Position numbers and translations under genes: made by a program | In this document: positions 1 through 64,000 of the stretch, piece after piece | How positions within the stretch are numbered: position 1 is the stretch's first letter | Layout of the letters: every line of letters begins with the position of its first letter | Origin: Eledone cirrhosa | Lineage: Eukaryota | Length of the DNA stretch: 64,000 nt | NCBI GenBank assembly: GCA_964016885.1 | Contig: OZ024743.1 | Location: 328,042,001-328,106,000, forward strand | Direction of reading: 5' to 3' | The notes under the pieces: generated by a model | Database searches by the model: none | What the model saw: only the letters and a program-made list of their open reading frames with translations | What the model was told of the DNA's origin: nothing

Positions 1-350
1 AAAAGGCCTTAAAATTAACCTGTCTAAGACTAAAGTTCTAGTTTGTAGGAAGGAAAATAGGGCGCCGGTCCCATCCGGGAAATGGCCATGCTCAGTGTGT
101 AGGAAAGGAGTAGGTAGAAACTCCATTTTATGTCCCAAATGCAAAGTATGGGTGCATAAAAGACGACAGCTGTATAAAAAAGTGCAGGGTGATAAAAATA
201 AACGGTAGCCACGGAGTAGGCAGACCCAGAAAAACCTGGGACGACTTGATAAATTCCGACCTCACACACTTACACCTCTCCAAGACAATGTCACTGGACC
301 GAGATCTTTGGCGCTACACAGTAATACAGAAGACCCACCTTGCCTAAGTA
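1..350 (+). mobile_element. Degenerate RTE-type LINE 3' fragment
   Basis: Decayed ORF-end remnants (GLKINLSKTKVL; GVGRPRKTW-like at ~215-243), similar to the better-preserved copy at 44534-44820. Other fragments lie at ~9870-10180, 25080-25400, 40400-40800, 46930-47120 (-) and 58770-58950. Confidence 0.65.
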
Positions 351-903
351 CAAAGCGAAACCTACAGTCAGTAGGCACCTCTAACAAAAATACACCCCGT
401 CCCACTACCCCCACCCCATCCACACCGCCCCTTTCAATGTAAAGTTATGTTGGTACCACAACATCCAGTCCGAAACAAATGAGGTTGTGTAGGTGTCACG
501 ACAAAAAAACACACAGTCCACGCTGTAATGTGGCCGTGTAGGTAACACGGTAAAAACCTCCCAGTCCACACTGTAAACGTGGTTGGTGTTAGGAAGGGCA
601 TCCAGCCATAGAAAATCCACCAGACAGTCCTATACGAGCAAGACAACCAATCTGGCCTCAAGTGGGAAAATTTCCGTCCAAACCCATGCAAGCGCGGAAG
701 ATGGACGTTAAACGATGATGATGATGATGATAAACGTGAATGAGATATCATTTTGGGTTACCTTAGTTCAGGTTTGGTATAATCTGTACCGAGGAGTATT
801 TCAGCGTACGGTGGTAGTTGACTCAACAAGATGTTTACTTAGGTTGTTTGAAGAGTGGTTCCCTGAAAGTTCCGTGATCAATGGTTCTTGGAGAAGTTTT
901 AAC

Positions 904-1142
904 AGGTAAAAAGAGGATTAACACAGATAAGTGATATAATAGGGTTTATTTCAAGCATTAACATATATTTCATCACCTGGTTAACAATTGATTCTTGTCT
1001 TGAAATCGCTATTATCAATAATCAATTGACAATTGTGAAAACTTGATTTTAAATACATAAAATAACCCAATGATGAAACATAAGTTAATGCTTGAAATAA
1101 ACCCTATTATATCGCTTATCCGTGTTAATCCTCTTTTTACCT
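904..1142. mobile_element. MITE-like fold-back element with ~63-bp terminal inverted repeats
   Basis: 904-966 aggtaaaaagaggattaacacagataagtgatataatagggtttatttcaagcattaacatat matches the reverse complement of 1080-1142 with 3 mismatches. Confidence 0.75.
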
Positions 1143-1155
1143 ATTATATATATAT

Positions 1156-1487
1156 GGAGGCACATGGCTTAGTGGTTAGAGCATTGGCCTTGCAATCGAA
1201 AGGTTGTGAGTTCAATTCTCAGACCGGGTGATGTGTTGTTTCCTTGAGCAAGACACTTTATTTCACATTGCTCCAGTTTACTCAGCTGTAGAAATGAGAT
1301 GATAGGGACTGGGGTCCCTATCATTCCACTGCAAAGTGGTCATGGAGGTGCCACGGCAAAAAAGCACCCAGCACTCACTGTAAATGAGGTTGGTGTTAGG
1401 AAGGGCATCCAGCTGTAGAATCAGTTCCCGTCCCACCCTTGCAAGCAGGGAAAAAGCGGACGTAAAATGAAATGATGATGATGATGA
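1156..1487 (+). mobile_element. tRNA-derived SINE with RTE-like (GAT)n tail
   Basis: A-box-like tggcttagtgg and B-box-like gttcaattc; 3' end gcggacgtaaaatgaaatgatgatgat; flanked by (TA)n. A close copy lies at 52965-53258. Confidence 0.75.
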
Positions 1488-1929
1488 TATATGTGTGTGT
1501 GTGTGTGTGTATGTATATATATATATAAGGAGCAGGAATGAAGTATCAATATAACATCATTCGAGAATCCACAAATTAAACTCCCTTAACTAAAGATTCA
1601 AAATCAGAACCACAACTGTAGAATATATTTGTCTCCCCTCTCATTAGGGATATTTATAAACTGGCATGAAGACAATATAGGGTCTGAGAGGACTCTTCTC
1701 TCTGGACTATCATGTGACAACCTCTCTGGCAATGGTGTCATGATAAAATACACCTAATCCACTCCGTAAAGTAGCAGTGTTGGTTCTACAAATCAGCACA
1801 CCCAATACAGTCTGTATGGTGGTTGATGTTACGGAGAGCATTCAGCCATAAAAACCATGCCAAATATGGAACATATGAATGAGATGAGGTCACTCTGACA
1901 TGACTGGTGACCGTGACAGTCATCATAAA

Positions 1930-2110
1930 AAAGATGTGACATTTGTTTTAACATTAAAAAGATACATTTGTTGTCATATTAAAAAGATGTGAAATTCACT
2001 GTAACATCAAAAAGATGCGAAATTTGTCGTAACATTAAAAAGATGTAAAATTTGTAATATTAAAAAAATGTAAAATTTGCTGTAACATTAAAAATACATG
2101 TAACATTTGA
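1930..2110. repeat. Degenerate ~30-bp AT-rich tandem repeat
   Basis: Recurrent taacattaaaaagatgtgaaatttg-like unit, about 6 copies. Confidence 0.7.
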
Positions 2111-2386
2111 CAGTTAGTCTCTACTGCTATTACCAAACAATAATTATTCTTCCAATTTAGAAGAGGAACTTCCCTGAAATTCACCTCAAACTTTGATGAA
2201 ACCAGATTCATCTTTAGTGGACAAATATAAGCCATAAAATCCTTATCTCCATAGAGCAGAAGTTGACAAACTGCAGCTCTTTAGCCTTTCTTGAGAGGCT
2301 CTTAGGTAGTTTGAAATATTTTTATATTTTATATTACAGTTCAAAACACATGACCCAGACATTGAAGTAATTTCAGATAATAGTCA

Positions 2387-2744
2387 ACTCTAAAGAGTCC
2401 CAAATACCCAAATAATAGGGGGTAGGCAGTTGGAATAAGCAGGATGTGTGGAATAAGTGGGAGTGGGGTGGAATAAGCGTGTGCGGGTGGGGGGGGGGGG
2501 TAATTTTTCTAGGTTGTCTGTGTTGATTTTTTAAAAACCAGAATTAGTCATTTACCTTACATATTGAGATCCCCAACACTACCTATTTATTTTATAGTGT
2601 ATGAGATTTCCAGTAATGTACTTTTTAGTGTCTAAAGAAAATTAATTGTCGCAGGAATGCTATCACTTAAAATAAAATTCTGCAATTTAATAAGCGAGGA
2701 GGTTGGAATAAGAGCACAGCGGGGGTATTCAAGACCCGAGAGTA
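2387..2744. mobile_element. MITE family with TACTCTCGGGTC-like termini (probable TA target site, Tc1/mariner type)
   Basis: Ends in gacccgagagta. The internal ttaaaaaaccagaattagtcat and aattgtcgcaggaatgctac blocks recur at ~27968-28260, 32669-32765, 33980-34264 and 53733-53919 (-). Confidence 0.65.
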
Positions 2745-3769
2745 AGTTAATATTTTGTTATATGTATTTTTGTTTATAATAAATTATATAACTCTGATAG
2801 TCTCACCTATTTCTTTTTTTTTTTATAAAACGTTTTGTTTGTTTTTTCATATTGAAAACGTTTCCTAGAACTTCTATAGATCAACGTACAAGGATTTCTT
2901 TGTAGGGAGATTAGAATTAGGATTAGAGGTCGGTTAGGGTTAAGGTGATTCTCTCAAAGTCAGCTTCCATTCAAGTCTCATTAACAATATTAATGCAATG
3001 AAAAGGAATGCTAGTGTACTTAACTCTTAATGTCTTGTACTCATCACTAAAACAGGTTTGTCAATTCAAATGTTTATAGTATATTTACTAGTGAACAGAT
3101 CATTGTAAAAATTTGCAGTAAACTAAAGACTTTTAATATGACACAGACACAGTGCTCTTTTGTACTTTTCAGCACTTAATTTCAGTACTTAATTATGAAT
3201 AAAGTTGATGTAGGATAAAGAAAATTCTTTAGTTATGTTGGAGACAACTTCAGTTTCAGTAGAACAACAAAATTTACCTAGTATTTGTTACAAGGTGGTT
3301 GGTGGTATGAAAGATATCCAGTTTATCGAGTATTTGTTATAAGGTGGTTGGTGGTATGAAAGATATCCAGCTGTAAAAACTATGCCAAAAATAAAAAGGA
3401 AGAAACAGAGGCAATGGTATATGAAAGAGTGACCTTTTAGTTTTGTTGTAACTTCCCTGGTGTAACAGTGGTATCATGTTTTTCTGGTGTTGTGTGTGAG
3501 CCAGATGATAAAGAAATATGACAAATGCTGAAATAAGACTAGTCCAACCCATGCCAACATGGTGAAACAAAACTGAGGTAGAACAATAATGATGACAAAG
3601 ATTAACTTGTATGTCATTGACAAGAAGTGGACAACTGAATTAGATAAGAATGAAAATGCAGTTGATAATTCCTGAAAATATTTATATTTGCACAACTGAC
3701 CAACCAACATGAAAAAATCAGAAAAATCCCTTTAACAATTTTTATTGTTTTCAAATTTTGAAAATCATA

Positions 3770-4045
3770 GGCAGTGTCTTTCATTAGAAAGGTTAAAGAA
3801 AAGGTTAAAGACATAGACAGTCTTTCATTAGAAATATTGTAATGGAAGAGTTACATACAGAGGCAGTGTCTTTCATTAGAAATATGGCAATGAAAGGGTT
3901 AAAAACATAGACAGTGTCTTTTGTTAAAAATATGGTAATGAAAGGTTTAAAAACAGGCAGTGATTTTTGTTAGAAATATGGTAATGAAAGGGTTAAAATC
4001 ATAGGCAGTGACTTTTGTTAGAATTATAGTAATGAAAGATTTAAT
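3770..4045. repeat. Tandem repeats derived from a TTAA-MITE terminus
   Basis: About 5-6 copies of ggcagtgtctttcattagaaatatggtaatgaaagggttaa; an inverse-orientation set lies at 9440-9592. Confidence 0.7.
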
Positions 4046-4324
4046 AAAAACCAAATATGTTGAATGAAATACAATATATTTAACTAGTGATGATACATAT
4101 AATGACCTTGATACCTAGAGGACAATGTTGGTTATAATTTAAAATGTAAGGTAGAAGACATATGTCATATACACTTAAGACTAACATTTTCACATGTGCA
4201 AGTGTTGATAAGGTGAAAACATTTTGAACTTTTCATATAAGTTTACATGTATTGTCCTATTTCTTCAGTCTCTTTCATGTGTCAATTAAAAGGTTTTGAA
4301 TTACAAAGCTCTCATAATGTGAAG

Positions 4325-4600
4325 ATATGCTGCCTAGTGCTTAGGGTGTTAGATTTACAATCATAAGGTGAGCTTTATTCTCGAAGCAGATGGCACACTG
4401 TGTTCTTGAGCAAAACACTTCCTTTCACCTTGTTCTAGTCAACTCTGCTGAAAATGAGTAGCAGCAGTAGCTGAGAGTTAAACCTGTGAGGTACTGGTAT
4501 CACATCCAGGGGTAGTATTGTACTCTCGGTTGCTTAATGTCATTGAAAGTGGAATAAAAACCAGCCTGATGAGCCTCTAGGTTTCAAATAGATTTTAACC
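4325..4600 (+). mobile_element. tRNA-derived SINE, MetaSINE-like body with L2-like stem-loop tail
   Basis: tRNA-like head; ttcttgagcaaaacactt...aaaatgagta...acctgtga...atccaggggtagt body; cctgatgagcc...ggc tail. Copies at 21898-22155, 45348-45620, 52260-52508 (-), 37850-38005 (-) and 8320-8462 (-). The family name is from recollection. Confidence 0.65.
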
Positions 4601-6085
4601 TATATTATAATACATTCACATACCACCACACCTAGTGGTGGCAAATTGGCAGTGTTGTTAGAGCATTAGAATAAATATTTCAATATTTTTTATGACCATC
4701 TGTGCTCTGAGTTCAAATCCCACTGAGGACAATTTTGTCTTTCATCCTTTCGGGTTAATAAATAAAGTACCAGTCCAGGTAGCATTGGTAAAGTGTAAAA
4801 GAGAATGCTTTGTGGCATCTAATCTAGCTCTGTAAATTCTGAATTCAAATCACATCTTCTGCCAAGTGTGTCAACCAGCAAATAATAAAGGCAATGGAAA
4901 GACCAATGGAAACATTGTTTCTTTGGTCTAATCTGATAACCAGTTCCTTTCCCCTTTTTTAACCTAACATTTGTGATTCAATATTGGTGATATTATCTCA
5001 TAGACGCACATAAGCCTGTGTTTATGGAATTGTTTATTTATAAAGCCACAACAGAGATCTAAAAGAAAAATCATCATTTTTACATCTTTCATGATGGCAT
5101 GGGTTGAATGAGAATTTTTTGAGGTAGTTTTCCTATAACTAAATGCCATTTCTAATGCTAACCCTTACTTGGTTTTAAATAAGGTACTTGATCTTTATTC
5201 ATTGAAGTGGTGAGCTATGAGACATACTGTTTATGCAGGACATAAACAATTAGCACTGGCTACCCAAGTAGAACCAATGTGAAGAGAAGACATCATCATC
5301 ATCATAATTTTTACGTCTGTTTTTCCATGCTTGCAATAGGTTGGACGGGTCCTTCTCGGCACAGCATCTCTCCACTCACTGCGAGACAAACGTACACACA
5401 CATATATATATGATGCTGATGATGAATGCTTCTGCTTAATTTCCAATGTCTCTGACAAGGTATTCGTCAGTACAAGGCTATTGTAAGAGACACTTGCTCA
5501 CAATACCACACAGTATGAGTAAATCTGAAACCACATGGTTGTGAAACAAACCTTTTAACCTCAGTCATAGTTTAAAAAAGACAACAACAACTAGCCATGG
5601 ACACAATATTAAGAAATGTAGAAAATATTTGATAAAATAACTATTTTTCTCATATAAATTTAGATAATTATTTAAAATGAGTAGATAATTATTTAAAATG
5701 AAGACTGAGTAATGAAGATTGCATGGCAGCTTTAATTTACTGCTATAGCCACATCACCATTGTCTATCACAATTATATCTTCAACAAGGTTTATAATAGC
5801 CCTGGCAACACAATAAAAAACAAATACACAATCTTTTACAACTTAAAACATATGCTTCTACTGGCTCATTCATGTATAATGTTATTACAGCTCACAGGCT
5901 GTAGGTCTAGTGGACCTCCTATGAGATTGTATCTTTTGAGAGGTTTTGGAGATGTTTTAATGACAGGAGGCCTCAGTCCTATCATTGTTGTTACAGCTCA
6001 AACCTATGTAGGGTTAGCTGGCCTCCTACGGGTTTGGATCTCATAGGAGGTTTATTTGGTGTTTTAATGATAGGGAACCAAATCC

Positions 6086-8330
6086 TATCACTGGAATGGA
6101 CATGTGTCTGTTGCTAGGGTTAACCCCCCAGTTATTGTTGGTACTATCACAGGACTGGGTGTGGGTCTATTGCTAGGGTTAAAACCCAGTTATTGTTGGT
6201 ACTATCACAGGACTGGGTATGGGTCTATTGCTAGGGTTAACCCCCAGTTATTGTTGGTACTATCACAGGACTGGGTGTGGGTCTATTGCTAGGGTTAACA
6301 CCCAGTTATTGTTGGTACTATCACAGGACTGGGTGTGGGTCTATTGCTAGGGTTAACACCCAGTTATTGTTGGTACTATCACAGGACTGGGTGTGGGTCT
6401 ATTGCTAGGGTTAACACCCAGTTATTGTTGGTACTATCACAGGACTGGGTGTGGGTCTATTGCTAGGGTTAACACCCAGTTATTGTTGGTACTATCACAG
6501 GAGCGGGTGTGGGTCTATTGCTAGGGTTAACACCCAGTTATTGTTGGTACTATCACAGGACTGGGTGTGGGTCTATTGCTAGGGTTAACACCCAGTTATT
6601 GTTGGTACTATCACAGGACTGGGTGTGGGTCTATTGCTAGGGTTAACACCCAGTTATTGTTGGTACTATCACAGGACTGGGTGTGGGTCTATTGCTAGGG
6701 TTAACACCCAGTTATTGTTGGTACTATCACAGGAGCGGGTGTGGGTCTATTGCTAGGGTTAACACCCAGTTATTGTTGGTACTATCACAGGACTGGGTGT
6801 GGGTCTATTGCTAGGGTTAACACCCAGTTATTGTTGGTACTATCACAGGACTGGGTGTGGGTCTATTGTTAGGGTTAACACCCAGTTATTGTTGGTACTA
6901 TCACAGGACTGGGTGTGGGTCTATTGCTAGGGTTAACACCCAGTTATTGTTGGTACTATCACAGGACTGGGTGTGGGTCTATTGCTAGGGTTAACACCCA
7001 GTTATTGTTGGTACTATCACAGGACTGGGTGTGGGTCTATTGCTAGGGTTAACACCCAGTTATTGTTGGTACTATCACAGGACTGGGTGTGGGTCTATTG
7101 CTAGGGTTAACACCCAGTTATTGTTGGTACTATCACAGGACTGGGTGTGGGTCTATTGCTAGGGTTAACACCCAGTTATTGTTGGTACTATCACAGGACT
7201 GGGTGTGGGTCTATTGTTAGGGTTAACACCCAGTTATTGTTGGTACTATCACAGGACTGGGTGTGGGTCTATTGCTAGGGTTAACACCCAGTTATTGTTG
7301 GTACTATCACAGGACTGGGTGTGGGTCTATTGCTAGGGTTAACACCCAGTTATTGTTGGTACTATCACAGGACTGGGTGTGGGTCTATTGCTAGGGTTAA
7401 CACCCAGTTATTGTTGGTACTATCACAGGACTGGGTGTGGGTCTATTGCTAGGGTTAACACCCAGTTATTGTTGGTACTATCACAGGAGCGGGTGTGGGT
7501 CTATTGCTAGGGTTAACACCCAGTTATTGTTGGTACTATCACAGGACTGGGTGTGGGTCTATTGCTAGGGTTAACACCCAGTTATTGTTGGTACTATCAC
7601 AGGACTGGGTGTGGGTCTATTGCTAGGGTTAACACCCAGTTATTGTTGGTACTATCACAGGAGCGGGTGTGGGTCTATTGCTAGGGTTAACACCCAGTTA
7701 TTGTTGGTACTATCACAGGACTGGGTGTGGGTCTATTGCTAGGGTTAACACCCAGTTATTGTTGGTACTATCACAGGACTGGGTGTGGGTCTATTGCTAG
7801 GGTTAACACCCAGTTATTGTTGGTACTATCACAGGACTGGGTGTGGGTCTATTGCTAGGGTTAACACCCAGTTATTGTTGGTACTATCACAGGAGCGGGT
7901 GTGGGTCTATTGCTAGGGTTAACACCCAGTTATTGTTGGTACTATCACAGGACTGGGTGTGGGTCTATTGCTAGGGTTAACACCCAGTTATTGTTGGTAC
8001 TATCACAGGACTGGGTGTGGGTCTATTGTTAGGGTTAACACCCAGTTATTGTTGGTACTATCACAGGACTGGGTGTGGGTCTATTGCTAGGGTTAACACC
8101 CAGTTATTGTTGGTACTATCACAGGACTGGGTGTGGGTCTATTGCTAGGGTTAACACCCAGTTATTGTTGGTACTATCACAGGACTGGGCGTGGGTCTAT
8201 TGCTAGGGTTAACACCCAGTTATTGTTGGTACTATAATTGGACTGGGTGTGGGTCTATTGCTAGGGTTAACCCCCAGTTATTGCTGGTACTCTAATTGGA
8301 CTGGGTGTGGGTCTATTGCTAGGGTTCACC
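6086..8330. repeat. 58-bp satellite array, about 38 copies
   Basis: Unit actgggtgtgggtctattgctagggttaacacccagttattgttggtactatcacagg; the 2-nt shift per 60-nt line confirms a period of 58. Confidence 0.97.
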
Positions 8331-11300
8331 ACAGCTACTGCTACAGCTGCTGGTATTCATTTAGTTTTCAGCTGAGTGGACTGGAACAACATGAAATGAA
8401 GTGTCTTGCTGAAGGTCGCAATCCAGAAACAGAACCCACGACCTTATGACTATGAGTCTAACATGTCTTTACTCATTTGTAATGAGCCATCATTGTATAT
8501 TGGAAAAGCATTTCAATTTGAATATTCTGGCAAGATTTATCAAGTCCACCATGATAAAATGCACCCAGAGCACTCTGTAAAGTGGTTGGTGTTAGGAAAG
8601 GCATCTAGCCAAAAAAGAAAATGACAAAATGGAACCTATGATCAAGATGTTGACCTCCAACCTGTCTATGAGGGCAGTAACCCTAATTAAGAACCCAGAC
8701 CATAACAACTCATCCAAGCATGTAAAGTGGACATATGATGATGATGATGAGGATGATGATGGTGATTTTTTTAGATATCTTTTCTTTTAGCAGCGCACAG
8801 GCGGACCAAGGAAACTGTTTCTATTGGTCTTTCCAATTGCTGATACTATCTACCAGTCACAACTACTGGCAAAAGGAACAATGTGAAATAAAGTGTCTTA
8901 CTCAAGGACATAACACATCACCCGGCCCAGGAATCAAACTCACAACCTCACAATTGTGAATCCAACTCTCTAACCACTAAACCACATGCCTTCACTAAAT
9001 AAATATAAACTATTTAAGATAAACAGTTTTGTATCATAAAACCAGAAGCAATTTGGTATTCAAAGTGTTAATGAAATTTTAAGACAGTGTACTATCAAGG
9101 GCGTGTGACTTTATCTTATAACCATATATGATTGACCACTGTAGGAGCAGTAAAGTTGGACCATATATTAAATACTGTCGGGGCACTGAAAGGCCTTCTG
9201 TAGTGCAGATATGGATGTGTGGATAATTTATTTTGCAACCATCTAGTTTCAGGTTTGATCCCACTATGTGGCACACTGGGTAAAAGTGACTTCCACAACA
9301 GCAGTAGTTCAACAAAAGACTTGTAAGTATAATTTGGTGACAGAAAGGGTGTGGAAGCTTGTTGGAGGAACCATTCCAGTCTGTCACTGGTAATCTTAGT
9401 GTGTCCCCTGGTTTAATTATCATATGTTTTAAGAAAGACACTGCCTATGTCTTTCTTCCTTTCATTACCATATTTCTAATGAAAGACTGCCTATATCATT
9501 AACCCTTTCGTTACCATATTTCTAATTAAAGACACTACCTATATCATTAACCCTTCTATTACCATATTTCTAACAAAAGACATGTCTTTAACCCACAACC
9601 AATTTCTTCCAGATAGAAGAGCCTTCCCTTCCCTCCAACACAATGGACTGATAGTTCATTTATTGACCTTGAAAGGACAAAAGACATAGCTGACCTCAGA
9701 ATGTAAAGAGCTGGAACAAATACTGCAATGAATTCTATCAGATGCTATAATAACTGTACAATTCACTGCCTTGTAATTGCTACCAGTTATTCAAATCTTC
9801 TAACAATATTCTAGTGTTTCCACTGTTTCTAGAGCTGAATATCTTAAATACTGGAGACATAAATGACAGAGAATCAGATGAGTTAAATGAAAACATGGGC
9901 ATAAGAAAAATCAAATGCTGTGTGCAAGAGAGTAGATTGCACTGGTATGGACATGTGATGCTTATGGATGATGGTTGTTGGGTGAAGTAGTGTTAGGAGT
10001 TTTAAGTGGAAGGAAGCTGCAGTAGAGGAAGAACGAGAGAAACCTGGGCAGAAGTGGTGAAAGTTGATTCCAGATAGCTGAAAAACATAAAGGAGATGAT
10101 AAAGAAAGACAGGAAGTGGAGGAAAGCTCTACTGAAGAAGAGACAATCAGCCCATGTAAGCATAGAAAGGAAAGCTTTAAAATAATGTAAAAGTAATATA
10201 TCACTAGTCTTGGTTGTTTAGATTAACAAAAGTTAACACCAAATTAACCAAATTAGTATAAAAAGTTTTTTTTTAATTATTTTTTACAAATAGAACTAAT
10301 ACAAGCTGGTGTCAAACAAGAGTTGGGAGGACCTTTCAGTTGTGTCAAGGACATGACAGCTTCCCTAGTGTTTGGTGGTCTACTTGATAAACACATCCAG
10401 TACCTACTGTAAAGTAGTTGGTGATAAGAAGAGCATCCAGTTATAGGAAGCTTGCCAAATAAATGGTTGGCAGGGCCCTTCAGTTGCGTCAAAGACATGA
10501 CAACCTCTCTTGTGCTGGTGCTCTCGGTAGAATGTGAGACCATATGTAAGCAAGATGCAGACCCCCAGCTTGTCTGAGAGGTCAGTAGTCGCGCTTTAGT
10601 ACTTACTTTGGTCTATGAAGACCCATCCAACCCTAGCTAGCAGGGAAAGCAGACTTTAAACGATGCTGGTGGTGATGATGAAGTATATTATACAACAGAT
10701 GATTTTACAAAATATATCGGTAATTTTTGTTATAGTTGATAAAATACATTTCAGTAATATACTAGTGTCAACTTAACAACATTCTCTATGAAAAAAAAAA
10801 ATCATGGTTTTACGATATAATCTGGTTATTTTAAAGTGCTTATATTTCTTGCCACTAAGAAATCAATATGTTAAAGAAACATAAAATCGAGAACATTTCT
10901 TTTATTAGAAGAATTCCATTTGCAGCTGTAGTGAGTGGGTGGAGAAGAGATGTGATATCAAATGTGAGAAATTGAAAGATATACATGATCCTCATCAAAC
11001 AAAAACATTCAGTCAATATTAAACGACATGCTTGTTTAGTTGGCTTCTCAAATTCTGATTATTTTTCCAACAACCAGTTTCCTAACAAGTTCCGTGACAC
11101 TGTTGTCGTCTTTTAACTAATTACATGACTGATGATAATACTGCCACTAGTAAACTTGTTACCCGTCAACCAAAACTCCACCTTCACCGCCCACGTAAAC
11201 TGATATAACAAAAACAAGGAGCTGGCTGGCTGATAAAGCCCTCTTTGAAGAATAATTCAAAAGAAAAGGTGATTTATACACTTAGAGATGAAAATATGAA

Positions 11301-12635
11301 AAATTAGAATGACTAATATTGGTAGAGCAGATGGAATTCAGGTCACCCATCTATCGATTAGTCGGCCTCAATCGGAAATGCATATAACTACTCATAGCAA
11401 GGGGAACATTATTTTAAAATAACAAGGAATGAAAATTCGATTACGATTTTGGCTAAAATGATTTTTACTTGGAAACAGGAAATGAGAATCAGCGGTAGAG
11501 ATACATTTTCTACGTAGCATCAGGTATCTGATAGCTATATCAAATATAATAGAAAAACTACTACATTTTTGATTATATATATACATTCATAATTTAGTTC
11601 CACGTCTCTTATAACGACCAACACACCATATATAACCTTCATCTAATAACAAAGGTTAGAATGACACGACTATCGGAAAAGTGAAATTTACTCAATATTT
11701 TTTTTTTTTTTTTCACCTTGTATTTTTACACAGGGGTAAGTAAAGTTTATAAAAAATAAAAATGTTGTGTCCCCATAAACCGGGGACAGATTATGAAGGT
11801 TTAGTTATTACAGCCTGGGACGTTTTAAAAACATTATTTATAATACAATATGGATTTCACATCCTAACAGGTTGGGGTATGGTTAAAAAGGCTGGCTGAA
11901 AATTTTGAAAGGTAAAAAAAAAATAAAAGACACTTTTATCCACATTCGAAACAACAAAACCACACAAAAATTTAAAATCGAACGAAGAAAATCAAAACAC
12001 CATTTTTATTATGTTTAATTGCTCAAAGGTCCCGATTAGTATCATCATTAAGAGATGACAGTTCAGGGCTGTCCTCCTCAGAAGGGAACCCACAACACAC
12101 ATCGATAAAGAAAATCGATTTAAAAAATGTGTTAAAGTTGGTGAGTTGGTAGGTGTTAGAGAACAATCCACCTTAAACACCGTTAAATAGCAGCAAATCG
12201 AGGACATTGTCCAGGTTTACCTATGAAGCAAAGTATAACGGACAAAATAGACAGGAATTAACGAGGTGTTGCTTATTACTGAAACACTAGTAATTAATTA
12301 GGTGATCTCAACAGAGCAAATCAATTAAATTCGGAGAGAGAGATTAGCATAATATAGCTGTAATAGAGAGTCGAGTTCCTCTGAGTACAAGTACGAAATA
12401 GAAATAACCATTATATATATATAGGTGTGTGTGTGTATATATATATATAGAGAGAGAGAGAGATATAGATAGGTAAATATACACGGGTGTGTATGATTGT
12501 GTATAGAAGATTATATTAATAAGAGGAATTCCAACTTTGTCTGATTTACTCGTTTTATTTACAATCCTTTAAAATATATATAATATGGTATTATAATGAA
12601 ATAGTATGATAGAATATTAAATTCTAAGTGTTAAT

Positions 12636-12674
12636 TGAACAAGTACTTTCATGCTTTCGCAATCTTCAGGTTCA
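12636..12674 (-). ncRNA. Minimal type-I hammerhead ribozyme motif
   Basis: Minus strand reads UGAAC-CUGAAGA-U UGC GAAA GCA U-GAAA-GUAC-U-U-GUUCA: 5-bp stem I, intact core, GNRA-capped stem II and palindromic stem III (AGUACU). Confidence 0.75.
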
Positions 12675-13177
12675 TGATATGTGGTGACAGTCGAGTTTGC
12701 AATTTTCAATATATATATAGGAACACAGACACACAATAAAACTTTGCAAATAATGTAGGTAAACGTGAAAAACATTTGTTTATCCGAGATGAGTCCTAAT
12801 CATGTAAACCTATGATCAAAGGTGCTCCAGTCACAGCCACCACATTTTTCCGCATGCAAGGTGCACCTGCGACTACATTATCCAATCTCGGTACTAGTTC
12901 TAGTAGGGCAAGTAGACGACCAAGGAACAGCGATCTTTACACTTAAAAGCCAATGTTAGTTTAGAAGTAGAGGAGAAAGCAACCGTTTTTGCATGGTTAG
13001 CTAAACGTTAAATACAACACAACAGTCTAAATATGGCTTTTTACATAGAGATGGCTTTATTATAAAGACTTCGCTTCGAGAATATGTTACCTGAAAATTT
13101 TAATTCATATGAAATTTATATTCCAATGCGAACAGTTAAATATATTTGGAAATGTATAGTTTTCATTAGACAAAGTA

Positions 13178-13221
<44 letters not shown>

Positions 13222-13394
13222 GAGTCCAGAAATAGCCGTCGAAACGGCTTGAGCTCTGCCGTCGGGGTCATACTTTTTCCCACTCTACTACCCTAAGTAT
13301 TGAGTACTCTGGTGCGTTATGGTCCATCTGGTCCCTTACCATAATTCCTTTGTTATATATATATATACACACATACACGCATAAACATTTTATT

Positions 13395-13452
13395 ATGCTG
13401 AATAGTGAGTCTTGTTACTCTGGAGTCTCGCCTGTTTATCACAGGGTCATCA
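13395..13452 (-). mobile_element. Penelope-like terminal-repeat fragment with degenerate hammerhead
   Basis: Minus strand reads CUGAUGA-C CCUGU GAUAA ACAGG C-GAGA-CUC CA GAG-UA. Relatives lie at ~15390-15505, 16105-16260 and 25650-25733 (+), all next to (TA)n or (CA)n. Confidence 0.6.
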
Positions 13453-13800
13453 GGTATGTATATATATGTGTATATATATATAAATGAAAAGTATAGAAAT
13501 TGTTGTAGCGAGAAGCTAACTGTATTCCATAACATATATGTGACTATAGCGTCAAAATGGGAAAATAGTTAACATAAGATATGGGGAAAATAATTCAGAC
13601 TCAATTCAAAAGGAATCAGGATATAGATTTTCAACAGAATTTAGAGAAATCCAGGGAAAAATCAATAGAGCCTTAACTCATGATAAAACAAAGTCTAAAG
13701 TACTCAACCTTCAATTTGGGACAACTTCAAATGCTCTGTATAGTCTTGAAAAGACTATTTCACGAAAACTTTCAGTGGGGATGGTCACGGTTGGATCTCG

Positions 13801-13848
<48 letters not shown>

Positions 13849-15021
13849 CACACACCAGCGGGAAAGTATAAACTAGATCGCTGTTCCTTATAACTAAAAT
13901 CACATGAGATCTTTTGTCTAACCGAAAGATCAAATAATTGTTTCTACTTTAGGCACAAGGCCAAAAGTTACCCAGTACATTACTGGTACTTTATTTTATC
14001 GACAGCGTAAGGATGAAAGGCAAAGTCAACCTCGGCGGGATTCAAAACCGAAAGATCAAATAATGATTGATATTCACCAAATCACCCTTGTTAAAATAAC
14101 CCGGCAAATAAACACGTGAATTTACTCCTAACCTCTTCTTGTTAAAAGTCTTCCATTGTTTGACCCAGGGTCAAGCAGACCTATGATCAAAGACATTCCA
14201 ATACAATATATTGTATACTGTCCAAAGTGACCTTCTTGTTTTAAAATGGTAGGATGCGATTTGATGGGAATTTGGCTGTTATTTTGAGGCTTCCTCCGTT
14301 GTTATTATTAGTGTTAGTCTGAATAACTAGGCACCAACAATTAAGAAGAAACACAACAGAGCGAACATTATAACACCACCAACACCGTTTGTGTGTATAA
14401 TGCAATGTTTTTATAAATAAGGGCTATAAAAACAAACAGATAAAAGGCATGAAACAACTAGGGGCCTCTGCGTAGTCACTAAATCTGCAAAAGAAAGAAG
14501 TCAAATTTCCCTCGAATCACACCGTACCATACAAAGACGTCTACATCGGAGTGTTCGACATTGATATATACAAAGACGTGATGGTCACATCTAGAATGCC
14601 TTTCAGAATAAGTCTGCTCAATAAGGACCAACGTAGGGCTAAATAACAACAATAGCTACCAGAAAGAGTGTCATTACGTCCTTTAAAGTTCTTGAGTGTG
14701 TATAAACAGTTAGAATTCGTTCCAAACTGTTAAAGACGAATAATTCCACTATATATATCACAAGTAGGAAGTAACTATATGGTTGTATCAAACACGCATA
14801 AACATACACACATACATATATATAGAGAGAGATATTTGTGTTAAACATCGACTGATTTATAAAAGGAGAGAAAAAAACACAATGACAAAAGAGAAATATA
14901 TTTGAAATGTTTTGTGATGAAGAACTGGGGAGTAATTCCTATTAAAACATGTTACTGTCGAAATACGGTATATATATATATATAATATAAGATCAAAAGA
15001 TGGTTAAAGGAGTTCCATATA

Positions 15022-15088
15022 TTTTATTATGCGCATTTCAAAAACAAACATCATCAAGCAATAATATTTGTGTTTTCATCAGATAAAA
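15022..15088 (-). ncRNA. Complete type-I hammerhead ribozyme motif with long stem II
   Basis: Minus strand reads UUUUAU-CUGAUGA-[36-nt hairpin, ~15 bp including 3 G.U]-GAAA-UGCGCA-U-A-AUAAAA: 6-bp stem I, intact core and palindromic stem III (AUGCGCAU). Confidence 0.8.
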
Positions 15089-15768
15089 CAGGAGAACATG
15101 ATATGAAGGCTAAAAAACACTTGTGGATAGTGCAGTTTTAAATCAACATATATATATATATATATACGTGTGTGTGTGTGTGTGTGTGTATATACGGCAT
15201 TTTCTGGTTGGCAATCAGAAGAGTTTTCTTCAGAAAATATATCTTATAATCGGCTCACGTGTATTAACTGTTCATTCAATATTTGTTTTACGTCCAGTCA
15301 TACATAAAACACACACGTCAGTGTGTGTATATATATACAAATACACACAGAAGTGTCTTTTATGTACGAGTCTACATACATATATATTCATTTTATTAAG
15401 GCTAAATAGCGAGTCTTCTTGCACTGGAGTTGTTTATCACAGGGTCATCAGAAAAGAACTTCGGTATTGAGTACTCTTTTATCTCAGCCGTCAACCACAT
15501 AGGGATATATATATATATATATATAATATATATACAACAACAACAAAAACAGAGTGTCTGCGGTGATGCGATCGGACACACAAGCCGAAACTGCTAGGGT
15601 CCGCGGTCGGGATTTTACATGTCTCTATATGTGTGAGTTTGAGTAAACAAATGAGAGAGTACTCAAATAGGGTAGAGTAAGTTTATTCGAAAATAAAATT
15701 AGAGCTTGTGCTCCATTCATCTTTGGTAAACCTGATAAAGGGTCACACGTGGCCAACGATGGAGATGA

Positions 15769-16022
15769 GTTCATACACAGAACAAGAAACCATTAGCTTA
15801 GGTTTCAAGGTCTAGCCATGGCCATCTCACAAAATTGTGCACGGTGGTGCAGAATACGTTGAAGAAAGATCAAAATCGTGACCCAGTCATCAGACGCTGG
15901 GACGAATCACGATTTTGATCTCACTTTCGGGCATATTTCTGCACCACCGTATACAATCTTAAGAGATGGCTATAACTGGACCATGAAACCTAAATTAACG
16001 CTTTCTTGTTCTGTGTATGAAC
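15769..16022. repeat. ~250-bp fold-back (long inverted repeat), MITE-like
   Basis: Paired blocks gttcatacacagaacaagaaa/tttcttgttctgtgtatgaac, acggtggtgcagaa/ttctgcaccaccgt, agatcaaaatcgtga/tcacgattttgatct and cccag/ctggg around a short loop. Confidence 0.85.
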
Positions 16023-16362
16023 ATAATATATCGGCTCTCCCACTAAATCGAGCACTGTCTTTTCCTTCTTCACATTTCCGGATATTTCTTACTACACAAT
16101 ATATATATATTCATTTTATTAAGACTAAATAGTGAGTCTCGTTATTCTGGAGTTTTGCCTGTTTATCACAGGGTCATCGCTATTTAACCTTAATAAAATA
16201 AATATCAAACTCTACTTTGGTATCGAGTACTCTTTTCTCTCAGCCGTCAACCACATGCGGATATATATATATATATATTATGCATACATGCACCCGAAAG
16301 CGGGGGCGAGGTGCATCAATGATGCAAATATTCCGGGTAGATGGTAGACTATAAGAGCCATA

Positions 16363-16442
<80 letters not shown>

Positions 16443-16562
16443 TCAATTCAATTTTCTATGTCTTCATAAAATGAAAACTTGAATAACAAGAATCGATATT
16501 GTGACTATGTCTAATTATATACATATACCCCTTTGAATTTAATATATAAATATATATATATA

Positions 16563-16636
16563 TAATAACAAGAATCGACACACACACACTATATATATAT
16601 ATATATAGTGTGTGTGTGTGTCGATTCTTGTTATTA
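16563..16636. repeat. Near-perfect palindrome centred on (TA)n
   Basis: taataacaagaatcga(ca)n-(ta)n-(gt)n tcgattcttgttatta. Confidence 0.9.
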
Positions 16637-18300
16637 ATTCAAATTTTCATTATATATATATAAAGGTCATTCTATGACATCAAAATCTCCTTTACGTTTT
16701 ATATGAGCAATGATAAAATAAAATATATCTTTAATTTTAAAACAAAATATTTAAATAAAAATTATAAAGCTTATTATTATCATCACTATTATATTTTGAA
16801 TAAACAAGGTTAGATCTGATATGAAGAATAGCGGTAAAAATTTTGAGTTGACAATAAGTTTAGGGGTTGCTGAAGAGATATATATGGTAAATAAAGGATA
16901 TGCAAATGGTATATTGCACAATGTAATGTTAGAAATATGAATATTTGATGTGTTGGTCATTATATCTTACCATGTTCATCTCTGTAAAGTTCAATTTCAT
17001 CAATTGGAAGGTCCATGTCTGTTGGCTTCAGACTCACTCTCACTCACTCACTCTCTCATTCAGATCTACTGCTTCAGTGAGAGAGAGAGGGTGCAAGAAT
17101 CAGGGAGAAACAGAGAGAGGGTGAAAGTCAGAGAGAAGGGAGATAATTAGAGAGAGGTTAAGAGGAATACAAGAAGGTAAGAAAATTAAAGAGAGAGAGG
17201 GTAAAAGAATTAGTGAGGGTAGAAATGAGAAAGGGTAAGAGTGGCAGAGAAAGAGTTACTGTGAGAAAAAAAAGTGGGTAAAATTATCAGAGAGAGGGTG
17301 AGACAGTTAGAGTAAATGTGAGCGAGGGTGTGAGACAGAGAGAGTATATGTGAGAGGGAGAGAGTGAAACTGAAAAGAAGTATATGCGAGAAAATGTGAT
17401 AAAAAGAAATAAAAACGTGAATACGTGTGTCTGATAGGAGAATGTTTGACCGTTGGGAAGGTGACAATCAACCAAGTAGGCTTCACTTTTTAGTGACAAC
17501 ACAAGAAGCAGAAAGAATAATGCGAAAATAGGGTCAAAAGCAAATGAAACAATTAAACGATGAAATACTCGGAGAATAAATAAGATAGGGTTGGAAATAT
17601 TAAGGTAAAGAAAGAATAAGGAAAGGATAAATTAAAAAAATAAAATATTTGAAGAAGAAAGAGAGAATATAGATAAGACGCTGGAATGAAACGTGCAAAA
17701 CACAGTTACTTCCCTTGCTTAATATATTCAAAGATTTTGGACGTCTCTGAACACATGGACACACATACATATATACATAGGAGCAAAGATTTGGTAGCTG
17801 ATTCTATCCATTTCACTTTTTATTGGGTTGATTATCGACACTTTAGGTTTGCAATGAAGTTTTCCTTGTTAATAGTTTTTGTTTTTGTTTTTTTGGCTTC
17901 GTCGTTGAGTTCATTGTGTACTTTGCTTGGTTTTCTCATAGATATTCGTGATATTGTTAAACATGAGTGAATTATATGATTGTCTCTCTAGTTCAGAGGT
18001 GTGTGTATGTATGTGTGTTATTTTATATAGGCTTGTACGAACAGATTACGTGGAGCCTTGAATGGGAGTAGATAGATATTCCTTCGGATGTTGTTGAATC
18101 TTTTTTTTTTTTTTAGTTTATTTACAGTTTATTTATTTTATAATTTAATAAAATTACAGACAATAAATCATTTCACTGTTGTATAAATAGCATTGCAAAT
18201 ATTGATGGCAATATGAAAGAAAAGAATAAAATCGAAACCAAGCAAGGGGTAAAGAACGGTAGATCTGACTGATCAAATCAATATATATATATATATATTA

Positions 18301-18338
18301 CGAGCTGAGAATCCACTAAGGTGAAACAATTGTTCTCG
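18301..18338 (+). ncRNA. Degenerate minimal hammerhead motif between (TA)n tracts
   Basis: CGAG-CUGAGAA-UCCACUAAGGU-GAAA-CAAUUG-U-U-CUCG: stem I and palindromic stem III (ACAAUUGU) are present, but the core deviates from CUGANGA at one position. Confidence 0.5.
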
Positions 18339-18489
18339 GTATGGTGAACTAACTGTTGTGTAACCACTTCTATATATATATATATACATGTAGAGGACAC
18401 TCTAGTCTGCACTAATTCTCTCTCCACCCCTCATCATTCACTCTCCCCAGTCTTAATACTCCGCCTTCACCTGCTAAATATCACACGCA

Positions 18490-18872
18490 CCTTGTCGATG
18501 TCGAACTTGCTTACCGCCGCCCTCCAACCCTCACCCCTGATACACCTCACCTGCCTAACTCATGCATAGAAGCATGAAAGCTGGACACGCTCGACATCCG
18601 ATCTCCCACAATGTCGTTGCCACTACAAAAATTACAAAGTCTAGCCTGTATACTGATCTGGTGCTGTAACAACAAAAGTACCTAGACCATCCTGTAAAAT
18701 GGACATGAGCAAAAGCACCCAGTCTACCCTGTAAGGTACCATCCAGTCCACCTTGTAAGGTGCTCATGCTGGTGACACGACAAAAAGCACCTAGTCCACC
18801 CAGTAATGTGGTTGTTTTGGTGCCATGATAAAAAGCACCCAGTCCACATTGTAACATGGCTGGTGTTAAGAA
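18490..18872 (+). mobile_element. SINE-like family with variable internal ~40-bp tandem repeats
   Basis: Repeated ggtgacacgacaaaaagcacccagtccaccctgtaa unit followed by ggttggtgttaggaagggcatccagc; fuller copies end in a (GAT)n tail. Copies at ~380-730, 41390-41947, 44860-45130, 46443-46725 and 59800-60020. Confidence 0.65.
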
Positions 18873-18879
18873 GATGAAT

Positions 18880-20720
18880 GGTGATTATCAAAAGCAGCCA
18901 AGCATCATACTACTGTTGATAGAAAGGCTATAAAAACCTTCTATGAAGGTATAAAAGGTTTGTTGCCTCTAACAATGTAAGTCCTCACTGGTATTAACAT
19001 CAGATTGATCTACTTTGCTAACAGATAAAAATGATATTCTCAATTGCTGGAAAGAACACTTTGAAACAGTTTTGAATTCTCCATCTGATGTGGATCATAA
19101 TGTCATTGACTCAATTCCTTTAACACTTTAGCATTCTCATTACTCTATATTTACTGTTGTATTTTCACAGATAAGACTTTATCTTACATAATATCGAATC
19201 TATGAGATTTTGATATTATTTATTTTGAGAACCATACCTGTTTTGACCAGTTTGAACAAAAAGAGATGAGAGAATTCTGGCGAGATATGGCTGGTTTAAA
19301 TACTAAAGGATTAAGGCTGGAAATCCTTGAAGTGGTCTTTGACGTGACATGCCAAAGTCAAGACAGCTATAAAGAAAATAGTATCAGATAAATCACCTGC
19401 TGATGATGCAATACCAGCCAAGGTATACAAATATGGAGGCAACATACTTGTGTGTAAACTCTTGGATTTGTTCATTCTGATTTGGAAGAATGGCCAGGTT
19501 CTCAGGAATTTAAAGACTTGTCTTTTTAAATGAAAAGAGGAAAAAGAATTGTGTGACAATCATTGAATAAGACCCTTCCTTGACTTATTCTCAACATAAT
19601 AATAACTCACCTGGTAGATCATGTTTATCCTGAATCCCTGTGTGGCTTCAGAGCCGGGAGAGGAACCATTGACATCATATATTTCTTGTGGCAGGTTGCA
19701 AAGAAGGAACAGGAGTGAACTATTTATAATCTTTGTTGACTTGACAAAGGCTTTTGACTCCATCAATCATGATACTTTGTGGTCAGAGCTGAAGAAGATA
19801 TGCAATGTCATAATATCTTTCTATGGAAACATGCAAGCTTGTCTTAAGTCATATGACATTTCATCACATCCTTTCCATATAAAAAAATTAGACAAAGCAG
19901 GGATGCATTTTGGCCCCTGCTTTGTTTGTTATTTACTTTTCTCTAATGTTAGAGTATGCCTTCAAGGATTACAGTAATGCTGTTTTGTTTGAATTTAGAA
20001 CATAAGGTGGGCTCTTTAATCACTAAAGATTTAAGGTAAAGACCCTTATAAGGATCAAAATGCTTTTAGACTTGTTGTTCACTGATGCTACAGCTCTAGT
20101 AACTAATTTTTCCAGGAAGCACAAGAAGTCATAAACCAGTTTTCCACAGCAACAAAAGCATTTGGCCTAACAATAAGTGGGGGGAAAAAAAGTTATATAT
20201 CAGCTGAAACATATGTCAAATTATTGAGAACCACAAGCTTTTAAAGTATGCAAATCCATTCCTATATTTAGAAAGTAAAATCAATACTAGTGCTTTTTTA
20301 GATGATGAAATAGTAAATAGGATTGCTAAGACTAGTGGTGATACAGTTGGAAAGCTGCAAGCAAGGGTATTGAGTGAGAGAGGACTGAATTTGAAAACCC
20401 AAATCTCAGTTTACCATGCAGTTGTCATCTGAACATTGCTGTATGGGTTGTGGACACAATATAGAAAACATATCATACAACTAAATACTTTCCACAAAAG
20501 ATGTCTTAAAATTTCATATAAACAATTGTTTCATAAATGTAATATACAAACAGAGAACTCCTTGTTGCAGTCTCAAATAAGATAGGCTGGCCATGTTGTT
20601 AGGATGAATGATGAAAGACAATTGAAATATTCTCACTTTTGACCAACTTTGGGTAGGGGTGTAATGAAGGAAGACCTCTTCTTAGATAGGTTAGACATTG
20701 CTTGAGTCAATAATGGCTCA
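18880..20720 (+). pseudogene. Highly degenerate RTE-clade LINE reverse transcriptase
   Basis: Interrupted motifs: CWKEHFETVLNSPS (~19045), DKSPADDAIPAKVYKYGG (~19390), IFVDLTKAFDSINHDTLW (ORF 19621-19977), LLFTDA (~20072) and AGHVVRMNDERQ (~20587). Many stops and frameshifts; interrupted by a MITE at 19124-19310. Confidence 0.8.
19124..19310. mobile_element. TTAA-flanked (piggyBac-type) MITE
   Basis: TTAA on both sides; internal sequence shared with 26908-27104, ~28271-28462 (-) and 49708-49918. Confidence 0.75.
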
Positions 20721-22989
20721 AACCTATCAAAGTTATAAGCTGAAAGAGTTACTACCCACCTAAGTATGTCACAGGACCATGTTTCATATATCATCATTTG
20801 CATCATCATCATCATCATTTAATTCCATTTTTCCCCTGCTAGCTAGGGTTGGATGGGCCTTCATAGGTCAAATCAGTACTGAAGTGTGGCTACTAACTTC
20901 CCAGACAAGCTGAGAGTCTGCATCTTTCTTACATAGTCTCACATTCTACCAAGACCACCAGCACAAGATAGAAGTTGTCATGTCTTTGACACAACTGAAG
21001 GGTCCTCCCAACCCTATATTTAACAAATTTTCTATGACTGGATGCCCTTCCTATCACCAATCTCTTTACAGTAGGTACTGGATGAGTTTATCATGTAGAC
21101 CTGCAAACACTAGGGAGGCTGTCATATCCTTGACACAACTGAAAGGTTCTCCCAACCCTTTTTTTGTCATCACAGACCAGTCAGTACTCAAATGGATTCA
21201 TTGACCTCTAGGGATGGTTAGACATATGATCCCATGCTCTACGGAGTGCCTTTTATCATGGCACCAACCCTAGGGAAGCTGTCGTGTCTTTGACACAGTC
21301 GAAGAATCTTCCTAGCCCTTTGTTTGGCATGTTTTCATGTTTTTTTTGTATTATAGATTCTATGGCTGGATGCCCTTTCTAACACCAACCACTTCACAAA
21401 TACCTTGTGTATTTTATCAGGGCACTTACTCGAAGAAATGTCATATTCTTCACTATACAGTCCTGTGTGAGATCTGTTAGATCTCACTCACTGTTAGATC
21501 TCACTCACTGTCTCACACACATTCACATACATACTTTCACTCACACATACACATACACATATTTATTTATATATATATACATATATATAGAGAGTATATA
21601 TAGACCTATATATGAAATTTGAAATGTAGTCATCCTAACGTAAATAACTATAATTGTTTCTACTTTAGGCACAAGGCCTGCAATTACTCAGTGCATTACT
21701 GGTACTTTATTTTATCGACCCCGTAAGGATGAAAGGCAAAGTCAACCTCGGCGGGATTTGAACTCAGATCGTAAAGGGACGTAACTATGCTGGAAAGCAT
21801 GGCGTCCGACCCTCTACTGATACTGCCAATCCACCGCCATAAATAACTATAATAATAGTCAATCACTATGAATAATAGTTGAGTAAAGTATCCCTGTGGA
21901 GGTGCATGGCCTAGTGGTTTGGGTGTTGAACTTACAATCATAATGTCATGGGTTGAATTCCAGGGCTGGACTGTGTGTTGTATTCTTGAACAAAACATTT
22001 CACATTGTAATATACCCAGCTGAAAATGAGTACCAGCAATGTCTGGTGTCCTGTCCAGAGGGTAGTCTTGTACTCTCAGTTGCTTCATACCATGGAAACC
22101 AGGATAAACACCAGTCTGATAAGCTTCCAGGCTTGAGACAGACTTTAGACTTTAGAAAGTATCCCTGGAGATACTTTGAAAGTATCACAGCGGTGCCTGC
22201 AAGGAATTGAATCCCACATCTCTTGGTTGCCAGGGTAAGTGGGTTAACCATTACACTCAAGGGTCCCTGGACACCAATTGTTGTCTTTTGGAAGATTTTA
22301 GGCCTGTATCTAGAAGCGTAAATATCCAGTTAACTTAAGAAACATTGGGAAAATTTTCAAATTTAATATGTAGTAGTCCCAGCTGAAATGACTATAATAA
22401 TGATTTCTACCAAGCAATTTTGGGGGAGGGGAAAGTTGATTAAATCGACCCAGTGCATTACTGGTACTTTATTTTATTGACTCCATAAGGATGAAAAGCA
22501 AAGCTAACCTTGGCAGGATTTGAACCCACATCGTAAAGGTTCATACCTCTATGCTGCAAAACATTGTCTGACACTCTACGGATACTGCCAATCCACTGGC
22601 CTTGAAATAACTAATAATTGTTTTTACTTTAGGCACAAGGCCAGCAATTTGAAGGGAAGGGGAAAGTCGATTAAATCAATCCCAGTGTATTACTGGTGCA
22701 ATATTTTATCAACCCCTTAAGGATGACAGGCAAGATTTGAACTCAGAACGTAAAGGGCAGTAACTCTATGCCGCTAAGCATGTTGTCCAACACTCTACCG
22801 ATTCTGTCAAATAGTTAATCAACAGAGTTATTTTACTAAACTTCCTTCAAATTCTTGATTATTTTCACAATTATTTGGAACACATAGGCAGCATCTTTCA
22901 TTAGATATATGGTAACAAAATGGTGAATTATCATCATTTTACGTCCGCTTTTCCCTGCTTGCAATAAATTTAATTATCATAGATAGCTT

Positions 22990-24978
22990 CTAACTATTGG
23001 AGATGCAAAAAATTGCCCTTGCACACCTTAAATACTGCCCTTCACCATGTCTCAAGGACACACTCACCATATCGAACTTCTTGATAACATTAAGGTGTTC
23101 TGGAAGTATGTTCACTCAAAGCAGAGGCCTCACTCTCCAGTTGGTCCTCTTCGCAATCCCCACACAAGCCAGGTTACTGACGACCCCAAGGAATGCGCAG
23201 AGCTCATTGCTGAATGCTATGCAGGCATTTTCACTATTGAAGACCAGAGTGTACCATCTCCACCACCTATGACACCGGACTCTATTACAACCATCGAATT
23301 TACATCTGCAATGCTGCGACGTCACCTAAAATATAAACGCAACCATGCCTCTCCTGGTCTTGATGGTGTTACGTACCTGCTTCTTAAACGTGGTGGGTAC
23401 TTCCTTCTGCACCAGTTATCACGCTTCTTCCAATTCTGTCTGAACAACAGTGCTACTCCAGAACAGTGGAAAACTGCCAGTGTCCATTCCTCTGTTCAAA
23501 AAGGGTGACCGCACATCACCTGTGAACTATCGTCCAGTCAGTCTTACTAGTTGCATCGCCAAACTGATGGAATCCTGTGTCAGAAAAACACTTTGGAACT
23601 TCTGGAGCTCTCACAGTCTTATCCGGCCCTCGCAATTTGGATTTATCCCCAACTCCAGCTGCTGTGATCAACTTATAGAGTTTCTTGAGGACATCACCCG
23701 GATCACTGATGGCGGCTCATGGGTGGATGTTGTTTACTTTGACTTTGTGAAAGCCTTCAATTCTGTGCCACACAAAAGGCTTATGGCAAAACTCTCTGCA
23801 ATGGGTGTGAAGGATGATCTTTTTAACTGGTTGAAGTCCTTCATTCTCAGTCGAAGAGAGGTAGTCACGGTTCTGGGACAGCATTCCTCACCATATGAGA
23901 TGTCATCTGGTGTACCACAGGGATCTGTTCTTGGCCCCCTTTTGTTTGTGGCATATATTAATGACATAGATGCCAACTTAAAGAATTCCACGGTACTAAA
24001 GTACGCAGATGACCTCAAGCTGTACCTTAAGATAAAAAGGACAGATCCTGAACACTATAGATCTTGCTTGCAGTCTGATCTGGACACAATGCAACAATGG
24101 ATCTGACTGGCAACTCAAACTAGCTGTGGACAAGTGCACCACCATGCATTTTGGGAGTAAAAACCCAGCGTCCACATACTCCCTCGACAGCACTAATATC
24201 AAGAAGTCTGCTTGTGAATGTGACCTGGGCATTACGGTCAGCAGCGATTTGCGTTGGACGAAGCACGTCTCTAAAATTGTCAAGAGGGCCGAGGGTGTCT
24301 TAGCATCACTCAGCAAGACCTTTGTCAGCCGCTCTCCAGATATCTATTTAAGGCTGTACATGGCTATGGTGCGGCCACACTTAGAATTTGCATCACCAGT
24401 CTGGAACCCCTATCTTGCTCAGAACATTGACCGCCTGGAAACTGTTCAGAGACGTGCAACCAAGCGAATACCCTCCATCAAGCATCTATCATACTCTGAG
24501 CGCCTTGCTTCCCTGGGCATGGATACATTGAAGCTCCGACGCCTGGCAACTGACTTGGTAAACACCCACAAAATTGTTAACCATCTTGCCAACAACAACC
24601 CTGAGTACCTTTTTGATTTCCATGTGTCTAACACACGTTGACATGCCCACAAAGTCAGAAAACAGCACAGTTCCCATGACTTTCGGAAACATTTTTTCAT
24701 GCTCAGAGTTGCTGAAGCATGGAACAAACTACCTGTATCAGTTGTTAGCTGTCGAGACACTGCATCCTTTAAGGCCTCCATGCTTCCCGAGATCCGCCAA
24801 CACTACAGCTAATGTTCCCCCTCCATACACATACACACATGTATACCATGACTCATACACTATTCACTTCCCTGCCATTTATGTATTATTCTATGTACTA
24901 TACATACACCTTTGACGAGTTATAGCGCACCTGAGCACTTTACACAATAATTTCATTATTATTATTATTATTATTATT
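22990..24978 (+). mobile_element. 5'-truncated CR1-group LINE (RT pseudogene, 3' UTR, (ATT)n tail)
   Basis: ORFs 23047-23508, 23450-24106 and 24126-24641 carry SPGLDG, NYRPVSLTS, DFVKAFNSVPH, GVPQGSVLGPLLF, YADD and RPHLEFASPVWNP. Two frameshifts and a stop at 24639; tail (ATT)n at 24956-24978. Confidence 0.93.
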
Positions 24979-27358
24979 ACGGACTATGTTAATCTTATCT
25001 GCTGTTTAAAAATGTCAACAAGTTTTACCTCTTCATAACCAAATTTCTAATAAGATTTCTAAAAAAAAAAATATTACACCAAGGACATGTGAAGGCTGGA
25101 GAGAAATGAGGCAAGCATGTTTTGATGGATGTACAATGTTAATGTGTGAGAACGACAAAGCATGGATAAACTGGGTATAAGAAGAAGAGTGCAGGAGAGG
25201 AGACTGCATTGGTATGAACATGCGAATTGCATGAATGATGATCACAGGGTGACGAAGTGCCAAGTAATCCCAGTGGAGGGGAGCTGCAGTAGAGTAAGAC
25301 CAAGGAAGACCTGGATGGAAGTAGTGAGAGTTAATCTCATATCGCTAAAGTCACGGAGGAGATAACAAAGAAACGCGACAAATGGAGAGAGGCTGTACAG
25401 TTACCTCCCTTTTTAAATAATATTCAATCCCTTTGTAAGAAATGTTTTTTTTTTGTTTTTGTGTTTGGAAAACAATTTTTTGTTTGTTTTTAACAACTCT
25501 TTTACTCTTTTACCTGTTCCAGCCATCCGACTGAGGCCATGCTGGGGCACCGCCCTTTATGAAAGTAACGTTGTTAAAGTGATGTAATAAATAACTTATT
25601 TTTCATATTAATTTATAATCATTCACTATGTCAATGGATAGACTTGACATAGTGATGACCCTGTAATAAACAGGAGAAACTCCAAAGTAACAAGGCGTAA
25701 CAAGACTCACTATTTAGCCTTAATAAAATTAATACACACACACACACAATGTGCTGAGTGAACCTAATTTGAAGTGATGTTATTAATCCTTAAAGTATAG
25801 GTAGAGGGTCGGACGCCATGCTTTCCAGCATAGTTACGTCCCTTTACGGTCTGAGTTCAAATCCCGCCGAGGTTCACTTTGCCTTTCATCCTTACGGGGT
25901 CGATAAAATAAAGTACCAGTAATGTACTGGGTAATTGCTGGCCTTGTGCCAAAAGTAGAAACAGTTATTAATCTTAAAAAGGGCTGGATTGGCAGAATTG
26001 GTAGAGCGTTGGACAATATGCTTTGCGGCTTAGAGTTACGTCCCTTTGTGTTCTGAGTTCAAATCCTGCCGAGGTTAAGCTTTGCCTTTTATCCTTACAA
26101 GGTTGATAAAATAAACTACCAGTAATACACTGAAGTTGATTTAATCGACTTTCTCTTCCACAAAAATTGTTGGTCTTGTTTCTAAATCAGAAACCATTAT
26201 TGATCCTAAATTTACTTTTTTTCTTATGAAATATCTCCCGAGAATCATTCATTCATTTATATATTGAATGAATTACAAAACAAAGATGTCCCTTCCCAAA
26301 CTTCTTCATCAAACACAAGCTAAAGTTATTTATACTTGTTAAACACTACTTTCACAGCATTATTTTTAGGTTCATGACCTAATATAAGCCTAAATCACAT
26401 GTAATTCTAACTATATACTGCATCAGCTTATAAATCTCTTCATTAACCTGACACACCTGTAATTTTACTGTTTTAGGACATCCTATTTACCTTATTACCA
26501 GTTAACACATTCCTCTACCATCCCATCACCCTTTATTTTTCAGTGCCTTTAAAACCTTTGGGAAGGAAGTGCGGAAAGATATATTCAAACTGGAAACCAG
26601 GTTCAAATATTTCCATCAGTCTGGGCTCTACTCGAGACCAGGTTCAAATATTTCCATCAGAGTAGACTCTGCTATAGACCAGGTTCAAATATTTCTATCA
26701 GTGTCAACTCTACTAGAGCCACCAAAGAGCTATGTGATGGTTTTAACTCTTTTGATACCAAGATGCCTATAACTGACACATATTTTACAATACAAATGTA
26801 TAGGGGTTTTACACATTTATATTCTAGCTAAAATATGAAACCTTGCTAATTCTAGCTAAAAAAAATCTTATTTGGAGTTGGCAACCCTGATTAAATATCT
26901 CCTTTAACCCTTTAACATTTACATACTCTATATTTACTATTGTATTTTCACAGAAAAGGCTTTATCTCATATAATATGAAATCTATGAGATTTTGATATT
27001 ATTTATTTTGAGAACAATACCTTAACATAAGTATGAGCAGCCGGTTTGAACAGAAAGAGGTGAGAGTATTCTGACCGGATATGGCAGGTTTAAATACTAA
27101 AGTGTTAAGAGGAAATCTAATCACTATAATAAAAGATGGAAGTCTTTGCTAATCTGTCACACAACCTTACATTCTAAGATATTTCATTTATACTTCATAG
27201 AACACAAATGTAAGACAAATAAGGTGTGTGTGTGTGGGGGCAGGGGGACATAGAGAGCAGATAACTGTTCTAAAATGTTTGTTGTCAATGGTGTCGTCTC
27301 TCAGACTCATCGCTTCTCTCTCTCTCCACACACACTAACATATATATATATCTATACA

Positions 27359-28822
27359 CATTGAACTGTCAGGTAAATTTGTTTTTTTTTCCCAATGCTA
27401 TTTGAGTTAACACAAAAAATATCTTTATCAGAGTGTTTTATATTTTTTGTAACTTTATTCTTCCTCTACAATTTTTATCATTTTTTAAATTTGATTAAAT
27501 TTCACCTCTTTTCAGAACATATGATAAAGAACCAAGTAGACAAAAATGAATATTCTTGACAACTGCTTCTCTTTGCTTTCAATCAAGGTTCTCCAACTGC
27601 CAAAGTTGTTCAAAGACATTTGAGTTGTGTAGAGAAGGTGGTATTACTGAAATAAACTATACAGGATTGGTTTTCAAGGTAGGGAAATTCAACCTCATAA
27701 ACTTTCCATGTTCCAGCTGACCTGTTCAGTTCAATAAGGATCAATTGAATGAGCTCATCCATGAGGATCCATGCCAGTCTAATAGGGTATCGGTCCAACA
27801 GATGGGATGCTCTCATACCATTGCTCCACTTGAAGGGTAAGGTTCAAAACTTGGTACATGATCTGAACTCCAGCACTCCTCTAACACCACCTCACTACTC
27901 ATGGAGACAGATTTCTGTACCACATTGTTAACAGCAATGAAAAATGGTGTCATTGTACCATAGTAAATACTCTCCGGTCCCCCAAAATAGGGGTGGTTGG
28001 AATAAGTGGGGAGGGTTGGTATAAGTAATGGGAGGGGTAATTGGTTATCTGTCGAGTTTTTAAAAAACCAGAATTAGTCATATTGAGACCCCAACCCATC
28101 CTATATATTTTATAACTTATGGGATTTCTAGTAATTTACTTTTGTCATGTAGAATGTTTTTAATGTATAAAGAAAATTAATTGTCGCAGGAATGCTACCA
28201 CTGAAAATAAGATTTCGCCAGAGATAGACTAGCAAAATTTAATAAGCAGGGGAGGGGAGGTAATTATTAATTAAACCAACCATATCCAGCCAGAATTCTC
28301 TCACCTCTTTCTGTTCCAATCAGCCATAACTAGCCACTCATACTAAGGTATTGTTCTCAAAATCTCACAGATTCAATATTATGTGGGATAATTATGTGAG
28401 GTAAAGCCTTTACCATGAAAATACAATAGTAAATATAGAGCAATGTAAATGCTCTAGCTTAACGAAGCAATCCAGCTGAAAAGACCCGATCAGCAATGCT
28501 ATTCCAGAGCTCAGTTGGGAAGTTCTACCACATCCACCATATTCTCCTGATATAGCATCTTCATATTATCACCTTTTCCAGTCACTCTCTGACAACGTGA
28601 AGTTCAACAACGATGTGGAGTTGAAAACATGGTTTGATGAATTCTTTGAGTCAAGATCCAGTACTTTCTACCATCAAAACATTAACAAGCTGGTGGAACA
28701 TTGGCAAGAAATTGTGGTCAATGAAGGAGAATATATTACTGAGTTATTTATTTAATTGTTGATGAGAAATAGGGATTAAAATAAATGGAAAAAAAAAACA
28801 AATTTATCTGACTACCCAATAT
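27359..28822 (+). mobile_element. Decayed mariner transposon with two nested MITEs
   Basis: TIR core gtcaggtaaatttgttttttttt / aaaaaaaaacaaatttatctgac. N-terminal LLLFAFNQG and QDWFS remnants; C-terminal WEVLPHPPYSPDIASSYYHLF...LVEHWQEIVVNEGEYI at ~28507-28743. Confidence 0.88.
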
Positions 28823-29231
28823 ATACACATACGTATTTATACACACACACATTATATATATCATCATCATCGATTAACGTCTATCTACCACGCTAGCATG
28901 GGTTAGACGGGTTTGTCCCAATTAGAGGCAAGTTGGATCGGGTGACCATGTCTCGCTCATATAGGAGAGTTTCTGACTGGTTTTCTACAACTGGATGCCC
29001 TTCCTAATGCCAATCACATTGACAGTGTGTGCTGGGTACTTTTTGCTGTCTTTTACATCCACTTTACAGTGTGGGCTGGTTTTCTACAACTGGATGCCCT
29101 TCCTAACGACAACCACATTTAGGATCAATATGATCAATATGAGAGGCAGATCTTGGATGAGTTTTTTTATTATTCATATTAAATATGGTCTTAGCCATGC
29201 AGAACTGTTCAACACATGCACACACATAAAT

Positions 29232-30424
29232 ATAGGGTATTCGGGATAAATTTGATAGTCTAATATTTTTATTTCAGATATACCCTTGTTATCTGTGAAA
29301 AATGAATGGCATTGTGAAACCTAATCACTATAGTTTTAAAGATGCCAAAGTTAACTCAAATGGACAAGTAGAAACCACCTAAATATTGGAAAAGGGTAAC
29401 CTGCATCATGATTTGTGCTATGCATCAAAATTCCACAATCATGACAGCTGCTTAATGATCTTTGAACACTGTGAAAGCTACAAGACGTAAAATGAAGAGC
29501 TGCAATGGAGACTACAAGGCCATGGCTCGTAAGAAAAGAACACGGCAGACGTTCTGATTGCCTCCATACACCAGAATTTATCGAAACACTGCAGGAGAAA
29601 GTGAACACCCAGGCAAGGGAATGCAAAGTTTAGTGTTGCAAATCCACTATAAAGCTGGCCTTGAATAAGGACATCCACTATCACTCATACAAGAGCCATA
29701 AAGGCCAATTTCTGACAGAAAAGGCTCAAGAAAACCGTCTGACAAAGGAAAATATCCTGTTGAACCAGGGACAATCTAGTTCTCCGATGAAAAGAATTTG
29801 TCAGGACCAGGTGCACAACACCCAGAACAACATGGGTTGTCATGAAGACCAAGTTTGCCCAAACTGTAATGGCTTTTGGATGTGTCTCCACTGAGGGTGA
29901 TGTCATGTCATCTCACATCTTTGAACAGGGTTTCAGGCTCAATTCGGCTGACTATGTTAAGCCTTGGTTGGAAAGGGTGGCTTTGGGAAGACTATGTGTG
30001 GGGCAGCAAGATTTAGCTCCCTATTTAGCTCACCTCTGGGAAGACTCAGAAGTAATTGTTACTACACCAGCCCCAACGTTTGGCCCCCTAACTCCTCTGA
30101 TTGCAACCCTATGGATTATTATGTGTAGGGCGCAGTTGAGAAAGACACCAACCATATTGCCTGTAACACCAAGACCCAACTGATCAACAGGATTAAGGAA
30201 GCATTTGAGGCTCTCCCTAGGGACACTGAAGGCCACATGTGTCAGCTTCCAGAGCCAAATCGAAACTATGCTGAATGAGGGTGGCTTCTTTGGATGAATT
30301 TTCTCTTTTGATCGTTTTAATCTTTGCCATTTTCTATTTTTCCAATAAATTTATTTTTGACCGAGTTATTCACTCTTTCTCCCTTAAAAAGAACCCTGTA
30401 AAATTTAGCCTGAACACACATATA
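29232..30424 (+). mobile_element. Decayed Tc1/mariner superfamily element, probably maT (DD37D)
   Basis: FSDEKN (~29780), VMAFGCVSTEG...QQDLAP (ORF 29842) and WPPNSSDCNPMDY (~30080); imperfect TIRs. Confidence 0.75.
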
Positions 30425-30509
30425 CCATCATCATTGTGTTGCATCTGTTTTTCCATGCTTGCATGGGTTGAATGGTATATATATACACACACCCAGAAAT
30501 ATCTGCCCC

Positions 30510-30885
30510 TCAAAACAGTCCTGAGTACCTTTTTGATTTCCATGTGTCTAACACACATGGGCATGCCCACAAAGTCAGAAAACAGCACAGTTCCAATGAC
30601 TTTCGGAAACATTTTTTCACGCTCAGAGTTGCTGAAGCATGGAACAAACTACCTGCATCAGTTGTTAGCTGTCGAGACACTGCATCCTTTAAAACCTCCA
30701 TGCTTCCCAAGATTCGCCAACACTACACCTAATATTCCCCCCTCCATACACACGCACATCATGACTCATACACTATTCACTTCCCTGACATTTGTATATT
30801 ATTCTATGTACTATACATGCACCTTTGACAAGTTGTAGTGCACCTGAGCACTTTACACAATAATTTCATTATTATTATTATTATA
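30510..30885 (+). mobile_element. 3' fragment of the same CR1-group LINE
   Basis: Near-identical to 24600-24978. Further 3' fragments at ~55875-56217 and ~52680-52755. Confidence 0.9.
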
Positions 30886-30896
30886 TATATATATGA

Positions 30897-31086
30897 AGGA
30901 CGGTGGATTGGCAGTATCGGTAGAGGGTCGGATGCCATGCTTTCCAGCATAGTTACGTCCCTTTACGATCTGAGTTCAAATCCCGCCGAGGTTGACTTTG
31001 CCTTTCATCCTTACAGGGTCGATAAAATAAAGTACCAGTAATGCACTGGGTAATTGCTGGCCTTGTGCCTAAAGTAGAAACAATTA
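30897..31086 (+). mobile_element. tRNA-derived SINE family (young, CpG-retaining)
   Basis: ggcggtggattggcagtatcggtagag...gttcaaatcccgccgaggttgactttgcctttcatcc...gcctaaagtagaaacaatta. Copies at 21652-21840 (-), 22400-22810 (-, two), 25796-26200 (two), 40840-41030 and 13935-14045 (-). Confidence 0.8.
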
Positions 31087-31252
31087 TATTTGTATATATA
31101 TATAGTGGACTTGAGGCAGGCACACCAGTTGTAGAAAATTGTTTTTTCTTTTATTAAGATTTTTTGTTTCAAAATTGTAAATTTAAAATAAGACATTTAA
31201 AATTTTCAACAGTCGTACATATATATTATTTTTTTTTATCCTAAAAGAGGGG

Positions 31253-31283
<31 letters not shown>

Positions 31284-34200
31284 CATATGTAAATGAGTCA
31301 GGATTTTTTTCAATGATTTTATTTGTAAATATTTAAATGAAAACTTGTGTGAACAAACAGGAAATTGAATTAATAAAATAAAGTGTGTGGATAACATGGG
31401 AATTGAACCCTTGTTCCTTGGTTAATGTCATTGTTGTACAGCCTTTCAATTAACCTATCGCCACAACTGTATCATATTTTTGTAGGGCTTCTTTTGGTCA
31501 TCACCAACCATGGAATTGAACCTGGGTAGTTCCTCTTCAAGATACAAGCCTGGGCATGTTTTTTGTGGAAGACCAGCTATTGCCCATACATGCTAGTCAC
31601 CCCTCTCTACACCAATTTTGTCCAAGGGTAAGGCAAAAGCCAATACAACTTGGCACCAGTGTTGTCTCAACTCATACATTGTATGTGATGTTATCTAAGA
31701 GTAAGGCAAGGGCCGATACAGTTTGGCACCAGTGTTGATGCAACTCATACACTATATAAAACTATATGTGATAATATCTAATGGTATGGCAAAGGCCGAT
31801 ACAGTTTGGCACCAGTGTTGTTGCAACTCAATTTTTCTCTGGCTGAATGGACTGGAGCAAGTTGAAGTGTAGTGGACACAAAATGCACCACCACCCAGTC
31901 CAGGAATCAAACTCCCAACTTTATGTGAGTCAAATAGCCAAACACTCTAACCACACACCTTCACACCATTATATATAATTGCCAAATTCTAAAAGCCAAA
32001 TCATGTGGATGAGATCAGTTTTATTCTATTAACAGTCTACCTTCTCTTGTACTATCTCCTACTATCCTTCGTTACTCTCTATTTTCTGTATGTCTACACA
32101 CAAGTTCTCATTCTAACATAGAAATTTGGTTTCCTTTAGTAGTCAAATTTCAACATTTTATAAAAGTGAATCAACAAAAGCTTGCCATAACAGTCAGTCA
32201 AAAAACAATGTTTTGGTAGACATTGAGAATCTACACATCAAAAACCAAAGTATACAGTAGTTTTGTTGTTATTCTTTTACTTGTTTCAGTCCATAGACTG
32301 CAGCCATGCTGGAGCACCGTATTCATTTTTTCAAGTCTGGTACTTGTTTTATCAATCTTTTTTTGTTGAACCGCTAGGTTACAGGAGATAAAAATACACA
32401 CACACACACACACACACAGGCTTCTGTAGTTTCTACCAAATTCCACTCACAAGGCACTGGTCAACCCAAGGTTACTATAGTAGTTGACACTTTCCTCAAA
32501 GTTCCACACAGCAGGACTGAACCCAGAATCAACTGGTTGCGGAACAAACTTCTTAACCACTCCATGCCAGCACCTATGAAAATTGAATACTTTTCCAACT
32601 GGCATACGATACTTTCAGGTTGTGTAAACTGGAGGATCTGTACTTTGGTTACCAATATTTTACAATTGTACTCTCGGGTCTCAAATAATAGGAAGGTTGG
32701 AGAAATGATAATTTTTCTAGGTTTTCTCCGTTGATTTAAAAAAAACTAGAATTAGTCATTTAGTTTACTGGTAGTGGGGAGGAACACTGTCTATGACCAT
32801 TTTCAAGGTCTCTAAGACTAGTGAGAGAGAGGGACTCTGACTGGTGGGAGGGAGGAAATCTATCTTCAAACCAGAAACAGTCTAAATGCTTACAGCAAAG
32901 GACCAGGTGGTGGTGTTAAACTAGGTGACAGATTACCATATATATTGAATATAAGCTGAATGTGTAACAGAAAAAAAAAAAAAAAAATCTATGGTAAAAT
33001 AGCGCAGAGGGGGTCCAATATTTTGACGATTTTCACCAACTTCAAATTCTACGTAAATAAAGTGTTAAAATATCTGGAGTGATTATTTTGCAATGAAACA
33101 CTTTCTACATTTACTATATTGTTGTGAGTTTTATTTATGCATTGCTTTCAGAACATTCCCAACAAATGTTTATTATTTGAACTTTTTAAGACAAATATCC
33201 CCCACATAAATGCATACATATAAACACCTGCACCAACTGTTTTTCTGTGATTTAAGATTGAAAGAAAAAGTATAATTGTTTTATTTCTCTCTCTTCTCTT
33301 ACATTTTCTCATTCTCTCACTTGCTGCCCCCCCCCCCCTCTACCCCGAATCCTTAATGTGTTCTCATAGTGGATCTCTTAACTATTCTCTATTCATTTCG
33401 ACCCCACCCCTAGTGTTTTTAATGATCTCCATTATGGTTAAAGAAAATCTTTTTAAAATAATATCTTAAACTAAAAGTATATCTACATTTCTTTATATTA
33501 TATTAATTTAGAATTTTCTCATGCTTTTTTATCTTTTAATTATAAAGAAATAAAATTTTCTAAAAATGTGGGAGAGGTTGTCTTATTTTCACTTGGGGGT
33601 TTTGTATATAGTGGATTTGTGAAACAAAAACTATACTCTAAACACCACTTAAAACATTTTAAATATAAAAATATTAAAATTTTGTAAATATTTTCTCCAC
33701 TCATGAGAATTTCAAAACTGCACCATATGTTGAGCTGCCTTGGCTTATAAATTTGGAATTTTACCCATTTCTCATACATAAACTGGATGGGATGGAGGAG
33801 GGGTCCTCCTCCCCCAGCTTATATTCGAGTAAGTCTACTACATAAGCACCAAGTGGTAGTATTAACCAAGTGAGATTAAATTTATTACCCAAATAGGTCA
33901 CAGTAGAATTAAAGCTTGAAACACCAAGAGTTGGAACAAATACTGTCCCAATTCTATTTATTCACCATCCCTGGACTGGTACTCATGGAGGCTCAAAAAT
34001 TGAGGGGGGGGGATCAGTAATTTTTCTAGATTGTCTCAGTTGATTTTTTTAAAAACCCAGAAGTTTTACATAGACCCCAACCCATTCTATTTATTTTATA
34101 ACCTATGGGATTTCTAGTAATGTTCTTTTGTCATGTATAATGTTTTTTAATGTCTAAAGAAAATAGTCACAGGTATGCTACCACTTAAAATTTTGCCAGA

Positions 34201-34625
34201 GATAGATTAGCAAAATTTAATAAGTGTGTGAGTGGATTGGGAGGAGGTTTGAGACCTCAGAGTACTTTACTTTATCAACCTTCAAACAAAGCAAAAGTGG
34301 TCTCAGCAGAATTTGAGATCAGGACACAGAGATCTAGAAGACCACAAAGTTATTTAGTCTAATGCTTTAAACACGTTGCCAATCAGTTTGAAACTTCCAC
34401 AGCAACACCATTACAGTTTTGATATCTCTCTAAACCATATCACCGAGTGTGATATCATTTAGTGAAGATTTCCATTAGTATTAAACTCAAAATATGTAAC
34501 CATTCAAAAGTATTCAATTTTCATTATTTTTACCATGCTGGCATGGGTTGGACGGGTTAGTTGCACATTATATGAAGACAAATCAGCAATATGTATATGT
34601 ATATACACACACACACATATATATA

Positions 34626-34675
<50 letters not shown>

Positions 34676-37542
34676 ACTGTTTTATATCCAATTTTCCAGG
34701 TTGGCATGGGTTTGACATATACACACACACACACACACATGCATATCATCACTATCATTTTATGTCTGCCTTCCGTATTAGTATGGGTTGGACAGGTTGT
34801 CATGGCCCTAGGCTACATGGTTTAAAGAGACCTTGGAAAACTGAAAGTGTCTCATCTCGCCAAATTAATTTCACATGCTCCACTCATAAGCCACTAAAAG
34901 GATTGGTGTCAGGAAGGGAATGTGACTGTTAAACATTGTCTCAAAAGTCCCATCTAACCCATGCCGGCATGGAAAAGTTGACACACAAGAACCCACCTCC
35001 AACGCGCACACACACACACACGATCCAACGAGGGGATCCTAAACCTATCTCTATTATTAACATTTGTAATAAAAGGTCACTTGACCAGTCCAGTTGCAGA
35101 ATGTAACAACCCATCTAAACATGGAAAATAGACATATGGTGTGGTGTGGTGTCGTGTATATGTACACACACACACAACCCTTATCGAGTCTTCTTTGGTC
35201 TTTGTATTTATTATTACTATATATATATATATCCTGTCCAAACCTTGCTACCAAAGAAAATGGACATTAAATGATGATTATATATTCATAATACTGTCAT
35301 TTTTAACATATTGATTCTCTGTATATCTGCCAATTGTTTAAAAAGAGAAACGAAATGAACTATAAATTTCAGAGTTTTGTGAAAAAAAATTAAAAAAATC
35401 CATTTAAGGCTAAAAACAAATACCATTGACCTCAATATAGTTTTGCTCCAATGAAGGCTGTCAAAATATTTATAACAGTGGGAGGTTTAAATGCTAAACA
35501 TTCAGGAGAGATTTAGGAAGAGAAATTTTTAAAAAATGAAACAAATAAATAAAATAGGAAAAACAATTGCACTCCTTCAAATGATGTGGGGGAGAGTGAA
35601 GTAGATAATAAAACTGAATACAGTCACTCTTTACTTAACGACTGCTTGTTCTTATGAGCAATTTGTGTGTACAGAAATTTATATATTATGTTCAGGGTAG
35701 ATATAGACTTTGCAAGGTGTAGTGAAGGCAACCTGTCTAGGAGAACAGTCACTCTGAATAAAAACTGTTTGTGTGACATGATAAAATGCACAGAGTTCAT
35801 GTTGTAAAGTGGTTAGTGACAGGATGGACAATCAGTCAGAAAAACCATGATGATAATGAGTAGGCAGATTATTATCATCATCATCAACATCTCATTTAAC
35901 CTATGCAAGCAAGGAAAAGCAGATATGATATATTTTAAAAACTTCTTTTCTGTAATTGTTTAATGTCACATATTTTCGTCTCCAACACCCCCCCCCCCCT
36001 TTTTGTTTCAAAATAATCTTTTATTTTCTTTGTAACAGATTTACAGTTACTAAATACCAGCTTTATATGTCTTTATTGAAATATTTCATTTAATATAAAA
36101 CTGATAACTTTATACTCTCAGTGACTCCACCTGTTGAGTGACATTAATACAATTTCTAAAGATATTTTATTACAAGCTCATTGGAACAGAATTTGGTCAT
36201 TAAGAGTGGCTTTATTACTACTTTTAAAAAAGCTTTTATATATCCTTTCATGGCAGCTAGCATGGCTCGGTTTATTTGGATATTATCAGAAAACTAAGTC
36301 AATTTCTGTTGGTTTTTTTTTCATAAAGTGATATTTCTAGTCCCAAATTTCAACCATAAATGGTAACAATGTGTATTTTTGTTTTAGTTTAGTGACAAAG
36401 GAAACAATAATAGCTATAGCGGGATTTGAACTGCCGTATTTGTGAAATGTAGTGATGAGGTCTAAACACTGTAACCCTAACAGCTACTGTGGCAGTAGCA
36501 GCTTTACAAAGTAGCTTTGAAATTTATAAGTCAGATTTGATTCAACGTATACTACAATCACACACACACACATATATATATTAAACTATGCATTAAACAG
36601 CTGGACTATACTATGAATTCATATAGTATAGTATACATACACACACATATATATATATGTGCATGCATACATAATACATATCCACACCTATATATGCATG
36701 CATATATACATACAAATGTGTTGACACATTTACACACATACATTCACACACATATATATCAGATTCTGGATATAGATGAATAAAAATAAAGATGCTATTG
36801 AAAGAATCTGGATTATATAAAAAAATATGATTGACAGAAGAAGCGCAGCAATAAAATTGAGAATGAGTGATTTAAGTCAACAATCAAATCTGGTTAGACA
36901 AGTGAACAGCCATCTAATATTTTCTTGTCAACAATACATGTAACAGTGGAAGTGGAGTTCTTAGAAAACAGCAAAATAATGCTAAGACAGTACCTGAGAT
37001 TTTGTCAGCCATGCTATAGGTCAGAAATTATTGGAAATGGTTAGCAGGAATTTCATAGTTTGTTTAACCCTTTCAACACCAAATTGCTGGTTCTAATATG
37101 ATAAAATATTTGTTTTAAAGTGTTCATGTTTAAATTTAAACCTTCCATTATAATGTTTTTCTAAAAACCTTTTCATAAGTTATACCCCAAACAACATAAT
37201 ACCAAGAAAGTTATATTATTAAACCCCTCCAAAAACTTTTTTTTTCATTATTTCAAAGATTAATTGAAAACACTAAGCAGCGCATTTCATTAGAAATATG
37301 GTTATGAAGGAGTTAAAGCTTAAGTTTCAACACACCAGATAATTCTGTTATGAGACTGACCTGCAAAAAATACATCTGATGTCAAGAATTATCATAATAT
37401 ATCTGATGGAGAAATAATTTAGTGATTTGCTTGTTTGGTTAGTAATACTTTAGAGGACTGGTGTTTGCTGGGGGACTGAAGGGTACTTTGGAGTGGAAGG
37501 AAAAATTGCTGCCAATAGTTCATCAAGTGATTTATTTGGGAT

Positions 37543-37875
37543 TGAGGATTAGGGTTATATATATACACAGCAAATATTACCATTGTGTGAGGCTTAAGTC
37601 AACAAGTCATGTACAGTTTGTCCCAAGTTTTAAGGCTTATCAGACCAGAACATATGATTTCACCAGAGAGGTAACCTCTGGCTCCTGTTAGAACTTATTG
37701 TCAAGATGACAGAGGATTAGGGATAGGGTTATATATACAGTAAATATAACCATTGTGTAAGGCTTTAGTCAGCAAGTCATGTACAGTTTGTCCCAAGTTT
37801 GGAGGTTCATCAGATTGAAAGCCCATCAGACCAGAACATATGATTTCACCACAGAGGTAAACTCCAGCTACTGCT
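37543..37875. repeat. ~170-bp tandem duplication
   Basis: gaggattaggg...aagtcatgtacagtttgtcccaagttt...accagaacatatgatttcacca occurs twice. Confidence 0.85.
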
Positions 37876-38134
37876 GGCATTGATTTTCAGGTGAGTTGAC
37901 TTTGAGAAATATAAAATATGTTTTGCTCAAGAACACATTATACCACCTTGTTCAGGAATTGAACCCATGACATTATGATCATAGACCCAACACCCTAACC
38001 ACACAAGAAACATGTAGCACCTTCAATAAGCTCTGTCCCGATGAGTGTTTAGACTTGGGATGACAAACTTTAACCTACGAATATGTAGTAAAGGTTAGAT
38101 ATGCTGCATGGTGAGTCATTCCAATAAAATCACT

Positions 38135-39230
38135 GACAGTTGTTACTGCTGTCATTAGCAATAACAATTGTGAAGGTTGCTACATGTTTCTGTCATTAAC
38201 ATGTAGCAACCTTGACAGTTGTTACTGCTGTCATTAGAAACATGTAGAGCCATGACAGTTTTTACTATTGTCGTTAGTGACATGTAGCAATCTTGGCAGT
38301 TGTTACCGCCATCATTAGTAGCATGTAGCATCCCTGGCAGTTACCGCCGTCATTACTAACATGTAGCATCCCTGGCAGGTGTCACTGCCATCATTAGTAA
38401 CATGTAGCATCCCTGGCAGTTGTCACCGCCGTCATTAGTAACATGTAGCAATCTTGGCAGTTGTCACTGCCGTCATTAGTAACATGTAGCATCCCTGGCA
38501 GTTGTCACAGCTGTCATTAGTAACATGTAGCAACCTCAACTGTTGATACTGCTGTCATTAAACACATGTAGAACTATAGACAAGCAGTGCAGGGTGGAGC
38601 ATGTCAATAGAACCAAAGGGTGCACTCTTGACAATGACACAAAGTACCACAGGTGTCAAAATGGTTCCACGGAGGTCAATGGTTCCAACAATGTCACAGG
38701 GGTCAATGGTTGCAACAATGTCACAGGGGTCAATGGTTGCAACAATGTCACAGGGGTCAATGGTTGCAACAATGTCACAGGGGTCAAAGGTGCATCTGGT
38801 GTCACTATAATACCACTGATGTCAGAAGTGCCACTGGTGTCACAAATGCCTCTGATGTCAGACGTGCCTCCAGTGTCACCATAATGCCACAGGTGTCAGA
38901 AATGCCTCTGATGTCACAAGTGTCTCCAGTGTCACCATAATGCCACAGGTGTCAGAAATGCCTCTGATGTCACAAGTGTCTCCAGTGTCACCATAATGCC
39001 ACAGGTGTCAGAAATGCCTCTGATGTCACAAGTGTCTCCAGTGTCACCATAATGCCTCTGATGTCACAAGTGTCTCCAGTGTCACTATAATGCCACAGGT
39101 GTCACAAATGCCTCTGATGTCACAAGTGTCTCCAGTGTCACTATAATGCCACAGGTGTCAGAAATGCCTCTGATGTCACAAGTTCCACTGGAGTCACAAG
39201 TGCCACTATAATACAACTGGTATCACTATA
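38135..39230. repeat. Three adjacent minisatellites (~41-, 27- and 56-bp units) downstream of the SMG6 stop
   Basis: aacatgtagcatccctggcagttgtcaccgccgtcattagt (38135-38575); ggggtcaatggttgcaacaatgtcaca (38672-38790); gtgtcaccataatgccacaggtgtcagaaatgcctctgatgtcacaagtgtctcca (38795-39230). Confidence 0.9.
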
Positions 39231-39961
39231 GATTAGTTTTAATAAAGAAAGGAACATACCAAATGTACACTTTAGACTAATGTAAGTTAATATAACTAAA
39301 CAATCAGAAATGAATGCATTAGAGACTTGTTTTGCTTTCTTCATATGGAAATTAATAAAAAAGCATCAATGAAAATAATTAGTGTTCCCAAAATGAATAA
39401 AATGAGAAACTGCAATTCCTTCACAATAATTAATGGACAGTTTTAAATTAAATGGGTAAATTTGGGGGACGGGGACTGAAAAAAAAAATTAATTGAAGAT
39501 AAAGTAAAAAAAAAAAAAAAGGTATAACTAATTTTTAAAATAATTATAAAACTTTCCTGTGAAATGCACCTATTTTATCAAAGTCTAGGTTTAGAGTGAA
39601 AATGAGTTGTTGAGGTTAACAATAGCTCATTACAAAGTTGAAGGTCAACTTCAATGGCCAGTATACAGTGTCTTGGTGGAAAAACTGGCTGAATATGTGG
39701 CATTTTCAGCTGTTTCGACATAGAAGCAGACTATATTGATTGTAGTCAGTGTCTGGTCATTAACAGCCAGTGGGAGAACTGGGTGGTTCACACTGACGTT
39801 TGTGTCTTCTTCCATCTCATGTTACCTACTCCTTGTCCTTGTTTTCATCTTGTCATGGATTTTCGCTTGGACCACAGCTGCTCAGCTGGAAACATCGGGA
39901 CCCTTGTCACTTCAATTTTAAAATGGGTGACAAGGAAATGATTGCAAAAGATGAAATGGTT

Positions 39962-40092
39962 TCATGTTACTTTTGACCACTTGAGGAAGCTGGGTAGATC
40001 CTTTACAGGAACATTATACGTGTGTGCCTTGAGACGTAGGTTACGGTCATCTGTAAGTAGGACCACATCACGATAGATGCGACTAGGTTCCT
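39962..40092 (-). CDS. SMG6: SMG6 last coding exon (PIN C-terminus and stop)
   Basis: Acceptor ttttatag; (E)EPSRIYRDVVLLTDDRNLRLKAHTYNVPVKDLPSFLKWSKVT* closely matches my recollection of the human SMG6 C-terminus (VVLLTDDRNLRVKA...FLTWAQVG). Confidence 0.96.
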
Positions 40093-42738
40093 CTATAAAA
40101 ACAAAAATATATAGCAAAGACTTAAAAAAGCATCGGAAAAATTTGAAATGTGTGCATCCCAACTAAAATGACCATAATAATAGTTGATCACTATAAATAA
40201 TAGTTGAGGAAATCAGGTAAAGTATCTCTGAAGAGAGAAAAAGTGAACAAAGGTGCCACCGTGTTACTGTCTATCGCTCTCCAGGGATAATTTACCAGAT
40301 TTTCTTTATTATTATTTATGGTTGATAGCTTCTGCTAACTGGGTGACTTAATTAGTGACAGAGGAGGGCGCTCTGAGAGAATATAGCTAGAATAAGGATA
40401 GGATGGAAGAAGTTTAGAGAGCTACTGCCACTGTTGAACAACAAAAGGTTTCTCTCTACGCACAAAAGGATGACTGCATGACACCTCTGTGTGAAATGTG
40501 ATGCTGCACATTAGTGAAACATGGACATTGGCTGCAGAAGACATGCATAGATTGGAGAGAAATGAAGCAGCCATACTCCATTGGATGTGCAATGTAAATG
40601 TGAGAGAAAAGCAGAGCTTGGACGAGTTGATGGAAAAGCTGGGTTTAAGAGGAATCAAATGTGATGTGCATGGATGATGATTGATGGGTGAAAAAGTGCC
40701 AGGAAAAGCCAATGGAAGGAAGCTGCAGTAGAGGTAGACCAAGAAAGACCAGAGCAGAGGTGGTGAGAGCTGACCTCAAATCACAAAGAAACATGGCAAG
40801 TGGATGTAAAAACAATGACGACGATGATCGATTATTATGATTGGATTGACAGTATCGGTAGAGGGTCGGATGCCATGCTTTGACGCATAGAGTTACGGCC
40901 CTTGCCATCTTTGTTCAAATCCCACCGAGGTTAACTTTGCCTTTCATCCTTACGGGGTCGATAAAATAAAGTACCAGTACTACACTGGGATAATTGGTGG
41001 CCTTGTGCCAAAAGTAGAAACAATTATTATTATGATCATTTGAGTTGGGACGCACACATTTAAAAATTTTTTAAATAAAACAAAACAGAGAACAATGTTA
41101 ATGAAGGGAAACAAACATCATTGGAGGAAAAAATAACTTTGTTACAAAATATTTCTTTTGAAATTCTATAAAATCTAATTTTAGATTTAAATAAAAACAA
41201 ACAAAAAAAAAGAATTTAATTCACTTCCAACATATCTTTGTCAAACTACTTTATAAATATCAATATTTACAAAGGTATTTAGTGTGGAATGATGAAGGTG
41301 GAACAAAACTGGGGCTAAAACTATGAGGAAAACAAACTAAAAACAATGACTTCCTATAAATACTACTAAAATACATTTAATATCCCACACACCTCATCAA
41401 GGTCGAACTTGCTGACTTGCCCCCCCCCCCCCCCCCCCATACACCTTGTCTACCCAACCTACACATAGAAACATGAAAGCTAGACACTCTACATCCTATC
41501 TTTCCCAAAAAGCACTAAGTCCACCCTGTATGCTAATCTGGTGCCACAGAAAAAAAAAAAAAAAAAATCTATCCTGTAAGGTGTTTGTGATGGCGACACA
41601 AGAAAAAGCTGTAAGGGTGGTCATGGTGGTGATACGAGAAAAAGCGTCCAGTCCACCCCATAAGGTGGTCGAGCTGGTGGTATGACAAAAAGCGCCCAGT
41701 CCACCCTGTAGGGTGGTCATGCTGGTGACACGACAAAAAGCACCCAGTTCCACCCTGCTAAATAATCCTTTTAGTGTCACGATGAAAAAGCACCCAGTCC
41801 ACATTGTAATGTGGTTGGCATCAGGAAGGGAATCCAGCTGTAGAATCCAAGCCAAAATACAGAACCATATGAGCAAAACATGGCCACCTGACCTGACATG
41901 TCTCATAACATGACAACCCGTCTAACCCATGCATTAAATGATGATGACTTACATAAATACATGTGTATAAAATTTTATACTAATACAACTAAAATATACA
42001 CATATATGTTAAATATGTGTGTATAAAATGTTATAGCTAATATTACTAAAATAAATACACATATATGTTAAACATGTGTATAGAATTTTATACTAATACT
42101 ACTAAAAAATATATACACATGTTAAATGTGTGTATAGAATCTTATACCCAATACTACTAAAAAATATTCACACACGTTAAATATGTAAAGTTGTTGGTGT
42201 CAGGAAGGGGATCCAGTTGTAGAAGGCTTGCTAAACAAGGGGTCGAGAGAACCCTTCAGTTTGTGTAAAAAGACACGACAACTTCTCCTTTGCACTCAAT
42301 AGAATGTATGACCTTGCATAAGTAGGATGCAGACACCTCAATCTGTCTGGGAGATCAATAGCCCCGCTTCAGTACCGACTTCAACTAGCAAGGGTTGAAC
42401 AGGTCTACATAGATCATGATGATGATGATGTCAATTGACATGGATCCATAATCACACACACACACACTGATGATAGTTTGACTATTTCACGATAATTACA
42501 ATTAAGCAATTTATTCATTATCACAGCACAATATGAAACTGGGGGTTATTCAACAAGATCATTAGCACTAGCTGTCATGTCCTTGACAAAACTGAAGGGT
42601 CCTCCCAACCCTTTATTTGGCAAGCTTTCTACTGCTGGATGCCCTTTCTATCACCAACCACTTTACACCATGTATTGGGTGTGTTTATCATGTAGATTGC
42701 ATGTGTATGTGTAAATTTGAAATATAAATTGTTCAAAC

Positions 42739-42820
42739 CTTTAGATTTTGGAATGGAATCTTTAGAATTGTCTTTGCAATAATGAAGGCAACATGTAAGA
42801 ATTAAATCATCATTGTTTCC
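42739..42820 (-). CDS. SMG6: SMG6 exon (PIN, GNNDD motif)
   Basis: ttactttcag|GNNDDLILTCCLHYCKDNSKDSIPKSK+G|gtttga; 82 nt, phases 0/1, consistent with neighbours. Not in the ORF track. Confidence 0.95.
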
Positions 42821-44266
42821 CTGAAAGTAAAGAAAAGATGTGATAAAATCATCCTAGGTGATGCTATTAAGTTAGACATGGCCTGGGCCAATACTGGCCA
42901 AAAGTTATCAAAGTTATTTCAGTTTCTACATCAATAGCATATTAACTCATTCATTACTAAACTGGCCAAAACCAGCTCTAGCTCTGTCAGATAAAACCAT
43001 CCATTTTAAATTTTCCAACATAATTTTGTATAAGAATCATATATATTAAGTTACTTAGTAATGAAATAACAATTTTAGTAAATCCCTCTAAATTTTAATT
43101 AATTAATTGAAATAGGTATAGTTTATTAGAAACTAGCTGAGGTACCTAGTTTTGCCCAAGTAAACAGATAAGATCGGTAGAAGAGAAAACGTCTGTATTG
43201 GATGCATTGTCGGGTTTACAGTATAAATGTGTGTATGTGTGTGCTTATGCATGTATAAACCAGTGTTCGAATTAGAGACGCAGGCTGCGAAACGCAATCA
43301 TCACTGACAACAAACGCGCAGAGAGAATCCCTTATGGTTGATTCCCAAATTGCTAGAAACAACAGTCAGGTTGCTTAGCATACACAGGATCTTTTTCTTC
43401 TTTGATGTTATAAAATTAGTATCTATAAGTCAGTCTCTGCCATCAATAGAATAGTTGTATATTACAATAGTACCCCTATTTAGTCAGTCTTTACCAATAG
43501 AATAGCTTTATATTAGAATAATCCCTCGTTGAGGATTCAAGCATCTTTACACAGAATGTTATAATAAAGGAATTATTAAATTAGATATTTCTTACTATAA
43601 ACCCAATCATTTTTGATGGGTAGTATTCTAGTACCTTTGATAAATCGCTCATAGTTTTCCAGTAATTAATTCAAACACAGTGTACTTCATTAAAAAAAAT
43701 GGTTAAATTTTTCAAACATCTCTTGTGACTTTGGATCATTTAGTTATATGTGCGAGCAGTAAACAAGACAGCTGTCAAGTGTGGAGTGGCTCTACAGAGT
43801 TATACAGAAACTACATAATATGATGATTACAGCCTGATGACATCTGTCATCACCATACCAGTAATTCATGTAGGTTTAGTTGTTACACTGGGAGTGTTTT
43901 GGATATGGTTTTGAAAAGTGTGATTGGTTTTACTTTATGTCTAATATGATATATATCTGCAGGGTAAGGGTGAATGTAGGTTTATGGGTTATGTTTGATC
44001 CAGTTCATGCCTAGCATTGGTTTAGTAACCATTTGGTGGTGTTTAACTTAAGTCAAACATACGGTTTTTTTTCTTTCTCTAAAAGCATCTTTTTTTCTAT
44101 TTCTTCCTCTTCTCACTCCTCTTTCTATTTCTCCTTTTATTTCTCATTCTATCTTCTGATGTAAAACTGACGTCCAAAATGTTAAGATACTTTTCCTACT
44201 ATATTAGGGTGTAAAATAATATATATCTTCATTGCTACTGTATCATATATATATATAAATTCGTAC

Positions 44267-44478
44267 CTTAGTGTCAGTAGCTTCACTACGGTATAGAATA
44301 GTTTGAAGCATAGTTCCTTTTGTTGTCTGGGCTCTGAGGTGAGGGTTCTTCAGTTCAAATTGTTGCTCCAGAAATGCCATGGCCAGTTTGGCATTTTCTT
44401 TCACCATGTCACTGTGTTCTATAGATTCATAATGACCTTCTAAATTACCACGGACTAAGCCATCCAATTCATTGATTA
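44267..44478 (-). CDS. SMG6: SMG6 exon (PIN, INELDG motif)
   Basis: ttgcag|(V)INELDGLVRG...LYRSEATDTK|gtacga; 212 nt. Confidence 0.95.
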
Positions 44479-44533
44479 CTGCAATTAAAATAAAGATAAC
44501 AGTAATATACGTGAACGACAAAGCATAAATGAA

Positions 44534-45130
44534 TTGAGAGAGAGACTGAGCATAAGAGGAATCAAATGCTGCGTGCAGGAGAGGCGGTTACGATGGTATG
44601 GACATGTGATGCGTATGAAGGATGACAGCTGCATAAAAAGGTGCAGAGCACTAGAAGTTGATGGAAACCGCGGAGTGGGGAGACCCAAGATGACTTGGGA
44701 TGAGGTGATAAAAGCCGACTTTACCCAACTACACCTCTCAAAGTCAATGACACACGACCGTGACCTCTGGCGTCACGCAGTAATACAGGGTACCCGACCT
44801 CCCATGGGTACATGCTGAAGCATATAAACAATATGCCCCCCCCCCCCCCACCACCGCAAGGTGGTCGTGGAGGTGCCACGGCAAAAAAGCACCCAGCCCA
44901 CACTGTAAAGTGGACGTGTAGGCGCCACGAAAAAGCACCCAGCACTCACTGTAAATGAGGTTGGTGTTAGGAAGGGCATCCAGCTGTAGAAATCAAGCCA
45001 GATCAGTTCCTGTATGAGCAAGGCATGGTCAGCCGACCAGACACTGCCCACAACAGGACAACCCGTCTAACCCATGCTAGCGTGGAAGAACGGACGTAAA
45101 ACGGTGATGATGATGATGATGATGATGATA
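44534..45130 (+). mobile_element. RTE LINE 3' fragment joined to SINE-like repeat, 55 bp from the SMG6 acceptor
   Basis: ORF 44534-44818 contains ERRLRWYGHVMRM...GVGRPKMTW; the element ends in a (GAT)n tail. Confidence 0.8.
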
Positions 45131-46178
45131 ACACATGAGACACACATATATAAACAATGAAGATATATATCATCGTGTAGGTGTCACAACAAAACTCACC
45201 CAGCACTCACTGTAAATGTGGTTGCCGTTAGGAAAAAAGCGGACGTAAAATGATGATGATGATGAAATTGACTTAAGGATCACCTTAACTGAGATATAGA
45301 AAATATGTCACATGAACAAATGTAGGACATATATACAGACAGAATGTTGAGGCCTGTTGCCTAGTAGTAAGGGTGTCGGACTTACGACCATAATGTCGTA
45401 GGTTTGAATCCTGGGCTGGGCTGTGTGTTGTGTTCTTGAGCAAAACACTTCATTTCACGTTACTCCAGTATACTCAGCTGAAAATGAGACCAGCAATAAC
45501 TGGGGGAGTTAAACCTGTGATGGACTGACATCCTATTCAGGGGTAGTTTTGTACTGAGATAAACACCAGCCTGATGAGCCTCCTGGCTTGAGACAAACTT
45601 TAGACTAGATTAGACTTAGACAGAATGGAATAAACTTCCAATGTAAAACAGACAGAGAGCCAGAATGGACTTCCATTGGATTTGATGACAAGTGTTCCAG
45701 TTGTTTGGTCAATGGAACAGTCTGTTTATGAAATTAACATGAATGCATTCCACAGTACCCATTACATAATTCTCAGGGAGATTCAGTGTGACAAGACCAG
45801 CCCTTTGAATTACAGACCCAGTTTATCTGATGGGTTTACAAAGAGTTTCTGTCTACCCAGTTTCATTCACAAGGCAAGAGTCGACCTGAGCCAAGATTTA
45901 ACTTGGGATCTGCATGTTTCTGTCACTGCCCAGTCTCCTCTATCTTTCTATTTCTTCTTTAATTTCTCATTCTATTTTCTGATGAAAAACTAGCATCTGA
46001 AACGTTGAGATTCTTTTCCTACAATATTAAGCATAAAACTAATATATTTCTTCATTGTACTGTGTCGTTTGCTTTATTATTTCCGTTTGCCTTATTGCAT
46101 ATATATAGGTATGTATACACACACACACACATCACATAGAATCAGCAACAAGCCTTAAACTGATAGTAATATACTCAC

Positions 46179-46329
46179 CAATTAGAGGAACTGAGATGGT
46201 ATAACTCTCACTAAATATTAGTTTCTTTACTCCCTGCAGATGATCAATGAAACAGTTTGTGTCTGGTATAAGATAGACTGGGTGAATTTCAATCTCAACA
46301 CAACAGTTTCTTTGTTTTCGTAACAGAGC
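46179..46329 (-). CDS. SMG6: SMG6 exon (start of PIN, PDTN motif)
   Basis: tttcag|ALLRKQRNCCVEIEIHPVYLIPDTNCFIDHL...ISVPLI+G|gtgagt; 151 nt. Confidence 0.96.
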
Positions 46330-48586
46330 CTGAAATAATTTGAATAAATACAACAAAATTACAATGTTAAAGGAATACAATAAAGATTGCTTGAAACAGG
46401 AAAGTTTTAAAAATTGAAAATTCAAGATTAGCTTCAATGGTTTTGGTGTCACGACAAAAATCACCCAGTCCACACTATAAAGTGGTTGTGTAGGTGCCAC
46501 CATAAAAAGTGCTCAGTCCAAGCTGTAAAGAGGTTGTATAGGTGTCACAACATAAAGCACCCAGTACACACTGTAAATGTGGTTGATGCTAGGAAGGGCA
46601 TCCAGCTGTAGAAACCAGGCCAAAATCAGTTCTGTATGACCTGGCTTGTCTCACAATGGGACAACTCGTCTAACCCATGCTCGAGTGGAAAATAGGACGT
46701 TAAACTATGATGATGATAATGATGAAATGAGTTTGAAACTCTATTTAAAGATGTGAGAGTTTCTTTTCTTTAGTTGCAGCTTCAGTAAATATTAACTGTT
46801 CAATATAAAATCATCTTCATTTAACTTCATTTAAAAAGGGTTAGATGACTTGCCACAGATCAAGTCAGTATTTAATCAAAGTTATTGATCTTCCAGATTG
46901 ACTGAGAGTCTGCATCATCATATGTCTGCTTTTCCCTGCTTGCAAGGGTGGGATGGGTCCTAGTCAGTACAGCATCTCTCCATTCATCACAGTCCTTCGT
47001 CATGTCGTCCATGAGCTTCAGCGATCTGAGGTCAGCTCTCACCACTTCCGCCCATGATTTTCGTGGTCTTCCTCTACTGCATCTTCCTTCTACAGGGATT
47101 TCTTGGCACTTCTTTCCCCATATTTACATATATTCCTGCATTCTACTGAGTGCAATGAACAAATTTTATCATAGCACCAACAACACTAGGGAGGTTGTCA
47201 TGCCATTTACACAACTAGTGTCCTCTCAACCTTTAGGCAAGATTTCTACTGCCAGATATTCTTCCTATAACCAACCATTTTACAGAATATACTGGGTGTA
47301 CTCTATCATGTCACCAACACTAAAGAGTTGTTTGTGCTGTTGATAACTCAAGAATCTGATCCACCCATTTTTGTCCTGGTTTCTATAGCTAGATGCCCTT
47401 CATATCACCAACTAGCTTGTGGAGGTTATACTAAGTGCATTTTTTTGTGGCACCAGCACCAAAGAAATTGTAACATGAGTGAAGAGTCCATCCATTAAAC
47501 TCTTTTTTGACATAGTTTCTTCATTAGTTTCTTCTGGTTTTGTTGAAATCTACATACATTTACCAATCCTGGAACAACAGATGTAAAAAAATTGTGAAAA
47601 TGACATGCAACCTTTTTGATATCAAACTGCCTGAATCTGCCCCTGGTTCTAAGATACAAAAATATCAATTAACTGCCCAGGACAGTGGACTAGTAGAATT
47701 GTTAGAGTGTCATATGAGATGCCTTGCAGTATTTGCTCTGGCTCTTTGCATTCTGAGTTCCTATATTGCTGTGGCCTACCTAGGTGGCAGACTTAATCCA
47801 TTACCCAGCCCTTGGATGCTTTTAGCAGAGTTCACACTGTTGCAAGCAATTAGAGCAGGCTTCTGGTTGCAGGATATGTTCATCTCCCCCACCCTCTCAC
47901 TATTCTTGGAAGCCCTGAAAAATGTCGGAGCACTGACCCTCACTCCCACTGTCTTGGAGGTCTTGAAAAGGGTCATGAGCACTGACCCTCTCTCCCACCA
48001 GTCTTGGAGGTGTTGAAACATGTCATGAATACTAACCCACTCTCCCACTAATTTTGAAGGTCTTGAAAAGGGTGGTGAGTACTGACCCTTCCCTTCTTGT
48101 TCACAAAACAGTACAAAAACAACAACAAAAAACACCCACCTACACATGTCTTAAATAGAAAGCAAAGTTGTTAGTAAGAAAATTAGTTAAATATTTACAC
48201 TGCTTAACATTCAATGAAGATTATGTATTAGTCACAAGATAGTCATCAATTGGAAACTAGTTAAAGATTAATGGTTAACATTCAATTAACATTAGTTTAA
48301 AGTGCAACTTGAAAGCAAATATTAATACAAAAGACAACAAATACAGCAGTCCAAATTTATTGGCTGTGATAATGTAGCATATATATATATATATACACAC
48401 ACTGTACTTTATTTGTGTATAATACTAATTTATAATGTGGATAATGAAATCTCCCCCCAAAATCATTTCCATGTATAATATGAACTGACATTATGATACA
48501 TGGTAACAAAAGGAGTGTTTTGTCAGATTTTTTATAATTCCTGCATAAAATACATTGAAAAATGTATTTTAACTACTACAACTATA

Positions 48587-48785
48587 TACAAGGGGATGCT
48601 AAAAGGTTCCTTGCTTGGTCACTACTACAGAGGCCTGGTTGGAGGCCTAACCAGCCAAGTTCTTTTTACAGGGCTTAGAAAAACTGAAGGGCTGCTGCAA
48701 TAAGTGTGTAAATCTGAGAGAGGAATATGTTGAATAAAATCATAATTAACTGATCCCCTGTATTTTCTTTTACCCCCTCGTATGC
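48587..48785. mobile_element. Mariner-type MITE
   Basis: Begins tacaaggggatgctaaaaggttcc; an inverse-orientation relative at ~57024-57201 shares the aataaaatcat/aactgatcc/tattttctttta blocks. Confidence 0.6.
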
Positions 48786-49312
48786 TACTGACACCACTGT
48801 AGACAAATATAACATTATTATAGTGGTTTAAATTTTTAAAAGATCAGTTAGCTTAGTCAATCAATGTAACTTACTTCCAATCATGCCATATTTATAGCTA
48901 CATACATGAAGTAAGGGCAAAAATGGCTAGCAGTTCTAGTGTATTTTATGTACCCCCTAATTGAGGTTTAAATATCTAAAGGAATAATGTGTATTATACA
49001 CAAATAAATATGGTGTGTGTGTGTGTGCATCTGTGTGTGTGTACATGCTTTAACAGTTAAGAGAGAGAGAGAGACAACAATCTTGAAAAAGTTGGCCAAG
49101 CAGGCAACCACTGGTAAACAAAACCCTTTAAAAAAAGAATTAAAGAAAGCCATGAGAGGTGGAGGGGGAGATTAAAAATGTTATTTTCTTTTAATCTGAA
49201 AAAAAAAAAAATGCTTAAAATAATGAATGTCCAAGTATGAAGGAGAGAGGAGGGGGGGGGGGGGGGGTAGAGAAATAGAGGGGTTAGTAGATAAACAAAA
49301 CATGCTATGAAG

Positions 49313-50055
49313 AGGACAGTGATGAGAGGGATACTTTAAGGGGACAGGGAGAAGGGGACAGGGACAAGGGGGACACTTTAAGGGAACAGAGATGAGGGGG
49401 ACACTAAGGGAACAGAGATGAGGGGGACACTAAGGGAACAGAGATGAGGGGGACACTAAGGGAACAGAGATGAGGGGGACACTTTAAAGGAACAACAAGA
49501 GGGATACTTGAAGGGGACAGTGATGAGAGCGATACTTCAAAGAGACAGTAATGATAGAGATACTTGAAGGGGACAGTGATGAGAGGGTGACTTTAAGGAG
49601 ACAGCAACGAGGGGTGACTTTAAGGGGATGGTAATGAGAAGGTGACTTTAAGGGCACGGTAATGAGAGGGTGACTTTAAGGGGACAGTGATAAGAGGGTG
49701 ACTTTAACCCTTTAACATTCACATTACTCTATATATACTATTGTATTTTTATGGTAGAGGCTTTATCTCACATAATTATCTCACATAATATCGAATCTAT
49801 GAGATTTTGAAAGTATTTATTTTGAGAACAAAACCATAACATCAGTTTGAGCGACCAGTTATAGCCAGTTTCAACAGAAAAAGGTAGAGAATTCTGGCCG
49901 GTTTTGAACATTAAAGGGTTAAGGGGATGGTGATAAGAGGGTGACTTTAAGGGGACAGTGATGAGAGGGTGACTTTAAGGGGACGATAATGAGAGGGTGA
50001 CTTTAAGGGGATGATAATGAGAGGGTGACTTTAAGGGGACAGTGATGAGAGGGTT
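49313..50055. repeat. ~28-bp G-rich minisatellite interrupted by a MITE
   Basis: Unit gagagggtgactttaaggggacagtgat, with shorter variants at the left end. Confidence 0.9.
49708..49918. mobile_element. piggyBac-type MITE with TTAA target-site duplication
   Basis: TTAA at 49704-49707 and 49919-49922; TIRs ccctttaacattca / tgaacattaaaggg (12/14 match). Confidence 0.88.
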
Positions 50056-50598
50056 ATATTAACAACAGATTCCTATTTTAAAAAATCATGTAACTAAGTG
50101 TTGTTTAGCCATAGGTCAGTTCTGATCAAACAGACATATCTATGACCAGAACACACTAACCATGACCTGTGACTGGTACTTCATCAATCTGGAAAGGACA
50201 AAGAAAAGCAAAATTGACCTCAGCAGGGCTTGAACGCTGTGTGCAGTAAGCTAAAACAAATGCTGAGGCCTTTTTAATTGACCGCTCCAAAATTATTTGG
50301 CCAATTTGCTGCCTTAACAGAATCAGTACCTTACTTATAATGGTTGACATCAGGAAGAGCATCTGACTCTAGGATAAAGCCTCCCATTCCCCAGTCCAGT
50401 CAAGCACAACGGATATAAAAACAATGATGATGATGAAAACTCCATGCATTAATAACAGAGCAACATGTTAGTCCCTGGTTTAAAGTAACAGAAACAAACA
50501 ACTAGCATATCGAACTGATTGATTTAGTCAGTCAAAGTGAAATGACAAGAAAAGAACTAAGATAATGAGAATCAGTGGCTAACATCACCAGATATATG

Positions 50599-50639
<41 letters not shown>

Positions 50640-51342
50640 CAGTCCCGTATGAGCAAAGTTCAGTGCGGCCAACTGACCAGACCCTCCCCGTAACAGAAAC
50701 ACACAGCTCCACACTGTGCACGTGATTGTTGTAAGGAAGGCCATAAAAACCAAACCATGATACTGTCCTGCTGTGAGCAAGGTTCAACATGGCCAACTGG
50801 TCAGACAGCTCTCAAAACGGGACCACCCAGTTCCACACCATAAATGTGGTTGGTGTTAGGAAGGGCATCCAGCTGTAAAAAACAAATGGCTAAAATGCAG
50901 TTCCATTTGAGTAAGGTACAGCGCAGCCAACCGACCAGACTTGCCTCATAGCATGGACGATCCGTCTGACCCATGCAAGAATGGAAAATAAGACATTAAA
51001 CAGTGATGATAGCAAAAAATAGCTGGTTAGCTTTAACTAAGACTTCCTGTAAGTATCAATATTTTGACAAACACTCTACAATCATGAAAGATGGGAGGGT
51101 GGTTATGGTAGTTAAGTTTTAAGCTCATCAGAAACAGAGACAAAACAAAAGCTATGGGAAATGTTCATTATTAGAGGAAGATTAGTTTTCTTTCCGATGA
51201 AATCACATCTGAAGTCATCAAGAGAGGAGGAGAACCGTAGTTTATCCCCCCCCCCCCCCAAAAAAAAAAACAAATAAGGAAACTGAGTTAGCAGACATTT
51301 TAATCTGAATAAAAACAAAACAAAACAAAATTGTTTACTGAC

Positions 51343-51414
51343 TTGGATGTTCTGCTTACGGCTGGCCTGTTGATCAACTTGCTGTTGAAGCTCATCTCTC
51401 TTGGCTCTCAACAT
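51343..51414 (-). CDS. SMG6: Putative alternative SMG6 exon, duplicate of the coiled-coil part of exon 55721-55849
   Basis: tttccaaag|MLRAKRDELQQQVDQQASRKQNIQ|gtcagt; 72 nt, phase 0-0; 12/24 residues identical to the upstream exon. Confidence 0.75.
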
Positions 51415-52933
51415 CTTTGGAAATTACGATGGAGCAGATATGATAAGTGTGCAGATAAGACAAACAATTACAAAAACAAAACAAAGCATGCAAGCAAACA
51501 ACATGCAGTTTAAGGTTTCATAAGCAACACAAATTATATTTACAAGTGGTCCACTGATTTACTTCCAGGTGCAAAAAAAACAAAGAATAAAAAAAAAAAA
51601 CACACAAATTCATTTTATTTGCAAGATGCCAGTGATTAAGGGCACCACATATATAAAATATATGGTTTCCATTTTATTGTTGAGCAGGCATTTCAGTGTA
51701 ATGAAAGTTGAGGTTTCTTCACATCTTCATGAAGAGTGAGTTTAGTATAAACTTCATGTTATCTCAAGATGGTACATGGGAGAGGGAGGGGGAAGGGTGA
51801 GAATGAGAATCTTAACAAAGGGAAAAGGGGAAGGAGTGACAATGGAAATCTCAACTAAAAGCTAACAAGTCTTGTCTCTACAATAGACACAGGATTTCAA
51901 GTGGTACAACTAAAGTAAAACATATATAAAGCATGAAAGAGGTGACCTGGCCTATTCACTACCCCCTACCACCACTGACTCTTCCACTATCACCCTTACT
52001 GAACACCCCCTATGAGTGACAGCAGCTTCAACAATGATAATCAAACAGTGAAAATATATTATTTGTAATCAAGCAACAGAAATGGAAGTTAGATCACAGT
52101 TCATGTTTCTTATTAAGATTGATTTTAACTTTTTGTATATTTAACATTGTTAGACTATACATGTTAGGTAACAGTTAATGTCTTCCACTATATAGATGTA
52201 TATGGCATATCTCTAGCAGAAACATTCTTGAAGGAGTTACTATGTTGTTAAAAGTGTCACTGTCTCAAGCCAGGACGCTCATCAAGCTGGTGCTTATCCT
52301 GGTTTTGTGGCATGAAGTCTCCCCTCTGGATAGGACACCAGTCCATCACAGGGTTAAACCCCAAGCTTCTGCTGGTACTCATTTCCAGCTGAGTATACTG
52401 GAGCAACATGAAATGAAGTGTTTTGTTCGAGAACAACCCAGCCCAGGAATCAAACAAGCAGTATTATGATTGTAAGCCCAACACCCTTACAACTAGGCCA
52501 CACGCCTTGCTAAAGCTTAAGTAAATTTATTTCACATGCCTCCACCATAAATAAAAATCAAGAGTCAGTTCACCTCATAGTCCCAATGGACTATGATTGA
52601 TTTTAACTTTCTATATCTTCAACATTTATGAACTATAAATGCTATGGGTTAGCAAAGATTTAATTGACGTTTGTACATTACCCTATGTACACTTTTTGAT
52701 GAGTTGTAGTGCACCTAAGCACGGTACACAATATTTTCATCATTATTATTATTATCATATATTTCTAAATAAAAATATAGATACGTAACATATCTTTAAC
52801 AAAACACTGCCACTGCACTCACTATTTAACTATTATGTGTGAACTCTGAACATCGAGATGCAGCTTCATTACTGCAACCTTATTAATTCATTGAGTGAGT
52901 CATGGCTGGAGATCAATGAAATAACATCAGTGA

Positions 52934-52967
<34 letters not shown>

Positions 52968-54300
52968 CACATGGCTTAGTGGATAGAGCATTGGCTTTGT
53001 AATCGAAAGGTTGTGAGTTCAATTCTCAGACCAGGTGATGTGTTGTTTCCTTGAGCAAGACACTTTATTTCACATTGCTCCAGAAATGAGATGATAGGGA
53101 CTGGGGTCCATATCATTCCACTGCAAAAAAGCACCCAGTACTCACTGTAAATGAGGTTGGTGTTAGGAAGGGCATCCAGCTATAGAAATCAAGCCAGAAT
53201 CAGTTCCTGTTCCACCCTTGTAAGCAGGGAAAAAGCGGACGTATGATGATGATGATGATATATATATGGTATTTCTGCTGAATGAAATAAAATCAAATAC
53301 ATTTATATTTCAATTATTATAGAACTTCAAACTGGATGCATTCTGCTATCTAGTTTGGTGGTTTTGGTGTTCTGGTTTTAGGCTGTGGTTCTGCTGTGCT
53401 CTACATGAGCCGTAGACATAATCTGTCACTTGGTTTAACACCACAACCTAGCCTTTATATTGGGTACATTTTATTATGGTACCAGCATTAAAGAAGTTGT
53501 TATGTCATTAACAGAACTAAAGGGATCTTTTTACCCTATGTGTTTCTGTTCAATCACTGACTGCTTTACAGAGTGTACTAGGTGCATTTTATTGTGGATT
53601 AGCACTAGAGAAGTTGTTATTCTCTGGAGAAGACTGAAGTTTTGTTGTCTTTGATTACTATCCCCAGAATATACACAGCTGTGAAATAGATAGATGAGCT
53701 ATTTTATCAGTTACATAAAGTTGTGTGTTAAGTACTCTTTGGTTTTGAAATCCCTCACGTTATAAAATAAATAGGATGGGTTGGGGTCTCAATATGAAAA
53801 CTAAATGACTAATTCTGGGTTTTTTTTTAAATCAATGGAGACAACCTAGAAAAATTACTGATTTTCCACCCCCCACCCTCGCTTATTCTATCTCCACTAT
53901 TTTTGGGGACCCAAGAGTAGTTTATAGAGAGGTTCTGTTATATTTTCATACTTAAGTCGAGGTATTTATTACAAAATATTTATTGTTTTATAATCTTCTC
54001 TCTGGAGAATGTGTGATATGGAAATGACATAATGGTTGTGTTTTCAGTTCAAATCTTGCTGTGGCCAACATAAGTAGATTTAATCAGTTACAGATTTTAA
54101 AACCACCACTTTGCACTTGACTACCTTTAACAGTGTCCATTCCGTTGTTGTAAACATTTGGATTAAGTCATCCTTCCTCCTTCCCTGTATTCTCAAAGGT
54201 TCTAAAAAGGGTCATGGGCAATATACGTACAAAGGTCAAGGTCAATTACTGCACAAGGTATATATATATATACCACACACCAATAGCCATGCTTACACTG

Positions 54301-54439
<139 letters not shown>

Positions 54440-55397
54440 ACACGTGCCCATAGTGTGTATGTAAATGTATATATATCATAATCATCACTGTTTAACATCC
54501 ATTTTTCCATGCTAGCATGGGTTAGAGGAGTTGTCCTGTTGTGAGTCAAGCCATATCAGATGACCATGTCTTGCTCATACTGGACTGATATATATATATA
54601 TACATAAACATATCAAATAAGTTTATATATATAAACATATCAAATAAGTTTATATATATATATAAACATCAAATAAGTTTAGAATTTTGTGTTTCTCAAG
54701 AAGCAAGCTCAACAGACTTTATCTAGAGTCATAATAATCAAATAAAAAAGATATATGTATATATATATATATAGAAAGAGTCATATATTGTATAAGAAAC
54801 ACAGTATATTGTATATATACCAAATACATATTCTATAGAATATGTACACAGGTGGAATCATAAGTGAAACCTTATAGCGCTATTTCATATCTGGAAAGTG
54901 TAGCTCATATGATATATGGCTCTTTCTCTCTCTCTCTATATATATACGTATATCTTTTTCATTTGATTATATATATATATAAGTAGTGTTAAGAAGGGCA
55001 TCCAGCATTAAAACCCCAGCCAAATGGCCAGACCCTCCTCATAACAAGACCACCCAATTTTACTGTAAAGATGGTTGGTGTAAAAAAAAAAAAAAAAAGA
55101 AGTCAAAATGCAGTTCTATTTGAGCAAAGTAAATGGTGTGGCCAACTGGCCAGACTTGCCTCAAAACATAGACAACCCATTAGACCCATGCAAGAATGGA
55201 AAATAAGATGTTAAACGGTGGTGGATTGATAATATATATATATAGACGTATACTCGCACACATACACACAATTATTTTCTAAATAAGAAAGAATCTGGGT
55301 AATGATTGCTCTGTAAACCTGAAACTAACAGTAATGTGAAAAGAAGCCAGCAGTAGAAGCAATATTTTGAGATTGTTAGACAAGGTGGTGGTGGTGT

Positions 55398-55428
<31 letters not shown>

Positions 55429-55720
55429 GTTATAAAGAGAAACTATGGTGATACAATATTTAATTTGGCAAGAGAAGAGATCTATAGACAACAGGTAGAG
55501 AGCAACAACAGCAAATAGAACATTCCACCAATGTGGGACCATGTCAATCATGCAAGAGAAGGGAAGTGAGAAAGTGAAGGTGAGGGGAGGAGTAATGGAG
55601 AGAGAGAGATAAAGAGATAGATAGATAGATAGAGAGAGATAGATAGAGAGAGAGAGGCAGAGAGAGAGACAAGAAAGAGAAGGTTGGAGAGTTTATACTA
55701 TATCTCTCAATAATACATAC

Positions 55721-55849
55721 TTGGATATTCTGTTGGTGACGACTTTGTTTTTCAACTCTTTTCTTCAATTCTTCCTTCTTTGCTTTCAACATCTTCATCT
55801 CTTCACCATCAGTAAGGTCATCCTCTTCAGTCTCCATTACAGCTTCATC
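55721..55849 (-). CDS. SMG6: SMG6 exon (acidic linker and coiled coil)
   Basis: tttctag|DEAVMETEEDDLTDGEEMKMLKAKKEELKKRVEKQSRHQQNIQ|gtatgt; 129 nt, phase 0-0. Confidence 0.92.
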
Positions 55850-56399
55850 CTAGAAACAACAGAAATACCATTCAATAACCAAGAAACCCTGAACACGTTT
55901 TTGAACTCCATGTGTCTAACACCCGAGAACATGCTTACAAAATCAGAAAACAGTACAGCTCCCATGACTTTTGGAAACATTTTTTCACGCTTAGAGTTGT
56001 TGAAGTATGGAAAAAAATACCTGCATCAGTTGTTAGCTGCCGGGACACTGTATCATTCAAAACTTCCAAGCTTCCTGAGATTCGCCAACACTACACTTGA
56101 TATCCCCCCTGCTCCTCACACTGTACATTATTCTATGTACTATACATGTACCTTTGATGAATTGTAGTGCACCTGAGCACTGTAGACAATAATTTTCATT
56201 ATTATTATTATTATTATGAATAAGTGATTATGTAGAAATCACACCAAAAAATGGAATATAATATTAACAAAATGTGGTACTCCGAACTGCCTCACTCTGG
56301 ACAACCAATCCAATTCATGCCAGCATAGAAAACTGATGATGATGATGGTGGTGACGATAATGGTGGTGATAGTGGTAATTAATTGATTCCACTAAAGCA

Positions 56400-56688
56400 T
56401 CCAAGGACCAGGTGGTGATGTTAAACTGGGTGATGGATTAAGTCTACCATCTAAGGACCAAGTGGTGGTGTTATACTGGGTGATGGATTAAGTCTACTAC
56501 CCAAGGACCAGGTGGTTGTGTTAAACAAGGTGACAGATTAAGTCTACCATCCAAGGACGAGGCGGTGGTGCTAAGTAAGGTGACAGATTAAGTCTACCAC
56601 CCAAGAGCCATGTGATGGTGTTAAACTGGGTGACAGATTAAGTATCACCCAAGGGCCAGATGGTGTTAAACCAGACAATGGATTAAGT
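56400..56688. repeat. ~50-bp tandem repeat, ~6 copies
   Basis: ccaaggaccaggtggtggtgttaaactgggtgacagattaagtctaccat-like unit. Confidence 0.9.
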
Positions 56689-56789
56689 CAACCACATATG
56701 TGTGAAAAATCCTTATAAAATGCAAAGAATGATAAAGCTCTTTGTAAAAAGCTTCCTTGTGTAGAGAAGTGATGAAGGTAAAAACTCAC

Positions 56790-56972
56790 CTCAGAAGTAA
56801 CATATTGTTCAATATTCATTTCCAACTCTGCTTCATCTATTAACAAAGTGGGTTCTGTGGACGAGTAACGTTTAGTTTCCACATCAAATGACAACATTGG
56901 GGTTTCAATACCACATAAATAATCCCCAAAATTCTTCAGACTTTGAATGCGAAGGCTATCTCGAGCTATGTC
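56790..56972 (-). CDS. SMG6: SMG6 exon
   Basis: tttttcag|DIARDSLRIQSLKNFGDYLCGIETPMLSF...EQYVTSE|gtgagt; 183 nt; resembles human ADCKRVTVLKYFLEALCGQEEPLLAF (from memory). Confidence 0.93.
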
Positions 56973-57636
56973 CTGAAAAATGTAAACCATTTACAATGTA
57001 TTTAGCAAGGTAAATTGGGAAATATACAAGTCCCTGGCTGTGAGTAAAAGAAAATACAGGAGGATCAGTTAATAATGATTTTATTCAACATATTCCCCTC
57101 AGATTCACATGTTTATTGCAACAGTCCTACCTCCCCTGTAAAGGTAACAGCTCTACCCTTTCGCAATACACTTAAGCCAGGAACTTTTCAACACCCTAGT
57201 AAAGTGTAATAGGACTTACGGAATTGTTTTAAAATATTCAGAATTATTAATTAATGAGATAAGATAGCACATTGGCAGAGTTGTTTACAAGTGGAATTAA
57301 ATACCTTGTGGCATTTGTTCTAGATAACAATTAACCCTTTTGTTACCAACCCAGCCAAAACCTGCTCTGGTTCTATGAAATAAAATCACCCATTTTAAAG
57401 GTTTAGTAAATCCCTCAAAATTCTTCATTGATTAACTGAAAAAGTGTATTTCATTAGAAATGTAGTTATGAAAGGATTAATGTGTCTATAATTGAATTTA
57501 ACTTTCTATATCTTCAATACTATAAGGGTTAGGTCATCTGTAACAATATAATGAGAGAAATATTCAGAGATTTTAAAGAATCTGTGTAATATGAATGAGT
57601 AAATGATATAATTCAGGGTATGGCTTTAACACTTAC

Positions 57637-57740
57637 CTTGTCATCAATAAAATGAACATAGGTGGGGTTGAATGGAGCACTCAATAGGGGTACAAAGCCA
57701 CACAACATAGTATCTTCACTCAGAATCACCGGTTCACAAT
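57637..57740 (-). CDS. SMG6: SMG6 exon
   Basis: ttttttag|(N)CEPVILSEDTMLCGFVPLLSAPFNPTYVHFIDDK|gtaagt; 104 nt; conserved L.ED..L.GFVPLL motif of the EST1 family. Confidence 0.95.
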
Positions 57741-58540
57741 CTAAAAAAAAACGAGACACAAATTAAACAAGTAAATAGTATATGTCAGGTTATTAACGAA
57801 ATTGCCATGTTCTTGTTCCCTCCACCACCACCACCACCACCACCACATCCTCACTCACTGTTATCGGAGAGGAGTTGGCTAACCTGCAAGAGCGAGCCCT
57901 GCAAGATGGAGTGGCTGTTCCAGCACATCTCCATCAGCATCTTCTGGGTCAATGTCTTCTCTATCCTGTTAGCCAAGACTACAAGATGGACTAACCCTTC
58001 AGTTTCATTTATGGTGAAGGCACGTGGAATGGATTTGCTTCCAATTTATTAGTTGTTTATTATTTCACAGTGTGTTTACACATGATTAGTAAAAATGTGC
58101 TCTAATCTTATTAAATTAGTTCTATATTTCATCTGCCCATCATCCACCTCATGGATTATCTCTGTGCTGATCACTGGTCACTATCCTCTGAGGCATTTTG
58201 GCCGATTGCTGTCATTGACAGCATATGGCTGTTTTAACAGTTGTTCTAGTGATGAGATTTCTCATTTTTAAATGAATTAATATATGTATATTTTATATAT
58301 ATCTATATATATGTTGTGTTGGTGACAAGACAAAAAGCACCCAGTTCACACTGTAAATATGGTTGGTGTTAGGAACAGTATCGAGCCATAGAAACAGCTC
58401 TGTATAAGCAAGACATGATCACCTGATCTAACTTGTCTCACAACTTCAGAACAACTTGTCTAACACATGCTAGCATGGATGTTAAATGATGGTGACATAT
58501 AAATATATTTGTAAAATATTTGAGCCTCGAGTGAGTTGAA

Positions 58541-58762
58541 ATGCTTAGAAAATGTAGAGAATCTTGAACGTAGAAAATAACTGAACATGGCTTAGAAAAT
58601 TGGGTATAATACCCCTATAGATGGAAAGTAGTGGCCAGCAGCTGCTATAGAGTTTGTTTCTCTATAGCAGCTACTGGCCACTTTCTTCTGGTATTTTACC
58701 TGATTTTCTAAGCCATGTTCACAGTTAGTTCCTACATTCAAGATATTCTAGTTTCTAAGCAT
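58541..58762. repeat. ~220-bp fold-back inverted repeat in an SMG6 intron
   Basis: agtggccagcagctgctatagag-tttgttt-ctctatagcagctactggccact inner stem, plus outer pairs tgaacatggcttagaaaat/attttctaagccatgttca and atgcttagaaa/tttctaagcat. Confidence 0.88.
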
Positions 58763-59112
58763 ATGATGATCATTGGATGAAGAAATGGCAGGAAATGCCA
58801 GTGGAAGAAAGCTGCAGTAGAGGTAGACCAAGAAAGACCTGGGCAGAGGTGGTGACAGATGATCTCAAAGAGCTGAGACTTCACAGAGCAGATGACAAAG
58901 AATCATAAGTGGAGAGATCCCGTGCTAAGAAACACCCATCCAATCCATACAAGCACAGAAAAAACAGACATAAAAAAATGATGATGAATGATGGATATAT
59001 ATATATATATCAATCATTTGACTATCATCATCATCAACTATTATCAAGTGATGATGATGATGATTTATTGGTTGGTTAGTTAGAAATAATAGTTGAAATG
59101 AAATATATTTAC

Positions 59113-59210
59113 TTTCAATTTTGTCTTTATAAAGCTTCACATGTGAGATATCAACTTGTATGAGAACGTTGCAGAGTTTAGCCAGGGCTTCCCAAACATC
59201 AATATTAGCA
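59113..59210 (-). CDS. SMG6: SMG6 exon (most 5' exon in the window; gene continues beyond 64000)
   Basis: ctatttcag|t-ANIDVWEALAKLCNVLIQVDISHVKLYKDKIE+a|gtaaat; 98 nt; resembles human VDVWSTLADFCNIL...VPLYKD (from memory). Confidence 0.93.
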
Positions 59211-60161
59211 CTGAAATAGAAACAGAGAAACTTCTTCCTTTAACCCTTTCTTTACCAGATTTTTAATGTAAAACATCTTCAAATCATTTTGAAAATAATC
59301 AAGGATTTGGGGGGGGATTTAGTAATATAACTTTCTTTTTATTAAATTATGTTTGTCTATAACTTAAAAAATGTTTGTACATGAAATTATGATGGAATAT
59401 TTGGTGAGAGTGTGTCTGGAGGGGCTCCAACCATAGAAACCATGTTAAAAAGTAATGTATGAGTGTGGCGCAATCATCTGGTATGTGTAGCATCAGAGCA
59501 TGATGACATATCTGAATTGTGTAGACATACTGAGTGGATGTAGAGTGACGAAGGTGGTGATAGTTCTTCATAATCATCATTTAACGTCCATTTTCCATGT
59601 TAGCACGGGTAGGATATGCTGTCCTCTTGTGAGATAACCAGGTCAGAGGACCGTGTTTTGCTCACACGGAACCGATTTGGGCTTGGTTCCTATGGCTGGA
59701 TGCCCTTCCTAATGCCAACCACATTTACAATGTGTGTGTGTGTGTACATGTATACATACATACAGATGTGTGTGTGTATACATACATAGTCCATCATGGA
59801 AGATAGCTATGATGGTGATATGACAAAGGCAACCAGTCTACTCTGTAAGGTGGATGCCATGATAAAAAGTACCCAGTCCACACTGTAAGGTGGATGGCGT
59901 TAGGAAGGATACACAACCATAAAAAAACAAGCTATAAATGGATCAAATGAGCAAAATGGTCACCTGACCTGTCTGACCCATGGAAGAATGGAAAACAGAC
60001 ATTAAATAGCGATGATGCTGATGAGTTTCATATCATCAAACCAGAACAGTTGCAGGCAGTTTAATATGAAAATGGTTAAACCATTAGTTTAAACCACCTT
60101 ATTACTTCTTGCTACTAGTTTATTCTAATATTACTATTTTACCATGGGTTTATCTGTGATC

Positions 60162-63100
60162 ACAGGTTGGACAGTGGGTTTAAAGCTGGAGTGACAGGCT
60201 GGACTGTGGGTTTAAAGCTGGAGTGACAGGCTGGACAGCAGTTCTAATGCCAGAGTGACAGGCTGAACTGTGGGTCTAATGCCAGAGTGACAGGCTGGAC
60301 TGTGGGTCTAATGCCAGAGTGACAGGCTGGACTGTGGGTCTCATGCCAGAGTGACAGGTTGGACTGTGGGTCTAATGCCAGAGTGACAGGCTGGACTGTG
60401 GGTCTAATGCCAGAGTGACAGGCTGGACTGTGGGTCTAATGCCAGAGTGACAGGTTGGACTGTGGGTCTAATGCCAGAGTGACAGGTTGGACTGTGGGTT
60501 TAATGCCAGAGTGACAGGTTGGACTGTGGGTTTAATGCCAGAGTGACAGGCTGGACTGTGGGTCTAATGCCAGAGTGACAGGCAGGATTGTGGGTTTAAT
60601 GCCAGAGTGACAGGCAGGATTGTGGGTTTAATGCCAGAGTGACAGGTTGGACTGTGGGTCTAATGCCAGAGTGACAGGTTGGACTGTGGGTTTAATGCCA
60701 GAGTGACAGGTTGGACTGTGGGTCTAATGCCAGAGTGACAGGCTGGACTGTGGGTCTAATGCCAGAGTGACAGGCTGGATTGTGGGTTTAATGCCAGAGT
60801 GACAGGTTGGACTGTGGGTTTAATGCCAGAGTGACAGGCTGGACTGTGGGTTTAATGCCAGAGTGACAGGCTGGACTGTGGGTTTAATGCCAGAGTGACA
60901 GGTTGGACTGTGGGTTTAATGCCAGAGTGACAGGTTGGACTGTGGGTTTAATGCCAGAGTGACAGGTTGGACTGTGGGTTTAATGCTAGAGTGACAGGTT
61001 GGACTGTGGGTTTAATGCCAGAGTGACAGGTTGGACTGTGGGTTTAATGCCAGAGTGACAGGCTGGACTGTGGGTTTAATGCCAGAGTGACAGGCTGGAC
61101 TGTGGGTCTAATGCCAGAGTGACAGGCTGGACTGTGGGTCTAATGCCAGAGTGACAGGCTGGACTGTGGGTCTAATGCCAGAGTGACAGGCTGGATTGTG
61201 GGTTTAATGCCAGAGTGACAGGCTGGACTGTGGGTCTAATGCCAGAGTGACAGGCTGGACTGTGGGTCTAATGCCAGAGTGACAGGCTGGACTGTGGGTC
61301 TAATGCCAGAGTGACAGGCTGGATTGTGGGTTTAATGCCAGAGTGACAGGCTGGACTGTGGGTCTAATGCCAGAGTGACAGGCTGGACTGTGGGTCTAAT
61401 GCCAGAGTGACAGGCTGGACTGTGGGTCTAATGCCAGAGTGACAGGCTGGACTGTGGGTCTAATGCCAGAGTGACAGGCAGGATTGTGGGTTTAATGCCA
61501 GAGTGACAGGCTGGATTGTGGGTTTAATGCCAGAGTGACAGGCTGGACTGTGGGTCTAATGCCAGAGTGACAGGCTGGACTGTGGGTCTAATGCCAGAGT
61601 GACAGGCTGGACTGTGGGTCTAATGCCAGAGTGACAGGCTGGACTGTGGGTCTAATGCCAGAGTGACAGGCTGGACTGTGGGTCTAATGCCAGAGTGACA
61701 GGCTGGACTGTGGGTCTAATGCCAGAGTGACAGGCTGGATTGTGGGTTTAATGCCAGAGTGACAGGCTGGACTGTGGGTTTAATGCCAGAGTGACAGGCT
61801 GGACTGTGGGTTTAATGCCAGAGTGACAGGTTGGACTGTGGGTTTAATGCCAGAGTGACAGGCTGGACTGTGGGTCTAATGCCAGAGTGACAGGCTGGAC
61901 TGTGGGTTTAATGCCAGAGTGACAGGTTGGACTGTGGGTTTAATGCCAGAGTGACAGGCTGGATTGTGGGTTTAATGCTAGAGTGACAGGTTGGACTGTG
62001 GGTTTAATGCCAGAGTGACAGGCTGGACTGTGGGTTTAATGCCAGAGTGACAGGTTGGACTGTGGGTTTAATGCCAGAGTGACAGGTTGGACTGTGGGTC
62101 TAATGCCAGAGTGACAGGCTGGATTGTGGGTTTAATGCCAGAGTGACAGGCTGGACTGTGGGTTTAATGCCAGAGTGACAGGCTGGACTGTGGGTTTAAT
62201 GCCAGAGTGACAGGTTGGACTGTGGGTTTAATGCCAGAGTGACAGGCTGGACTGTGGGTCTAATGCCAGAGTGACAGGCTGGACTGTGGGTTTAATGCCA
62301 GAGTGACAGGTTGGACTGTGGGTTTAATGCCAGAGTGACAGGCTGGATTGTGGGTTTAATGCTAGAGTGACAGGTTGGACTGTGGGTTTAATGCCAGAGT
62401 GACAGGCTGGACTGTGGGTTTAATGCCAGAGTGACAGGTTGGACTGTGGGTTTAATGCCAGAGTGACAGGTTGGACTGTGGGTCTAATGCCAGAGTGACA
62501 GGCTGGATTGTGGGTTTAATGCCAGAGTGACAGGCAGGATTGTGGGTTTAATGCCAGAGTGACAGGCTGGACTGTGGGTCTAATGCCAGAGTGACAGGTT
62601 GGACTGTGGATTTAATGCCAGAGTGACAGGTTGGACTGTGGGTCTAATGCTAGAGTGACAGGTTGGACTGTGGGTCTAATGCTAGAGTGACAGGCTGGAT
62701 TGTGGATTTAATGCCAGAGTGACAGGCAGGATTGTGGGTTTAATGCCAGAGTGACAGGCTGGACTGTGGGTTTAATGCCAGAGTGACAGGTTGGACTGTG
62801 GATTTAATGCCAGAGTGACAGGCTGGACTGTGGGTTTAATGCCAGAGTGACAGGCTGGACTGTGGATTTAATGCCAGAGTGACAGGCTGGACTGTGGGTT
62901 TAATGCCAGAGTGACAGGCTGGACTGTGGATTTAATGCCAGAGTGACAGGCTGGACTGTGGATTTAATGCCAGAGTGACAGGCTGGACTGTGGATTTAAT
63001 GCCAGAGTGACAGGCTGGACTGTGGATTTAATGCCAGAGTGACAGGTTGGACTGTGGGTCTAATGCTAGAGTGACAGGTTGGACTGTGGGTCTAATGCTA

Positions 63101-64000
63101 GAGTGACAGGCTGGATTGTGGATTTAATGCCAGAGTGACAGGCAGGATTGTGGGTTTAATGCCAGAGTGACAGGCTGGACTGTGGGTTTAATGCCAGAGT
63201 GACAGGTTGGACTGTGGATTTAATGCCAGAGTGACAGGCTGGACTGTGGGTTTAATGCCAGAGTGACAGGCTGGACTGTGGATTTAATGCCAGAGTGACA
63301 GGCTGGACTGTGGGTCTAATGCCAGAGTGACAGGCTGGATTGTGGGTTTAATGCCAGAGTGACAGGCAGGATTGTGGGTTTAATGCTAGAGTGACAGGTT
63401 GGACTGTGGGTTTAATGCTAGAGTGACAGGTTGGACTGTGGGTTTAATGCTAGAGTGACAGGCTGGACTGTGGGTCTAATGCTAGAGTGACAGGCTGGAC
63501 TGTGGGTTTAATGCTAGAGTGACAGGCTGGACTGTGGGTTTAATGCTAGAGTGACAGGCTGGACTGTGGGTTTAATGCTAGAGTGACAGGTTGGACTGTG
63601 GGTTTAATGCCAGAGTGACAGGCTGGACTGTGGGTTTAATGCTAGAGTGACAGGCTGGACTGTGGGTTTAATGCTAGAGTGACAGGTTGGATTGTGGGTT
63701 TAATGCCAGAGTGACAGGCTGGACTGTGGGTTTAATGCTAGAGTGACAGGCTGGACTGTGGGTTTAATGCTAGAGTGACAGGCTGGACTGTGGGTTTAAT
63801 GCTAGAGTGACAGGCTGGACTGTGGGTTTAATGCTAGAGTGACAGGCTGGACTGTGGGTTTAATGCTAGAGTGACAGGCTGGACTGTGGGTCTAATGCCA
63901 GAGTGACAGGCTGGACTGTGGGTCTAATGCCAGAGTGACAGGCTGGACTGTGGGTCTAATGCCAGAGTGACAGGCTGGATTGTGGGTTTAATGCCAGAGT
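60162..64000. repeat. 32-bp intronic satellite array, about 120 copies, running off the window
   Basis: Unit gccagagtgacaggctggactgtgggtctaat with recurrent variants (ggtt/ggct/ggca, gtct/gttt, gcca/gcta, tggga/tggg). Confidence 0.97.

Follow-up and report, generated by a model that had tools for sequence, protein, structure and literature searches.

A variant minimal hammerhead in the leader of a young EN+ Penelope-like element of Eledone cirrhosa, with genomic copy ends hinting at minor cleavage in vivo

Minimal hammerhead ribozymes (min-HHR) are already known from the pseudo-LTRs of metazoan Penelope elements, where the available text of Cervera and De la Pena (2014, PMC4209133) describes them as palindromic, dimer-dependent, weakly active and mostly solo, with a highly conserved G10.1-C11.1 pair and a bulged base ahead of it. 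The function of the hammerheads in EN+ Penelope elements is called unclear in the available sections of Craig et al. (2021, PMC8557442), a figure legend of which also mentions an optional frameshift in some element or elements. According to the accessible part of Frangieh et al. (2024, PMC11167929), the green anole Poseidon element did not require its hammerhead for insertion in vitro, and none of the RNA-seq reads terminated at the cut. A natural hammerhead with U10.1·U11.1 is likewise known, in which this was the best tolerated mispair (Perreault et al. 2011, PMC3088659), and the searches described in the accessible sections of that paper excluded mispairs adjoining the core. Related literature, available as excerpts, includes PMC6765202, PMC7229834 and the preprint 10.64898/2026.07.22.740005.

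The window analyzed here is the whole 64,000-nt stretch of Eledone cirrhosa DNA (contig OZ024743.1, positions 328,042,001 to 328,106,000). A predicted minimal type I hammerhead motif of 39 nt was located on its minus strand at 12636..12674, on the basis of the sequence, a descriptor with shuffles, genome matches and covariation. Read on the minus strand, it consists of a 5-bp stem I (5' strand 12674-12670, 3' strand 12640-12636), core CUGAAGA (12669-12663), U10.1 at 12662 and U11.1 at 12651 with three pairs between them that close a GAAA loop, core GAAA (12650-12647), the palindromic stem III AGUACU (12642..12647), which is the predicted dimerization site, and U17 at 12641. The type I core (C3 U4 G5 A6 N7 G8 A9, G12 A13 A14, A15.1-U16.1 and H17) was complete, and the cut is predicted after CUU, between 12641 and 12640. 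This reading agreed with the original prediction, made from the letters of the window, which had reported all core nucleotides, a 5-bp stem I, a GAAA stem II whose first pair is U.U, a self-complementary stem III, and a cut at the same place. The prediction had also called the motif intact, which holds for the motif itself and not for the copy that carries it: that copy is without a promoter and without a partner motif, and is therefore probably an ordinary inert fragment.

A relaxed type I descriptor matched the window once, at the 12636-12674 motif; 100 block-wise dinucleotide shuffles of the window averaged 0.03 matches. The folding energy of the motif was ordinary (z -0.15) and is uninformative alone. 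Helices I and II were present in the minimum-energy fold, with helix I open, and helix III appeared only as a dimer; a monomer hairpin of AGUACU is impossible (2-nt loop), and its self-duplex was calculated at -4.8 kcal/mol. When the full leader was folded, the pairing probability of stem I was 0.07-0.08. An Rfam scan of the motif returned no hammerhead at the gathering score or at E values up to 10, a result that reflects only the small size or the divergence of the motif relative to those models. We predict from these properties that the motif behaves as a dimer-type Penelope hammerhead. Dimer-cleaving variants of Penelope hammerheads were reportedly described by Lünse et al. in 2017.

Compared to the min-HHR in the available text of PMC4209133, the motif shared the type I form, the location in a pseudo-LTR, the 5-bp helix I, the palindromic helix III needing a dimer (AGUACU covers the palindromic positions 15.2-16.2 plus loop 3 that define the PLE min-HHR), and the occurrence in thousands of copies, mainly solo and derived from truncated elements. 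It differed in having 3 bp instead of 6-8 in helix II, no bulge between 9 and 10.1, and U·U instead of G10.1-C11.1; no register of the motif yielded a bulge between A9 and 10.1 plus a closing pair. Since G10.1-C11.1 is absent, we filed the motif as a variant of the PLE min-HHR. It is real and of a known kind, and it lacks two consensus features of the minimal form as published there.

We further investigated the 10.1-11.1 position by a descriptor survey of hammerhead families covering 717 kb of loci from the Eledone cirrhosa genome. The states found among other families were G-C plus bulge, G·U, A-U, U·U and C·C, and canonical hammerheads with a bulge between A9 and 10.1 occurred among them. 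Two further U·U families were present, in 310-nt tandem repeats (locus L082:100-900) and in repeats of 468-nt spacing (L168:1900-2900), with stems and palindromes that differ. When six rows from the three U·U families were compared, all 62 helix I-III cells paired, 8 of 11 pairs changed on both sides, the core was invariant, and 10.1-11.1 was unpaired in every row. Because a pairing descriptor selected the rows, which are also related to one another, the covariation is support and not proof. The original prediction had named the absence of covarying homologues, jointly with a failure to cleave, as evidence against itself; such homologues were found across the three U·U families. Run X4 suggested a candidate compensatory double change in stem III (L100 positions 1843 and 1844), which was rejected: 0 genome copies had both inner bases changed, and the reads of the run did not place the two changes in phase. 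The window also contained three damaged copies of an older second hammerhead family on the minus strand, at 13395-13453, 15400-15451 and 16125-16180, with a stem I of 6-7 bp, a near-palindromic stem III and 691 first-look candidates in the genome. As had been predicted, C stood on both sides of 10.1-11.1 in most of the copies displayed; in the window copy at 13395, the 5' strand of stem I is missing and GAGA replaces GAAA. In the literature searched, no family-fixed pyrimidine mismatch was described for Penelope hammerheads; Lünse 2017, or the figures and supplements of PMC4209133 or PMC8557442, may show one. In the available text of PMC3088659, U·U is a rare variant, whereas in the present genome thousands of copies have it as a fixed feature and it recurs in three families. 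Descriptors that require a 10.1-11.1 pair would miss the U·U class, and hammerhead counts in such genomes may therefore be too low.

The Eledone cirrhosa genome (about 3.0 Gb) was searched with a 35-nt pattern in which 10.1 and 11.1 were left free. There were 5,496 matches, compared with 0 for the reversed control, and U10.1·U11.1 was kept in 98 of the 100 matches listed. The original prediction was supported in proposing a minimal hammerhead and had missed the thousands of near-identical pseudo-LTR copies around it, an arrangement already published. The best-scoring copies were pieces of 200-250 bp flanked by TA microsatellites. Locus L031 contained a reverse transcriptase (RT), a CX4CXXC linker and a GIY-YIG domain, plus an inverted truncated arm on the 5' side, and the motif lay about 390 nt past the GIY-YIG stop codon. 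Loci L099-L105 contained head-to-tail units of 4,211 bp in which the motif flanked the coding region on both sides, about 390 nt after the GIY-YIG stop and about 200 nt ahead of the next ORF1 start. Among 12 distinct units, picked for inspection by their identity to L031, nine had an RT-EN frame open over 775 aa. Pfam searches of the parent gave RVT_1 (E 2.4e-6, just under its cut-off) and GIY-YIG (E 3.4e-6); a CX2-5CxxC linker lay at residues 650-658 of the RT-EN frame and a DKG motif at 158. The RT-EN protein had 521 homologues, and the named ones were mostly from bivalves or their symbiont bins.

The C-terminal GIY-YIG, linker and DKG motif, together with partial tandems, an inverted truncated 5' arm, a one-sided tail and TA targets, are shared with the Neptune/Nematis elements as described in the available text of PMC8557442. 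On the strength of these features, and not of an RT tree, we assign the parent to the Neptune/Nematis type of EN+ Penelope-like elements. Unlike that description, the parent has a 449-aa ORF1, without a Pfam match, that overlaps the 775-aa RT-EN frame in -1 phase (both frames at L100:2261-5841, minus strand, with the same layout in L099 and L102-L105). A U UUU UUA heptamer stood in canonical phase where the overlap begins, and no strong structure was predicted downstream of it; the overlap is likely a programmed frameshift. Most RT-EN homologues were likewise 700-800 aa long, and the split of ORF1 and RT-EN may be widespread.

Copy ends were mapped by counting 5' junctions with patterns in which an exact anchor had to be preceded by two non-element bases. 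A total of 3,359 matches had a 5' junction within 13 nt of one site, both arms of fold-back copies being counted, compared with 133, 107 and 86 in three equal windows further in. This main pile-up lay 31 nt downstream of a TATA box and 40 nt before the motif, and at most five upstream bases were retained in 97 of the 100 matches listed there. From the DNA ends and promoter motifs we infer that it marks the transcription start. A 3' splice site was considered as its cause, the site looking acceptor-like, and was rejected because the upstream letters vary and many copies retain AG. On a scale counted from the putative start, the motif occupies +40 to +78, the predicted cut follows +73 and ORF1 starts at +283. 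Among 30 loci, 20 had a long 3' end and 10 a short one about 50 nt earlier, both TA-rich. Most short copies begin ahead of the ribozyme and were therefore copied from uncut RNA.

The window copy fits this pattern. The 249-bp fragment at 12461..12709 (minus strand) is a solo pseudo-LTR, or 5' leader piece, derived from a Penelope-like element; over 249 nt it matches the leader in the 4,211-bp tandem unit of L100 at 99.2% identity. It runs from about +5 of the putative transcript to the outer ('tail') 3' end. A TA microsatellite at 12710..12719 forms the 5' junction and, with TA-type flanks in most of the copies displayed, would be the insertion target; the 3' junction lies in a compound CT/TA/CA microsatellite at 12412..12460 that blurs the exact end. 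Since copy ends cluster at the putative start and at the tail 3' ends, the window copy reads as a near-complete leader cDNA, and it appears to derive from the first 250 nt of an uncut transcript.

To dissect copy ends at the predicted cut, junctions directly at this position were compared with control positions. Of 32 matches with a non-T base directly before the cut, 30 were inspected and comprised 23 junctions (19 independent) and 7 point changes. At position -11, the 14 matches were 11 point changes and 3 internal indels, and there was no junction to foreign DNA. At position +9, where 30 of 40 matches were inspected, there were 10 point changes, 2 indels, 5 junctions and 13 fold-backs, the long arm of the fold-backs ending at the cut, within 4 nt of microhomology. 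A start profile was then counted by hand from the 15 flanking letters of each match. From the 107-match window, 66 of 100 listed were kept (15 duplicates, 15 indels, 2 ambiguous and 2 out-of-range matches were dropped); 44 of 100 listed were kept from the 133-match window, and 47 of 86 from the 86-match window. Among the matches listed, copy starts at -2, -1, +1 and +2 numbered 10, 11, 13 and 11. The 45 starts in -2..+2 compared with about 14 expected from 34 other positions, an excess of about threefold. Background starts were overdispersed (mean 3.8 per nt, variance 6.3, maximum 9.3), so Poisson values for the excess overstate its significance. Twelve of the 45 starts fell in two recurrent junction types, which may be microhomology hot spots or propagated copies, and 33 remained without them. 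In three insertions (L118/119, L120 and L129/130) both arms ended exactly at +1. When the first 100 of 166 matches of the C·C family were put through the same test, -2..+2 held about 12 starts, compared with about 3 per nt elsewhere, and there was thus no excess; fold-back products through stem I were common in that family. The excess in the U·U family hints at minor cleavage in vivo. Separately, at L109, L114, L117 and five further loci, the base following the cut was directly preceded by internal element sequence or by the first 48 post-cut nt, in the same orientation; these joins possibly reflect template jumping from a cut RNA end, or ligation of that end.

The reading we prefer, with a probability of roughly 0.7, is that the motif is the hammerhead of the leader of a young EN+ Penelope element, that the window holds a solo copy of uncut RNA in a TA microsatellite, and that cutting would be slow, dimer-assisted and limited to 1-2%. 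Reverse transcription would begin inside the leader at the two TA-rich sites about 50 nt apart, and would usually reach the RNA 5' end through the uncut ribozyme. The 249-bp window copy was likely reverse-transcribed from such uncut RNA and then inserted into the TA microsatellite. The ribozyme alone would fold poorly and cut slowly, and would dimerize via the AGUACU palindrome, its partner being a second motif in the same read-through transcript or one in trans; the element's protein perhaps assists cleavage. About 1-2% of templates would be cut after nucleotide +73, leaving the small excess of copies that start at the cut. Judged from genomic sequence, the motif likely cuts a small minority of element RNAs despite U·U, and we consider the chance that 1-2% of templates are cleaved in vivo slightly better than even. 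The further proposal that the pyrimidine mismatch in place of G10.1-C11.1 acts as a built-in brake, holding cutting to 1-2% of transcripts, and that the 5'-end peaks record this ratio directly, is tentative and falls somewhat short of even odds.

This scheme resembles that of the anole Poseidon in the available text of PMC11167929, in which two internal RT starts define the tail, uncut RNA is the main template, and the hammerhead is weak and assisted. The two elements differ in layout. In Poseidon the motif overlaps the start codon and RT starts in the ORF at a site unlike the target, whereas in the present element the leader contains the motif as well as both 3' ends, which are TA-rich like the target. 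They differ also in the reads, none of which ended at the cut there, whereas a small excess of genomic copies did so here. If the proposal of a built-in brake is true, these copies would document, at genome scale, in vivo cleavage by the hammerhead of an EN+ Penelope element. The interest rests on the recurring pyrimidine mismatch and on cut and uncut templates that can be counted. The family retains coding copies that are intact, its start can be mapped and its copy ends run to thousands, so that the question of in vivo cutting is addressable with ordinary assays.

The most serious rival holds that the U·U motif is uncut in vivo and a passenger in a young family, and that the pile-up at -2..+2 arose from microhomology or from RT pausing at stem I. 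The uncut motif is retained in at least about 98% of copies near the region, the two recurrent junctions have 3-4 nt of microhomology across the cut, and the C·C family is without an excess, all as this rival would have it; the conservation of the copies is uninformative on selection because they are so young. On the other hand, the blunt double-arm junctions exactly at +1 require no microhomology, and fold-back through stem I, considered as a source of the +1 ends, was rejected because its expected product was absent from the 30 +1 loci. The stems covary around an invariant core over three U·U families, partly by construction as the rows were descriptor-picked, and U·U is the mismatch best tolerated at 10.1-11.1 according to the available text of PMC3088659. 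We regard an uncut passenger as unlikely, while giving it more weight than any other alternative.

Less probable still is that the cut serves translation instead of templates, by removing the cap and two upstream AUGs and thereby altering ORF1 initiation. AUGs at +39 and +62, in the motif, open frames of 8 and 11 codons ahead of the cut at +73 and of ORF1 at +283, and type I hammerheads of viral 5' UTRs promote cap-independent initiation in the available text of PMC13725137. A third upstream AUG at +275 would survive the cut, however, and the anole motif, overlapping its start codon (PMC11167929, as excerpted), offers no parallel layout. The single motif in non-coding DNA, and the U·U hammerheads of the 310- and 468-nt repeat families, could suggest instead a host ribozyme that stands alone, one monomer of a tandem retrozyme, or a match by chance. 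These were refuted, and we leave them next to no probability: across its 249 nt the fragment shares 99.2% identity with the leader of a coding element with 5,496 copies, its similarity to the two repeat families is trivial (17-26 nt, E 0.03-0.09), and only the 0.03 matches found in shuffles are expected by chance. A metazoan non-LTR retrozyme was likewise rejected, the tandem unit being coding and 4,211 bp long, the window copy solo, and the locus without an array. Compared to these alternatives, a rarely cut leader hammerhead of a young Penelope-like element remained the preferred reading.

Other features were observed during the analysis. Run X4, compared with run X1 of the same organism label, showed more A>G and T>C differences over L100:1600-2300; the excess could conceivably be RNA editing of fold-back copies. 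Within the window, a broken reverse transcriptase of another retroelement was located at 23032-24641 on the plus strand (Pfam RVT_1, E 1.6e-31 at 23444-24106). Two related stretches with a CUGAUGA core, at 4551-4600 and 45556-45610 on the plus strand, resembled decayed hammerheads of a further family. A homogeneous 58-bp minisatellite of 39 copies occupied 6085-8326, and a homogeneous 32-bp minisatellite of at least 120 copies, with units that look similar to those of the 58-bp array, occupied 60162-64000.

What the first reader, a model, noticed from the sequence alone, without database searches (positions are those of the whole stretch)
51343..51414. Anciently duplicated in-frame SMG6 exon: candidate alternative coiled coil next to the PIN nuclease
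MLRAKRDELQQQVDQQASRKQNIQ parallels MLKAKKEELKKRVEKQSRHQQNIQ (55721-55792): 12/24 identical, with several conservative changes. Five identical residues use different codons (gca/gcc, gaa/gag, ttg/ctt, caa/cag, aat/aac), which indicates purifying selection. Both end at the same phase-0 donor, and the acceptor AAG aligns with the Lys codon of the parent exon. An in-frame TAA four codons upstream fixes the start. Inclusion would double the coil; mutually exclusive use would drop the acidic linker and replace the basic KKR cluster with QQQ. I recall only one such segment in human SMG6.
Basis: partly seen in the sequence, partly recalled or inferred. Interest (0 to 1): 0.82.

Follow-up and report, generated by a model that had tools for sequence, protein, structure and literature searches.

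The report
Optional second helix in cephalopod SMG6
Octopus and cuttlefish carry a duplicated 72-base exon, present in some gene models and absent from others, in the gene for the mRNA-destroying enzyme SMG6; it adds a second copy of the helix predicted to touch the activating partner SMG5, so it likely lets these animals tune mRNA quality control by splicing.

Summary
Window 51343-51414 (minus strand) is an in-frame 72-nt copy of the last 72 nt of the SMG6 exon at 55721-55849: 12 of 24 residues identical, synonymous sites saturated, pN 0.24. It is already in NCBI predicted proteins. Of 9 coleoid models covering the region, 5 include it after the parent exon (two Octopus species and a cuttlefish), 4 skip it, and none uses it instead of the parent. 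So it behaves as a cassette, not a mutually exclusive exon. The cassette copies form one clade (bootstrap 98), so the duplication predates the octopus-squid split. None of 249 other SMG6-like proteins shows it. The duplicated stretch is the helix before the PIN nuclease that 2026 papers predict contacts SMG5. Both copies keep the three tested contact residues, and inclusion puts the new, less basic copy in that position. Two Rbfox-type motifs and a 137-nt AG-free zone precede it. No junction reads were examined, and the effect on SMG5 binding is inferred. New variant of a known kind; none found in the papers searched.

The parts
51343..51414 (-). 72-nt phase 0-0 cassette exon, second copy of the pre-PIN helix of SMG6
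   Evidence: identical peptide in O. sinensis isoforms X1 and X3, absent from X2
51415..51417 (-). AAG acceptor, in the place of the Lys codon of the parent exon; the only acceptor of 8 checked with A at -3
51337..51342 (-). GTCAGT donor of the cassette
51424..51426 (-). in-frame TAA that limits how far upstream the exon can start
51417..51553 (-). 137-nt zone without AG before the acceptor (26-69 nt at the 7 other acceptors checked)
51502..51507 (-). TGCATG (Rbfox-type motif), 93 nt before the exon
   Evidence: motif from PMC8742874 passages
51487..51492 (-). second TGCATG, 78 nt before the exon
55721..55849 (-). parent exon: acidic linker plus first copy of the helix (the duplicated part is 55721-55792)
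   Evidence: present in 9 of 9 coleoid models
56790..56972 (-). SMG6 exon upstream of the parent exon
46179..46329 (-). first PIN exon; end of the helix and the first catalytic Asp (PDTN)
44267..44478 (-). second PIN exon
42739..42820 (-). third PIN exon (lower boundary read from the sequence)
39962..40092 (-). last coding exon of SMG6

Best explanation
This is a 72-nt partial duplicate of the SMG6 pre-PIN helix exon, shared by octopus and cuttlefish, that gene models include after the parent exon or skip, and that likely swaps the helix surface predicted to contact SMG5 and so would tune activation of the nuclease. Shown: homology, selection, frame, single origin before the octopus-cuttlefish split, and both forms in public gene models of two Octopus species. 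Predicted: one continuous helix of about 57 residues in place of about 34. Follows from spacing: with the exon included, the new copy's Leu2 lies 45 residues before the first catalytic Asp, as the parent copy's does when the exon is skipped, so the new copy takes the PIN-proximal place and the more basic parent copy moves 24 residues (about 36 angstrom of helix) outward. Inferred from human work: this place carries the L1205/K1208/L1212 contact with the SMG5 helix. Inferred: the long form binds SMG5 with a different strength or exposes a spare basic helix, and inclusion is tissue-regulated by Rbfox-type repression at a weak AAG acceptor. The exon being real and alternative is about 0.9 likely; the SMG5-tuning role about 0.5.
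For: Selection: pS 1.05, pN 0.24; 24 of 24 residues match O. sinensis while the six other exons compared match at 86-98%. Models: O. sinensis X1 and X3 include, X2 skips; O. bimaculoides P0007 and P0008 include, P0005 skips; cuttlefish P0129 includes. Single origin: cassette clade bootstrap 98; independent duplications rejected, AU p = 0.008, on 24 columns and 14 sequences; five positions (6, 10, 15, 19, 20) separate all three cassette copies from all three parent copies. Lineage limit: 5 of 258 proteins tested show a 24-residue tandem helix, all coleoid. Mapping: in a 1419-residue mammalian SMG6 the unit's Leu is residue 1205 and the PDTN Asp is 1251, matching the numbering of PMC12923823, where L1205A/K1208D/L1212D moderately impairs NMD rescue and weakly reduces SMG5-stimulated cleavage (section 9). 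L2, K5 and L9 are identical in 3 of 3 parent and 3 of 3 cassette copies. Folds: helix 326-382 with the exon, 731-764 in a single-copy relative. Splicing marks: AG-free zone 137 nt against 26-69; two TGCATG within 100 nt, which 0.34% of 100-nt windows show.
Against: No junction reads were examined (one search gave no result), so inclusion in this species, its level and its tissue pattern are not shown; the evidence for splicing is automated gene models. Only one decapodiform sequence was found, and no Nautilus. The human I1 mutant effect is moderate in cells and weak in vitro, and the contact itself is an AlphaFold prediction. Because the cassette keeps L2, K5 and L9, SMG5 binding may be unchanged. 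The charge drop is small in cuttlefish (+4 to +3). The octopus SMG5 helix was not found in 470 kb fetched, so no complex was modelled. Confidence of the helix model is moderate (pLDDT blocks 56-78). The motif count was made after seeing the motifs, and their conservation is untested; in humans about half of long AG-free zones may be chance.
Confidence: 0.55

Rival explanations
1. The exon is real and alternative but works only as a tolerated spacer: it lengthens the linker between the TPR-like region and the PIN, keeps the SMG5 contact unchanged, and is conserved because any helix in that place must keep the contact residues.
For: L2, K5, L9, V13, N22, I23 and Q24 are the same in all six coleoid copies compared; a disordered acidic stretch precedes the helix (pLDDT under 50 at 292-323) and could absorb the extra length; human I1 and I2 mutants are the mildest interface mutants.
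Against: A neutral optional exon would be expected to decay; this one kept its length and frame over the 285-340 million years given for the split (PMC10925132 passage). Its own diagnostic residues (R6, Q10, Q15, R19) are kept in octopus and cuttlefish, and it is more conserved than the six other exons compared.
Confidence: 0.2
2. Inclusion matters through a partner other than SMG5: the displaced basic parent helix, or the doubled helix, binds RNA, UPF1 or a telomere factor.
For: In the long form the parent copy (net +5) lies 24 residues further from the PIN; sources name the protein telomerase-binding EST1A; helix extension is a large change in shape.
Against: No call tested any such partner; the only role found in print for this helix is the SMG5 contact.
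Confidence: 0.13
3. The two copies are used as mutually exclusive exons (56790 joined to 51414), dropping the acidic linker.
For: Frames are compatible, all phase 0; duplicated exons are often mutually exclusive (PMC8373072 abstract and passages); long AG-free zones go with cassette and mutually exclusive exons.
Against: 0 of 9 coleoid models show it and 5 co-include both copies; the intron between them is 4.3 kb, so there is no steric bar; the parent exon has an ordinary TAG acceptor and GTATGT donor.
Confidence: 0.07
4. It is a dead duplicate picked up by gene predictors through its likeness to the neighbouring exon.
For: Weak AAG acceptor; the newer O. bimaculoides model omits it; no reads were seen here.
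Against: Saturated synonymous sites with low pN; 24 of 24 residues kept against O. sinensis and 16 of 24 against cuttlefish without indels or stops; paired X1/X2 models that differ by exactly these 24 residues, which by my own knowledge of NCBI's pipeline usually rest on transcript alignments.
Confidence: 0.05

Closest known systems
SMG6/EST1A pre-PIN helix ('H' or alpha-1) of the composite SMG5-SMG6 PIN nuclease (PMC12923823; bioRxiv 10.64898/2025.12.27.695470; PMC13182599)
   Same: Same segment, same spacing to the first catalytic Asp (45 residues against 46 in mammals), same Leu, Lys, Leu contact positions.
   Different: Single and constitutive in the mammalian and other proteins tested; here doubled by an optional exon, with a less basic second copy.
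NCBI predicted isoforms of Octopus sinensis EST1A-like (XP_036360055.1 X1, XP_029637408.2 X3 against XP_036360056.1 X2) and cuttlefish CAE1322979.1
   Same: They already contain this exon; the O. sinensis peptide is identical to the window's.
   Different: Automated models only; their names say nothing of a duplication, and the searches found no paper on it.
Tandem exon duplication-derived substitutions (PMC8373072; Dscam1, SCN2A, SLC12A1 types)
   Same: An old homologous exon pair in one gene, kept under selection.
   Different: Only the 3' part of the exon is copied, the acceptor sits at a former Lys codon, and the copy is added to the parent, not exchanged for it; the exchange happens only in effect, at the place next to the PIN.
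Exons with long AG exclusion zones and Rbfox-regulated cassette exons (PMC1431707; PMC8742874)
   Same: AG-free zone over 100 nt and two UGCAUG motifs upstream.
   Different: Branch point, binding and tissue pattern are untested here.

Membership tests
SMG6/EST1A | EST1 (PF10374) + EST1_DNA_bind (PF10373) + C-terminal PIN (PF13638) | tested here: met
   Closest proteins carry all three; window exons match them in order; PF10373 exons lie just upstream of the window; solved human EST1A PIN and TPR chains are the only 4 PDB matches of P0129.
SMG6/EST1A | Catalytic acidic residues of the PIN | tested here: met
   The PDTN Asp maps to D1251; the NNDD and LLTDD motifs are in the later exons; their match to D1353 and D1392 is by my recall of the motifs.
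Tandem exon duplication | Homologous copy next to its parent exon in the same gene and frame | tested here: met
Tandem exon duplication | Whole exon copied with both splice sites | tested here: not met
   72 of 129 nt; no detectable likeness upstream (96 of 300 random places score as well); original extent cannot be recovered.
Mutually exclusive duplicated exons | Copies are not included together; one replaces the other | tested here: not met
   5 of 9 coleoid models co-include, 0 of 9 replace; gene models only, no reads.
Alternative cassette exon | Inclusion and skipping forms of one gene | tested here: met
   Both forms among models of O. sinensis and of O. bimaculoides.
Alternative cassette exon | Junction reads for both forms in this species | tested here: inconclusive
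Rbfox-regulated exon | UGCAUG motifs near the exon | tested here: met
   Two at -93 and -78; none within 120 nt upstream of 8 other exons.
Rbfox-regulated exon | Motif conservation, binding and response to Rbfox loss | not testable with these tools
   DNA of relatives could not be fetched; needs experiments.
SMG5-contacting helix | Residues equal to human L1205, K1208, L1212 at the right distance from the PIN | tested here: met
   with PMC12923823 section 9
SMG5-contacting helix | Binding to cephalopod SMG5 | not tested
   The SMG5 helix and PIN exons were not found in 47 stretches fetched; no complex job was sent.

The most novel reading that the evidence does not exclude
Coleoid cephalopods evolved, about 300 million years ago, a splicing switch on the core nuclease of nonsense-mediated decay: an Rbfox-controlled exon replaces the SMG5-docking helix of SMG6 and so sets NMD strength by tissue, for example differently in neurons and muscle. 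It would be a natural, regulated variant of the SMG5-SMG6 licensing interface described only in 2026.
Probability: 0.25. Interest if true: 0.8.

Novelty: new variant of a known kind. Interest (0 to 1): 0.52.

Why it matters
The SMG5-SMG6 composite nuclease was described in 2026, and the helix before the SMG6 PIN is one of its supporting contacts. An optional second copy of exactly that helix, kept across octopus and cuttlefish, is a ready-made natural experiment: long and short forms can be compared in the published cleavage and rescue assays. If they differ, NMD strength can be set by splicing of the nuclease itself, in the animals with the largest invertebrate nervous systems. If they do not, it remains a clear case of a partial exon copy whose acceptor sits at a former Lys codon.

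Tried and rejected
RNA runs (121 bases, 11 sampled words): 24 rows from 10 studies; 20 rows hold under 5 words and are no evidence unlaid. Search for the SMG5 helix exon, to model the complex and to look for a matching duplication: SMG5-like exons were found on contig C6, but not the helix or PIN exons, in 47 stretches of 10 kb (motif scans on the plus strand, profile scans on both; the minus-strand motif scan did not run because the script stopped early). The PF13638 genome search found only SMG6 and a DIS3-like exon. No complex-prediction job was sent. Remnants of a longer duplication: none above chance. A longer start for the exon: blocked by TAA and the lack of another AG for 137 nt. The DUF1079 match of the cassette (E 0.15, below cut-off) is rejected as noise. 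P0174 (score 46 in the tandem test) is an Asn/Ser-rich run, not a helix copy. Earlier scan findings: none. Two paper look-ups by id found nothing held.

Full report
Observation. On the minus strand, 51343-51414 reads MLRAKRDELQQQVDQQASRKQNIQ and 55721-55792 reads MLKAKKEELKKRVEKQSRHQQNIQ: 12 of 24 residues and 45 of 72 bases identical, with five synonymous codon changes. Identity by codon position is 16, 19 and 10 of 24; synonymous sites are saturated (pS 1.05) and pN is 0.24. Among 127,852 six-frame 24-mers of the window the candidate scores 69 and the next best 28; the 3.0-Gb genome gives only these two matches. The donor is GTCAGT, the acceptor AAG sits where the parent has a Lys codon, and a TAA closes the frame four codons upstream. 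No likeness extends beyond the 72 bases.

The gene. The parent exon finds O. sinensis and Argonauta EST1A/SMG6. Eight window exons between 59221 and 39962, plus the cassette, match the last 390 residues of O. sinensis X1 in order. The host is an octopod: the seven exons compared are 86-100% identical to O. sinensis.

Already annotated, as a cassette. O. sinensis X1 (1548 aa) and X2 (1524 aa) differ by this 24-mer, which is identical to the window's; X3 also includes it. Two O. bimaculoides models include it (23 of 24) and a newer one skips it. The O. vulgaris and Argonauta models skip it. The cuttlefish Acanthosepion pharaonis includes it at 16 of 24. In all, of 9 coleoid models covering the region, 5 have parent then cassette, 4 have the parent only, and none has the cassette only; three further coleoid-like fragments (P0009, P0010, P0229) do not cover it. 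These are automated models. No junction reads were examined here, so splicing in this species is inferred.

Age and range. A self-similarity scan of the 110 residues before the PIN motif tested 258 of 295 stored proteins (37 lacked the motif or enough upstream sequence). Five show a tandem helix at offset 24 (scores 48-66), all coleoid; the next scores are 46 (a low-complexity run) and 35. The other 253 are the 4 skipping coleoid models and 249 proteins of bivalves, gastropods, nemerteans, annelids, echinoderms, vertebrates (many near-redundant mammals) and unnamed sources. A tree of 14 units over 24 columns (6 coleoid copies; copies identical to the window's left out; 8 of 31 outgroup units used) groups the cassette copies at bootstrap 98 and all coleoid copies at 81; separate duplications in octopus and cuttlefish are rejected at AU p = 0.008. 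So few columns make this modest evidence, but five positions separate all cassette from all parent copies. The octopus-decapodiform split is given as 285-340 million years (PMC10925132, passages). Nautilus was not found, so the upper age is open.

What the segment is. [quoted passage not shown] In PMC12923823 (passages and section 9) the model is stabilised by two helices preceding the PINs; SMG6 L1205A/K1208D/L1212D targets this predicted coiled coil, moderately impairs NMD rescue and weakly reduces SMG5-stimulated cleavage. The bioRxiv study 10.64898/2025.12.27.695470 (passages) also names these helices as auxiliary contacts. Supplements of these papers were not seen; their alignments do not list molluscs in the legend read. 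In a stored 1419-residue mammalian SMG6 the unit's Leu is residue 1205 and the PDTN Asp 1251, so L2, K5 and L9 of the 24-mer are those three residues. All six coleoid copies compared keep them, and L2 and L9 are found in 31 of 31 outgroup units, which were anchored on them.

How it likely works. L2 lies 45 residues before the catalytic Asp for the parent copy in the short form (P0001) and for the cassette copy in the long forms (P0003, P0129). AlphaFold2 gives one unbroken helix of 57 residues in the cuttlefish long form (326-382, pLDDT blocks 56-78) and 34 residues in a single-copy relative (731-764), each preceded by a disordered acidic stretch. Inclusion therefore does two things: the new copy takes the place next to the PIN, and the parent copy moves about 36 angstrom outward. 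The contact face is kept, while other positions change (K10Q, K15Q, H19R, Q20K; net +5 to +2 here, +4 to +3 in cuttlefish). My reading is that this alters how well SMG5 docks, or leaves a spare basic helix, and so tunes the nuclease. That step is inference: the octopus SMG5 helix was not found and no complex was modelled.

Signs of regulation. The acceptor is the only one of 8 with A at -3, and its AG-free zone is 137 nt against 26-69. In humans such zones of 100 nt or more are rare (about 0.6%) and enriched for cassette exons (68 of 235 against 47 expected), though about half may be chance (PMC1431707, passages). Two TGCATG lie at -93 and -78; the window has 22 such sites on this strand, 0.34% of 100-nt windows hold two, and none lies within 120 nt upstream of 8 other exons (a few of those boundaries were off by some bases). 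UGCAUG is the Rbfox site in vertebrates and flies, with position-dependent effect (PMC8742874, passages); that upstream sites usually repress is my recall. The test was made after the motifs were seen, and their conservation is unknown.

In print. Searches for SMG6 + alternative splicing + octopus, cephalopod + nonsense-mediated + SMG6, SMG6 + isoform + cassette exon + PIN domain and cephalopod + alternative splicing + exon duplication gave 0 papers each. Searches listed 5, 3 and 8 papers, seen as listings only, none about this exon by title or abstract start. SMG6 does not occur in the main text of the human tandem-exon catalogue PMC8373072 (abstract and passages) or of the Sepia officinalis genome paper PMC13218726 (passages). 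10.1101/2023.05.16.540928 was read in passages for dates only. Most subscription journals are outside the library.

Verdict. A real, selected, coleoid-specific partial exon duplicate, already in automated annotation as an optional exon, that doubles the helix predicted to dock SMG5. New variant of a known kind; interest 0.52, lowered from 0.82 because the exon is annotated, duplicated optional exons are a known class, and the functional step is untested.

Noticed in passing
L009:1568-1653, L012:8978-9169, L016:5054-5226, L026:1890-2153 (G000 contig C6, plus strand): SMG5-like exons (family assigned from recalled motifs and a PF10373 match) spread over about 150 kb; the expected helix and PIN exons were not found in the following 320 kb, and assembly gaps lie in L023 and L050.
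   Followed up: partly
L006:1483-1662 and 2285-3274 (G000 contig C20): SMG7-like exons (assignment recalled); a short open frame recurs three times at about 297-nt spacing (2552, 2849, 3146), a local tandem repeat or assembly artefact.
   Followed up: no
L004:1438-1797 (G000 contig C2): Second PF13638 match in the genome; looks like the PIN of DIS3 (name recalled).
   Followed up: no
P0129 residues about 243-248: The cuttlefish model lacks about 43 residues present in Octopus (the exon at window 57637-57741 and the end of the one before it); model error or another skipped exon.
   Followed up: no
P0150: An unnamed bivalve-like SMG6 fragment lacks the acidic stretch and first half of the pre-PIN helix; model error or a shortened form of the same helix.
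   Followed up: no
window 30370-30840 and 55643-56167: Two copies of the same interspersed repeat, one just upstream of the parent exon; LINE-like reverse-transcriptase fragments at 44489-44818 and 46872-47123.
   Followed up: no
window 51276-51285 (minus strand): CTAAC motif about 60 nt downstream of the cassette donor, resembling a branch-point or QKI half-site (motif recalled).
   Followed up: no
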